The notes: generated from the letters alone by a model not told the origin. A stretch of DNA of 48,452 bases from Chloroflexota bacterium (GCA_005880875.1 VBJI01000083.1:1-48452), one strand, 5' to 3'. Counted from the stretch's first letter, positions 1-48,452 are shown. Translations and numbers: made by a program.

Positions 1-1
1 C

Positions 2-184
2 AACTTCCCGCTACCGCCGTCCGCCCAGACGGCCGGGATCAAGCGGGTGGTCTACGATGCCGCGACCGTCAACCAGCGCAGCATCCATGCGGTGCTCGTC
101 GACGTGGTCAACCCACGGATCTCGACGCACCATGACCCGGACAAGCTGGCCCGCGCCATCATGAAAAAGATCTGGCACTCCTGA
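2..184 (+). CDS. 3' end of a YvcK/GlmR-family protein (partial, runs off the left edge)
   Basis: Frame 2 is open from the window start to TGA at 182-184. It ends ...VLVDVVNPRISTHHDPDKLARAIMKKIWHS; HDPxKLA is typical of the YvcK C-terminus. Not in the ORF track. Confidence 0.65.
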   Translation, partial: NFPLPPSAQTAGIKRVVYDAATVNQRSIHAVLVDVVNPRISTHHDPDKLARAIMKKIWHS

Positions 185-1070
185 GCCGCACCCAGCCCCC
201 GGTAAAGGCATCTTCACCGAAGAACGCGGCCAGCGTGAAGATCGCGCCGCCGATGATGTCGACGACATAGTGCTCGCCAAGGTAGACGATGCTCAGCCAG
301 ACGCACGCCGTGTAGACCAGCGTCGGCCAGGCGCGCCGCCCCCACAACCGTAGGGCGAAGAGCGTACCCAGCAGGGGGAAGGCGGCGTGCAGCGATGGCA
401 TCGCGGCGTACTGGTTCGGGGTCAGCCAGTGGTAGATGGTGGCCGGAATGGGGACGCCCGGAAGATCGGTGAAGCTGGGCAGGGTGTGGTCGATGATCTT
501 CGCGACGCCGGGAACGGCCTTCCAGGGCGGGGCCACCGGCAGCAGGAGATAAAACACGAAGGCGGCGAAGGACATCGCGATGAGCGCCCGGGAGAACCGT
601 AAGAATGTCCGCCGATCGACGATCCAGAACAAATATCCGAGCCCGAGCGGGAAGGCGAAGTGCAGGAAGTAGAACATGGTGGCCGCGATGTCGTACCAGC
701 TCACCTGACCGGCATGGTAAAAGCCCTGCTGCAATTCCAGGCTAGACACCGTTCCGAAGCTGATCCATCGCTCGAGGCCGGTCACGTCGTGGATGGGCAT
801 CCCGAATTTGCCGCCCAGGCCACGCAGATACTCGTAGGAGAGAAACAAGACCAGGAATGGGATCCAATCCGCGAGGAACAGGCGGGCCCGCCCCAGCACC
901 AGGGCGGCGATCAGCATCAGGATCAGCAGGCGTTCGGGTGAGACGGAGAGGTGGAGGACGAACACCATGAAGAGAGTGACCACGCCCAGGTAGCCAGCCA
1001 CGAGCGAGGGGAGGAGCCAGGCCCGCCGGCGGCGGACGGAGGGCCGCGCGGAGGCGTCAGCCGGCTGCAC
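159..1070 (-). CDS. PAP2-superfamily membrane phosphatase/phosphotransferase (AUR1/PAP2_3-like)
   Basis: Multiple TM helices; motifs PVAPPW, AAMPSLH and GEHYVVD. Confidence 0.85.
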   Translation of the reverse strand: MQPADASARPSVRRRRAWLLPSLVAGYLGVVTLFMVFVLHLSVSPERLLILMLIAALVLGRARLFLADWIPFLVLFLSYEYLRGLGGKFGMPIHDVTGLERWISFGTVSSLELQQGFYHAGQVSWYDIAATMFYFLHFAFPLGLGYLFWIVDRRTFLRFSRALIAMSFAAFVFYLLLPVAPPWKAVPGVAKIIDHTLPSFTDLPGVPIPATIYHWLTPNQYAAMPSLHAAFPLLGTLFALRLWGRRAWPTLVYTACVWLSIVYLGEHYVVDIIGGAIFTLAAFFGEDAFTGGWVRLRSARSFS

Positions 1071-1076
1071 CGAACG

Positions 1077-1112
1077 AGCTTAATTAAAGGCGGCTGAGAA
1101 GCTGTCCGGAAG
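1077..1112 (-). promoter_or_regulatory. Putative leaderless promoter of the PAP2 gene, with weak 11-bp-period repeats (possible OmpR-family site)
   Basis: TAAGCT (1082-1077) lies 6 nt before the GTG at 1070. Upstream on the minus strand: ttccgga-N4-ttctcag-N4-ctttaat. The divergent gene is an OmpR-family regulator. Confidence 0.35.
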
Positions 1113-1151
1113 ATGGGATTTGGCGAAAACCGCCGTTATATTGAGGCCAAA

Positions 1152-1856
1152 ATGGCGGAGCCCGCCCCGGACGCCACGTCCGCCGCCCGCAGCCCGCGGG
1201 TCCTCGTCGTCGACGACGAGCGCAGCATTGTCGACTTTATTCGGCTGGGGCTGCAGTACGAGGGCTTCCAGGTGCAAACGGCCCCCGACGGACAGGCGGC
1301 GCTGCGGCTGATCAGCGAATTCAAGCCGCACGTGGTGGTGCTCGACATCATGATGCCGAAACTCGACGGGCTGGCGGTGACCGAGGCGATCCGCGGCAAC
1401 AAAGACACCGGCGTCATCATCCTGTCCGCCCGTGACGAGGTGCAGGACCGGATCAAGGGGCTGGAGGTTGGGGCGGATGACTACCTGGTCAAACCCTTCG
1501 ACTTCGGCGAGCTGCTGGCTCGAATCCGAGCGGTCATGCGCCGCCGGAATCCGAACGCCGGACCGCAGCTACAGGTGCAGGACGTGACGATGGACGAAGC
1601 CACCCGCGAAGTTCGGCGCGACGGCCGCGCGATTGAGCTTTCCGCTCGGGAGTTCGACCTTCTGCGACTGCTGCTGATGCACCCCAACCAGGTGCTGCCC
1701 CGCGACCGCATCCTCGACCAGGTCTGGGGTTATAACTTCTTCGGCGACGCCAACAACGTCGAGGTCTATATCCGGTATCTCCGCCAGAAGCTTGGCGACG
1801 AAAAGCACGCGCTGATCCAGACGGTGCGGGGAGTCGGATACCGGATCAAAGCATGA
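1152..1856 (+). CDS. OmpR/PhoB-family response regulator (MprA-like)
   Basis: Receiver motifs VLVVDD, LDIMMP and GADDYLVKPF; winged-helix C-terminus VEVYIRYLRQK...TVRGVGY. ATG 1152 is preferred over 1113 because TATATT lies at 1137-1142. Confidence 0.93.
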   Translation: MAEPAPDATSAARSPRVLVVDDERSIVDFIRLGLQYEGFQVQTAPDGQAALRLISEFKPHVVVLDIMMPKLDGLAVTEAIRGNKDTGVIILSARDEVQDRIKGLEVGADDYLVKPFDFGELLARIRAVMRRRNPNAGPQLQVQDVTMDEATREVRRDGRAIELSAREFDLLRLLLMHPNQVLPRDRILDQVWGYNFFGDANNVEVYIRYLRQKLGDEKHALIQTVRGVGYRIKA

Positions 1857-1875
1857 CCCGGGCGTCGCGCGGCTC

Positions 1876-3327
1876 GTGATGTCGCGTTTCCGCTCGCTCC
1901 GCTGGCGGCTCACGTTTCTCTATCTCGGACTCCTGTCTGTTCTTCTGCTGGCCGGCGGGGTGGCGCAGTATTTCGCCGCCCGCGAGGTGCTCTTCCGCAC
2001 CAACGCCGATGCGCTGAGCAGCGAGTACGCCGCCGATCTTCTGGCGTTCCGACGGCAGATCGGCACCACCGCGCGGCCAGCCGCGGCACTTCGGGCCCTG
2101 ATGCTCTCGAAACAATTCGCCACGGAGCTGGCCTCGGGCCATACCTCGGCGGCCATCTTCGATGCGAACGGCGGACAGTGGCAAGCCGTATCTGCCGGGA
2201 TCACCCCGAATCAGCCGCCTCCGACCCTGACCACGACGGATTACCTGACTGCGATCCGCACCAAACCGAAGGCTTACTACCTGGCCACCGCGGCCGATGG
2301 CTCCACGCATCTGGCCGTCCTCAACGTGATTCGCGTGGGGACCAAGCCTGTCGGGGTCGTGCAATTGTCGATCCCCACCGCCGTCATCGACCAGACATTG
2401 CAGGCGGACCGCCAGCTGGCGATCGTCGGCTCGCTCCTGGTGCTGCTGGTGGCTCTGCTGCTCAGCCCGCTGATCATCGGTCGCGGACTGCGACCGCTGG
2501 AGCAGATGTCGACCAGCGCTGGTGCGCTGGCAGCGGGCGACTATAAGCAGCGAGTCAGCGTGCCGAAAACCCAGGACGAAATCGGGAAACTCGCCGCCGC
2601 CTTCAACCAGATGGCGGCCGGGATCGATCAGGCGTTTGAGGTCCGCCGCCAGGCCGAGGCCGAGATGCGCCACTTCGTGGCGGACGCCTCCCACGAGCTG
2701 CGCACACCGCTAACCTCGATCGCCGGCTACATCGACGTGCTCGGCCGGCGGCAGAGCGTCGACGCGGAGACCCTGCAGGCGTCGCTGGCGGCGATGCAGC
2801 AGGAGAGCGCCCGGATGACGCGCCTGGTCAACGACCTGCTCACCCTCACCCGCTTCGAGTCGGGCAGGGCGACCCAGCGCCTGCGAGTGCCACTCGATCG
2901 ATTCATCAACCAGGCGCTCGACGAGCTCAGCCTCGCCGAGAAAGGCGCAACGGAATCCCGCGACATTCAGCCCGGCATCGCGGTGAATGCCGATCCCGAG
3001 GCCCTCAAGCAGGTCGTCACCAACCTGGCCCAGAACGCATTGAAGTATGCCCCGGGCGCTCCGCAGCGCTGGACCGTGTTCGCCGCGGACGGCCGCGCGG
3101 CCATCCGGGTCCAGGACGGCGGCCCGGGTATCTCGCGCCAGGATCTGCCGCACATCTTCGAACGCTTCTACCGGGGGGAGAAAGCACGCGACCGATCCAC
3201 CGGTGGGTCGGGGCTCGGTCTCGCCATCGCGAAGTCGATCGTCGAGGCGCACCACGGCAGCATCGAGGCCGAGAGCGAGCCCGGCAGCGGGGCTACCTTC
3301 ACCGCCTGGCTCCCGCTGGCCGCATAG
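1876..3327 (+). CDS. HAMP-domain sensor histidine kinase
   Basis: Two TM helices, HAMP domain, H-box ADASHELRTPL, N-box NALKY, G-boxes DGGPGI and GSGLGLAI. Confidence 0.93.
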   Translation: MMSRFRSLRWRLTFLYLGLLSVLLLAGGVAQYFAAREVLFRTNADALSSEYAADLLAFRRQIGTTARPAAALRALMLSKQFATELASGHTSAAIFDANGGQWQAVSAGITPNQPPPTLTTTDYLTAIRTKPKAYYLATAADGSTHLAVLNVIRVGTKPVGVVQLSIPTAVIDQTLQADRQLAIVGSLLVLLVALLLSPLIIGRGLRPLEQMSTSAGALAAGDYKQRVSVPKTQDEIGKLAAAFNQMAAGIDQAFEVRRQAEAEMRHFVADASHELRTPLTSIAGYIDVLGRRQSVDAETLQASLAAMQQESARMTRLVNDLLTLTRFESGRATQRLRVPLDRFINQALDELSLAEKGATESRDIQPGIAVNADPEALKQVVTNLAQNALKYAPGAPQRWTVFAADGRAAIRVQDGGPGISRQDLPHIFERFYRGEKARDRSTGGSGLGLAIAKSIVEAHHGSIEAESEPGSGATFTAWLPLAA

Positions 3328-3329
3328 GC

Positions 3330-3794
3330 TCAGCGCTTCAGGCGGACGATCGCCGAGATTTCGACCGGCGCGCCGAGCGGAAGTTCGCTGGTGCCCAGCG
3401 CCTGGCGGGTATGGCGGCCGCGCTCGCCGAAGACCTTGTAGATCAGGTCCGATGCCCCATTGAGGACCTTGGGCTGTTCTTCGAACCCGGCTGCCGATCG
3501 CACGAATCCACTCAGCTGAATGAACTGTTCGACCTGGTCGAGCGAGCCGGCGTGCTGCCGGATCAGCGCCATGATGTTGAGGGCGCAGATCTCGGCGGCT
3601 CGGGCGGCGTCCTTGACGCTCACGTCGGCGCCGACCACGCCCTTGACCTTCAGCTCCCCATTCCAAAACGGAACGACGCCCGACGTGTAGAGCAGCTCGC
3701 CAACCTGCTGCACTGGCACGTAGGAAGCCAGGGGCTTGGGCGGCTCCGGAAGCTCGATGCCGAGTGTTCGCAGGGTTGCCTCAGCGGAATCCAT
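3330..3794 (-). CDS. RidA/YjgF-family protein
   Basis: LGIELPEPPKPLASYVP...NGASDL...GRHTRQALG...LPLGAPVEI pattern. Confidence 0.9.
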   Translation of the reverse strand: MDSAEATLRTLGIELPEPPKPLASYVPVQQVGELLYTSGVVPFWNGELKVKGVVGADVSVKDAARAAEICALNIMALIRQHAGSLDQVEQFIQLSGFVRSAAGFEEQPKVLNGASDLIYKVFGERGRHTRQALGTSELPLGAPVEISAIVRLKR

Positions 3795-3796
3795 GT

Positions 3797-3958
3797 TCAG
3801 GACTCGCCTCGAGCGGGTGGTAAGCAGGCGCGATCGACCTCCTGAGCCCGCGTCCGGCTGGCTGTAGCCCAGAGGGTACTGGCGACGGCCACGATGCGCC
3901 AGCCTGAAGCGGTGAAAAGATGGTTAACCACCCAGCCCGCTTCGTCACAGCGGGTCAC
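3797..3958 (-). CDS. Possible 53-aa small protein
   Basis: GTG overlaps the upstream stop (GTGA) and the ORF ends 2 nt before the RidA ATG, filling the gap. No recognisable motif. Confidence 0.25.
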   Translation of the reverse strand: MTRCDEAGWVVNHLFTASGWRIVAVASTLWATASRTRAQEVDRACLPPARGES

Positions 3959-5238
3959 GGACGGAAGGCGCGGCGGTTCTCACGTCCGATTCGGCGACGA
4001 CGAGCCAGGACCACGACAACGAGCGCCAGCAACACCGCCAGGGCGATGCCGTAGGTGCCGACGGCCGGGGAGCCGCCGGATCGGCGCACCGGGGCAGGGC
4101 CCGCGAGGCTTGGAGCCGGGGTCCCCGAAGCCCGGATGGTACCCGACGGCCCGGCGGTCGGGGTGACGCCGGCCACGGTGGCCGCCGGGTCCGCGATCCG
4201 GTAGGCGCCGGCGGAGTCATCGGTCGGGTTCCAGGTCGCCGCCACGACCTGTGCCTGGTTGAGCGGCTGGAGCGCCATGGCGGTGATCCGAGGCTTGACC
4301 GGCAGGCCAGCCCCAAGGCTCGTCCAGCTGGCGCCCCGGTCCAATGAGCGAAAGACGCCGCCGTTGCCCTGGTCCCCATCGCTGCCGATGTAGATCTGGT
4401 CTGGGTTCGCGGGATTGAAGAGCGCGATATTGAAGTCCGTCGTCGGCAGGCCGCTCAGCGGCGCCCAGGTAACACCGCGGTCATCGGTGCGGAACAGACC
4501 CTGCGAGGTGCCGGCGAGCACCGGGGGATCGGAGCCGCCCGACGGTGCCCCGGCGACCGCCAGCGACGCGACGACGGCGTCGCCAGGAAAGCTGCCCTTT
4601 ACCACTGCCCAACTTCCGCCCGTTCCCTCGCTCTTCAACAGGTACCCGGCGCCGGCCGAGCCGTTGTCGGCGCCGGCGAAAAGGCTCACGCCGGCGGCCT
4701 GCGGCAGGATGGCCACGGCAGCGATGCTGAGAGAATCGAGGCCGAGCGCGTGCCAGCTGCCGGCGCCGTCGTCGGAGTAGGAGACGCCCTGCGCCGTTCC
4801 CACGAGCAGCAGGCCGCTCGACAGATCGATGGCACGCACGTCGAGGTTGTTCAGCCCATGGTTCTGTTGGGCCCAGGTCTTTCCTTCGTCGACTGATTTG
4901 TAGAGCCCGGCGGTCTGGGTGCCGGCATAGACCGTCGATGGCTGCTTCGGATCGAAGCGCACCACCCAGGCCGCGTTGACATCCGGGATGGCCGAGACCC
5001 AGGTGGCCCCGGAATCGGTGCTGCGAAGCACGCCCCGGCCCTGGGTTGCCGCCAGCAAGACGCTCGGATGCGTTGACGAAACGGCGATCGACCAGACGGG
5101 GCGATCCGCGCTACCCGGCTTTTGGGCGCCGGTCGATGTCCAACGGGCGTCCGCCGCAGCAACGGTCGCGAGCGTGAGGAGCAACCCGGCGGCCAGCGTG
5201 ATGAGCGTGAACAGGACGATGTGGCGCGGAAGTCTCAC
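3955..5238 (-). CDS. Secreted Asp-box (BNR) beta-propeller protein with C-terminal membrane anchor
   Basis: Signal peptide; repeats STDSGATW, SVDEGKTW, SDDGAGSW, TDDRGVTW, SLDRGASW; Pro/Thr linker, TM helix and Arg-rich tail. GTG 5238 chosen as start. Confidence 0.8.
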   Translation of the reverse strand: MRLPRHIVLFTLITLAAGLLLTLATVAAADARWTSTGAQKPGSADRPVWSIAVSSTHPSVLLAATQGRGVLRSTDSGATWVSAIPDVNAAWVVRFDPKQPSTVYAGTQTAGLYKSVDEGKTWAQQNHGLNNLDVRAIDLSSGLLLVGTAQGVSYSDDGAGSWHALGLDSLSIAAVAILPQAAGVSLFAGADNGSAGAGYLLKSEGTGGSWAVVKGSFPGDAVVASLAVAGAPSGGSDPPVLAGTSQGLFRTDDRGVTWAPLSGLPTTDFNIALFNPANPDQIYIGSDGDQGNGGVFRSLDRGASWTSLGAGLPVKPRITAMALQPLNQAQVVAATWNPTDDSAGAYRIADPAATVAGVTPTAGPSGTIRASGTPAPSLAGPAPVRRSGGSPAVGTYGIALAVLLALVVVVLARRRRIGRENRRAFRP

Positions 5239-5336
5239 GTGGGTGCCCGGAAAAACGGAGTAAGGATAGCAGACGATCCGGCTGAACCGACACATGGTTT
5301 GGACGCAGCGTCCAGCGCAGGGGCCTGATTCGCCAG

Positions 5337-10647
<5,311 letters not shown>

Positions 10648-10651
<4 letters not shown>

Positions 10652-10950
10652 GCGGACGTGACCATCAGCGGGATGCGCGCTCTGACATCCCGATGCAGCT
10701 TCACGTGGGCGGTGCCCGGCCCCATCGCCTTGACCGGCTCGTCGAACTCGATCTTGCGGCGGTCGAGCGTGATGCCGTGCTGTTGCTTGAGCGCCGACGC
10801 CACGTCGGCGTTGGTCACGGCGCCGAACAGCTTGCCATCCTTGCCGCTCCGAAGTTTCAGCACCACCTGCGCGGCTTCGAGCCGGACGGCGAGCGCCTTG
10901 GCGTCATCCACCTCGCGCTGCTCGACGTCCTCGATGAGCACAACTTTCAT
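10648..10950 (-). CDS. rplI: 50S ribosomal protein L9 with most of the N-terminal domain missing (100 aa)
   Basis: MKVVLIEDV joins directly to the linker/C-domain (GKDGKLFGAVT...LDRRKI...VKLH). Canonical position upstream of dnaB; the GYARN motif is absent. Confidence 0.88.
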
Positions 10951-11345
10951 GCCGACCTCCCTCTCGCCCGCGTGACCGCCAGCCCCCGCTGGCGCAGCTC
11001 GCCAAGTCGAGACCGCAGCCCCTCGCGCCCGTTGCGCAAATCCTGGTCGAACACGCTGGTTCCCAGCGCGATCCGTTCCTGATGCTCCGCAACGACATCC
11101 TTCGGCGCCTTCTCGACGAACATCCGGACGGCCAGTACGGTCAGGGCGACGGCATCCATCTCGCCGAAGATCGGCAGCCGGAGCGGCACGTCGACCACCG
11201 GGTTGAGGATCAGCGCCATCGCGGCGGCGAGCGCCACTTTGTTGCGTTGCGGGACGCGCGGATCTCGATAGAGACAGTAGGTGAGCTTTCCATATCGAGG
11301 CAGCTCTCGAGCGATCCGCCGGAGCAGCCGAAGACTGAGCAGCAT
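10947..11345 (-). CDS. YkvA/DUF1232-family membrane protein
   Basis: DPRVP..K..LAA....LNPVVDVP...PIFGEMD matches the DUF1232 pattern. Confidence 0.75.
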   Translation of the reverse strand: MLLSLRLLRRIARELPRYGKLTYCLYRDPRVPQRNKVALAAAMALILNPVVDVPLRLPIFGEMDAVALTVLAVRMFVEKAPKDVVAEHQERIALGTSVFDQDLRNGREGLRSRLGELRQRGLAVTRARGRSA

Positions 11346-11409
11346 GCTTCCTCTATATCCCCGCGAGTCCAGCGCATCGAGTCGGTTCCGCTGCGCTTAG
11401 GCGTCGCAG

Positions 11410-11496
11410 ATTTTACCAGAGCACAAGCCTACGCAACCGTTGTGACAGCTGTCTGTCGCAAGTCGTCCACCACTTGCACCGAGGGCCTGTGGATAG
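11410..11496 (-). promoter_or_regulatory. Putative promoter of the DUF1232-rplI-dnaB-purA operon, with an inverted repeat and a DnaA-box-like 9-mer
   Basis: Extended -10 TGgTAAAAT at 11418-11410; inverted repeat TTGTGACAG-N4-CTGTCGCAA at 11440-11461; TGTGGATAG at 11488-11496 (1 mismatch to the DnaA box). Confidence 0.45.
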
Positions 11497-11522
11497 GCAC
11501 TGGAAAACCTCCCTGACAGGCC

Positions 11523-12515
11523 TCAACGGAGGATGACGACGACGAAAATCAGGTAGCCGGCGATCAGCACGAGGCCGCTCCAGCGATTCAGTCCTCGCCC
11601 CGCGTAGCCGAGTCCGATCGCGACCGCGGTTAGCGCCGTGAGCCAGGCGATATCGGCCATCGCGCCTGGCGCCGACGCCAGCCCACCGATCAACACGGCT
11701 GGCAGACTGACGCCGGCCAGCAGGTTGAGCGTGTTGCTGTTGAAGGCGAGACTCACCACGGCCGTCCCGTTCCCCGACAGCGCCATGCGGGTGGCGGCGT
11801 AGGCATTCGGCAGGCTCGTGATCGCCGCCAGCGCCACTGCCCCGAGAAACACTCGCGAGAGATGCCAGTGATCGCCCAGCACCAGCGCGCCGTTCACCAT
11901 GGCGATGCTCCCCGCCACGATCGCCGCGATCGACGGGACGATCCACCAGACCGGGCCCCACAAGTCCTGCAAGCGCTCGCTGCGTTTGAGCTCACCGTGA
12001 ATGACGCGGGCCGCGGCCGCCAGCCGGTGTCGCATCGTCCGCGGCAGGAAAAGGTGCTCGACTCGATGCGGTTCGGCCGCGAGCAGGAACACATAGAAAA
12101 GGAAGACGCCGAGGAGCAAAACCAGCGCAGCCAGGGGCGCCAGCCGCACTAGCAGAAGCAGGCCAATCACCAGGGTCGCCCAGAACGCGACGCTTCCGTC
12201 CAACACCAACAGAATCCGGCGAAAAGAAACGCGGCCAGCGACGACCGCACTGAGTCCGAGCAACGCCGCGAGATTGAACAGATTCGAGCCCAGGATCACG
12301 CCGAGGCCGACGTCTTTCGCACCCGAGGCCAGGGCGGTGATCGCCGAGGAGATCTCCGGCGCGTCGGCACCCAGCGCCGTCAGGAGGCCGACGAGACCGG
12401 CGGCCAAACCCACATTGGTCCCCAGCCGGCCGAAGCCACGGACCAGCAGCTCGCTGGCGCCCAGGCTGAGGGCCAGCCCGATCGCGAAGACGACCAATGC
12501 CAGGCCGGTCGACAC
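11523..12515 (-). CDS. Ca2+/cation antiporter (CaCA, YrbG-like)
   Basis: About 10 TM helices in two repeats; alpha repeats GADAPE...GSNLFN and TSLPN...NSNTLN. Confidence 0.85.
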   Translation of the reverse strand: MSTGLALVVFAIGLALSLGASELLVRGFGRLGTNVGLAAGLVGLLTALGADAPEISSAITALASGAKDVGLGVILGSNLFNLAALLGLSAVVAGRVSFRRILLVLDGSVAFWATLVIGLLLLVRLAPLAALVLLLGVFLFYVFLLAAEPHRVEHLFLPRTMRHRLAAAARVIHGELKRSERLQDLWGPVWWIVPSIAAIVAGSIAMVNGALVLGDHWHLSRVFLGAVALAAITSLPNAYAATRMALSGNGTAVVSLAFNSNTLNLLAGVSLPAVLIGGLASAPGAMADIAWLTALTAVAIGLGYAGRGLNRWSGLVLIAGYLIFVVVILR

Positions 12516-13939
12516 TAGCCTTCGAGCAGCTCCGGATGCGCCTCAAGGTAACGCCAGGCGGCTTCGGCATCGGGTTGGAGGACTCCGTCGACGATCGCGT
12601 CTTCGAGTGCCGATTTGACCCGTCTGATCCATGGTCCGGCGGGACGCCTGGTACGGGCCATGAGGTCCTCGCCAGTGAGTGGTGAGCGGATAGCCGCAAT
12701 CGCCAGCGCATCCAGCCGGCGGATGCGCGATTCCAGGTCGTCGATCTTCTTGACGTCCGGGTAGTGGCTCGCGCGCATGTCGGCGCGCGCCAGGTCGAGC
12801 AGCCGGTTCAGCTGGTCGCCCGCATCGCGCACCAGCCGGCGGACCGCCTTGTCCTCCCAGGTTTCGGGGTCGTACTGGATCGGGCGCATATGCAGCCGAA
12901 CCAGCTTGGTGACCGCATCGATGCGCTCGCCTGGATAGCGGAGCTGCCGCAGCGCCGTGCCCGCCATCGTGGCCCCCTTTTCCTGGTGGCCGATGAAGGT
13001 CGGCTTTCCATCACGCAGCTCGTGCACCGCTGGTTTGCCCACGTCGTGGAACAGCCCGGCCAGCCGGGTGGTCAATTCCGGCGGCGTCAGCGAGGCGGTA
13101 CGCAGCGAGTGGCCGAAGACATCGTGGCTATGCCATCCTCCCTGCTGCATTCCCTTACCGGATTCGAGCTGGGGCACGATGCGGACCAGCAGCCCGGTCG
13201 CATCCAGCAGCTCGAGGCCACGCTGAACCTGCGAGGCGACCAGCAGCTTCGAAAATTCGTCGCGGATCCGCTCCATCGAGACGACAGGCGGCTGCAGCCG
13301 CGACGACTGGGCGCGAATCGCCTCTTCGACCGCGGGATCGAGCGAGAACTCCAGCGTGGTGGCAAAGCGCACGGCGCGTAGCATCCGCAAGGGATCTTCA
13401 TCGAAAGTTGTCTGCGGGTCGAGCGGCGTCATGATTCGGCGCGCCTTGAGGTCTTCGAGACCGCGGTCGGTGAGATCCAGCACCGTTCCGTCCCAGTCCA
13501 TTAGCAAGGTATTAACCGTGAAATCGCGGCGAAGGACGTCATCCTTCAAGCTGCCTGGGCTTACCTGTGGCTTCCTGCTGGTTGGTCCGTATTTCTCAGC
13601 CCGGCTTGAGACGAATTCGAGGGCATGGTCAGGATCAATGGCCAGATGAGCAGTTCCAAAGCGTTCGAAGATCACGGGTGGATTAGCCACGTGCAATGCT
13701 TGGCCCACCGCGGTGGCCAATTGCGCCGCGCCAGTGCCCTTCGACCAACGAGGAGGCAAGTCGACAACCACGAAGTCGACTTCGGGGATCCGCTTCGCGC
13801 GTTCGCCACCCAACAGCCGATCCCGCACATAGCCCCCGACCGCCACGGTTGGCAGGTTCAGCTTTTGGGCTTCCTCCCTAACAGCGGTGAAGGCGCTCTC
13901 CCATTCGGGAAGCGCCGGCGGATCAAGCCGAACGGGCAT
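12515..13939 (-). CDS. CCA tRNA nucleotidyltransferase/poly(A) polymerase-family protein with HD domain
   Basis: VGGYVRD, EVDF, RRDFTVN, EDPLRMLRAVRF, ERIRDE, FHDVGKP. ATG 13939 chosen as start. Confidence 0.92.
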   Translation of the reverse strand: MPVRLDPPALPEWESAFTAVREEAQKLNLPTVAVGGYVRDRLLGGERAKRIPEVDFVVVDLPPRWSKGTGAAQLATAVGQALHVANPPVIFERFGTAHLAIDPDHALEFVSSRAEKYGPTSRKPQVSPGSLKDDVLRRDFTVNTLLMDWDGTVLDLTDRGLEDLKARRIMTPLDPQTTFDEDPLRMLRAVRFATTLEFSLDPAVEEAIRAQSSRLQPPVVSMERIRDEFSKLLVASQVQRGLELLDATGLLVRIVPQLESGKGMQQGGWHSHDVFGHSLRTASLTPPELTTRLAGLFHDVGKPAVHELRDGKPTFIGHQEKGATMAGTALRQLRYPGERIDAVTKLVRLHMRPIQYDPETWEDKAVRRLVRDAGDQLNRLLDLARADMRASHYPDVKKIDDLESRIRRLDALAIAAIRSPLTGEDLMARTRRPAGPWIRRVKSALEDAIVDGVLQPDAEAAWRYLEAHPELLEG

Positions 13940-14882
13940 GCCGGGCGCGCAGCTGCGCAAATTCGACCGCCCCAATCAAGCCGGCGTCCCCGCCGAGCGC
14001 CGGGCGGACGATCCGCAGCCCTCGCCGCGCCGCCTTCCAGGAGGACGCCGCCATGGAACGCCGCATGGGCGCCAGCAGCTGGCGGCCGGCCTTCAGGACG
14101 CTTCCGCCCAGCACGATCAACTCCGGATTGAAGAGGTTGACGAGCGTCCCCATCGCAATTCCGAGGTAGCTGCCGGCCGACTCCAGGATGGTGGTCGCGA
14201 GCTCGTCTCCGGCGCGCGCGGCCCGCACCACATCCTCGGGACTCGGGTCCGAGAGACGGTGCAGGGCGCTGCCCGCGGAGTTCGGCGCGGCGATCCGGGC
14301 GGCATGGGCGATCCCCGTGCCACTGGCCACCGCTTCAACACACCCATGATTGCCGCAGCGGCACAACGGTCCGCCCGGCTGCACGACGATATGACCGATC
14401 TCCCCGGCAATCCCGTGCGCGCCAGCATAGAGCTCGCCCCGCAAGATGAGACCGGCGCCAATGCCGGTGGAAACCGTCACATAGATGAGCTCGCTGGCAC
14501 CGCGGGCCGCGCCGCGACGGTGCTCGCCAAGCGCTGCCAGATGCGCATCGTGGTGAAGGAAGCTGGGAATTCCGGTCGCTCGGGAGAGGATCCGGTTGAG
14601 CGGGACGTTGTGGAACCCCGGCAGGTTGGCCGGGCTGATCACGAGGCCGGCCGCCGGGTCGACCGGTCCGGGGAGACCGATACCGAGCGCGCGCACACCT
14701 CGAGCCGGAGTCCCGTCCAGGTCCAGCGCTTCAGCGACCGTCTCGGTGATCCGCTTGATGACGTGCCGGCGCCCGCGGGCGGCCTCGGTCGGATGTCGCA
14801 CCACCGTGCGCAGCTTGCCGCGTGCGTCAGCGACCGCCACTCGCAACTGCGTGCCGCCGAGATCGATCCCGACGAAGGCCAT
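13923..14882 (-). CDS. ROK-family sugar kinase (glucokinase-like)
   Basis: GIDLGGT, STGIGAG, GEIGH, CRCGNHGCVE. Confidence 0.92.
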   Translation of the reverse strand: MAFVGIDLGGTQLRVAVADARGKLRTVVRHPTEAARGRRHVIKRITETVAEALDLDGTPARGVRALGIGLPGPVDPAAGLVISPANLPGFHNVPLNRILSRATGIPSFLHHDAHLAALGEHRRGAARGASELIYVTVSTGIGAGLILRGELYAGAHGIAGEIGHIVVQPGGPLCRCGNHGCVEAVASGTGIAHAARIAAPNSAGSALHRLSDPSPEDVVRAARAGDELATTILESAGSYLGIAMGTLVNLFNPELIVLGGSVLKAGRQLLAPMRRSMAASSWKAARRGLRIVRPALGGDAGLIGAVEFAQLRARHARSA

Positions 14883-16405
14883 CAGCGCCAGCGGGGGCGC
14901 GGCAACGGCCGTAACGTGGCGGCGGCCAGCAGCGCCCCGATGAAGAGGGCGATCGCCGTGGCCCGGAAGATCAAGTGATACTCATCGAAAATCGCCTGCT
15001 TCACCTTGAGCAGATAGACGGCGTACTGGCTGGCGAAGTTCGGGTTCAGGCCAGGTAGCGGAGGCAGCAAGTGCGCGGTCGCCTGGTGAAATTCCCAGAG
15101 GCTGAACCCCGCGACCAGAGAAAAGCCGACCAGCATGCCGATCAGCCGCATGACGATCAGGAAGGAGGCCCCGGCGCCGCGCTCGGCCTCGCCCACCGCA
15201 TCCAGCAAGGCGGCGCTGACCGGAGCGATTTCGATCCCAAGTCCCAATCCCGTCAGAAAGAGCTCGCCATCGGCCCGCGTGAACGGTCCGAGCAGCTGCG
15301 GCCCGAGCGACCCCTCGTTCCATCCTGAGAGCAGCAGGAAACCGATCGCTGCCAGGACGAGACCCAGGGCCGCCACGAGCCGATAGCTGCGCAGCCGTTG
15401 CGCCAAAAAACCGCCGGCCAGAGCACCGATCGGAATACCGAGCATCAGACGGAACAGCAACCACGCCGAGCCACTGGCATTCATCGAGAAGACCGCGTTC
15501 GCCAGCACGGGGATATAAACAAGTGCCACCATCAGGCCCGCGCCCGCGACGGCATTGGTCAGGGCCGACCCGGTAAATGACGTGTCGCGGAAGCGGCGTA
15601 CGTTGATCAGCGGATTCGCGGTCCGGCGCTCGTGCCAGATGAAGGCGGCGAAGCAAATCAGCGCCAACGGCGCCTGCCAGACGAAACCTTCGCCGACTGG
15701 ACTCTGCTCCGGATTGGCGGCGTAGAGCGCCAGCGTCAGGAAGACCAACCCGGCGGTGGCGAGAGCAGCCCCCAGCCAGTCGAGCCGCGCCGGTCTTCGC
15801 TCCTCGCCGCCGGCGCGGATCTCGGGCCATAGCGCCCAGAAGATCACGGCGGCGACCGGGATGTTGATCCAGAAGATCCAGGTCCAGCCGAAGGAGGAGG
15901 CGGTGATCAATCCGCCCCACAAGGGACCAAGGACGCTGCCGATCTCTTGCAGCGCGCTGATGGCGCCCAGCACCGGGCTACGATCACCCGCCGGATACAG
16001 GTCGGCGGCGAGCGCCAGCACGGCCGGCACGAGCGCCCCGCCGCCGGCGCCCTGCAGCACTCGGCCGGTGACCAGCTGGGACAGCGACGGCGCGGTCGCC
16101 GTGAGAAAGGAACCAAACGCGAACAGCGCCAGGCAGGCCGCGAAGAGACGAAGGCGCCCGATGCGATCGCTGAGTCCGCCCGCGATTGGCATCACGGCCA
16201 GGTAGCCGAGCAGGAAACCGGTGATGATTGGCGTCGCCTGCTCCAGCCGGTTGACGGCGATGTTGACCGACTTCAGCATCGGCAGCAGAGCGGTCACCAC
16301 CACGTAGGCATCGAGGGAGGCGAGGAAGAGCCCGACGCCCGTCAGCGCGAGAAGGGCGGGCCGGTTAACCGAGCGGGGGCGGAGTGACCGAAACGGGGTG
16401 ATCAT
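14882..16405 (-). CDS. 14-TM MFS exporter, P55/Rv1410c-like
   Basis: LDAYVVVT, QATPIITGFLLGYLAVMPIAGGLSDRIGR, QEIGSVLGPLWG; lies directly downstream of an LppX/LprAFG-like lipoprotein gene. Confidence 0.85.
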   Translation of the reverse strand: MITPFRSLRPRSVNRPALLALTGVGLFLASLDAYVVVTALLPMLKSVNIAVNRLEQATPIITGFLLGYLAVMPIAGGLSDRIGRLRLFAACLALFAFGSFLTATAPSLSQLVTGRVLQGAGGGALVPAVLALAADLYPAGDRSPVLGAISALQEIGSVLGPLWGGLITASSFGWTWIFWINIPVAAVIFWALWPEIRAGGEERRPARLDWLGAALATAGLVFLTLALYAANPEQSPVGEGFVWQAPLALICFAAFIWHERRTANPLINVRRFRDTSFTGSALTNAVAGAGLMVALVYIPVLANAVFSMNASGSAWLLFRLMLGIPIGALAGGFLAQRLRSYRLVAALGLVLAAIGFLLLSGWNEGSLGPQLLGPFTRADGELFLTGLGLGIEIAPVSAALLDAVGEAERGAGASFLIVMRLIGMLVGFSLVAGFSLWEFHQATAHLLPPLPGLNPNFASQYAVYLLKVKQAIFDEYHLIFRATAIALFIGALLAAATLRPLPRPRWR

Positions 16406-17060
16406 GATTCGAGAAGTCGAAGGTGATGGTGGCCGACTGCGATGCGTCGAAGAGGTTTCCGGCGAGCCGCGCCCGCCAGAGATCGTTTGTCGAGCTGTCG
16501 ATCCAGTAAGTCGCCTGGTAAGCGCCCTGCTCGCGGATCAGGGTGAGAAGTTGGTGGACACGGGCACCACTCAGCTGGCCGCTGACCCGGTAGGTGTCGT
16601 TCCCGTTGATTTTTTCTGAGTTGCCGCGGGAGACCGACGTCGTATCAGTCATGGCCGCGAACAGCCCGGAGTGCGGATCGAACAGCGTGCGAGCGTCGAA
16701 GAATTGGGCGACCTGGTCCGCGGTGAGCTGTTGCCAGCCTCCAGTGAACGACTTCAAATAGATGTTGTTTGAGGCGAAGATCACCTCGACTTCCAGCAGG
16801 ATGCCGCCCTCCTTCAAGTTCACCCGGGCCTGGAGGTCCGGTGGATGGGCATCGCCCTGGGCGCTCTGCACCGGCTCGCCGGCGCCGGTGAAGCCGCTGA
16901 TCTGCATTACGAAATGAAACCCCTTGAGGTCGAGCATGCGCTGGCTGGATTGTTTCAGCAACGTGGCGGCGTCAGGCGGGGGCGCCCCGCACGCACTCAG
17001 ACCGACGACGATGAGCACGCCGGCCGTCAGGGCTCGGTGCTGCGAGGCGCCGGCGTGCAT
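16365..17060 (-). CDS. LppX/LprAFG-family lipoprotein (LprG-like)
   Basis: Lipobox LSAC; DAATLLKQS..M..LKGFHF; C-terminal TITFDFSNHDHPVSVTPP. Confidence 0.8.
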   Translation of the reverse strand: MHAGASQHRALTAGVLIVVGLSACGAPPPDAATLLKQSSQRMLDLKGFHFVMQISGFTGAGEPVQSAQGDAHPPDLQARVNLKEGGILLEVEVIFASNNIYLKSFTGGWQQLTADQVAQFFDARTLFDPHSGLFAAMTDTTSVSRGNSEKINGNDTYRVSGQLSGARVHQLLTLIREQGAYQATYWIDSSTNDLWRARLAGNLFDASQSATITFDFSNHDHPVSVTPPPLG

Positions 17061-18952
17061 CAGGCCCTCAGGATACGGTCATCTCCGACCCGTCGCGTGA
17101 CTTTTTGCGCATCGAGCCATTCGAGCAAGGGAAGAACGTAGCGACGGCTCGATCCGAGCAGATCCCGTGCCGCCGCTACCGTCAGGGTTCGATGCTCGAT
17201 GAGGTGGCTTCGCAGGCGGCCAACCGCGTCATCGTAGGCCGAGCGGGCGAACAGGGTGTCGTCGTTGACCCGTACGACGCGTTCCTCGGCGACCAGGTAC
17301 TCGAGCAGCGCTGGGCTCAGCGGATGCCGGTGCAGCAGGTCGGACAGGGGCGGCGGATTGAAGGGCTGGCGCTCGAGCTCGACGATAAAAGCGGCCACCG
17401 CGGCCTCCTGCTCCGGGCTCAGCCCCTGGCGGTGCCCGGCCGCCGCCACCTCGCCACCACGCTCGGTCACCATTCCGGCGTCTATCAGTGCCACCAGGGC
17501 ACCACCGTAAAGCTCGGCGGGGATGCCACTGCGGCTGCGCAGCTCCTCGCGCGGCATGCCGCGACGAAGTGGGTGAGCCAGGTGGTAGGCACGCAGCGCG
17601 CTGTCGACTCGCGTCACCAGTCCCTCCCAGCGGTCACGGGTCAGCCAGGTGTTCGCCAGCCGGCGGACGGCGCCTCGCTCGGCGAGTGCCTGCATCACCT
17701 GATCGACCCTCGCGACGGGGAGAGCCAGGCGGTCCGCGAGCCCGGCGTCCGGTAAACCCCATGGATGCTTGGCGAGCTCCAGGACGGCTGCGGTCGCCGG
17801 GTCGGCATGCTCCCGCAAAGCGAGGTCTTTGAGCACGGCCAGGTCGCGACGACGGTGCCGACGCGGTGCGCGGTCGAGGATGACGCCACCCGCAACGGTC
17901 GCCGGGGGCGACGGCACCCGAAGGATGAAGCGATCGCCATCCATGGCCACCACCGGAGCGGCCGCGAACAGCTGCGCCAGAGCGTTCTGGCCGGGCTGGA
18001 TCTCCTCTGCTTCGAGCAGACTGAGCTCCACCATGACCTCCGCGGTCTCGTGGTACATCATCAGTTGCTGCCGGTGGTGCAGCGATTGTCCGGCGTCGGG
18101 CAACACGACGAGACGGGCGTCCAGCCGCCGGCTGACAGCCAGCGTCCCCGGCACGGTCAGGACATGACCCCGGTGGACCTCCGCGTGCGTAAGCCCGCTG
18201 AGGTTGACCGCGGTACGGCTGCCCGGGCGCGCCTCCTCGACGGCATGATTGTGCTGCTGCAGCCCGCGGATCCGCACCCGCCGCCCGGCGGGGAGCACCG
18301 CGACCTCGGCACCCAGGCGCAGCGCCCCTCCGACCAGCGTCCCGGTGACCACGGTGCCAAACCCGGACATGGCGAACGACCGGTCGACAGGGAGGCGCGG
18401 CCGACCGATGTCGGGCCGGAGCGTTGCACTGGCCAATTCGGCGTCGAGCGCAGCTCGAAGCTCGTCGAGCCCTTGTCCGGTGGAGCTCGACACCGAGACG
18501 ATCGGCGCCCGCTCCAAGGACGTGCCGCGGAGTAGTCCGCTGACCTCCTGCCGGACAAGCGCGAGCCAATCGTCCCCGACGAGGTCGACCTTGGTCAGCA
18601 CCGCCAGCCCGTGATCGATTTCGAGGAGGTCCAGGATGGCGAGGTGCTCGCGGGTTTGCGGCATCGGTCCCTCATCCGCGGCGATCACCAGCAGGACCGC
18701 ATCCATGCCGTGCACGCCGGCGAGCATGTTTTTGAGAAATCGCTGGTGGCCGGGAACATCAACGATGCCGACTCGTCGACCACTGGCCAGCTGCAAGTAG
18801 GCAAAGCCAAGGTCGATCGTCATCCCGCGGCGCTTCTCCTCCTCGAGCCGGTCCGGATCGATCTGGGTGAGCGCCTTCACCAGGGTCGACTTCCCGTGAT
18901 CGATGTGTCCCGCGGTGCCCACCACGAAGGAGCCACCGGCAAGGTCGGTCAC
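17060..18952 (-). CDS. selB: Selenocysteine-specific elongation factor SelB
   Basis: [33 protein letters not shown]; C-terminal winged helix ending SRRY..PLLE.LD....TRRVGD.R. Confidence 0.97.
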
Positions 18953-20307
18953 GAGAGCGCCCTGGCGATGGCGTCGAGCACGGGGTCGTCTTCACCGGAA
19001 AGCACCGTGCGGGGGTCCAGAAGAACGCGCTCCTGCTCGATCCGGCCGATCACGGGAGGATCATGCTCGCGCAGTCGCCGAAGCAGCTCCGCCGCGGTCC
19101 CGCGCCGAGGCGTGATCACGACCAGGCTGGTGGCCAGCCGCTCGCCCGGCAACGATCCACCGCCGACCGCCGACTCGCCGGGCGTAATGTCGACCGCCAG
19201 GCCAAGCTCGGACAGGCGTTTCTGCCAGGCCCGTGCCCGGCTGGCCACGGAGTCGCTCGAGGCGCCGATCATTTCCCAGACCGGCAATTCGCCAAAGGAC
19301 TGGGTGAGGTAGAGGTCGAGGGTAGCCGTGAGGGCCGCGATCGTCAGCTTGTCGACCCGCACCGCACGCGCCAGTGGGTGCTTCATCAGCCGGTCGACGA
19401 GCTCGGTCCGACCGAGCAAGAGACCAGCTTGCGGGCCGCCCAGCATCTTGTCTGCGCTGGCCGCCACCAGGTCGACGCCTGACTGCAGGCTGTCCTGAAT
19501 GCGCGGCTCCGCCGCAAGCCCAAAGCCTGTCGTCTCGATCAATGAGCCGCTTCCCAGGTCATGCAGCAGAAGGACGCCGTGCCGCCGGGCGAGGGCGGCC
19601 AGCGGTTTGAGCTCGACGCTCTCCGTGAAGCCGACGACCTGAAAGTTGCTGGCGTGCACTTTCATGATGGCCGCCGTCTTCGGGGTGATCGCGGAAGCGT
19701 AATCCTCGGCGCGGGTCCGGTTGGTGGTTCCCACCTCGACCATCCGGGCGCCTGACAGCCGCATGATCTCAGGCATGCGAAAGCCGCCACCAATCTCGAC
19801 CAGCTCACCGCGAGCGACGATGACCTCTTTGCCGCGAGCGAGCGCGGTCAACATCAGCAGCACCGCGGCAGCACAATTGTTGACCACAGCGGCCGCCTCG
19901 GCGCCGGTCAGGTAGCGGAGCGGCTCGGCCACCAGGTCATGCCGCTTGCCGCGGCGCCCGGTCTGCGGATCGAACTCGAGGGTCGAATAGCGCCCTGCGA
20001 TGCGAGCCGTCGCCTCGCCCGCCGCCGCCGCCATGGGCGCCCGCCCAAGGTTGGTATGCAGGATCACGCCGGTCGCGTTGATCACCGGCCGAAGACGCGG
20101 CAGGCGCAGTCCCTGGACGGTCGCTTCGACCCGGGCCCAGCGAGCCTGCGGCGCGTCGGTCACCGCCCGCCGGCGTTCATCCTCCAGAACGCGCTGCACG
20201 GCAAAGCGAACCAGCGGCCGCCCGTGAGCGGCGATCAATGTGGTTGCCGGCTCCTCTTCGAGGAGCTGGTGCACGCTGGGCAGCGCGCGGAGGGCATCCA
20301 TGCTCAA
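18949..20307 (-). CDS. selA: L-seryl-tRNA(Sec) selenium transferase
   Basis: VINATGVILHTNLGRAP, VNNCAAA, ELVEIGGGFR, EVGTTNRT, SADKMLGGPQAG. Confidence 0.97.
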   Translation of the reverse strand: MSMDALRALPSVHQLLEEEPATTLIAAHGRPLVRFAVQRVLEDERRRAVTDAPQARWARVEATVQGLRLPRLRPVINATGVILHTNLGRAPMAAAAGEATARIAGRYSTLEFDPQTGRRGKRHDLVAEPLRYLTGAEAAAVVNNCAAAVLLMLTALARGKEVIVARGELVEIGGGFRMPEIMRLSGARMVEVGTTNRTRAEDYASAITPKTAAIMKVHASNFQVVGFTESVELKPLAALARRHGVLLLHDLGSGSLIETTGFGLAAEPRIQDSLQSGVDLVAASADKMLGGPQAGLLLGRTELVDRLMKHPLARAVRVDKLTIAALTATLDLYLTQSFGELPVWEMIGASSDSVASRARAWQKRLSELGLAVDITPGESAVGGGSLPGERLATSLVVITPRRGTAAELLRRLREHDPPVIGRIEQERVLLDPRTVLSGEDDPVLDAIARALS

Positions 20308-20966
20308 CCTCCGATCGGGAATGGCGGCAGAGCCAGGATGAACCGCGCGACCGGGGCGTAAATGAATCGAAGAACGCTGTATCCGAGGAAGCTGCTCACG
20401 AGCAAGACGAGCACGAGCACCAGCATGATGGCCTGCCGGTTGCTGTCGATCCGGAAGAAGAATTCCGGAAATCGCCGCCGGAAGACCGACGACAGGAAGC
20501 TGTAGCCATCGAGCGGCGGGACGGGAATCAGGTTAAAGACCGCCAGGACGACATTCAGAGTGAACCCCACCTGGAGCACGCGCCAGAGCGGTGAGGAGGG
20601 GTCGAAGCTGCCCGCGAGAACCCCCAGCTTGATCGGTATAGCTAGGAGAAACGCGATCACGAGGTTGGCCACGGGGCCCGCCAGGGCCACCAGGGCAGCG
20701 TCGAGGGGGCGACGCATGCGCGCCGGATTGATCCGTACTGGTTTCGCCCAGCCAAAGCCGATCAGGAAGATCGCGATGGTGCCAAGCGGGTCGAGGTGAT
20801 GGCTGGGGTTCAGCGACAGCCGGCCATCGAGGCGCGGCGTCTGGTCGCCACGGCCGACAGCGACCGCAGCGTGGGCGAACTCGTGCCCGATGAGTCCGAC
20901 CAGCAGCGCCGGAATCAAGTAGAGGGCGTTGATGACGAATTGCGTCGGATCGCCGCCGATCAGCAC
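20304..20966 (-). CDS. Site-2 protease (M50) family zinc metalloprotease
   Basis: HEFAH, LAGPVAN, FNLIPVPPLDG. GTG 20966 is preferred over TTG 20990, which lies in a terminator U-tract. Confidence 0.92.
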   Translation of the reverse strand: MLIGGDPTQFVINALYLIPALLVGLIGHEFAHAAVAVGRGDQTPRLDGRLSLNPSHHLDPLGTIAIFLIGFGWAKPVRINPARMRRPLDAALVALAGPVANLVIAFLLAIPIKLGVLAGSFDPSSPLWRVLQVGFTLNVVLAVFNLIPVPPLDGYSFLSSVFRRRFPEFFFRIDSNRQAIMLVLVLVLLVSSFLGYSVLRFIYAPVARFILALPPFPIGG

Positions 20967-20983
20967 CAGAGTAAGTATCGGCC

Positions 20984-21016
20984 AAAACAAAAAGGGCCCG
21001 GACGCCTCCAGGCCCT
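20984..21016 (-). terminator. Intrinsic terminator downstream of the bactofilin gene
   Basis: Minus strand AGGGCCTGGA-GGCG-TCCGGGCCCT followed by a T-rich tract. Confidence 0.75.
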
Positions 21017-21038
21017 ATTGACGGATAAAACCCGACGG

Positions 21039-21455
21039 TTAAGCGGCGGCGGCAGCGATCTCGGTGCGGACGCCGACTGAAACGACCGAGGCGTTCGCCT
21101 CTTCGCCATGGACGGCGCTCTTGCCCCGAAGGATGCCGCCCTCGTCGATGATCAGCGAACCGACCACGATATCGCCGAACACCTTGCCGGTCGCCAGGAT
21201 TTCCAGGCGACCCGAGGTGCTGACGTTGCCCTGGATCGAGCCGCCGACCACGACATTGCGGCCGCTGACATTGCCCTTGACCCGACCATGCTCGCCGACC
21301 GACAGGTCGCCTTCAGTGGTCAGATCGCCATTCATTTCGCCGTCGAAGCGGATGTTCGAGGTCGACTGCAGCCGGCCCTCGAGCTTGATCTGGTTGCTCA
21401 ACACCGTCTCGGCGACGATGGGAGCGGCTTCACGCGGGGATCTCTTGTCGAACAC
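21039..21455 (-). CDS. Bactofilin (polymer-forming cytoskeletal protein)
   Basis: Beta-helix repeats IKLEGRL..NIRFDG..GDL..L.VGEHG.VKGNV..VVVGG.IQGNV..LIIDEGG; GGAGG RBS. Confidence 0.93.
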   Translation of the reverse strand: MFDKRSPREAAPIVAETVLSNQIKLEGRLQSTSNIRFDGEMNGDLTTEGDLSVGEHGRVKGNVSGRNVVVGGSIQGNVSTSGRLEILATGKVFGDIVVGSLIIDEGGILRGKSAVHGEEANASVVSVGVRTEIAAAAA

Positions 21456-21532
21456 GCATACCTCCTGGCAGGTTGTTATCGCCTTGTGCCAGAACGGTTA
21501 CGCGATCGGGTTTCTTGCTTTCCCGGAAAATG

Positions 21533-21880
21533 TCACGCCTGGAGCAGGCCGCGGAGCGCGATCGAGCCCACGATCAGCAGGACGAACATCAGGGCCGCCG
21601 TGATCGCGATCCGTCGCAGATCGGATCGGAAGTAAGGGACCCGCTCGAGGGGAATTGCCGCGTCCTGCGACGGCAGGGGACCGGCGGGCTGACGCCGGGG
21701 CAACGGCCGTTGTACCGGCAGACTGCTCGCGGCAGCCTGCGCCGGTTGCCCGAGCTGAGCGGCCTGGCCCGGCTGGGCAGGGGCGACGGGAGGCAGGCCG
21801 GCAGGCCGCGCGGCGCGGCTCGCTCCGGAGGATCCGCGCTGGGGCTTTTTGAGCTGCGAGCGTTTGTGCTTTCGGGCCAT
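21533..21880 (-). CDS. Hypothetical basic, Pro/Gln-rich protein with C-terminal TM helix (115 aa)
   Basis: MARKHKRSQLKK...PYFRSDLRRIAITAALMFVLLIVGSIAL; TAAACT upstream. Confidence 0.65.
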   Translation of the reverse strand: MARKHKRSQLKKPQRGSSGASRAARPAGLPPVAPAQPGQAAQLGQPAQAAASSLPVQRPLPRRQPAGPLPSQDAAIPLERVPYFRSDLRRIAITAALMFVLLIVGSIALRGLLQA

Positions 21881-21925
21881 CCCTATCTTTGCGGATGGCA
21901 GTTTAGCGCGAACGTGGATAAGCGC

Positions 21926-21954
21926 TTGACACATCCAATGGGCTGTGGTACAAA
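21926..21954 (+). promoter_or_regulatory. Sigma70-type promoter with no downstream protein gene
   Basis: TTGACA (21926-31), 17-bp spacer, TGgTACAAA (21946-54). Both flanking CDSs are on the minus strand. Confidence 0.6.
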
Positions 21955-21955
21955 C

Positions 21956-22071
21956 GGCCTCGGGTACAACATATAGCGTACCCGTAGCCGCGAGCCAACA
22001 AGGGCCAGATCCTGCAGCCGTCCTGCCATCGTCGCTGCAATGCCCCTCCTCATCTGGTCCTTGTTGTTTTT
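21956..22071 (+). ncRNA. Candidate sRNA (~115 nt) with an anti-SD loop
   Basis: Hairpin GGGTAC/GTACCC; 15-bp stem 21996-22010/22052-22066 followed by TTTTT; inner stem TGCAGC/GCTGCA; unpaired CCCCTCCT at 22043-22050. Confidence 0.55.
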
Positions 22072-22907
22072 CCGGCGACTTCGGACCACGGCTGCTTTGT
22101 CCATGCGGCCGACTCGTATTTGGAGCGGCGCAGGTCCCCCGCCGCGGCGAGCTCATCCGGTCTGAGCCGCCCCGCCGTCACGCTGACGCCAAACTGTCGG
22201 CCGAAGGCCGCGGCGAGCGAACCGGCGAGGCGGGCCGGGTCCAGATCATCCACCTCGGCGAGCCCGGCCACGGCGGTCTCGAGTCGCCTTCGCCCGACCT
22301 CCCCCCGAGCCTCCGGGTTGAGCCGCAGGCATCCCAGAATGGTGTCGATCTGCGGCTCGATGACGATGCTCCCGTGCTGCAGCAGGGCGCCGGCGCGGCG
22401 TACCTGGGCGCTGCCAACCAGCTTCCGGCCGCCCAAAAGGATCTCATGGGCCGAGGGACGGTCGAAACAGATCGGACCGCGATCGTCGACGGCCGGCCCC
22501 GCGGCGACCGGCGCCAGGGTCGCGGGGACGCCGAGAAACACGAGGCCGGCCTGCAACGCCAGACTCAATCGGTGGTAAGAGGGGACGATGCCAGCCTCGT
22601 GGCCCAGCACTGATGCCGGCAGCGCCACACTGTAGGTCAACTCGCGATCGTGAAGGATAGCCCGTCCTCCGGTCGGGCGGCGAACGATGTCAACGCCGCG
22701 AGCCCGGCAACCCTCGACATCCACGATCTCGAAGGATTGAAAATAGCCGAGGGATAAGCAGGCCGGCGTCCAACCATAACAGCGCAGGGTTGGCTGCGAA
22801 CGGCCCGCCGCAACCGCATCGAGCAATGCCTCATCGACTGCCATGTTCCAAGCGCCGCTCGCCGGCTCATCGACGAGTAGGCGCCAGGTCTCAGTCGTCT
22901 TCGTCAC
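22050..22907 (-). CDS. Lipoate-protein ligase / octanoyltransferase (LipM/LplA family)
   Basis: NMAVDEALL, VRRPTGGRAILHD.ELTYS, CF, GRKLVGSAQ, LQHGS. Confidence 0.92.
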   Translation of the reverse strand: MTKTTETWRLLVDEPASGAWNMAVDEALLDAVAAGRSQPTLRCYGWTPACLSLGYFQSFEIVDVEGCRARGVDIVRRPTGGRAILHDRELTYSVALPASVLGHEAGIVPSYHRLSLALQAGLVFLGVPATLAPVAAGPAVDDRGPICFDRPSAHEILLGGRKLVGSAQVRRAGALLQHGSIVIEPQIDTILGCLRLNPEARGEVGRRRLETAVAGLAEVDDLDPARLAGSLAAAFGRQFGVSVTAGRLRPDELAAAGDLRRSKYESAAWTKQPWSEVAGKTTRTR

Positions 22908-23185
22908 TCGCCGACGAAGGAACCATCCGGCGCCACGATGAAGCTTTCGGCCATTGGAGAAAGCGCACGCCAGCCACCGTCGTCGATCAACACCATGATG
23001 CGAAGGTCATGCCCCTTCCTATCGTCCCAGACGGCCTCCTTTTCGATTTGATATGTCACACCGGACCTCCCCTGGACAGTGGATACCTCGGGTGCGTCCA
23101 GCAGCTGTTCCAGCTCAGACCGACTCCTGGCGCGCAGCTCGCGTACCGTGGTCTCGAGCAGTTGCCGAGCCTCCTCCTTGTTCAT
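22904..23185 (-). CDS. Hypothetical protein (93 aa)
   Basis: Fills the gap between ychF and the ligase, with a GTGA overlap; globular-looking sequence ending FIVAPDGSFVGE. Confidence 0.7.
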   Translation of the reverse strand: MNKEEARQLLETTVRELRARSRSELEQLLDAPEVSTVQGRSGVTYQIEKEAVWDDRKGHDLRIMVLIDDGGWRALSPMAESFIVAPDGSFVGE

Positions 23186-23188
23186 GCT

Positions 23189-24286
23189 TCAGACGTTGAA
23201 GCGAAAGAGACAAACATCGCCGTCCTTGATCACATAATCGCGGCCTTCGAGCCGCACCTTTCCGCGCTCCCGGGCCGCGGCATAGGAACCGGCCGCGATC
23301 AGGTCATCGTAAGCGACGATCTCGGCTTTGATGAAGCCCCGCTCGATGTCGCTGTGGATCACGCCGGCCGCCTCGGGCGCCTTGGCCCCCTGACGAACCG
23401 TCCAGGCCCGGACCTCAGGATCGCCGGCTGTCAGGAAGGTGACGAGGTTGAGCAAACGGTATGCGGCGTGGATGAAGGTCGGGAGCGCCGCCTCTGTCAG
23501 ACCCGCGTCTTCGAGGAACACGGCAGCCTCCTCGTCCGGCAGTTCACGGATCTCCGCCTCCAGTCGTGCGGACAACGGGATGACCTCGGCATGCTCGGCG
23601 GCGGCTTCGCCGCGGAGGGCTTGCAGCTCGGGGGACTCTTTGCCAATCTGATCCTCACCGATGTTGGCGACGTACAGGACGGGCTTGGCGGTGAGAAAGG
23701 AGAAGCTCTTGAGGAGTTTGGCCTGCTCGGCGTCGAAGCTCAAGGTGCGAATTGGTTTGCCTTCATCGAGGTGAGCGGCCAGCCGGTCGAGCAGGTCGAG
23801 CTCCTCCTTCTCCTTGGCCCCTGGCTTGAGGCGGGCGGTGCCGGAAATCTTCTCCCGCCGCTTGTTGACTACGTCGAGGTCGGCCAGCGCGAGCTCGAGG
23901 TTGACCATCGCCATGTCACGACGCGGGTCTAGCTTGGCATCCACGTGCTGAACATTCGGATCGCTGAAGGCGCGCACCACCATGGCGAGGGCATCGAGCT
24001 CGCGGATGTTCGAGAGAAACTGATTTCCCATGCCCTCGCCGCGGCTGGCTCCGGCGACCAGGCCGGCCACGTCCACGAACTTCATGACCGTGGGCGTGAC
24101 CTTTTTCGGGTGATACATGTTGGCCAGCACGTCGAGTCGCTTGTCCGGGACCTCCACCATCGCGGTGTTCGGTTCGACCGTGCTGAAGGCGTACGAGGCT
24201 ACGCCCGCACCGGCGCGGGTTAGCGCATTGAACAATGTGGTCTTCCCGACATTGGGAAGACCAACGATTCCGACGCCGAGGCTAAT
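23189..24286 (-). CDS. ychF: Redox-regulated ATPase YchF (predicted ATT start)
   Basis: SLGVGIVGLPNVGKTTLFNALT, DVAGLV.GASRGEG.GNQFL, APEAAGVIHSD.ERGFIKAE, EGRDY...DGD. The ORF-track start (24235) truncates the P-loop. Confidence 0.96.
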   Translation of the reverse strand: MSLGVGIVGLPNVGKTTLFNALTRAGAGVASYAFSTVEPNTAMVEVPDKRLDVLANMYHPKKVTPTVMKFVDVAGLVAGASRGEGMGNQFLSNIRELDALAMVVRAFSDPNVQHVDAKLDPRRDMAMVNLELALADLDVVNKRREKISGTARLKPGAKEKEELDLLDRLAAHLDEGKPIRTLSFDAEQAKLLKSFSFLTAKPVLYVANIGEDQIGKESPELQALRGEAAAEHAEVIPLSARLEAEIRELPDEEAAVFLEDAGLTEAALPTFIHAAYRLLNLVTFLTAGDPEVRAWTVRQGAKAPEAAGVIHSDIERGFIKAEIVAYDDLIAAGSYAAARERGKVRLEGRDYVIKDGDVCLFRFNV

Positions 24287-24300
24287 CGGCCAATGCTACA

Positions 24301-24347
24301 CACGCGGGAATCCCGCGGCCCTGACCACGCGGGAAATCCCACGACCC
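24301..24347. repeat. Two imperfect ~22-bp direct repeats with palindromic cores
   Basis: CACGCGGGAATCCCGCGGCCC (24301-21) and CACGCGGGAAATCCCACGACCC (24326-47), just upstream of the ychF -10 box. Confidence 0.7.
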
Positions 24348-24355
24348 AGAGTGCG

Positions 24356-24490
24356 TCAGTACTCGAGCGGATCTATCGGATCGATCAGGTCGCCGCGATA
24401 GCTGCGGTTTGGCAGCAGGTACCCGAGGTCATCAGTCGCCTCGTCATACGTGGGGTCGTCCGGATCATCAGGATGCGGCTCGGGGATCAT
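24356..24490 (-). CDS. Acidic 44-aa micro-protein
   Basis: GAGGAG/GGGAG RBS then ATG, 12 nt after the ssb stop. MIPEPHPDDPDDPTYDEATDDLGYLLPNRSYRGDLIDPIDPLEY (13 D/E). Confidence 0.55.
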   Translation of the reverse strand: MIPEPHPDDPDDPTYDEATDDLGYLLPNRSYRGDLIDPIDPLEY

Positions 24491-24502
24491 GCTCCCTGCT
24501 CC

Positions 24503-24892
24503 TCAGGCGCCCACCGGCTCGGCGACCGGCTGGACGGATTCGGTGACGGATTCGGTGACGGATTCGCTCTTCGGGCTCAGCATCTTCATCTGGTCCATCA
24601 CGACCTCGGTGGTGTAGCGGCGCAGGCCGTCTTTGCCGTCCCACTCGTGGCTCCGCAGCCGGCCCTCGGCGTAGATGAGTTTGCCGCGGGTCAGGAATTC
24701 CTGGCAGATGGTGGCCAACCGGTCAAACGCGACCAGCGAGTGGTACTGGACGTCCTCCTGCCGGTTTCCGTCGTCACCCTTCGAGTAGCTGTTGGTTGCC
24801 AGGCGGAGTTTCGCGATGGTGAGGCCCTTTGGGCTGGTCACCATTTCCGGATCGCGGGTCAGTCGGCCGACCAAAATCACACGGTTGACCAT
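24503..24892 (-). CDS. ssb: Single-stranded DNA-binding protein, short form (129 aa) without an acidic PF tail
   Basis: MVNRVILVGRLTRDPE...LATN...IYAEGRL...W...DG..RYTTEVV; ends AEPVGA. Confidence 0.93.
   Translation of the reverse strand: MVNRVILVGRLTRDPEMVTSPKGLTIAKLRLATNSYSKGDDGNRQEDVQYHSLVAFDRLATICQEFLTRGKLIYAEGRLRSHEWDGKDGLRRYTTEVVMDQMKMLSPKSESVTESVTESVQPVAEPVGA
24533..24566. repeat. 12-bp tandem repeat (~2.8 copies) in the ssb tail
   Basis: GACGGATTCGGT twice plus GACGGATTCG; encodes ESVTESVTESV. Confidence 0.85.
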
Positions 24893-24932
24893 CTCGTTCT
24901 CCCTTCCAATTTGATCCTGGAGTGAGCAGCGA

Positions 24933-25508
24933 TTAGTGGTGTTGGCTGGTAGGGACCACCTCCCTTGCATCGAGCAGCGGGAGTGGATCGACCGGCACGC
25001 CTGCGATGCGCACCTCGAAATGGAGGTGCGGTCCGGTACTGTTGCCGGTCGATCCCATGAGGGCGATCGCCTGTCCCGCGGCAACGACGTCGCCCGACTG
25101 CACGAGCGGCCAGTCGAGGTGCCCGTACAGCGTGCTGAGCTGGGGATCGCGCATGACCAGCAGGTACAGACCGTAGCCGCCACGCTCTCGGTGAAGACTG
25201 ACGACGCCGCCCGTCGCTGCGTAGACGGGCGTGCGGAGTGGCGCGGCCAGGTCGATGCCGCAGTGGAAATGGTGACTGGGGCATGCCGAGGACCACGGCT
25301 CGATCTCCAGCGAGGTGCAGCCGAAGGCCTGGGTCAAGGTGGCACCCCGCACCGGGGTGGTCAGCGAGCCGGGTCGCGACTGCTGCGCCTGCACCACCAT
25401 CCCGGCGAGCAGGAGGGGCACCGCCGCGAAGGCGGCACCGATCGCGAGCAACGGGCGTCGCCACGACCAGGCGAGCAGCGCGAGTCGACCTCCGGTGAAT
25501 AGCGTCAT
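24933..25508 (-). CDS. M23-family metallo-endopeptidase with N-terminal TM/signal
   Basis: HCGID (HxxxD), GGYG, TLYGHL, GSTGNSTGPHLHFE. Confidence 0.93.
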   Translation of the reverse strand: MTLFTGGRLALLAWSWRRPLLAIGAAFAAVPLLLAGMVVQAQQSRPGSLTTPVRGATLTQAFGCTSLEIEPWSSACPSHHFHCGIDLAAPLRTPVYAATGGVVSLHRERGGYGLYLLVMRDPQLSTLYGHLDWPLVQSGDVVAAGQAIALMGSTGNSTGPHLHFEVRIAGVPVDPLPLLDAREVVPTSQHH

Positions 25509-26380
25509 GCGTGCGACGCTCGGGTGGTGCCCATCGCGCTCTTGATTCCCTTCTTGACCATGCTCTCGGCGAAGTGCTCGGTCTTGCCCTCAAGGTGGGC
25601 GGAGGCGTTCATCAGGCCCGGGACTTTGATCAGGAGATAGAGCACGGCCACGCCGTAAAGCGCCTCAACCGGTCGCCCGCCAACCTGGTCGGCGAACAGA
25701 CTGGCGAAGCGCAACACCAGCACCTGGCCGAACTGCATGAAAACGGTCAGCAGAAAGAGACGCAGCCAGGACTGCGCATAGCGTTTGGTTTCCGGAAGGA
25801 TCATGCAGATGGCGGCCAGTGGGACGACCCCCAGCAGCACCGCGAGCAGGGCGAAACGCACGACGTAGGTCAGGGCAACGATCACGAGCATCACGGCGAT
25901 CGCGAGACGGATGACGATCTGAAAGAGCGGCTGGCCGAACGCACTGTTCATGGCGAACGTCCAGGGGAAGCGCGGCGAGCCACCCGGGAACGGCTGGGTC
26001 CACACGGTGTGGACCATGGCGTTGTTGAGGTCGATCGCCATCTGGCCGAACATCAGGCCGAAGTGCGCCATCACGATGGCTGCCATGGCCCGGGGCAGCA
26101 TGACTTTCAACGTGTAGTGCGGTCGAAACGAGGTGTGCTCCCACTGGCTCCGAAAGAATGCCCAGGTGAACACCAGGACCAGCAACAGGTCCGCCATGGC
26201 CAGCGTGAGATGAAACATCGCTTGCAGGGCGGGCTCCTCGGTCAACGGCCGGGGCGTCAGCGTCGACAGGTCGTGCGTACTCAGCAGATAGGTCTCGACC
26301 GTTCCCGCCACCGAGTCGCGGACGTCGTTGATCAGGTTGTTGAAGAACCCGGTGACCAGGCCGGAGAAGATCTCTAACAC
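25505..26380 (-). CDS. VirB6/TrbL-like polytopic membrane protein
   Basis: About 6 TM helices; LPR...IDLNN; YVVRFALLAVLLGVVPLAAICMILPETK.YA.SW...F....F.QF.Q; LLIKVP. This pattern resembles Gram-positive-type TrbL; it follows a pilin-like gene. Confidence 0.72.
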   Translation of the reverse strand: MLEIFSGLVTGFFNNLINDVRDSVAGTVETYLLSTHDLSTLTPRPLTEEPALQAMFHLTLAMADLLLVLVFTWAFFRSQWEHTSFRPHYTLKVMLPRAMAAIVMAHFGLMFGQMAIDLNNAMVHTVWTQPFPGGSPRFPWTFAMNSAFGQPLFQIVIRLAIAVMLVIVALTYVVRFALLAVLLGVVPLAAICMILPETKRYAQSWLRLFLLTVFMQFGQVLVLRFASLFADQVGGRPVEALYGVAVLYLLIKVPGLMNASAHLEGKTEHFAESMVKKGIKSAMGTTRASHA

Positions 26381-26422
26381 GATGGCGACCGGCTGAGCGA
26401 GATTGCAACAGGACGGCGGTCC

Positions 26423-26653
26423 TTAATGATTAACCGAGTCAACGAGCACGCGGACCAGGAGGCCAGCCATCTCGACACCAATGGTGCCGAAGACGATGCG
26501 ACCGATCCAGCGTTTGGCCTCCATCACACTCCGGGGCTCGATCGCCACCATCTTCCAGATGAAAGCGCAGACGAAGGCGAGCGCCCCGATGCTTCCGGTC
26601 AACCCCTGCGCATAGCTGGTCCACAGCTCGATCAGATGTTTGAGTTGGTCCAT
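26423..26653 (-). CDS. T4SS pilin (TrbC/VirB2-like), 76 aa
   Basis: Two hydrophobic helices joined by EPRSVMEAKRWI..IVFG, like the 'v..AK..i..a.iG' loop of T4SS pilins; TGATG overlap with the upstream gene. Confidence 0.62.
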   Translation of the reverse strand: MDQLKHLIELWTSYAQGLTGSIGALAFVCAFIWKMVAIEPRSVMEAKRWIGRIVFGTIGVEMAGLLVRVLVDSVNH

Positions 26654-27015
26654 CAGCGCTTTTTTTCCAGCTGCTCGGTGACGCGAGCTTCGACGAACCG
26701 CTCGATGGCGCCGGTCAGCCGCTGCAGAATGTCCCACTGATCGATCAGCAGGTTGCGATCCTGCTGACCGAATTTCTGGAAGAGCTCAGGGCCGAGCGCT
26801 GGACGGGCCGTGGGGGCCGCCGGCGCGGGCCGCGCGGGGAGCAGCGGGGTCACGACGGTCGGAATCACCGCGGGGCGACCGATGGGCAGCGTGAGCGGCG
26901 GCGGCCGAAAGGCGACCCGATGCGGTTGCATGGCGAGATGCAGGCCGACCCCCGTAAAGGCGGCCAGCAGCGTGACCTCGCCACCGATCAGGGCGAGCTT
27001 CCAGGGTGGGCGCAT
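26653..27015 (-). CDS. Hypothetical membrane-anchored protein (120 aa; TM, Pro-rich linker, helical end)
   Basis: GAGGAG RBS before ATG 27015; first gene of the pilin operon. Confidence 0.7.
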   Translation of the reverse strand: MRPPWKLALIGGEVTLLAAFTGVGLHLAMQPHRVAFRPPPLTLPIGRPAVIPTVVTPLLPARPAPAAPTARPALGPELFQKFGQQDRNLLIDQWDILQRLTGAIERFVEARVTEQLEKKR

Positions 27016-27055
27016 AGAGGACTCCTCGAACGGCTTGGCGGGCGGCAACGCTTGC

Positions 27056-27085
27056 CATCCTTACACAGATCTGTATATTTGTCAA
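27056..27085 (-). promoter_or_regulatory. Promoter of the pilin operon with a palindromic operator in the spacer
   Basis: TTGACA at 27085-27080; perfect palindrome ACAGATCTGT at 27065-27074 (imperfect 16-mer 27062-27077); weak -10 region (TAAGGAT); AT-rich patch. Confidence 0.55.
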
Positions 27086-27094
27086 GACGAACAA

Positions 27095-28012
27095 CTAGTG
27101 AGCCAGCGCGGCCTCCAGGGCTTGGCGGAGCCCGCCCAGGCGAAATTGGAAGGCTAGGGCCTCGGCAGCCGCCGGCCGGGCATGCCGGCCATCCAGCAGC
27201 AGGTGCGCCTGCTGACCGAGAGCCAGGCGCAGCACCGGCGCCGGGGCGGGAATCATCGACGGACGATGCAACACCTGTCCGATTTCCCGGGCGAGCTCGC
27301 GCTCGGGGCGGACGTCGGGTGCGACGGCGTTGACCGGTCCGTTCAGCCGACCATCGTCCAGCGCGAGCCGATAGAGCCCGACCAAATCGTCGATGTGGAT
27401 CCAGGTGAACCACTGACGCCCATCGCCCAGCGGGCCACCGGCGAACAGCCGGAACGGCAGGATCAACAGTTGGAATGCCGGCGCCCCAGGTCCGAAGACC
27501 ATCGCCGTCCGCATACGGACCACCCGCATCCCAAGCGGCTCCGCCTTCGAGGCGGCGGTTTCCCACTGCTCGCAGACGCGGGCCAGGAATGAATCACCCG
27601 CAGAGCTCTCCTCGGTCATCACCTCGTCGCCGCGGTCTCCGTAGTAATCGATTCCTGACGCACTGACGAGCACCTTGGGACGGCGATCCGGCGGAGTGCG
27701 CTCGACACCCTGCACGATCGCCATGGTTGCGGCGAGCCGGCTGGACAGGATCTCCGCCATGTAGCGGCGGGTCCAGCGAAGGCCGCCAATGCTCGTGCCG
27801 GCCAGATTGACGATGCCTTGGGCACCGTTGAGCTCGCTGACCCACCCACCGTCCGCACTACGCGCGTCCCAGCTGACCATCCGCGGGCCCGCAGCGCCAT
27901 CCACGTGCGCCGAGCGGCGGGTCAGGATGACGACCTCGTGGCCATCCCGCACGAGGGCTGCGGAAAGATGGCGCCCAATGTAGCCCGATCCCCCGGCGAT
28001 CAGGACTTTCAT
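27095..28012 (-). CDS. TIGR01777-family NAD-dependent epimerase/oxidoreductase
   Basis: GGSGYIG, VNLAG, FLARVCEQWE, GGPLGDGRQWFTWIHIDD, GPVNAVAP. Confidence 0.93.
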   Translation of the reverse strand: MKVLIAGGSGYIGRHLSAALVRDGHEVVILTRRSAHVDGAAGPRMVSWDARSADGGWVSELNGAQGIVNLAGTSIGGLRWTRRYMAEILSSRLAATMAIVQGVERTPPDRRPKVLVSASGIDYYGDRGDEVMTEESSAGDSFLARVCEQWETAASKAEPLGMRVVRMRTAMVFGPGAPAFQLLILPFRLFAGGPLGDGRQWFTWIHIDDLVGLYRLALDDGRLNGPVNAVAPDVRPERELAREIGQVLHRPSMIPAPAPVLRLALGQQAHLLLDGRHARPAAAEALAFQFRLGGLRQALEAALAH

Positions 28013-28079
28013 CCCTATTACTATGCTCCGCTCCTCGAGGCGGCAGGGCGATCAGTCGCCGACCTGATGTTCGAGCGGC

Positions 28080-29738
28080 TTAGGGCTTGAAGCTGCGGGT
28101 GCGGCGTTCGGCTCGTGCCTGTTGAAGGCTCTGCAGCGCCTGCGCCAGCATCGCGGCACGATCGTCCTTTCCCCGCTCGCTGGCCGCCACGCCGGTGTCG
28201 ACCGCCAGCCGGACGATCTCGCCGTTCGGGGACGCCGCGTATGGATGTTCTTCCAGCGCCGGTCGCAACCGGTCCGCCTGACGCACGGCGACCGCCCGAT
28301 CCCCTTCCGGGATCACCAGGCAGAACTGGCCGTCGCGGATGCGAGCCAGGGTGTTGACCCGCCGCGTCTTGGCACGGACCACAGCGACAAACTCGCGAAG
28401 AATCCGACCGAGGCCGCCCTCGCCGTACTTGCCGCGCAAGACCTCATAGGCCTCGATCTCGAACAGCACAATGGCGAGGTCATGGCTGTAGCGCGAGGCG
28501 CGGCTGATTTCGGTGTCGACAAGGTCATCGAGGTAGCGGTTGCTATGCGCGCCCGACTGGGTATCGAGGAGGGCCAACTGCTCGGCCTGGATCAGCTTGC
28601 GACCCATGACCAGGGCATACAGGCCTTCGGCGACGAAGCTCTCCAGGCCCGCCAGGCTCTCCTCGAGATCCTCGCGCGGACGATCGAATCCGACCACGAT
28701 CGCACCGAACGTCGAGCCGCCCTTTTGCTCCGGAATGGGCACGCCCGCAATGCTGCCTTCCCTGACCGCGTCGTCGGTTAGATAGCGGGACCACGCGCTT
28801 TTCGAGACATCGGGAACGGTGACCGTGCGATCGGCGTGCTTGACCCACTCGGCGATCCCCTCGACCAGGCGGCGCTTGGCCTCGACCAATGCGTCGGGTG
28901 AGGGCTGGTCGTATGCCGAGGCAAGATCGGAACCGTTGTCGTCCATCATCAGAACCAGCCCATAGTCGGCGCGGGTCAGGTAGAGGGCGGCATCGACAAC
29001 GTGCTGCGACAGCATCTGCGAGTTGGATTCCGCGATCTCGGACTGCAGCCGGCGCAGGGCATGACTGACGCGCTCCTTCGCCTGCAGCTCGGCGAGCAGA
29101 TTCAGCCCGACCGACACCAGCTCGCCGGCGCCCAGCAAGTTCTCAGGGTCGTGGTCTGACACGGCGTCCGCGGCCTGGATCAGGTCGTCGGGGAAGATCT
29201 TCAGTCGGAAGGCGAGCTCGGCAAACTCTTCCACCGAGTTGGGCGCGAATTTCACCGCCGGACCGAGGACCGCACCGATCTGGACTTCCTTCTCGTTGCG
29301 CACCGGAGCGATGAAGTGTCCCACCCCGGATTTGCAGACGGCCATCCCTTCCTCGTTGCGCTTCAAGAAGTCCGGGTCGTTGTAGAGGGGGCAGGCCTTA
29401 CGCTCCTGCAGGAGGCGGCAGTAACGCGGATAGTCCTCCACGGGGGTAAGCGGGTGCGCCTCGAGGTCGAAGACCTGCAGCTTGAGCCCGGTCGAGGCCT
29501 GGAAGCGGTCCACCATCCGGGCGAACTCCGGACTGCTGACCAGGGTGCCGAGCTCCCCTTCCTGCGGTTCTACCTCCATGATGCTGTCCGGCCTTTGAAG
29601 GGATGGGTCGACCTTCAAGGCAACAACGCTGTAACGGCGGAAAACCTGTCGCGCCTCCCCGGCCCCGGCCCGAATACGGGCTGAATACGCAGGCAAGCTC
29701 CCGTTCGAGCGCCATTCTAGACGAGAATTTGCGGGCAC
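28080..29738 (-). CDS. PocR-GAF-GGDEF signalling protein with degenerate GGDEF (start uncertain; possibly 29618 or 29579)
   Basis: PocR-like Cys pattern (YCRLL, C, CKSG....APV); GAF-like middle; LDTQSGAHSNRY...RASRY...LARIRDGQFCLVIP. Confidence 0.75.
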   Translation of the reverse strand: MPANSRLEWRSNGSLPAYSARIRAGAGEARQVFRRYSVVALKVDPSLQRPDSIMEVEPQEGELGTLVSSPEFARMVDRFQASTGLKLQVFDLEAHPLTPVEDYPRYCRLLQERKACPLYNDPDFLKRNEEGMAVCKSGVGHFIAPVRNEKEVQIGAVLGPAVKFAPNSVEEFAELAFRLKIFPDDLIQAADAVSDHDPENLLGAGELVSVGLNLLAELQAKERVSHALRRLQSEIAESNSQMLSQHVVDAALYLTRADYGLVLMMDDNGSDLASAYDQPSPDALVEAKRRLVEGIAEWVKHADRTVTVPDVSKSAWSRYLTDDAVREGSIAGVPIPEQKGGSTFGAIVVGFDRPREDLEESLAGLESFVAEGLYALVMGRKLIQAEQLALLDTQSGAHSNRYLDDLVDTEISRASRYSHDLAIVLFEIEAYEVLRGKYGEGGLGRILREFVAVVRAKTRRVNTLARIRDGQFCLVIPEGDRAVAVRQADRLRPALEEHPYAASPNGEIVRLAVDTGVAASERGKDDRAAMLAQALQSLQQARAERRTRSFKP

Positions 29739-29750
29739 GCCGCTACACTA

Positions 29751-30407
29751 GGGCCCGGCAAGACCACCACGATCAAGATGCTGGTCGGGTTGCTTCGGCC
29801 GACCTCCGGTGCCGCCCGGGTCGCCGGCATCGACATCATGGCGGAGCCCGAGAAAGCCAAGGCGCGGATCGGCTATGTACCTGACGCCGCCATGCTCTAC
29901 GACAAACTGAGCGCGCGGGAGTTCCTCGAGTTTTCCGGCGACCTCTACCACGTCGAGCCGCGCCTCCGGGATCGCCGTATCGGGACCTTACTGAAGCTGT
30001 TCGGCCTCGAGCCACGAGGCAACGACTTCCTGTCCGGCTATTCACGCGGAATGCGGCAGAAGGTGTCGCTGGCCGCCGCCCTGTTGCACGACCCGCAGGT
30101 GCTCTTCCTCGACGAACCCACCGTCGGCCTCGATCCACAGAGTGCCCGCCAGATGAAAGACATCCTCCAGGACTTCTGCCAAGAGGGAAAGACCGTGTTC
30201 TTCTCCACCCATATCCTGGAAATCGCGGAGCGGATGTGCACCCGACTCGCGATCATCAATCACGGCCGGCTAGTTGCGATGGGAAGCCTGCAGGAGCTGC
30301 GCCACATGGTGGGCCAGGATGGGCAATCGCTGGAGCAGATCTTCCTCGAGCTGACCGGGAGCCGGGAGGACGACGTCAGCGCGATCTTGCGCGGCCTCGA
30401 AAGCTGA
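29751..30407 (+). pseudogene. ABC transporter ATP-binding subunit lacking its N-terminus
   Basis: Frame reads GPGKTTTIKML... with YSRGMRQK, LFLDEPTVGLDP and STH intact. In-frame TAG at 29718 and no canonical start before the Walker A remnant. Confidence 0.75.
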
Positions 30408-30411
30408 GCCC

Positions 30412-32094
30412 ATGGCCGGGTTGGTGAGCGGCGTCGAGGTCGGCCTGCTGCTCTGGCGGACACAGCTGCGGATGTTCGTCAATCAGACCGTGCGCAGCGG
30501 CAAGCCCGGCCGAATCGTCGGCAGTGTCATTGGTGGCGCGATCATCCTGGTGGCCTGGGCCTGGGAGGCGCTGATCACTGGCGTGGGGGTCGAAGCGGCT
30601 CACCGATTTCGGGCGCCAGTCGACGCCACCCACCTGCTCAGCCTGGGGTTCCTCGGGTACACCGGGGTGCTGGTGTTCAGCAGCCTCGTCTTCAGTCTCA
30701 ACGCGTTACTCCTGAATCCCGACCTCGACTTACTGCTCGCCGCGCCGCGGCCGGTCGAGAGCATCCTGGCGGGCCGGATGGTGCTCCAGGTGATTCGGCT
30801 GTTCCTGCTGAGCCTGCTGTTCACCGGCCCCGCGCTGCTGGTCCTGGCGTACGCCAGCCATAACCCGCTGATCCCCATCGTATTCAGCGCCCTGTATCTG
30901 CTCTATCCCGTGTTCGTCGTCGTGATCATCTCGCTGATGAGCCTGCTGCTGGTCCGTATCATCCCCTCCGGTCGCGGTCGCGAGATCCTGACGCTATTCG
31001 GGGTGGCCGTCGCCGTTGGGATCAACCTGCTCAACTTCCTGCTCAACCCGGCGCTGCGCGACGCTGGCATCGCTCGCCGGAGCGGGTCGCTTTCGCTGCC
31101 GGATATTCCGGGCGCGAGCGCGCCGTGGTTACCGTCCGGCTGGGCCGGCCGCTCCGCGGCGGCCGCGCTCGGCGGCGACTGGTTGACCGCCATCTCGTGG
31201 GCGCTCGTCCTGCTCGCGCTGTCGGCCGTGATCTTCGCGGTCGGAACCAGGCTCAGCGGCCGGCTCTATCTGGCGGGCTGGATCCAGGCGGTGCCTCCTC
31301 GCCGGCGCAAAGTCGGGTCGTTCCGCGATGGCCGTCTCCGGGGTGCGATCCCGCTGCTCAGCCCGCTGCTGGCATCGATCGTCATCAAGGACTGGCGCAT
31401 GCGAACTCGTGACATGGCCCAGCTCGTGCGATTCGCCATGCCCGTGGTGTTTCTCGTGGTCATCTTCGGCCTGCGTTTTCCCCGCTTGCTCAGCTCGGTC
31501 CAAGGCCTGGGCGAGGGTCCAGCCGCCGCCATGCTCGGCCTGGCACCCGCCTGGGTATTGCTCTTCTCGCTGAGCATCTCGCTTGGACTGAGCGCCGTGA
31601 GCCTCGAGGGAAAGAGCATGTGGGTCTACGCGGCCTCTCCCAACACCACCCGGCGGTTCCTCCAGGGGAAGTGCTGGTCGGCCGCCTTGCCGACGGGATT
31701 GCTGGTCGCGCTGGTTGCGGTGGTCAGCGAGATCCTGATCCGGCCCGGATGGCCCTGGGCGGCGACCGCCGTGCTGCTCGCGATCGCCCAGGCCGGTTCA
31801 GTTACGACGCTGATGGTCGGAATCGGCGCCGTCTTCGCGCGATTCGACTGGACGGATGCCCGCCGGATGATGCATCCCGCCGGGGTCTTTATCGGAATGG
31901 CGCTGTTCGCGGTCGTTACCGGCGCGAGCGCCTTGCTCCTGGGGATCTCGCTGGCGCTCGCCGGGATTACACATTTCCCGGTGATGACCACCTGGCTGGC
32001 GGCGATGACGGTATCAGTCGGGGGCGGAGTCGCGGTAGCCGCTCTCAGCTTGCTGATCGGCAACGACCACCTGCGCGGGCTAGAGCTCGGCTGA
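30412..32094 (+). CDS. ABC exporter permease subunit
   Basis: Many TM helices; DLDLLLAAP, LPSGW, IKDWR..RD, SLEGK..W; follows the ATPase gene. Confidence 0.85.
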   Translation: MAGLVSGVEVGLLLWRTQLRMFVNQTVRSGKPGRIVGSVIGGAIILVAWAWEALITGVGVEAAHRFRAPVDATHLLSLGFLGYTGVLVFSSLVFSLNALLLNPDLDLLLAAPRPVESILAGRMVLQVIRLFLLSLLFTGPALLVLAYASHNPLIPIVFSALYLLYPVFVVVIISLMSLLLVRIIPSGRGREILTLFGVAVAVGINLLNFLLNPALRDAGIARRSGSLSLPDIPGASAPWLPSGWAGRSAAAALGGDWLTAISWALVLLALSAVIFAVGTRLSGRLYLAGWIQAVPPRRRKVGSFRDGRLRGAIPLLSPLLASIVIKDWRMRTRDMAQLVRFAMPVVFLVVIFGLRFPRLLSSVQGLGEGPAAAMLGLAPAWVLLFSLSISLGLSAVSLEGKSMWVYAASPNTTRRFLQGKCWSAALPTGLLVALVAVVSEILIRPGWPWAATAVLLAIAQAGSVTTLMVGIGAVFARFDWTDARRMMHPAGVFIGMALFAVVTGASALLLGISLALAGITHFPVMTTWLAAMTVSVGGGVAVAALSLLIGNDHLRGLELG

Positions 32095-33246
32095 CTCCTC
32101 TGCCACCGTCACCGCTTCCGGTTCCGACCTCGGGGCAAGGCCGATCCGATGATGGTGCCGGCAGCGCGCCTGATAGGTCGCGGCGCCGCCAATGACCACG
32201 AGCGGCGCGTCGACCGGTGCCGGCACCCCATCGACCAGTCGCTGGGTGCGGGTCGCCTGGCGCGAGCCACAATCCGCGTACTGGCAGGACGCCTGCAACT
32301 TGGTGAGCCGGTCGGCGTGTGCCGCCAGCAGTGGCATCGGTCCAAACGGACGCGCGAGGAAGTCGAGGTCGAGCCCGGCGATGATGACGTGCCGGCCGCG
32401 GCTCGCCAGCTCCTCGGCCAGGCTTACGATGTCCGGCCCGAAGAACTGGGCCTCGTCGATGCCGACCACGCGGGTCTCATCCCGCAGCTGGTCGCGCAGC
32501 GCCCCGGCGTCGGGGACGGCAATCGCCGGAAAGCGGATCTCGCGATGCGATGCAACCGCTTCGATGGCATAGCGGTCATCGAGGGCAGGCTTGAAAGCCT
32601 GAATGGTGGACCCGGCGTAGCGCGCCTGGTCGAGCCGGCGGATCAACTCCTGCGTCTTGCCGCTGAACATGCAGCCGCTGATCAGGTCGAGGCTGCCGGA
32701 GGGTTCATCAAACCAGATCTCCTGGAACGTCAACGCCCGGGCCTCCGCCGTGTGGTGCCGCCGGCAGACCGGCAGAAAGCGCTCGGGGGTGCCGTTGATC
32801 GCGTGAAACCGCTGGGTGCGACTGGCCGGATTGCGGCACCCGGGCTGGGCGCAGACGCCGTCGTCGAGCTTTGAGGCGAAGTCGGCGGCGCAGAGCAGCT
32901 CCGGCATCGGGCCGGCGGCCCGGCCGGCGTAATCGAGCTCCCAACCGGCCGCCACCACGTCCACCCGATGCAGCGTCGCCAGGTCATTGAGCACGTCGAG
33001 CAGCCGGTCGTCGTAGTGCTGGGCGTCGTCGACGGTGACCAGCTCGGTCAAGGGGTCCAGCTGGTTGAGCAACTCGTTGGCGTCGGCCACGGCGGTAAGT
33101 CGTTGCATGCGGCGGCCCTGGCGCATCGCCCGCTCGGCCTCCGCCTCCAGCTTCTTGGTCTTGCCCGAATGGGTTGGGCCCGCGTAAACGGTCAGGCTGC
33201 CCAGCCGGCGACGTTCGCGATCCTCGCGATAGCGCTCGTTGATCAT
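32080..33246 (-). CDS. tdk: Thymidine kinase with an extra, degenerate N-terminal TK domain
   Basis: C-domain: GCMFSGKT, IDEAQFF, GLDLDF, Zn Cys, YQARCRHH. N-domain: GPTHSGKT, VDDAQHY, GWELDY, CAQPGC, CRRHH. Confidence 0.9.
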   Translation of the reverse strand: MINERYREDRERRRLGSLTVYAGPTHSGKTKKLEAEAERAMRQGRRMQRLTAVADANELLNQLDPLTELVTVDDAQHYDDRLLDVLNDLATLHRVDVVAAGWELDYAGRAAGPMPELLCAADFASKLDDGVCAQPGCRNPASRTQRFHAINGTPERFLPVCRRHHTAEARALTFQEIWFDEPSGSLDLISGCMFSGKTQELIRRLDQARYAGSTIQAFKPALDDRYAIEAVASHREIRFPAIAVPDAGALRDQLRDETRVVGIDEAQFFGPDIVSLAEELASRGRHVIIAGLDLDFLARPFGPMPLLAAHADRLTKLQASCQYADCGSRQATRTQRLVDGVPAPVDAPLVVIGGAATYQARCRHHHRIGLAPRSEPEAVTVAEESAEL

Positions 33247-33312
33247 CCCTGCCTGATTATCTATCCATGTCAGACCGCGCTCAAGCTGGCCAAGACGAGG
33301 ACTAGCGCTGGG

Positions 33313-34500
33313 CTAGGGTCGGCGGAACTCCGCCTTCGCCTTCTCGACCAGCGACGGGTCGGCCAGCAAGTCGGCGCCGGTCATCGCCAACGCCTTCGCC
33401 GCGTCGACCATTGCCTGGTAGCCGCGCAGCGAGCCGGACGCCTCCAGGAACGCCTGCGAGTGACCGGGCACGTCGGCCGGAGCGATGGCGAGGGTGGGGT
33501 GCAGGCCGGGGACGACGTGGGTGACGTTCCCCATGTCGGTCGAGCCGGCGTTCTCCCAGGGGACGGGCTCGACCGGGTCGATGCCGAGGCGCCGCAAGTT
33601 GTCTTCGAAGAGCGCGGCCAGGACGCTGTTGTTACGCAAATCGCTGTACGGATCTTCGTCGAACGTCAGCTTGACGCTGCACCCGGTTGCCAGTGCGGCG
33701 GCCTGGAAAATGTTCTTCACCTTCTGGACGAGCTCCTGCATGTACGCCTCGTCCCGGGCGCGGACCAGGAACTCCCCGCTGGTCCGTTCCGGCACGATGT
33801 TGGGCGCCGTGCCGCCCTCTTTGAGGAAACCGTGCAGGCGGGCGCCTTCTTTGATGTGCTGGCGGAGCATGCTGATGCCGTTGTAGGCCAGCACGAACGC
33901 GTCGAGGGCGTTGATGCCCTTCTCCGGATCGCCCGAGGCATGCGCGGCGCGGCCGATGAACTCGAAATGCATGTGCGTCACCGCCAGCGCCCAGTGGAGC
34001 ACCTGGGTGCGCGTATCCGGATGAAACATCATGGCGGCGTCCACCTCCTGGAAGAGGCCACCGCGGATCAGGCGGATCTTTCCGCCACCGCCTTCTTCGG
34101 CGGGCGTCCCGATCACCTGGATCCGACCCGGGAAACGATCGAGGGCGTCAGCCAGGGCAATCCCGGCCCCGACCGACGCGGTGGCGATCAGGTTATGGCC
34201 GCAGCCATGCCCCAGACCGCGGAGGGCATCGTACTCCGATAAGAACGCAATCGACGGCCCGGTGCCGTTGCGGCGGGTGGCGACAAACGCCGTCGGGGTG
34301 TTGGCAACGCCCACCTCGACCTCGAAGCCGTGCTCCCGCAGCAGCGCCGTCAACCAGCCGACCGCCTGGCGCTCTTCGTAGCCGATCTCGGGGTTGGCAT
34401 GGATGTCCCGGCCGATCCGCTCCAGCTCGGGGCGGAGCGCGTCGATCCTGGTGCTGATCCCGTCCTTCAGCTGGCTGACCGGCGCCTGTGCTACCGACAT
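33313..34500 (-). CDS. M20 amidohydrolase (ACY1L2/AbgB-like)
   Basis: HANPEIGYEE, EYDAL.GLGHGCGHN, GTPAEEGGGGK, GSTDMGNV; ATG 34500. Confidence 0.92.
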   Translation of the reverse strand: MSVAQAPVSQLKDGISTRIDALRPELERIGRDIHANPEIGYEERQAVGWLTALLREHGFEVEVGVANTPTAFVATRRNGTGPSIAFLSEYDALRGLGHGCGHNLIATASVGAGIALADALDRFPGRIQVIGTPAEEGGGGKIRLIRGGLFQEVDAAMMFHPDTRTQVLHWALAVTHMHFEFIGRAAHASGDPEKGINALDAFVLAYNGISMLRQHIKEGARLHGFLKEGGTAPNIVPERTSGEFLVRARDEAYMQELVQKVKNIFQAAALATGCSVKLTFDEDPYSDLRNNSVLAALFEDNLRRLGIDPVEPVPWENAGSTDMGNVTHVVPGLHPTLAIAPADVPGHSQAFLEASGSLRGYQAMVDAAKALAMTGADLLADPSLVEKAKAEFRRP

Positions 34501-34516
34501 CCTGTCCAATAATTGT

Positions 34517-35053
34517 ATGGCGATGGCGGAGCGTCCAACACTCGACCAGGCGACGGACGAGGACCTGGCCCGGCGGGTTCGAGAAATCATGGCCGAAATG
34601 GCGCCGCTGGAGGAAGCCCTGGGCCGGCTGCGGGCGCAGATCCAGCAGGTGGCGAGCGAGCAAAAGAAACGGGAGCGGGCGCAGCACCTCAAATCCCGGA
34701 TGCAGGTGCGAACCACCGTCGCCCAGGGTCAGATGCCAACGTTGCAGCAGGTGGCGGAGAGTTCCAACGAGCTCGTCCCATCGGAGGCGACCCTCGCCGG
34801 CCTTCGCTTTTTCCGCGACAGCGGCACTGAAATCGGGCTCGGCTACGCCACCGCGCGCGAGCCGACGGTGTGGATGACGAACGGGTCGAGCACCGCCGCC
34901 GTCAAGACGGTTGCCGAAATCCGCACCCGTTACCTCGATGGCTGGGATTTCGGTACGGCGGCGCATCCCGGGGTGCGGATGCACATCCCGAACAGCCGGA
35001 CCGAGAAGATCGTACAGGCGTCAGAGGTCTTCATCCGTGTCGACGACGGCTAA
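34517..35053 (+). CDS. Hypothetical protein (N-terminal coiled coil plus globular domain)
   Basis: Host-like codon usage; fills the gap between flanking genes; start 34517 or 34523. Confidence 0.7.
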   Translation: MAMAERPTLDQATDEDLARRVREIMAEMAPLEEALGRLRAQIQQVASEQKKRERAQHLKSRMQVRTTVAQGQMPTLQQVAESSNELVPSEATLAGLRFFRDSGTEIGLGYATAREPTVWMTNGSSTAAVKTVAEIRTRYLDGWDFGTAAHPGVRMHIPNSRTEKIVQASEVFIRVDDG

Positions 35054-36312
35054 CTGACCGGCATTTCCCTTTTTGAGGCGACGGCCGACGTCAGTGCGAA
35101 CGCGAGGATGGCCCCGCTACCGGAAATGGCGATCACGCCCGCCATCGGCAGCGCGGAGCTGATCCCGGCGACCCCGACAAGTGGCGCACCGATGGCTCCC
35201 ACGCCGCTTTGAATGACGCCGAGCAAGGCTGACCCGGTTCCGGCGGCGTTGGGCCGCCTGGATAGGGCCAGGGCGGTGGCGTTGGGCACGATGAAGCCGA
35301 CGCTCGAGACCAGAAAGAATAGCGGCGGCAGGACCGCGACCAGGCCGAGGCCGCCGACCAGAACCACGAGCAGCAGGACAATGCCAGCGGTGGCTGCCGT
35401 GATCAAACCAGCCACGAGCAGCCGAGCCGGGGGAACCCAACCGACGAGGCTACCGTTGACCTGACTGGCGATCACAAAGCCGAGAGCATTCGTGCCGAAG
35501 ATCAGGCTGAACGTCTGCGGCGAGACGTGGTAGATCCCTTGCAGGACGAATGGCGATCCCGAGATGTAGGCAAACATCGCCCCGAAGGCCAGGCCACCGG
35601 AGAGCGCGTAGCCAATGAATCGCGCATCGGCGAGCAGCGCGCGGAAGATCGCCAGTGTGCCGCGCAGGCCGCCATCGCTGCGATGTGCTGCTGGAAGCGT
35701 TTCGGGCAAGCCGACCGCGGCGGCGAGCCAGAGGAGCGCCGCAACCAATGCGAGGGTCAGGAAGATGCCGTGCCACGACGTGAAGCGCAGGACCTGGGCA
35801 CCGATCACCGGCGCCAGGATGGGGGCCAGTCCCATGATCAAGACCAGGCGGGAGAAGTAGCGCGCCGCCGCCGATCCGACGTAGAGGTCGCGCACGATCG
35901 CCCGCGCGATCACGATGCCCGCGGCACCGGCCAGTCCCTGTACCAGGCGAAACCCGACGAGCACAGGCGCCACCGGGGCGGTGGCGCAAAGGAGCGAGGC
36001 CAGCACGTAGGCGGCAACCCCGATCAGGAGCGGACGTCGCCGCCCCAGTCGATCACTCAGTGGACCGGCGAGGATCTGACCAAGGGCTAGACCGACAAGA
36101 CACGCCGTCAGCGTGAGCTGAATCACGGACTCGCTCGCCGCCAGATCCCTTCCGATTGCCGGAAGGGCGGGCAGATACATATCGATCGAGAGGGGGCCGA
36201 ATGCGGTCAGTCCGCCGAGGAGCACGAACAACCGCGCTCGCTGCCAGGGCGATCGAACCGGCGCCACCTCCGAGCCGGCGACGGCCTCGGCCGGCTGTTG
36301 ACTCAAAGCCAT
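35050..36312 (-). CDS. Bcr/CflA-family MFS efflux transporter
   Basis: PLSIDMYLPALP, GPLSDRLGRR, LPETLP. Confidence 0.93.
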   Translation of the reverse strand: MALSQQPAEAVAGSEVAPVRSPWQRARLFVLLGGLTAFGPLSIDMYLPALPAIGRDLAASESVIQLTLTACLVGLALGQILAGPLSDRLGRRRPLLIGVAAYVLASLLCATAPVAPVLVGFRLVQGLAGAAGIVIARAIVRDLYVGSAAARYFSRLVLIMGLAPILAPVIGAQVLRFTSWHGIFLTLALVAALLWLAAAVGLPETLPAAHRSDGGLRGTLAIFRALLADARFIGYALSGGLAFGAMFAYISGSPFVLQGIYHVSPQTFSLIFGTNALGFVIASQVNGSLVGWVPPARLLVAGLITAATAGIVLLLVVLVGGLGLVAVLPPLFFLVSSVGFIVPNATALALSRRPNAAGTGSALLGVIQSGVGAIGAPLVGVAGISSALPMAGVIAISGSGAILAFALTSAVASKREMPVS

Positions 36313-36358
36313 ACCAACGTATTAACCCACGGAGTCCAGATGCAATTCCCAGCTCGAG

Positions 36359-38644
36359 CTAACCAAGCGCGACCGGCCGCCCCATAGTTCCGGCAATCGG
36401 CGGCCCGTCCGGCCGGTGCACGCGCACCACCGCTTCGTACTCGAGTGGCCCTCCTTCGAGGAGCACGCGCTCCGCGTCAATGGTCAGTTCGAACCGGAGA
36501 TCGCGATGATCGTCGGCGATCCGCATCTCGCTCGCGCTCGCATCGCCCGGATACACCTCAAAGCTCAGCGGATCCCAGTTCCGCTCGTTCGCGTAGTGGA
36601 GTTCCGGCCCCATCGGCAGCACCGCGCCCGCCCGGACGAAGAGCGGCAGCGTTTCGAGTTCAGCCTCGTAGCGGATCCACCGCCGTCCATCGACCGGTCG
36701 GTCCGTCCAGTAGTCGTACCAGCCGCCCTCGGGCAGATAGACATCCCGTGAGCCACGCGGTTTGAACATCGGCGCCACCAGCAGGTCGGGTCCGAGCAGG
36801 TACTCATCATCGACGTGGCGGGTGGTCGGGTCCGACGGATGGTCGAAGACCAGCGGCCGGACAAGCGGGATTCCATCCGGCGCCCGCCGCGCCGCTGAAT
36901 ATAGGTAAGGTAGGAGCCGGTAGCGCAGCTGCGCGTAGCGGCGAAAGATGGAGAGCGCCGGCTCGCCATAGGCCCAGGGCTCGCGCGGGGCGGTGTGCCC
37001 GTGTGCTCGGGCGTGCGAGAAAAGCAGCCCCATCTGCGACCAGCGCACGTAGAGCTCCGGGCTGGGTGGGTCGGCTAACTCAGGGAACCCGAAGAACCCA
37101 CCCATGTCGAAGCTGGCGAAGGCCGCGCCGGACAGGATCCAGCTCAGGGCGCCACGCAGGCTGGCCGCCATGTCATCGAAGGTGCAACCAGGATCGCCGC
37201 CCCAATGCACCGGGTATCGCTGCGATCCCGCGTAACCGGAACGACCCCAGATGAGGCCGTAGCCGTGAACCGCCTGCGTCGTCTCGAAGACGGCCCGCTG
37301 GTAGAGCAGAGGATAGAGATTGTGCAGCTGCTCGGCCGGCGTGCCATCGTGCGCGACCGCGTCAACCGGCAGGTCCTCCGCGAAATCGGGCTTCATCACG
37401 GCTACCCCCATCTTCAGGAGCCGCTCGTTCTTCGCCTGGAACCACGCAATGGCTTCGGGGTTGGTGAAGTCGATGGCCGCGCTCGGCTTGGCAAAACCGT
37501 GCACCAGGGCCGGGACTCCCGCCTTGGTCTTCATCAGGAAGCCGCGGCGCTCGCCTTCGGCGCGCATCTCGGAATCGAGCGGGACGTAGGGGCTTTCCCA
37601 CAGGGACACCTTGAAGCCCAGGGCTCTGAGCTCCTCGATCATGCCCTGCGGATCGGGAAACGCCGACTCGTCCCATTCGAAGTCCCCGTGGTGGCCTTCG
37701 TGGTAGCGCATCCAGTACGGATCGATGTGGATCACGTCGCAGGGAATCTTTTCTTCGCGCATCCGGCGGGCCACGGTCATCACTTCGTCCCGGTTTCGAT
37801 AGCCCCACCGGCTGATCCAGAAGCCGAACGACCAGTACGGAGGGACCGCGGGCCGGCCGGTCAGCTCGTGATAGCCACGAATCAAGCCGGGGATTCCGTC
37901 GCCGGCGATCAGGTAGACGCGGAGGTGATCGGCTCGAGCCGTCGCTTGCCAGGCCGCCACTGACGCCTGGCCCAGGTCGTAGTAGATCGGGGCCGTCATG
38001 TCGAAGAAGACGGCGTAACCCTCGGAGCTCAGTAACAGGGGCACGTTCTTGTAGGCTCGATCGCTACGAACCCCGAAGGCGTCCACCGTCCACGACGCGA
38101 AAGCCTGGCCGCGGCGGTCGAGCGCGCCGAAATGCTCCCCCAGGCCAAAGATGGCTTCACTCGGTTTCAGGTGCGCGGTCAGCCAGCGTAGGCCCCGAGC
38201 ATGGCCGGTCGGGAAATGGTGGTAGGCGCCGCGGATGTCCCGGTCCTCCGGCGCTTCGGCAAAGCGCTCGGCACCCGTCGGATCAATCAGCCGCAGCCGA
38301 TACGGCTCGCGGTCGATACGCAGCTGGACTTGCGGAGTTTCGATCGACCAGCCGTCTGCCTCGTCGGCGAGTCGCCACTCGGTCTTGTTTGGCGCATCCG
38401 GCACCAGCAACCGAGACGCCCGCGCCGCGCCAGCGCCGATGTGGACGCGAATCATGCTCGGGGTGACCGGGCGGATGTCGATCGGGACTCGCCCGCCGCG
38501 GTCGTCCTGGGCCGAGACCTCGACATGGCCGGCTCGGGCCTGGACGGTTTGCACCCGCTGGATCCGACGTGGGTCGCGGGGCTGGAAATCGGACGCCGGG
38601 CGGGCTGGTCGTGCCGCTTGGGCTACCAGCCGCGCTGGATCCAC
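36359..38644 (-). CDS. GH31 glycoside hydrolase (alpha-xylosidase YicI-like)
   Basis: FGLGE, YKNVP, KPDFAE (nucleophile), HNLYPLLY, HWGGD, DMGGF, LGPDLLVAP. Confidence 0.92.
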   Translation of the reverse strand: MDPARLVAQAARPARPASDFQPRDPRRIQRVQTVQARAGHVEVSAQDDRGGRVPIDIRPVTPSMIRVHIGAGAARASRLLVPDAPNKTEWRLADEADGWSIETPQVQLRIDREPYRLRLIDPTGAERFAEAPEDRDIRGAYHHFPTGHARGLRWLTAHLKPSEAIFGLGEHFGALDRRGQAFASWTVDAFGVRSDRAYKNVPLLLSSEGYAVFFDMTAPIYYDLGQASVAAWQATARADHLRVYLIAGDGIPGLIRGYHELTGRPAVPPYWSFGFWISRWGYRNRDEVMTVARRMREEKIPCDVIHIDPYWMRYHEGHHGDFEWDESAFPDPQGMIEELRALGFKVSLWESPYVPLDSEMRAEGERRGFLMKTKAGVPALVHGFAKPSAAIDFTNPEAIAWFQAKNERLLKMGVAVMKPDFAEDLPVDAVAHDGTPAEQLHNLYPLLYQRAVFETTQAVHGYGLIWGRSGYAGSQRYPVHWGGDPGCTFDDMAASLRGALSWILSGAAFASFDMGGFFGFPELADPPSPELYVRWSQMGLLFSHARAHGHTAPREPWAYGEPALSIFRRYAQLRYRLLPYLYSAARRAPDGIPLVRPLVFDHPSDPTTRHVDDEYLLGPDLLVAPMFKPRGSRDVYLPEGGWYDYWTDRPVDGRRWIRYEAELETLPLFVRAGAVLPMGPELHYANERNWDPLSFEVYPGDASASEMRIADDHRDLRFELTIDAERVLLEGGPLEYEAVVRVHRPDGPPIAGTMGRPVALG

Positions 38645-39056
38645 TCGTCAAGGTGCGGCCGCTCCCGCCCGATCGTGGTGGGCTGGCCGTGACCGGGAAG
38701 CACCTGAGTTTCGTCCGGCAGGGTAAAGAGCTTGCCGCGGATGCGTACTCCCCAAACCGAAACCTCTCGCCGTCCCTCACCCGGTAATCCGCCGCGATCG
38801 GCATCATCGACTCGTCGGCTTCGTGGCAAGTGAAGCGGGCGTGAGTTCGGTCGCGAACGGTCTCGAGCGCCTGCACGTGGTCGGCGTGTCCGTGCGTGGT
38901 CAGGATGTGGCTGACCCGCAGCCCCTCGAGCTCTTTGATGATGCGTGGCGCGTCGTTGGCCGCGTCGATCAGCAGGGCGTCATTCGCCTTCGGATCGCTC
39001 AGCAGGTAGACATTGTTGTCATACGGCCCGACGGAAAATGTGGTCAGGCGGTACAT
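38623..39056 (-). pseudogene. MBL-fold hydrolase (glyoxalase II-like) with an internal deletion and frameshift near 38744
   Basis: The N-part with THGHADH reads to FGEY; the C-part IRGKLFTLPDETQVLPGHG...IGRER is in another frame. The TPGHT and GD motifs are missing. Confidence 0.8.
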
Positions 39057-39094
39057 GCCTTGAAAGTCTACGCAGGTCCATAGAATTGGCAACG

Positions 39095-39946
39095 GTGGCA
39101 AAGGAACGTCGCATCGGCATGCATTTGCATACCGGCCGTGGCCTCGACAAGACGGTCGAGACGATCAAGGCTCTGCAGTTGAAGGCCATCCAGATTTTCA
39201 CCGGGAACCCCAGCGCCTGGCGCTCGGCGCCGATCGATTCGCAGGCGACCGCGGTGTTCAAACGTTCCCTCGAAGAGCTCGACGTCCGGCCGTCGATGTC
39301 ACACGCGATGTACCTGATCAACCTGGCCAGCCCCAATCCGAACTTTCAGAAGAAATCGCGAGACGCCCTGGTCGCGGAACTCGGTCGGGCCGAATCGTAC
39401 GGCCTCCACTTCGTGGTCACGCACGTCGGGAGTCACATGGGTGAGGGCGCCCAGGTCGGGATCGACCGCGTCATCGCGGCACTCGACCACGTGCTGAGCG
39501 CAGCCGCCGGGTCGGCGACCTGCCTGCTCGAGACCTCGGCCGGTGGCGGCGCCTACGTCGGCGCGAAGTTCGAGGATCTCGCCCAGATCCTGTCTCGGCT
39601 TCCACAGCACGCCGAGCGCCTGGGGGTGTGTTTCGACACCGCGCATGCCTATGCGTCCGGCTACGACGACGCCGGCTCGGAGGGGATGCGCAAGACGCTC
39701 GATCAACTGACCGCGATCGTGCCGGCGCAGCGGATCCGGGCCTGCCACTGCAACGACACGACCGTCGCACTGGGAGGCAAGGCCGACCGGCACGTGAACA
39801 TCGGACAGGGAAACATCGGCCTGGAGGGCTTTCGGGCACTTCTCCAATACGAGCCCCTGGCCCATTGCGCCTTCGTCCTGGAAACGCCGGGGGAGGAGAT
39901 GCTCGAGGGACAGGAAAACCTGAATCGGTTGCGCGCGCTGCAGTGA
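39095..39946 (+). CDS. nfo: Endonuclease IV
   Basis: IGMH, QIF, HAMYLINLAS, HVGS, LLETSAG, CFDTAHAYASG, HCND, DRH.NIG.G, LETP. Confidence 0.93.
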   Translation: MAKERRIGMHLHTGRGLDKTVETIKALQLKAIQIFTGNPSAWRSAPIDSQATAVFKRSLEELDVRPSMSHAMYLINLASPNPNFQKKSRDALVAELGRAESYGLHFVVTHVGSHMGEGAQVGIDRVIAALDHVLSAAAGSATCLLETSAGGGAYVGAKFEDLAQILSRLPQHAERLGVCFDTAHAYASGYDDAGSEGMRKTLDQLTAIVPAQRIRACHCNDTTVALGGKADRHVNIGQGNIGLEGFRALLQYEPLAHCAFVLETPGEEMLEGQENLNRLRALQ

Positions 39947-40731
39947 GCGAGCCGATCGAGGCGGTGCTGTTCGATTACGGCCACACGCTGATTTATTTCG
40001 AGGAGCGGCCGCACTCGGCGCTCGTGGGCGCCTACGAAAACGTCAACCGTCTGCTGGCCGAGACGCTGGAACGGGAGGTGCCGGCGGCCCAGATCCTGAT
40101 CGAGCGGGTTTCACAGGTGGTCGATGACGAAATTCAACGGGACTATGCGGCCGGCCGGCCGGAAGAGGTTGAGATCGCTGCCATCTACGACGTCGCGCTT
40201 CGCGGCCTGGGCCTGGAGCTGGAACCTGACCTGATCGAACGGGTCATGGAACTGGAGCAGGAGGGCTGGCTGAACAGCGTGCACGTCGGTCCCCACGTGG
40301 TCGAAACCCTGCAGACCCTCCGCGGCCGTAGCCTCCGCCTCGGCCTGGTCTCCAACGCCGCCTACCGACCGCGCCTGATGACGCAGCAGCTCCGCGCGCT
40401 CGGCCTCTTGCCCTACTTCGACGGAGTGACCTTCTCCTCAGAGGTTGGGGTGCGCAAGCCACACCCCGAAATCTTCAACGACGCGCTCCGGAAAGTTGGC
40501 GTTGGAGCGCGGCAAGCCCTGTTTGTCGGCGACCGGGTGCGGGAGGATGTCCTCGGCCCGCAGCGGCTGGGCATGCGGGCGATTCTGACCCGGGAGTGGC
40601 GCCAGGAAGACGATCCAGGGGCGGCCGACGCTGTTATCGAGGGTCTGGGTGAGCTGCCGGCCGTGGTCGAACGGCTGATCGCCGGACCACAGGCAGCCGA
40701 TACCTATAATGAGGTGACGTCGCGCGAGTAG
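39943..40731 (+). CDS. HAD-superfamily hydrolase
   Basis: FDYGHTL, VSN, RKPHPEIF, VGDRVREDV.G; GTGA overlap with nfo. Confidence 0.9.
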   Translation: MSEPIEAVLFDYGHTLIYFEERPHSALVGAYENVNRLLAETLEREVPAAQILIERVSQVVDDEIQRDYAAGRPEEVEIAAIYDVALRGLGLELEPDLIERVMELEQEGWLNSVHVGPHVVETLQTLRGRSLRLGLVSNAAYRPRLMTQQLRALGLLPYFDGVTFSSEVGVRKPHPEIFNDALRKVGVGARQALFVGDRVREDVLGPQRLGMRAILTREWRQEDDPGAADAVIEGLGELPAVVERLIAGPQAADTYNEVTSRE

Positions 40732-40761
40732 GATCGCGGATGGGTTCTGGAGGTAGGGGCG

Positions 40762-41058
40762 GTGGACTTCCGCGAATATCTGAAGCGCAAGTGTCGCGAG
40801 CAAAACATATCCTTGCACCGGCTCGCGGTCCGCTGCGACCTCAACCAGATCTACTTCTACCAGGCCGTCAACAAGAACAAGGAAAACCCGCCGCCCTGGG
40901 TGCTCCGTCGAGCCGCGCCGCATCTCGGGGTGACCTACGTTGAGCTGCTGATCGCGGCCGGTCACCTGACCGAGGACGACCTCCGTGACTACGACCGAAC
41001 GCCGACCAAACCGCCGGAGAAAGAGCGGGAGCGCGAACGGGAGAAGGTCTCGGTCTGA
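40762..41058 (+). CDS. Small XRE-like helix-turn-helix protein
   Basis: F.EYLK.K......SL..LA....L...Y; P.P.VL...A..LGV.Y.ELL.AAG.L; GGAGG RBS; TATAAT at 40705-40710. Confidence 0.72.
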   Translation: MDFREYLKRKCREQNISLHRLAVRCDLNQIYFYQAVNKNKENPPPWVLRRAAPHLGVTYVELLIAAGHLTEDDLRDYDRTPTKPPEKEREREREKVSV

Positions 41059-41101
41059 CCGGTAGCGTGGTTAGAACCGACCGGCCGGATTGGCCGACGG
41101 G

Positions 41102-41857
41102 TTAGGCCGAGGTCGGGCCACCGCCCTTGACGAAGTCCGAGAAGTGATACGTCACGCTCCAGGTGAACTGGCTGGTGCTGACGTCGATCTTCATCTGGTG
41201 GATATAGAGGTCACTGGCAGAGATCCAGACCTCGACCTCGATGCCGGCGTTCCCCAGGAGAGCCTCGTCCTCGGCCGTGACGCCATTGGCGGGATCGGCC
41301 TTGAGTTGCTCGACGTACTTGGCGGGGTCGACGGCCAGCGCGAAGTGATGGACGGCGATGCGGTCCATCGTCATGTCGCCCAGGTCCTGCGACGCCCGGA
41401 AGGCGCGCGCAAACTCGAGATTGGCGATGGGATCCATGCCAGGTGCGATCTGGCCCTTGGAGTCGCCGGTCACGTCCTTCCAGGCGGGGCCCTGCGACGG
41501 GATCTGGAGGTACTCGTGGCCGCTTTCGATCCGCTCGTTCATCGCCACAATCGCGGTCTGGTTGTTGGCGGCCGGGACCTGCAATTGCAGGCTGAGATTC
41601 TCCTTGTGCGGGTACACGAGGTCTCCGGAGCCGGTGATGCGGACTCCGGCGATCCCGCCCAGGACGAGGGTCCCGGTCAATGACAGGTGCACGCTCTTCA
41701 GCGTTTGCATGGCGTCGCCGCTCTTGCTGATGACGGGTCCCGCATCCAGCGAGGGCGACGAGGTCGCCTGCTGCGGCAGCACGGTGTTGATGGCGCCGCT
41801 CTTCCAGATCAGGAGGCACGATGCGACCGCCACCACGATAGTGACGAGCCGGCCCAT
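41102..41857 (-). CDS. Second LppX/LprAFG-like exported protein
   Basis: N-terminal hydrophobic anchor; VISKS.DAM.TLKSVHL; EVWI...D.YIHQM; YHFSDF. Confidence 0.6.
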   Translation of the reverse strand: MGRLVTIVVAVASCLLIWKSGAINTVLPQQATSSPSLDAGPVISKSGDAMQTLKSVHLSLTGTLVLGGIAGVRITGSGDLVYPHKENLSLQLQVPAANNQTAIVAMNERIESGHEYLQIPSQGPAWKDVTGDSKGQIAPGMDPIANLEFARAFRASQDLGDMTMDRIAVHHFALAVDPAKYVEQLKADPANGVTAEDEALLGNAGIEVEVWISASDLYIHQMKIDVSTSQFTWSVTYHFSDFVKGGGPTSA

Positions 41858-41889
41858 CGAGCACGCAACGGGTCGCGCCGACCTTCCTT

Positions 41890-41982
41890 GCTAGAGAGAG
41901 CGCGGCCCGCCGGAAGGAGGGGTTGGCGTTGGATCCGAAGAGGGGGGACGGGAGTCAGGGACGCCGGCGGGCCTAGCCAGCG
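41890..41982 (-). ncRNA. Candidate C-rich sRNA or structured leader
   Basis: TATGAT at 41993-41988; perfect 10-bp stem 41904-13/41964-73 enclosing CUCCC, CCCCCC and CCCCUCCUU; followed by a pyrimidine tract. Confidence 0.5.
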
Positions 41983-42085
41983 CCGGGATCATATCAACGC
42001 ATTTCGTCCGCGACACGCCATATACGTGCTTGTTACGCGGCTGTTACAGGCCCCAGCGCCGCCGAGCAAAGTTAGACTGGCCAGC

Positions 42086-43300
42086 ATGGCCCGAGTGGTC
42101 ATGCACGTTGACCTCGACGCCTTCTACGCCTCCGTAGAGCAGCTGCGCCGCCCCGAGCTGCGGGGCAAACCCGTGGTCGTTGGTGGCGCCGGCGTGCCTG
42201 GGGAGCGCGGTGTGGTGGCCGCCGCCTCCTATGAAGCTCGACCGTTCGGCGTGCGGTCCGCCATGCCGCTCAGCCGGGCGCGCCGACTCTGCCCAAGCGC
42301 GATCTTCGTCCCCTGCGACTTCACGGCCTATCGCGAGGCATCGAAGGCGGTCTTTGGGATCCTCGACCACTATTCACCATTCATCGAGCCGATCGCCCTC
42401 GACGAGGCCTACCTGGACCTGACCGGGCAGGAGGCGCTCATGGGAACGCCCGAGGCGGTCGCGCTACGGCTGCGGGATGAGGTCAAAGCGCGCTGCGGGC
42501 TCGACCTCAGCATCGGGGTGGCGAGCTGCAAGCTGGTCGCGAAAGTGGCATCCGAGCTGCGCAAGCCCCGCGGGCTGGTCGTCGTCCGTCCGGGGGAGGA
42601 GGCTGGCTTCCTGGCCCCACTGCCGCTGGCGAAGCTCCCCGGTTGCGGTCCCGCCACCGCGCTCCGCCTGGAGCGAGTGGGCGTGCGAACGATCGGTGAC
42701 CTGGCGGCGCTACCCGATCCCCTGCTCGGGGAGCTCTTCGGCCAGTTCGGGCGGGTGCTCGGCGCTCACGCGCGCGGGATAGACCCGAGCCCGGTCTTGC
42801 CGCCCGGCGACCCAAAGAGCATCTCGCGCGAGATCACGTTCGACCGGGACCAGACGGATATCACGAAGGTTCGCGATACCGCGCTGGGCCTGCTGCAGGA
42901 CGTGGGTCGGAGCCTGCGGGCACATGCGCTATCCGCCCGCACGGTCGTGCTGAAGATCCGCTATCAGCCGTTCGACACACAGTCCCGCCAAGCCACGCTG
43001 CCGTTCCCGACGGATCGCGATGACCAGCTGGCTGATGCCCTGCGGCAACTGTTCGAGGCACAACTCGATCGGCGGCGGCCGGTGCGTCTGATCGGCGCGG
43101 GAGTGAGCAATCTCGAGCCCTGCGCGACGCAGCTCAGTCTGCTGGAGGCCCGCTCATCGCGGCGGGCCAACCTTGACGAACGGCTTGACGAGCTGCGGGC
43201 GCGCTATGGCGACCAGGTCATCGTCCGCGGCGCGGCCGTACGCTCGCATCAGAAGGACGTCCGGCGTGACGATCTCGACGCCTTACGCGAGTCCGGTTGA
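42086..43300 (+). CDS. dinB: DNA polymerase IV
   Basis: HVDLDAFYASVE, AASYEAR.FGVRSAMP, ALDEAYLD, AKVAS...KP.G. Confidence 0.96.
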   Translation: MARVVMHVDLDAFYASVEQLRRPELRGKPVVVGGAGVPGERGVVAAASYEARPFGVRSAMPLSRARRLCPSAIFVPCDFTAYREASKAVFGILDHYSPFIEPIALDEAYLDLTGQEALMGTPEAVALRLRDEVKARCGLDLSIGVASCKLVAKVASELRKPRGLVVVRPGEEAGFLAPLPLAKLPGCGPATALRLERVGVRTIGDLAALPDPLLGELFGQFGRVLGAHARGIDPSPVLPPGDPKSISREITFDRDQTDITKVRDTALGLLQDVGRSLRAHALSARTVVLKIRYQPFDTQSRQATLPFPTDRDDQLADALRQLFEAQLDRRRPVRLIGAGVSNLEPCATQLSLLEARSSRRANLDERLDELRARYGDQVIVRGAAVRSHQKDVRRDDLDALRESG

Positions 43301-43785
43301 TGAGCGCCTCAAAGCTCACCCATGTCGACCCGGGCGGCGAAGCCCGGATGGTGGACATCTCGGAGAAACCGGTCACCGTCCGGGAGGCACGCGCGCGCGC
43401 CAGCGTGAAAATGGGCCCGGAGGCGCTGGCCGCCATCCTCGCCGGCAACCTGCCGAAAGGTGAAGTGATCGCTACTGCCCGGATCGCCGGCATCCAGGCG
43501 GCCAAACGCACCAGCGAGCTGATCCCGATGTGCCACCCGCTGGCGCTGACCGTGGTCGATGTTCAGTGCGTAAGCGATCGGGATCTCCCCGGCATCCGGA
43601 TCGAATCGCTGGTCCGCTGCGAGGGGAAGACGGGGGCGGAGATGGAAGCCCTGACCGCGGTGGCCGTGGCGGCGCTCACGGTGGTCGACATGGCCAAGAG
43701 TGCCGACCGTTGGATGACGATCGAGGACATCACCCTGGTGGAAAAGCGGGGCGGCAAAAGCGGACCGCTGCGCCGGCCGGGCTAG
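43297..43785 (+). CDS. moaC: Cyclic pyranopterin monophosphate synthase
   Basis: LTH...GEARMVDISEK, AGIQAAKRTSELIPMCHPL, KTGAEMEALT. Confidence 0.96.
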   Translation: MMSASKLTHVDPGGEARMVDISEKPVTVREARARASVKMGPEALAAILAGNLPKGEVIATARIAGIQAAKRTSELIPMCHPLALTVVDVQCVSDRDLPGIRIESLVRCEGKTGAEMEALTAVAVAALTVVDMAKSADRWMTIEDITLVEKRGGKSGPLRRPG

Positions 43786-45083
43786 CTCTTGATCGCTTTC
43801 ATCGCGGCGTCGTAGGCCTTCTGCATCGGGCCGAACGTCTTGCTTTCGTAGTCAGCCGGCAAGGTCTCCGCCGGGCTCGACATGGCCTTCAGAGCGACCT
43901 GCATGGCATCGGTGTATTTCTTGATGTCCGCGGCATTTTTCGCCTGGATGGCCTGAATCAAACTTTCGGTGTCGCCGAGAAGCTGATTGAAGCTGTTGAG
44001 TTGCTTGGCGATTTGCGGCGGCAGACCCGGGGCTCCGGCCAGCGAGATCGCCGTTTGCATCTTCGCCTGGGCGTCGGGATAGAGCGCCCCCGCGCCGACG
44101 ATATCGTGCTTGGCGAGCGCCGCACCAATCTTCGTATAGTCGATCAGCGCGTCGATGTAGGGCTGAATGACTTTCGTCTCGTTGACGGCGGCGGTCAACG
44201 CCGTGTCGGCTTGCTTCAGGCCGACGAGGGCCGCATCCAGCCGGCGTCGCTCGCTCGTGATATTCGAGGCCTTCGACGGCGTCGCCCACTGAAGCCAGGA
44301 CAGCCGCTGGTCGGCAGTATTCACGGCGGCCTCGTCGGATTGCACCAGGGTCAACCCATCGTTGAACGACTTCCCGAGTTTGTCGAACTGGACCTTCATC
44401 GCCGTCGGATCGTTGGCATTACTCTGCGCCCCCATGAACTGCACCAACACGGCGTCGACCCTGGATTGATGGGAGGCTGCCGCGGTCAGCGCCTGGTCGC
44501 CGGCGGAAATCTGGCTGGACGCCAGCACCGGCGTGATACCGAACAGGACGACCAGCAGGGCGAGGACTCCGGCTAGCCCGTAGACGATCTGCTGCTGGTA
44601 CTGCAGCAGGCCCGGCGGCACGACCACCGGGACCGTGAACGTCTGGCCCAAGACGCGAAGCGTCGTGCCTGCCGGGGCGGCCGCGGCGGGCGGGGCATAG
44701 CTTGGGTACGCCTGACCGTAGGCGCCGGGCTGCGGCGGATACCCCTGAGGGGGTGCATAGCCGGGTGGCGCGTACGACGGGTATTGGGGCGGCGGTCCAC
44801 CGGGGCCGGCCTGGCCCGGATAGCCGGCTGGAGCGCCGGGGTAGGAGGGGGCCTGTGGGTACGCCTGCTGCGGCGGGTAATTCGGTGCGCCGTACGGATA
44901 ACCTGGAGCCTGGCCCGGCACGGATTGGGGCGGGCCTGCCGGAGCCCCGGGGCTATAGCCCGGCGGCGTGTAACTCGCCTGGGGTGGGGGCAGCGGATTG
45001 CGGCAGTTCGCGCACGTCTGGGCGCCCGGTTCGTTCCAGGTCACGCCGCAGTAGGGACACGGAGGCGACTGATAGGCCTGCAT
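43782..45083 (-). CDS. Hypothetical membrane protein: zinc ribbon, Pro/Gly/Tyr/Gln-rich region, TM helix, helical exported domain
   Basis: CPYC-x10-CANC; low-complexity YPxQ/PGY repeats; one TM helix; Ala-rich amphipathic helices. Confidence 0.75.
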   Translation of the reverse strand: MQAYQSPPCPYCGVTWNEPGAQTCANCRNPLPPPQASYTPPGYSPGAPAGPPQSVPGQAPGYPYGAPNYPPQQAYPQAPSYPGAPAGYPGQAGPGGPPPQYPSYAPPGYAPPQGYPPQPGAYGQAYPSYAPPAAAAPAGTTLRVLGQTFTVPVVVPPGLLQYQQQIVYGLAGVLALLVVLFGITPVLASSQISAGDQALTAAASHQSRVDAVLVQFMGAQSNANDPTAMKVQFDKLGKSFNDGLTLVQSDEAAVNTADQRLSWLQWATPSKASNITSERRRLDAALVGLKQADTALTAAVNETKVIQPYIDALIDYTKIGAALAKHDIVGAGALYPDAQAKMQTAISLAGAPGLPPQIAKQLNSFNQLLGDTESLIQAIQAKNAADIKKYTDAMQVALKAMSSPAETLPADYESKTFGPMQKAYDAAMKAIKS

Positions 45084-45153
45084 ACTCGCGCCGCGGCGCT
45101 ACCCCTTCAACTGGAGGGCCTGGGCATTCCTTTCGGCAGGCGCGATGGCGAGA

Positions 45154-46035
45154 TCAGTCGAGCAGCTCGGCCAGGTCAGCGGCGTTTCGAACGGCGTAAT
45201 CGGAATAGCAGTTGTTCATGACGGCGTGCACCTCCGTCGCCTCGCCAGCCATCGTCTGTAGTCGAGGCGCCCAGGCCTGCAACTCGTCGCGCTTGTAGAG
45301 GTACCGGAATTTTTCCGCAGTGCTGATTCCCTTCTTCTCCCAGTTCTCGCGATTGTGCCCGTGGAAGCGAACCATGCCGAGAGGCGCCGTGACCGCAACC
45401 ACGGGCGGCACGCTCGACGCCAGGCCCTGCGGCTCGTCGACCACGACATAGGTGAAGCCGCGGTCTTTGAGGAAACTGAGCACCCGCTGGCGCCGCTCCG
45501 CCGTCATCCACGATCCCTGGCGGAACTCGATGGCGATCCGGAAATCCGGCAGCCACTCGCGGAGGTCTTCCATGAATCGATACGACCCCGGTGCCGGAAG
45601 AAACCACTTCGGGAACTGGAAGACGATGGCGCCCAGCTTGCCGGCGTCCTGCAAGGGTTGCAGCCCTTCGCGAAATCGGTCCCAAACGCTTTCCTTGTCC
45701 TTCGGACCAAGGTCCTTGAAATAGATGTTGGCCTTTGCATTGCCAACCTTCTCGCGCAGGTCTTTCGGCAATCGCGCCGGCGGGGTTGGGTGCTGTGTCA
45801 AGAGCGCATAGGCCTTGGCATTGAACGTGAAGTTCTTTGGTGTGCGCTCCACCCATAGCTCCGCCGTCCGCGGGTTGAGGATCGCGTAGAACGTGCTGTC
45901 GACTTCGACGATCGAAAACTTCGTCGCGTAATAGCGAAGCCGATCCTCCGCCGTCGTCGCCGTCGCGGGATACCACCCGCTCTTCACCAGGGTCGGCTCG
46001 GTCCAGGAGGAGATGCCGGGCCGGATGCGCCCCAT
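45154..46035 (-). CDS. DUF72 (YecE-like) family protein
   Basis: G.SSW, L.YYA..F..VEVDSTFY, FQFP, EFR..SW, RFHG, Y.Y...EL, NN. Confidence 0.92.
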   Translation of the reverse strand: MGRIRPGISSWTEPTLVKSGWYPATATTAEDRLRYYATKFSIVEVDSTFYAILNPRTAELWVERTPKNFTFNAKAYALLTQHPTPPARLPKDLREKVGNAKANIYFKDLGPKDKESVWDRFREGLQPLQDAGKLGAIVFQFPKWFLPAPGSYRFMEDLREWLPDFRIAIEFRQGSWMTAERRQRVLSFLKDRGFTYVVVDEPQGLASSVPPVVAVTAPLGMVRFHGHNRENWEKKGISTAEKFRYLYKRDELQAWAPRLQTMAGEATEVHAVMNNCYSDYAVRNAADLAELLD

Positions 46036-46541
46036 CAGCTTGGACGATGCGCCGTCGGGCTGTCGCTGACCTGGTTGCGCAGGGTGCGAAGCCCGTGCGG
46101 CAGCGCCTCTATTACCGCTTCCAGGCTGTCCGCCACTCCGCGCGGACTGCCGGGGAGCGCCAGCAGCAACGTCCGTCCCACCACCCCGGCGAGTGACCGG
46201 GAGAGCATGGCGTGGGGCGTCTTGCGCAGGCCGGCCGCGCGCATCGCCTCCGCGATGCCGGGGACCGGATAGTCGATCAGCGGTTCGAGCGCCTGTGGGG
46301 TGACGTCACGCGGTCCGAGCCCGGTCCCACCGGTCAACACAATCAGGTCGGGATCGGTGACCCTGAGCCACTCGCGCACCTGACGCTGGATATCGTCGAC
46401 CTCGTCGCTGACGATGGCGCGGCCAACCACGTCGGCGGGCAGGCGGGCCAGGGCTTCGGTGATTTTTTCCCCGCTTTCGTCAACCCGCTCGCCTCGCGCA
46501 CCCTTGGTGCTGACGGTGAGCACACAGGCACGAAACGTCAT
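46035..46541 (-). CDS. MogA/MoaB molybdopterin adenylyltransferase family
   Basis: LTVS....G.R.D.SG, TGGTGLGPRDVTP, LSR, LPGSP. Confidence 0.93.
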   Translation of the reverse strand: MTFRACVLTVSTKGARGERVDESGEKITEALARLPADVVGRAIVSDEVDDIQRQVREWLRVTDPDLIVLTGGTGLGPRDVTPQALEPLIDYPVPGIAEAMRAAGLRKTPHAMLSRSLAGVVGRTLLLALPGSPRGVADSLEAVIEALPHGLRTLRNQVSDSPTAHRPS

Positions 46542-46576
46542 GCCTGCAGTCTAGAAGCGCAACGCCCGACGGCGGG

Positions 46577-46873
46577 TTAGCCTTCGGCTCGCACCGGCCG
46601 GCCCCGGCCAAGCAACCAGCCGGCTTCAAAGCCGACACCGGTGCTGCGACCGGTCATCTCCATGCAGCCGGCGTCGGCTTCGAGCAGCTCGCGATGCATC
46701 ATCTCGGCGATCAGCTCTGGCCGGTCCAGCCCGGGCCGGTAGTCTGGATCCGCAACGCGCTCTGCCAGGATCCCGGCCCCGAACTCGCGTAGCGCGCGAT
46801 GCGCTAGCTGGATCGCTTCCAGGCTACGAGGCCCCAGCTCGCCGCTCACCGCGCGACCCAGGTAGACCTTCAC
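46577..46873 (-). CDS. Nucleoside 2-deoxyribosyltransferase/DNPH1-like protein, probably C-terminally truncated
   Basis: MKVYL...; L.EAD....E....STGVGFEAGW...RGRPV, then a stop after 4 more residues. Confidence 0.6.
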   Translation of the reverse strand: MKVYLGRAVSGELGPRSLEAIQLAHRALREFGAGILAERVADPDYRPGLDRPELIAEMMHRELLEADAGCMEMTGRSTGVGFEAGWLLGRGRPVRAEG

Positions 46874-47013
46874 GGTCGGAGCACTTTGGGAACCGACTTT
46901 GCTTTCGGACGCCAGAGACCGACCATCAACAGCACCAGCCCCAGCACGGGGTCAAGGGGCAGGATGATGCCCCCTAACAGCGCACTCAGCCAGCGCGGCC
47001 GAAACCGCCGCAT
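46870..47013 (-). CDS. 47-aa small membrane protein
   Basis: MRRFRPRWLSALLGGIILPLDPVLGLVLLMVGLWRPKAKSVPKVLRP; GATAAT 6 nt before the ATG; GTGA overlap with the next gene. Confidence 0.55.
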   Translation of the reverse strand: MRRFRPRWLSALLGGIILPLDPVLGLVLLMVGLWRPKAKSVPKVLRP

Positions 47014-47020
47014 GGCCGGA

Positions 47021-47383
47021 TTATCCGCCATCGCCACCAGCCGTGCCCGTCGGTTTCGAACCCATGGCGTCGGCCGGCTCGTCTTCGACATCGATGCCAT
47101 CCTCATCGTCATGATGGGCGTTGTCAGCACCGGCGTCGTCCTTATGACGCCGTGCCGGTCGCTCGGCCGAGAGTGAGCGGACATCGAGCCCCTGGCGGAG
47201 AAGATGAATGCTCTCCAGGAAGGACAGCCGTTCCACCAGCCAGCCGACCCGGTAGTGCACCGCAAACCAGGTTTCGTGAGAGGGCGGGTGGCGGTGACGC
47301 CGCCGCCATCGACCGACGGCCTCCTTGAACGTTGGGGCAAAACCGCCTTCGCCTCGTCGCTCCACTCCTTGATTGGCGGGCAC
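47021..47383 (-). CDS. Hypothetical protein (120 aa, acidic tail)
   Basis: TAGAAT 6 nt before GTG 47383; fills the gap between neighbours. Confidence 0.5.
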   Translation of the reverse strand: MPANQGVERRGEGGFAPTFKEAVGRWRRRHRHPPSHETWFAVHYRVGWLVERLSFLESIHLLRQGLDVRSLSAERPARRHKDDAGADNAHHDDEDGIDVEDEPADAMGSKPTGTAGGDGG

Positions 47384-47455
47384 GGACGGATTCTAGATCT
47401 CGGTCGGTTCGACGCCTGTTGACGCCTCGAGGCGGCGAATCGCGATAATGCCGGG

Positions 47456-48280
47456 GTGCGGCTGAGCGAGATCATGGCGCTGGCCAATGGCCTCGCGGGC
47501 TGCTCGGAAACGCCGTCCGACTCCCAGGTGTACGTCGACGGCGAGGTGCGCCGGGTTTTCGTCGGCATCGACGTGGACGTCAGCGAGCTACTGCTGGCTC
47601 GCGACCTCGGCGTCGATGGAGTGATCGCCCACCATCCGATCGGCTCGCGGGCGCGGCTCGGCCTGCCCGAGGTCATCGAGCGGCACGAGGCGCAGATGCG
47701 CGTCGCGGGGGTCCCCGAACCGCTCGCCCACGAGATGATGCTGGCTCGCCAGCGGCCGGTTGCGCACGGACTGCACACGACGAACTACGACCGGGTGGTC
47801 GATGCGGCGCGGCAGTTGAAGATGCCTGTGATGAACATTCACCTGGCGGCCGACATCATCGGTCGGCGGTTTTTCATCGAGTTCGTCAACCGGGTGGTCG
47901 ATGGCGAGACGACGACGGTCGGCGGCTTGATCACGGAGCTCAAGACGATCCCGGAGATGGAGGCGTCTTTAGTGCAGCCGGAGCTCTGGCTGGGATCCTC
48001 GGATAACCCGGTGGGACGATGGGTGGTGCAAATGGCGGCCGGAACAAATGGTGGCGCGCCGGTCTTTCGCACGTATTATGAGCACGGCTATGACACGATC
48101 CTGGCCATGCACGTCGACGAGCGGGACCTGCGCGAGCTCGAGCAGCTCCAGCGCCCGGGTGCGAACCTGGTGATCACGGGGCACATGCCGAGTGACTCGA
48201 TCGGCATGAATCGCGTCATCAGCGCGCTGGAGCAGCAGGGCGTCGAAGTTATCGCCGGCTCCGGAGTTATACGGGTTTAG
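47456..48280 (+). CDS. Nif3/YbgI-like dinuclear metal-centre protein
   Basis: VRRVFVGID, IAHHP, MNIH...D, GHMPSDSIGMN. Confidence 0.75.
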   Translation: MRLSEIMALANGLAGCSETPSDSQVYVDGEVRRVFVGIDVDVSELLLARDLGVDGVIAHHPIGSRARLGLPEVIERHEAQMRVAGVPEPLAHEMMLARQRPVAHGLHTTNYDRVVDAARQLKMPVMNIHLAADIIGRRFFIEFVNRVVDGETTTVGGLITELKTIPEMEASLVQPELWLGSSDNPVGRWVVQMAAGTNGGAPVFRTYYEHGYDTILAMHVDERDLRELEQLQRPGANLVITGHMPSDSIGMNRVISALEQQGVEVIAGSGVIRV

Positions 48281-48301
48281 ACCACCATCGAGGAGGACCG
48301 C

Positions 48302-48452
48302 TTGGACGCACAACCTCGCGCATACGGCAATGAAGCGGAGCGTCGCTATCACCTCCGACGGCTCGACGACCTTCTGGAAGCGCTGGAGCGGCTCAATCTC
48401 GCGGAGGCCAAGGAACTCCCGGTGGCCGTCAAAGAGCGGATCGAGAAAGAAG
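48302..48452 (+). CDS. Hypothetical protein, 5' part (runs off the right edge)
   Basis: GAGGAGG RBS then TTG; MDAQPRAYGNEAERRYHLRRLDDLLEALERLNL..., open to the window end. Confidence 0.65.
   Translation, partial: MDAQPRAYGNEAERRYHLRRLDDLLEALERLNLAEAKELPVAVKERIEKE

Follow-up and report, generated by a model that had tools for sequence, protein, structure and literature searches.

We conclude, with moderate confidence, that a six-gene operon on the minus strand of a 48,452-nt stretch of Chloroflexota DNA (hereafter, the window; source genome G000, 75% complete) encodes the envelope-and-single-stranded-DNA half of a DNA-uptake system derived from a type IV secretion system (T4SS), belongs to a repressor-controlled competence regulon together with a Tad pilus and is functionally similar to Helicobacter ComB. 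Its relatives lie in the Dormibacteria, a class of soil bacteria without cultured members. What the computation shows is gene content, homology, vertical descent, purifying selection and a common cis-element, with neither a coupling protein nor a relaxase found in the source genome; from these we infer the direction of transport and the role of each protein. If true, this would be an unusual route to natural transformation, in which conjugation parts are tied to genes of DNA uptake and recombination.

A compact operon between housekeeping genes

ORF calling bore out the operon (27085–24356) and its overlaps as initially annotated. Six ORFs encode, in order, an anchored protein, a 76-aa protein, a TrbL/VirB6-like protein, an M23 peptidase, a single-stranded DNA-binding protein (SSB) and an acidic peptide. 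The TGA of the anchored ORF overlaps the ATG of the 76-aa ORF (TGATG, 26655–26651), and the stop of the 291-aa ORF overlaps the M23 start (ATGA, 25508–25505). GC content (0.625–0.666) is close to that of the remainder of the window. YchF, an epimerase and a GGDEF protein are the immediate neighbours of the operon. All 16 flanking ORFs tested within ~12 kb are housekeeping or metabolic genes; one flank carries a CCA enzyme, SelB, SelA, an M50 peptidase, a bactofilin and LplA, and the opposite flank ABC transporters, thymidine kinase and GH31. As the initial annotation had it, none of these 16 ORFs encodes an integrase, relaxase, VirB4 or coupling protein, and ORF calls with Pfam searches located no VirB4 in the operon or the window. 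One 182-nt contig from an RNA library, in which DNA carry-over is possible, spans the M23/SSB junction (24804–24985) and provides a trace of expression.

Proteins encoded by the module

The first ORF (26653–27048, minus strand, as are all that follow) can be read from TTG 27048 (131 aa) or from ATG 27015 behind GAGGAG (120 aa), the latter being the more likely start. Its product, a membrane-anchored protein that matched no Pfam family, has one transmembrane helix (a single hydrophobic segment, residues 18–36), a Pro-rich linker and a C-terminal helical part. Identity is 62–86% within the genus and 48–50% within the family (dN/dS 0.22), and families f2–f4 have positional analogues upstream of the pilin gene.

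The 76-aa two-helix membrane protein (26423–26653) is the most conserved product of the operon, with a mean column identity of 69% over four families and a dN/dS of 0.015. An AlphaFold2 (AF2) model forms a helical hairpin, and three of four family members tested matched T4SS_pilin (PF18895) over their full length, yet below the curated cut-off (E = 0.065, 7e-4 and 2e-3; 13.8–20.1 bits against 26.6, the module's own protein scoring 13.8); the fourth gave no PF18895 match. Alignment of the family profile with T4SS pilins of integrative and conjugative elements (ICEs) using hhalign gave a probability of 62% (E = 7.5e-5, 54 columns), and a fold search with the model was non-specific. We treat the protein as a weak candidate for a diverged VirB2-like T4SS pilin. 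The family is narrowly distributed: its profile matched in 31 of 34 genomes of the class, against one weak match in 267 from the rest of the phylum, and only 138 matches were found among 1.84 billion representatives.

The polytopic 291-aa membrane protein (25505–26380) is TrbL/VirB6-like. It matched TrbL_4 (PF19597; E = 1.9e-9, 37.8 bits, cut-off 27; 36.6 bits in the genome search) as well as TrbL (PF04610), and has at least five hydrophobic helices and a dN/dS of 0.10. With its AF2 model (pLDDT 77), the top three Foldseek matches in the PDB were TrwI/VirB6 of R388, weak as these are (E = 0.04–0.07, probability 0.98–0.99, TM ~0.4); a PDB sequence profile search with this protein matched nothing.

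The 191-aa product of the next ORF (24933–25508) is a membrane-anchored, LytM-type M23 peptidoglycan endopeptidase (Peptidase_M23, PF01551, E = 3e-29) with an N-terminal transmembrane helix, intact zinc-site motifs (HxxxD, H82; HxH, H161) and a dN/dS of 0.25. It was syntenic in 11 of 12 family- and class-level loci and unmatched in the twelfth (L028).

The SSB (24503–24892; OB fold; PF00436, 1.2e-23, 100 bits) is 129 aa long, starting at ATG 24892–24890, and not 120 aa as first stated. The proposal that it is a second copy agrees with the relatives, of which 53 of 61 have at least two SSB matches. Their separate SSB is ~150 aa long, scores ~135 bits and ends in ...DVDPEDIPF, whereas the module copy ends in ...AEPVGA, without an acidic tip. 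In the incomplete source genome the module SSB is the only copy found. Each of the four families keeps it in synteny with the module (dN/dS 0.08).

The last ORF (24356–24490) encodes a 44-aa acidic peptide that matched no Pfam family and was seen only in family f1 (dN/dS 0.17). Its C-terminus, ...RGDLIDPIDPLEY, resembles an SSB tip. Loci of the same genus and of the same family keep its own ATG, with a frame that varies relative to that of the SSB, and in one locus (L005, genome G028) an in-frame fusion joins the peptide to a shortened SSB.

A VirB4 homologue lies in a Tad-pilus locus

In agreement with the prediction that an ATPase is encoded elsewhere, a 744-aa VirB4 homologue lies on another contig of the source genome (G000:C66:1964-4198; PF19044, 41.6 bits; E = 7e-34 against VirB4 of PDB 4ag5). 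Its locus encodes an XRE-family helix-turn-helix (HTH) protein, a PrgI::CpaE (VirB3-like::CpaE) fusion, CpaF, TadB, TadC, TadE, a PKD protein and CpaB. It has the components of a Tad locus, namely a CpaF ATPase, a TadB/TadC platform, a TadE-like pseudopilin, CpaB and a CpaE-like ATPase; CpaF is the only T2SSE-type ATPase seen. The VirB3-like assignment within the CpaE fusion is weak.

Orthologues of this VirB4 occur in 44 of 61 genomes, with identity following taxonomy. Fourteen of the 56 TrbL-bearing relatives, all in family f1, yielded no VirB4 orthologue, and five genomes, among them G006 (95% complete), gave no trace of the Tad/VirB4 locus as a whole; downstream of the HTH gene, G006 has a low-GC island in its place. 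The module in G006 is as conserved as elsewhere, so it cannot strictly depend on that ATPase, although contig ends often interrupt the Tad/VirB4 locus and gaps in the metagenome-assembled genomes may account for part of the absences.

A putative promoter–operator shared with DNA-processing genes

A conserved sequence ahead of the operon (27057–27085, minus strand) appears to combine a promoter with an operator, probably a repressor site. It comprises a perfect −35 TTGACA (27085–27080), a TGn-extended, −10-like AAGGAT (27062–27057) and, inside the spacer, the dyad ATACAGATCTGTGT (27076–27063). A simple sigma-70 scan did not call this promoter because its −10 hexamer is weak. The palindrome ACAGATCTGT (27074–27065) occurs once in the genome against 0.7 expected by composition and is thus unremarkable alone; its significance comes from conservation. 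Indeed, the element is kept upstream of the operon in all 19 family-f1 loci that reach that far, and the pattern TTGACAnATAyAC-N6-GTG, allowing at most one mismatch, gave 108 sites across 61 genomes against a single match of the reversed-pattern control.

At least one site was present in 35 of 36 f1 genomes. It lies 0.6–1.6 kb upstream of TrbL on the same contig in 28 of the 34 f1 genomes with TrbL, at most 40 nt upstream of HTH genes (21 of 23 in f1, plus two in f4), and ~8 kb upstream of VirB4 on the same strand in 10 f1 genomes; in f4 it precedes cpaB-virB4. Position and co-occurrence suggest that the XRE protein pairs with the dyad. In keeping with such a pairing, family f3 has neither the HTH gene (0/8) nor the motif (0/8); that it nevertheless keeps the module counts against our reading. 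Allowing up to two mismatches, the source genome holds six sites (control, 0). Five of them lie upstream of the module, the HTH-Tad locus, radC (PF04002, 7e-38), a PLD lipoprotein gene (PF13091) and comM with dprA; the sixth is at a position that we cannot explain. G006 and G035 share the comM site, and comM of G045 (family f4) has a related dyad and −10 and no TTGACA −35. recA carries the site in three of three f1 genomes and in two f2 genomes. The 1.5-kb flanks of comEC in four genomes contained no site at up to three mismatches, although a more distant promoter might carry one, and ComEC itself was not found in the source genome (75% complete). The suggestion that the module is regulated is strengthened accordingly: the palindrome is part of a conserved, putative promoter–operator common to dprA, comM, radC, recA and the VirB4/Tad locus, and this company favours DNA import over export.

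We propose that a small XRE-family repressor would bind the ACAC-N6-GTGT dyad, which lies in the spacer region of the strong TTGACA promoters, and that its release would turn on at least six transcription units together: the module operon; the repressor gene followed by the Tad locus with VirB3-like::CpaE and VirB4; comM-dprA; radC; recA; and the secreted PLD-family lipoprotein. The Tad pilus would catch DNA and the anchored M23 peptidase open the wall, while a conduit would be built from the VirB2-like and VirB6-like proteins, joined by VirB3/VirB4 in genomes that have them; the membrane channel may be either ComEC or the VirB6-like protein. Single strands entering the cell would then be coated by the tail-less SSB for use by DprA, RecA and ComM.

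Against uptake, a regulon that includes recA would also suit a response to DNA damage; at this gene f1 and f2 carry the dyad, f3 and f4 a LexA-type box. Damage-induced modules are often under the control of XRE-type repressors, and no dyad was detected at comEC in the flanks searched. With comM and radC described as having repair roles too (PMC1635313), recA, comM, dprA, radC and the extra SSB could form a stress or repair regulon whose T4SS-like and Tad genes serve adhesion, aggregation or secretion, not import. We think this unlikely. LexA is still present in f1, indicating a separate SOS system, and none of the six sites in the source genome (75% complete) precedes a classical SOS gene (uvrA, uvrB, dinB). 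DprA with a tail-less SSB is typical of the processing of incoming DNA, and a regulon that combines a pilus and a wall hydrolase with an extracytoplasmic PLD lipoprotein points to the handling of something outside the cell.

The same parts might work in the donor direction, as the initial annotation had allowed with its option of cell–cell transfer: a chromosomal, conjugation-like or DNA-release device passing single-stranded DNA to neighbours. All parts would descend from conjugative T4SSs, a wall hydrolase and a VirB6 channel belong to the donor machinery, and many conjugative elements are accompanied by an SSB. However, Replic_Relax (PF13814), the relaxase family of related ICEs, was found in one of five genomes (G006) and a TrwB-type coupling protein (PF10412) in one of five (G045), neither of them in the source genome (75% complete); moreover, the co-regulated dprA, comM and recA act on incoming DNA. 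Export thus has a low probability.

A function unrelated to DNA, with a co-opted T4SS remnant serving protein secretion or cell–cell interaction and the SSB kept by operon inertia, has a similarly small chance. A role of this kind has been proposed for the relaxase-less T4SS of the sister-lineage Patescibacteria, described as keeping VirB4, PrgI, VirB6 and VirB2-like genes (PMC12102498). Yet in all four families the SSB has remained part of the operon despite changing flanks, under the selection noted above (dN/dS 0.08), the shared operator ties the operon to DNA-processing genes, and Dormibacteria genomes of 1.5–4.4 Mb do not suggest an epibiont.

Vertical inheritance across the class

The pilin-TrbL-M23-SSB core is vertically inherited under purifying selection and belongs to the core genome of the class Dormibacteria. 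TrbL occurs in 56 of 61 relatives, which represent 21 of 22 genera, with identities of ~83% within a genus, 55–77% within a family and 29–42% within the class. Gene order is kept in loci of all four families (the one locus lacking an M23 match apart) while flanks differ; the module is single-copy in relatives, and no stops interrupt the matches. dN/dS values across the operon (0.015–0.25) compare with 0.04 for ychF and 0.17 for the epimerase. One genus, g11, is without the pilin, TrbL, the second SSB, the VirB4 orthologue and the HTH gene.

Outside the class, or as second copies inside it, TrbL_4 occurs within complete ICE sets, which comprise a PEGA protein, TrbL_4, an NlpC/P60 or SLT hydrolase, T4SS_pilin, PrgI, VirB4, primase, coupling protein and Replic_Relax. 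Such T4SSs have a patchy distribution, with 29 of 267 genomes outside the class carrying them, in some cases in several copies. The module parts therefore appear to be of conjugative T4SS ancestry. The initial annotation had proposed domestication and named patchy distribution, relaxed selection and complete ICEs in relatives as signs of a decaying element; complete ICEs were found only as patchy extra copies, and the module's class-wide, single-copy, syntenic occurrence argues for domestication. Despite that ancestry and the lack of VirB3, VirB4, coupling protein and relaxase genes in the operon, we reject as highly improbable the reading that it is a decaying ICE remnant, which is contradicted by class-wide synteny with identity following taxonomy, by purifying selection without internal stops, and by a conserved promoter and housekeeping flanks.

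Comparison with known systems

The closest functional parallel is ComB of Helicobacter pylori, described as a DNA-importing T4SS without VirD4, VirB11 or relaxase (PMC7366825). As described, ComB (comB2-4, comB6-10) shares with the Dormibacteria system a chromosomal location in two loci, VirB2/3/4/6-type parts (VirB2 and VirB3 being weak here), a lack of VirD4 and relaxase (here in the source genome), a ComEC encoded elsewhere and DNA import, here by proposal. Unlike ComB, the Dormibacteria parts come from a monoderm-type ICE lineage (TrbL_4, T4SS_pilin, PrgI), which suggests an independent origin; the operon adds an M23 hydrolase and a dedicated SSB, and VirB4 sits within a Tad locus that also encodes the VirB3-like::CpaE fusion. 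ComB is the system of a species group, whereas this one is conserved over a whole class.

Patescibacteria (CPR), described as sister to Chloroflexota/Dormibacterota, have relaxase-less T4SS genes that are essential for epibiotic growth (PMC12102498). There too, the core genome includes VirB4, PrgI/VirB3, VirB6 and PF18895-type pilins and lacks a relaxase, but in that account most of the parts cluster near virB4, the pilins come in variable arrays and the system goes with an epibiotic life. Dormibacteria have a single, strongly constrained pilin-like gene, an SSB in the operon and a regulon with dprA, comM, radC and recA.

The regulon itself resembles those of competence. In the CRP-S regulon of H. 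influenzae, one cis-element is described as joining the uptake machinery to SSB, RadC, DprA and ComM (PMC1635313); the ComX regulon of streptococci is of the same type. Unlike in those regulons, the element here is an ACAC-N6-GTGT dyad in a TTGACA promoter, was not detected at comEC in the flanks searched, and would govern an uptake machine made of Tad and T4SS parts. The tail-less second SSB is similar to Bacillus SsbB.

A Tad locus with a single ATPase is described as required for natural transformation in Micrococcus luteus, also of the Terrabacteria (PMC6668835), and in Dormibacteria a Tad locus is tied to transformation by our proposal. The Dormibacteria locus differs in containing VirB4 and a VirB3-like domain, no T4SS-derived partners being described in the sections of the M. 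luteus report drawn on here.

Finally, monoderm-type T4SSs of Chloroflexota ICEs (for example, at loci L038, L040 and L043) likewise place a TrbL_4 protein beside a wall hydrolase and a small pilin. These patchily distributed elements differ in carrying PrgI, VirB4, primase, coupling protein and Replic_Relax, and their hydrolase is of the NlpC/P60 or SLT type, against M23 in the Dormibacteria module.

A core operon of secretion-related genes in Dormibacteria

Six densely spaced open reading frames (ORFs) occupy the minus strand of the window between 27085 and 24356. The first encodes an anchored protein (26653–27048; probable start ATG 27015, with GAGGAG in front) and the second a 76-aa protein with two hydrophobic helices (26423–26653), whose ATG overlaps the TGA of the upstream ORF. 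Next come a TrbL-like 291-aa protein with at least five hydrophobic helices (25505–26380; TrbL_4, E = 1.9e-9, 37.8 bits against a Pfam cut-off of 27) and a 191-aa M23 protein (24933–25508; Pfam Peptidase_M23, 3e-29). The latter has intact HxxxD and HxH motifs and an N-terminal anchor, and its ATG again overlaps the TGA of the ORF upstream. The set ends with an SSB (24503–24892; Pfam SSB family, 1.2e-23), which measured 129 aa instead of the 120 aa first assigned to it, and an ORF for a 44-aa acidic peptide (24356–24490). The tightly packed operon with overlapping starts and stops described in the initial annotation was thus recovered, as was its setting among housekeeping genes: Pfam families identified ychF, lplA, a bactofilin, an M50 peptidase, selA and selB in one flank, and an epimerase, a GGDEF protein, ABC transporters and thymidine kinase in the other. 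The GC content of the operon did not differ from that of its surroundings. No Rfam family matched anywhere in the window, and a simple promoter scan did not call the promoter of the minus-strand operon.

In the first flank, ychF apparently starts with ATT (24284–24286, minus strand), with an in-frame TAG three codons upstream; use of TTG 24235, the first canonical start codon, would cost the GLPNVGKTT P-loop. Relatives read ATG-ACC-CTC-GGC at the start position (MTLGVGIVG...). The selenocysteine machinery genes selB and selA lie at 17060–20307, ~4 kb from the operon.

A 182-nt contig from a soil metatranscriptome library was 100% identical to 24804–24985, running from the end of the M23 gene across a 40-nt gap into the SSB gene. 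This is a weak hint of M23/SSB co-transcription, because DNA can occur in such libraries. In the one RNA library, 3 of 30 bins had RNA cover, and bins without cover are uninformative.

The window corresponds to contig C243 of the MAG G000 (2.53 Mb, 250 contigs, 75% completeness), and a scan for the closest loci returned 285 stretches encoding a relative of the 76-aa protein. In a main set of 61 relatives, which are mutually non-independent MAGs with genes called by GC3-guided ORF picking, the TrbL-like protein was present in 56, spanning 21 of 22 genera and four families (f1–f4, with the window in f1), and was nearly always single copy. Its identity was ~83% within the genus, 55–77% within the family and 29–42% within the class. 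The order pilin–TrbL–M23–SSB was preserved in loci of all four families (M23 was unmatched in 1 of 12, L028), and a small anchored protein stood upstream of the module across families; the flanks varied between families. These counts include unpublished genomes (G018, G058 and G307), and no claim depends on these alone. A profile of the 76-aa protein matched 31 of 34 genomes in the class versus 1 of 267, weakly, in the rest of the phylum, and across 1.84 billion representatives it retrieved no more than 138 proteins, most of them fragmentary.

Within the genus, dN/dS was 0.015 for the pilin-like gene, 0.08 for SSB, 0.10 for TrbL, 0.17 for the acidic peptide, 0.22 for the anchored protein and 0.25 for M23; the comparison genes gave 0.04 (part of ychF) and 0.17 (epimerase). 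The module is a core gene set under selection, and a decaying element is excluded. With near class-wide TrbL, a kept gene order, identity that tracks taxonomy and dN/dS values of 0.015–0.25, the proposal of a domesticated system, and not an ICE remnant, stands.

A VirB4 homologue ends a Tad-like locus

The ATPase, absent from the operon, had been predicted to be encoded elsewhere, and a VirB4 homologue was located on contig C66. A VirB4-type family search of G000 gave one weak match, a 744-aa protein scoring 41.6 bits on Pfam P-loop_TraG, whose C-terminal domain matched the solved VirB4 of Thermoanaerobacter (PDB 4ag5) with E = 7e-34; PF03135 (CagE_TrbE_VirB) had no match in G000. We considered FtsK as an identity for this ORF and rejected it, as Pfam returned P-loop_TraG, AAA_10 and DUF87 with no FtsK_SpoIIIE, and PDB returned VirB4. 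Orthologues occurred in 44 of the 61 genomes (identity 79–89% in the genus, 58–77% in the family and 35–44% in the class), and none was found in a search of g11, a genus without the module.

The virB4 gene is the last of a Tad-like locus with the order XRE-family HTH, PrgI::CpaE fusion, CpaF, TadB, TadC, TadE-like, PKD protein, CpaB/RcpC, VirB4, which in G000 is divided between contigs C81 and C66. In family f3, a PrgI-like gene lies immediately upstream of VirB4. The fusion, which heads the Tad locus ending in VirB4, unites a PrgI (VirB3-like) N-terminal membrane domain and a CpaE/ParA-type ATPase in one protein (G000:C81:2269-3648, L165; also L051:585-1943 and L047:609-1934), and gives the appearance of T4SS and Tad components physically combined into a hybrid.

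The ortholog search found no VirB4 in 14 of the 56 TrbL-bearing relatives, all in f1, and in five of these, including G006 (95% completeness), the CpaB orthologue was missing as well. Because the Tad/VirB4 locus frequently ends at contig edges, incomplete assembly may account for some of these absences. The module was equally conserved where the locus was not found. In G006 (L162, G006:C37:48600-66000), the XRE gene and its promoter are kept and are followed by a ~13-kb island of 57–61% GC in place of the Tad/VirB4 locus. This low-GC island carries DUF4238, SocA/Panacea antitoxin, second HTH and GNAT genes and suggests a hot spot for gene replacement; contig C37 has SSB fragments as well.

A shared putative promoter-operator

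All 19 f1 loci that reach upstream of the operon share TCTTGACAAATAyAC-N6-GTGTAAGGATG, in which a perfect −35 and an extended −10-like element flank a spacer with a dyad. Allowing at most one mismatch, the pattern TTGACANATAYACNNNNNNGTG gave 108 sites in the 61 genomes versus 1 for the reversed pattern, with sites in 35/36 f1, 3/8 f2, 3/8 f4 and 0/8 f3 genomes. The upstream palindrome, initially suggested for a search in front of other genes, proved to be part of a conserved, putative promoter-operator that also precedes comM–dprA. In f1, a site lies 0.6–1.6 kb upstream of TrbL on the same contig in 28 of 34 TrbL genomes, and ~8 kb upstream of VirB4 on the same strand in 10 genomes. Module promoters in f2 are built in the same way as those in f1, and in f4 a site stands in front of cpaB–virB4.

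The HTH genes themselves carry a site at most 40 nt from their start (21 of 23 in f1, plus two in f4). The encoded 89-aa protein (G000:C81:3910-4176), a proposed repressor, is 93–97% identical in the genus and 61–70% in f2 and f4; it was not found in f3 (0/8) or in genus g11, and therefore its distribution matches that of the motif. An ImmA/IrrE-type M78 protease was considered as a partner and discarded, being present in just one of five genomes.

At two mismatches or fewer, G000 holds six sites (control, none). They stand before the module in the window, the HTH–Tad locus (C81), a RadC-like gene (C53; PF04002, 7e-38), a lipoprotein gene with two PLD domains (C7; PF13091) and comM, with dprA directly after (C209). 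The sixth (21926–21947 of the window, plus strand; two mismatches) falls in the ~600 nt that separate the bactofilin gene from lplA, with no clear plus-strand gene downstream and no Rfam match. The same gene classes lie behind sites in other f1 genera. The comM site is kept in G006 and G035, and G045 (f4) has a related dyad and −10 without the TTGACA −35. The dyad precedes recA in three of three f1 genomes and in two f2 genomes; recA was not found in the 75%-complete G000. ComEC was present in four of four good relatives and not found in G000, and no dyad was seen in the 1.5-kb flanks of comEC in four genomes at up to three mismatches. A site on C106 upstream of a LysX-like gene neighbours a gene that, from its translation, appears to be ArgR-like, and was judged unrelated to the regulon. 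An RtcB-linked site in G032 has one mismatch, is without GTG and was left unassigned, and sites G028:C109 and G035:C28:53848 have no clear ORF downstream.

The module SSB has no C-terminal tip

The module SSB is the only SSB found in the incomplete G000, and we considered it as the housekeeping protein. We rejected this because at least two SSB matches occur in 53 of the 61 relatives, namely the module copy and a better-scoring one of ~150 aa elsewhere, in agreement with the earlier suggestion of a second SSB. Housekeeping copies end in ...DVDPEDIPF and module copies in ...AEPVGA, with no tip. Genus g11, without TrbL and the pilin-like gene, also has a single SSB.

The acidic peptide (24356–24490) ends in ...RGDLIDPIDPLEY, which resembles the housekeeping tip ...RDVDPEDIPF, and may represent an SSB tail that has become detached or works in trans. 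In L005 (G028:C6, ~3027–3407), the acidic peptide forms an in-frame fusion with a shortened SSB OB domain, and one soil DNA contig (n = 1) skips 80 nt between 24488 and 24569. The SSB and peptide are in frame in the window, and a single TGA-readthrough gene was considered and dismissed, as the peptide has its own ATG in relatives and frames vary.

Relationship to ICE-type secretion systems

Outside the class, the TrbL profile matched 29 of 267 genomes in a patchy, at times multi-copy pattern and in larger proteins. We fetched nine ICE-type TrbL loci and annotated eight, two of which are second copies inside the class. A VirB4-type ATPase was encoded in 8/8 and a Replic_Relax relaxase in 6/8, and the fullest loci represent the monoderm-type ICE T4SS set (PEGA protein, TrbL_4, NlpC/P60 or SLT hydrolase, T4SS_pilin (PF18895), PrgI, VirB4, primase, coupling protein and Replic_Relax). 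Since TrbL relatives occur in such sets, the module derives from an element of this type, with VirB3/VirB4, coupling protein and relaxase lost from its operon. A complete ICE-type T4SS (methylase, T4SS_pilin, TrbL, 99-aa protein, VirB4, SLT, coupling protein, Replic_Relax) exists besides the domesticated module in the genus of the window (L043, G003:C22:93747-113746).

The proposed VirB2/VirB6 likeness held in part. For VirB6, the Pfam score is over the cut-off, and the three best Foldseek matches in PDB to the AF2 model of the TrbL-like protein (pLDDT 77) were all TrwI/VirB6 of R388, although weak ones (E = 0.04–0.07). Likeness of the 76-aa protein to ICE pilins is weak: PF18895 gave full-length matches to the family at E = 0.065, 7e-4 and 2e-3, all under the cut-off, and hhalign gave a probability of 62% (E = 7.5e-5). 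Its AF2 model is a helical hairpin, for which Foldseek returned only generic helical hairpins and no specific match in PDB; PDB sequence-profile searches with TrbL and the 76-aa pilin matched nothing.

A candidate DNA-uptake system

All functional statements here are inferred from sequence. We favour, with somewhat better than even confidence, a repressor-controlled DNA-uptake system, because a competence-like gene set lies under one signal, ComB and Tad offer precedents, and relaxase and coupling protein are rare. The signal is shared by pilus, wall hydrolase, channel protein, tail-less SSB, DprA, ComM, RadC and RecA genes, and known competence regulons have been described with such a composition (PMC1635313). 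Helicobacter pylori ComB is described as a DNA-importing T4SS without coupling protein, VirB11 or relaxase (PMC7366825), and Micrococcus luteus transformation is reported to require Tad pili (PMC6668835). Relaxase PF13814 and coupling protein PF10412 were each present in one of five genomes tested, and G000 had neither.

That the same genes form a repair regulon plus an unrelated envelope module seems unlikely. We give still less weight to a hybrid DNA-import machine, in which a Tad pilus and VirB3/VirB4 motor fused in one locus would serve a separate VirB2-like/VirB6-like/M23 conduit with its dedicated SSB, this relaxase-less T4SS sharing ancestry with the essential T4SS that the sister lineage, Patescibacteria, possesses. 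In that case the Dormibacteria–Patescibacteria common ancestor would already have acquired DNA through a T4SS, and the CPR system may, at root, be a DNA-uptake device. Donor-side export is improbable, given the scarcity of relaxase and coupling protein, and a T4SS co-opted for a non-DNA role, as described in Patescibacteria (PMC12102498), appears equally so. A decaying ICE is hardly credible for a core gene set under such selection.

Helicobacter has been described as the unique case of T4SS-based DNA import (PMC7366825). DNA uptake by the Dormibacteria module would add a second case of independent origin, joined to a Tad pilus and fixed in the core genome throughout an uncultured soil class of global abundance. 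It would extend the range of routes by which natural transformation is known to occur, and competence in uncultured Terrabacteria could then be predicted from a concrete gene set and cis-element. Homologous recombination, which has been reported for abundant soil populations, one Dormibacteraeota population among them (PMC7305173), would likewise gain a candidate mechanism. We found no earlier description in literature on Dormibacterota type IV secretion, TrbL, competence, natural transformation or conjugation/pilus.

The regulon supplies a defined, testable candidate repressor–operator pair in a lineage without genetics. Its reach differs among families at recA (L199–L203): the examined f3 and f4 genomes have a LexA-type CGAAC-N4-GTTCG box in place of the ACAC-N6-GTGT dyad seen in f1 and f2, despite the presence of LexA in f1, and recA control appears to have been rewired within the class.
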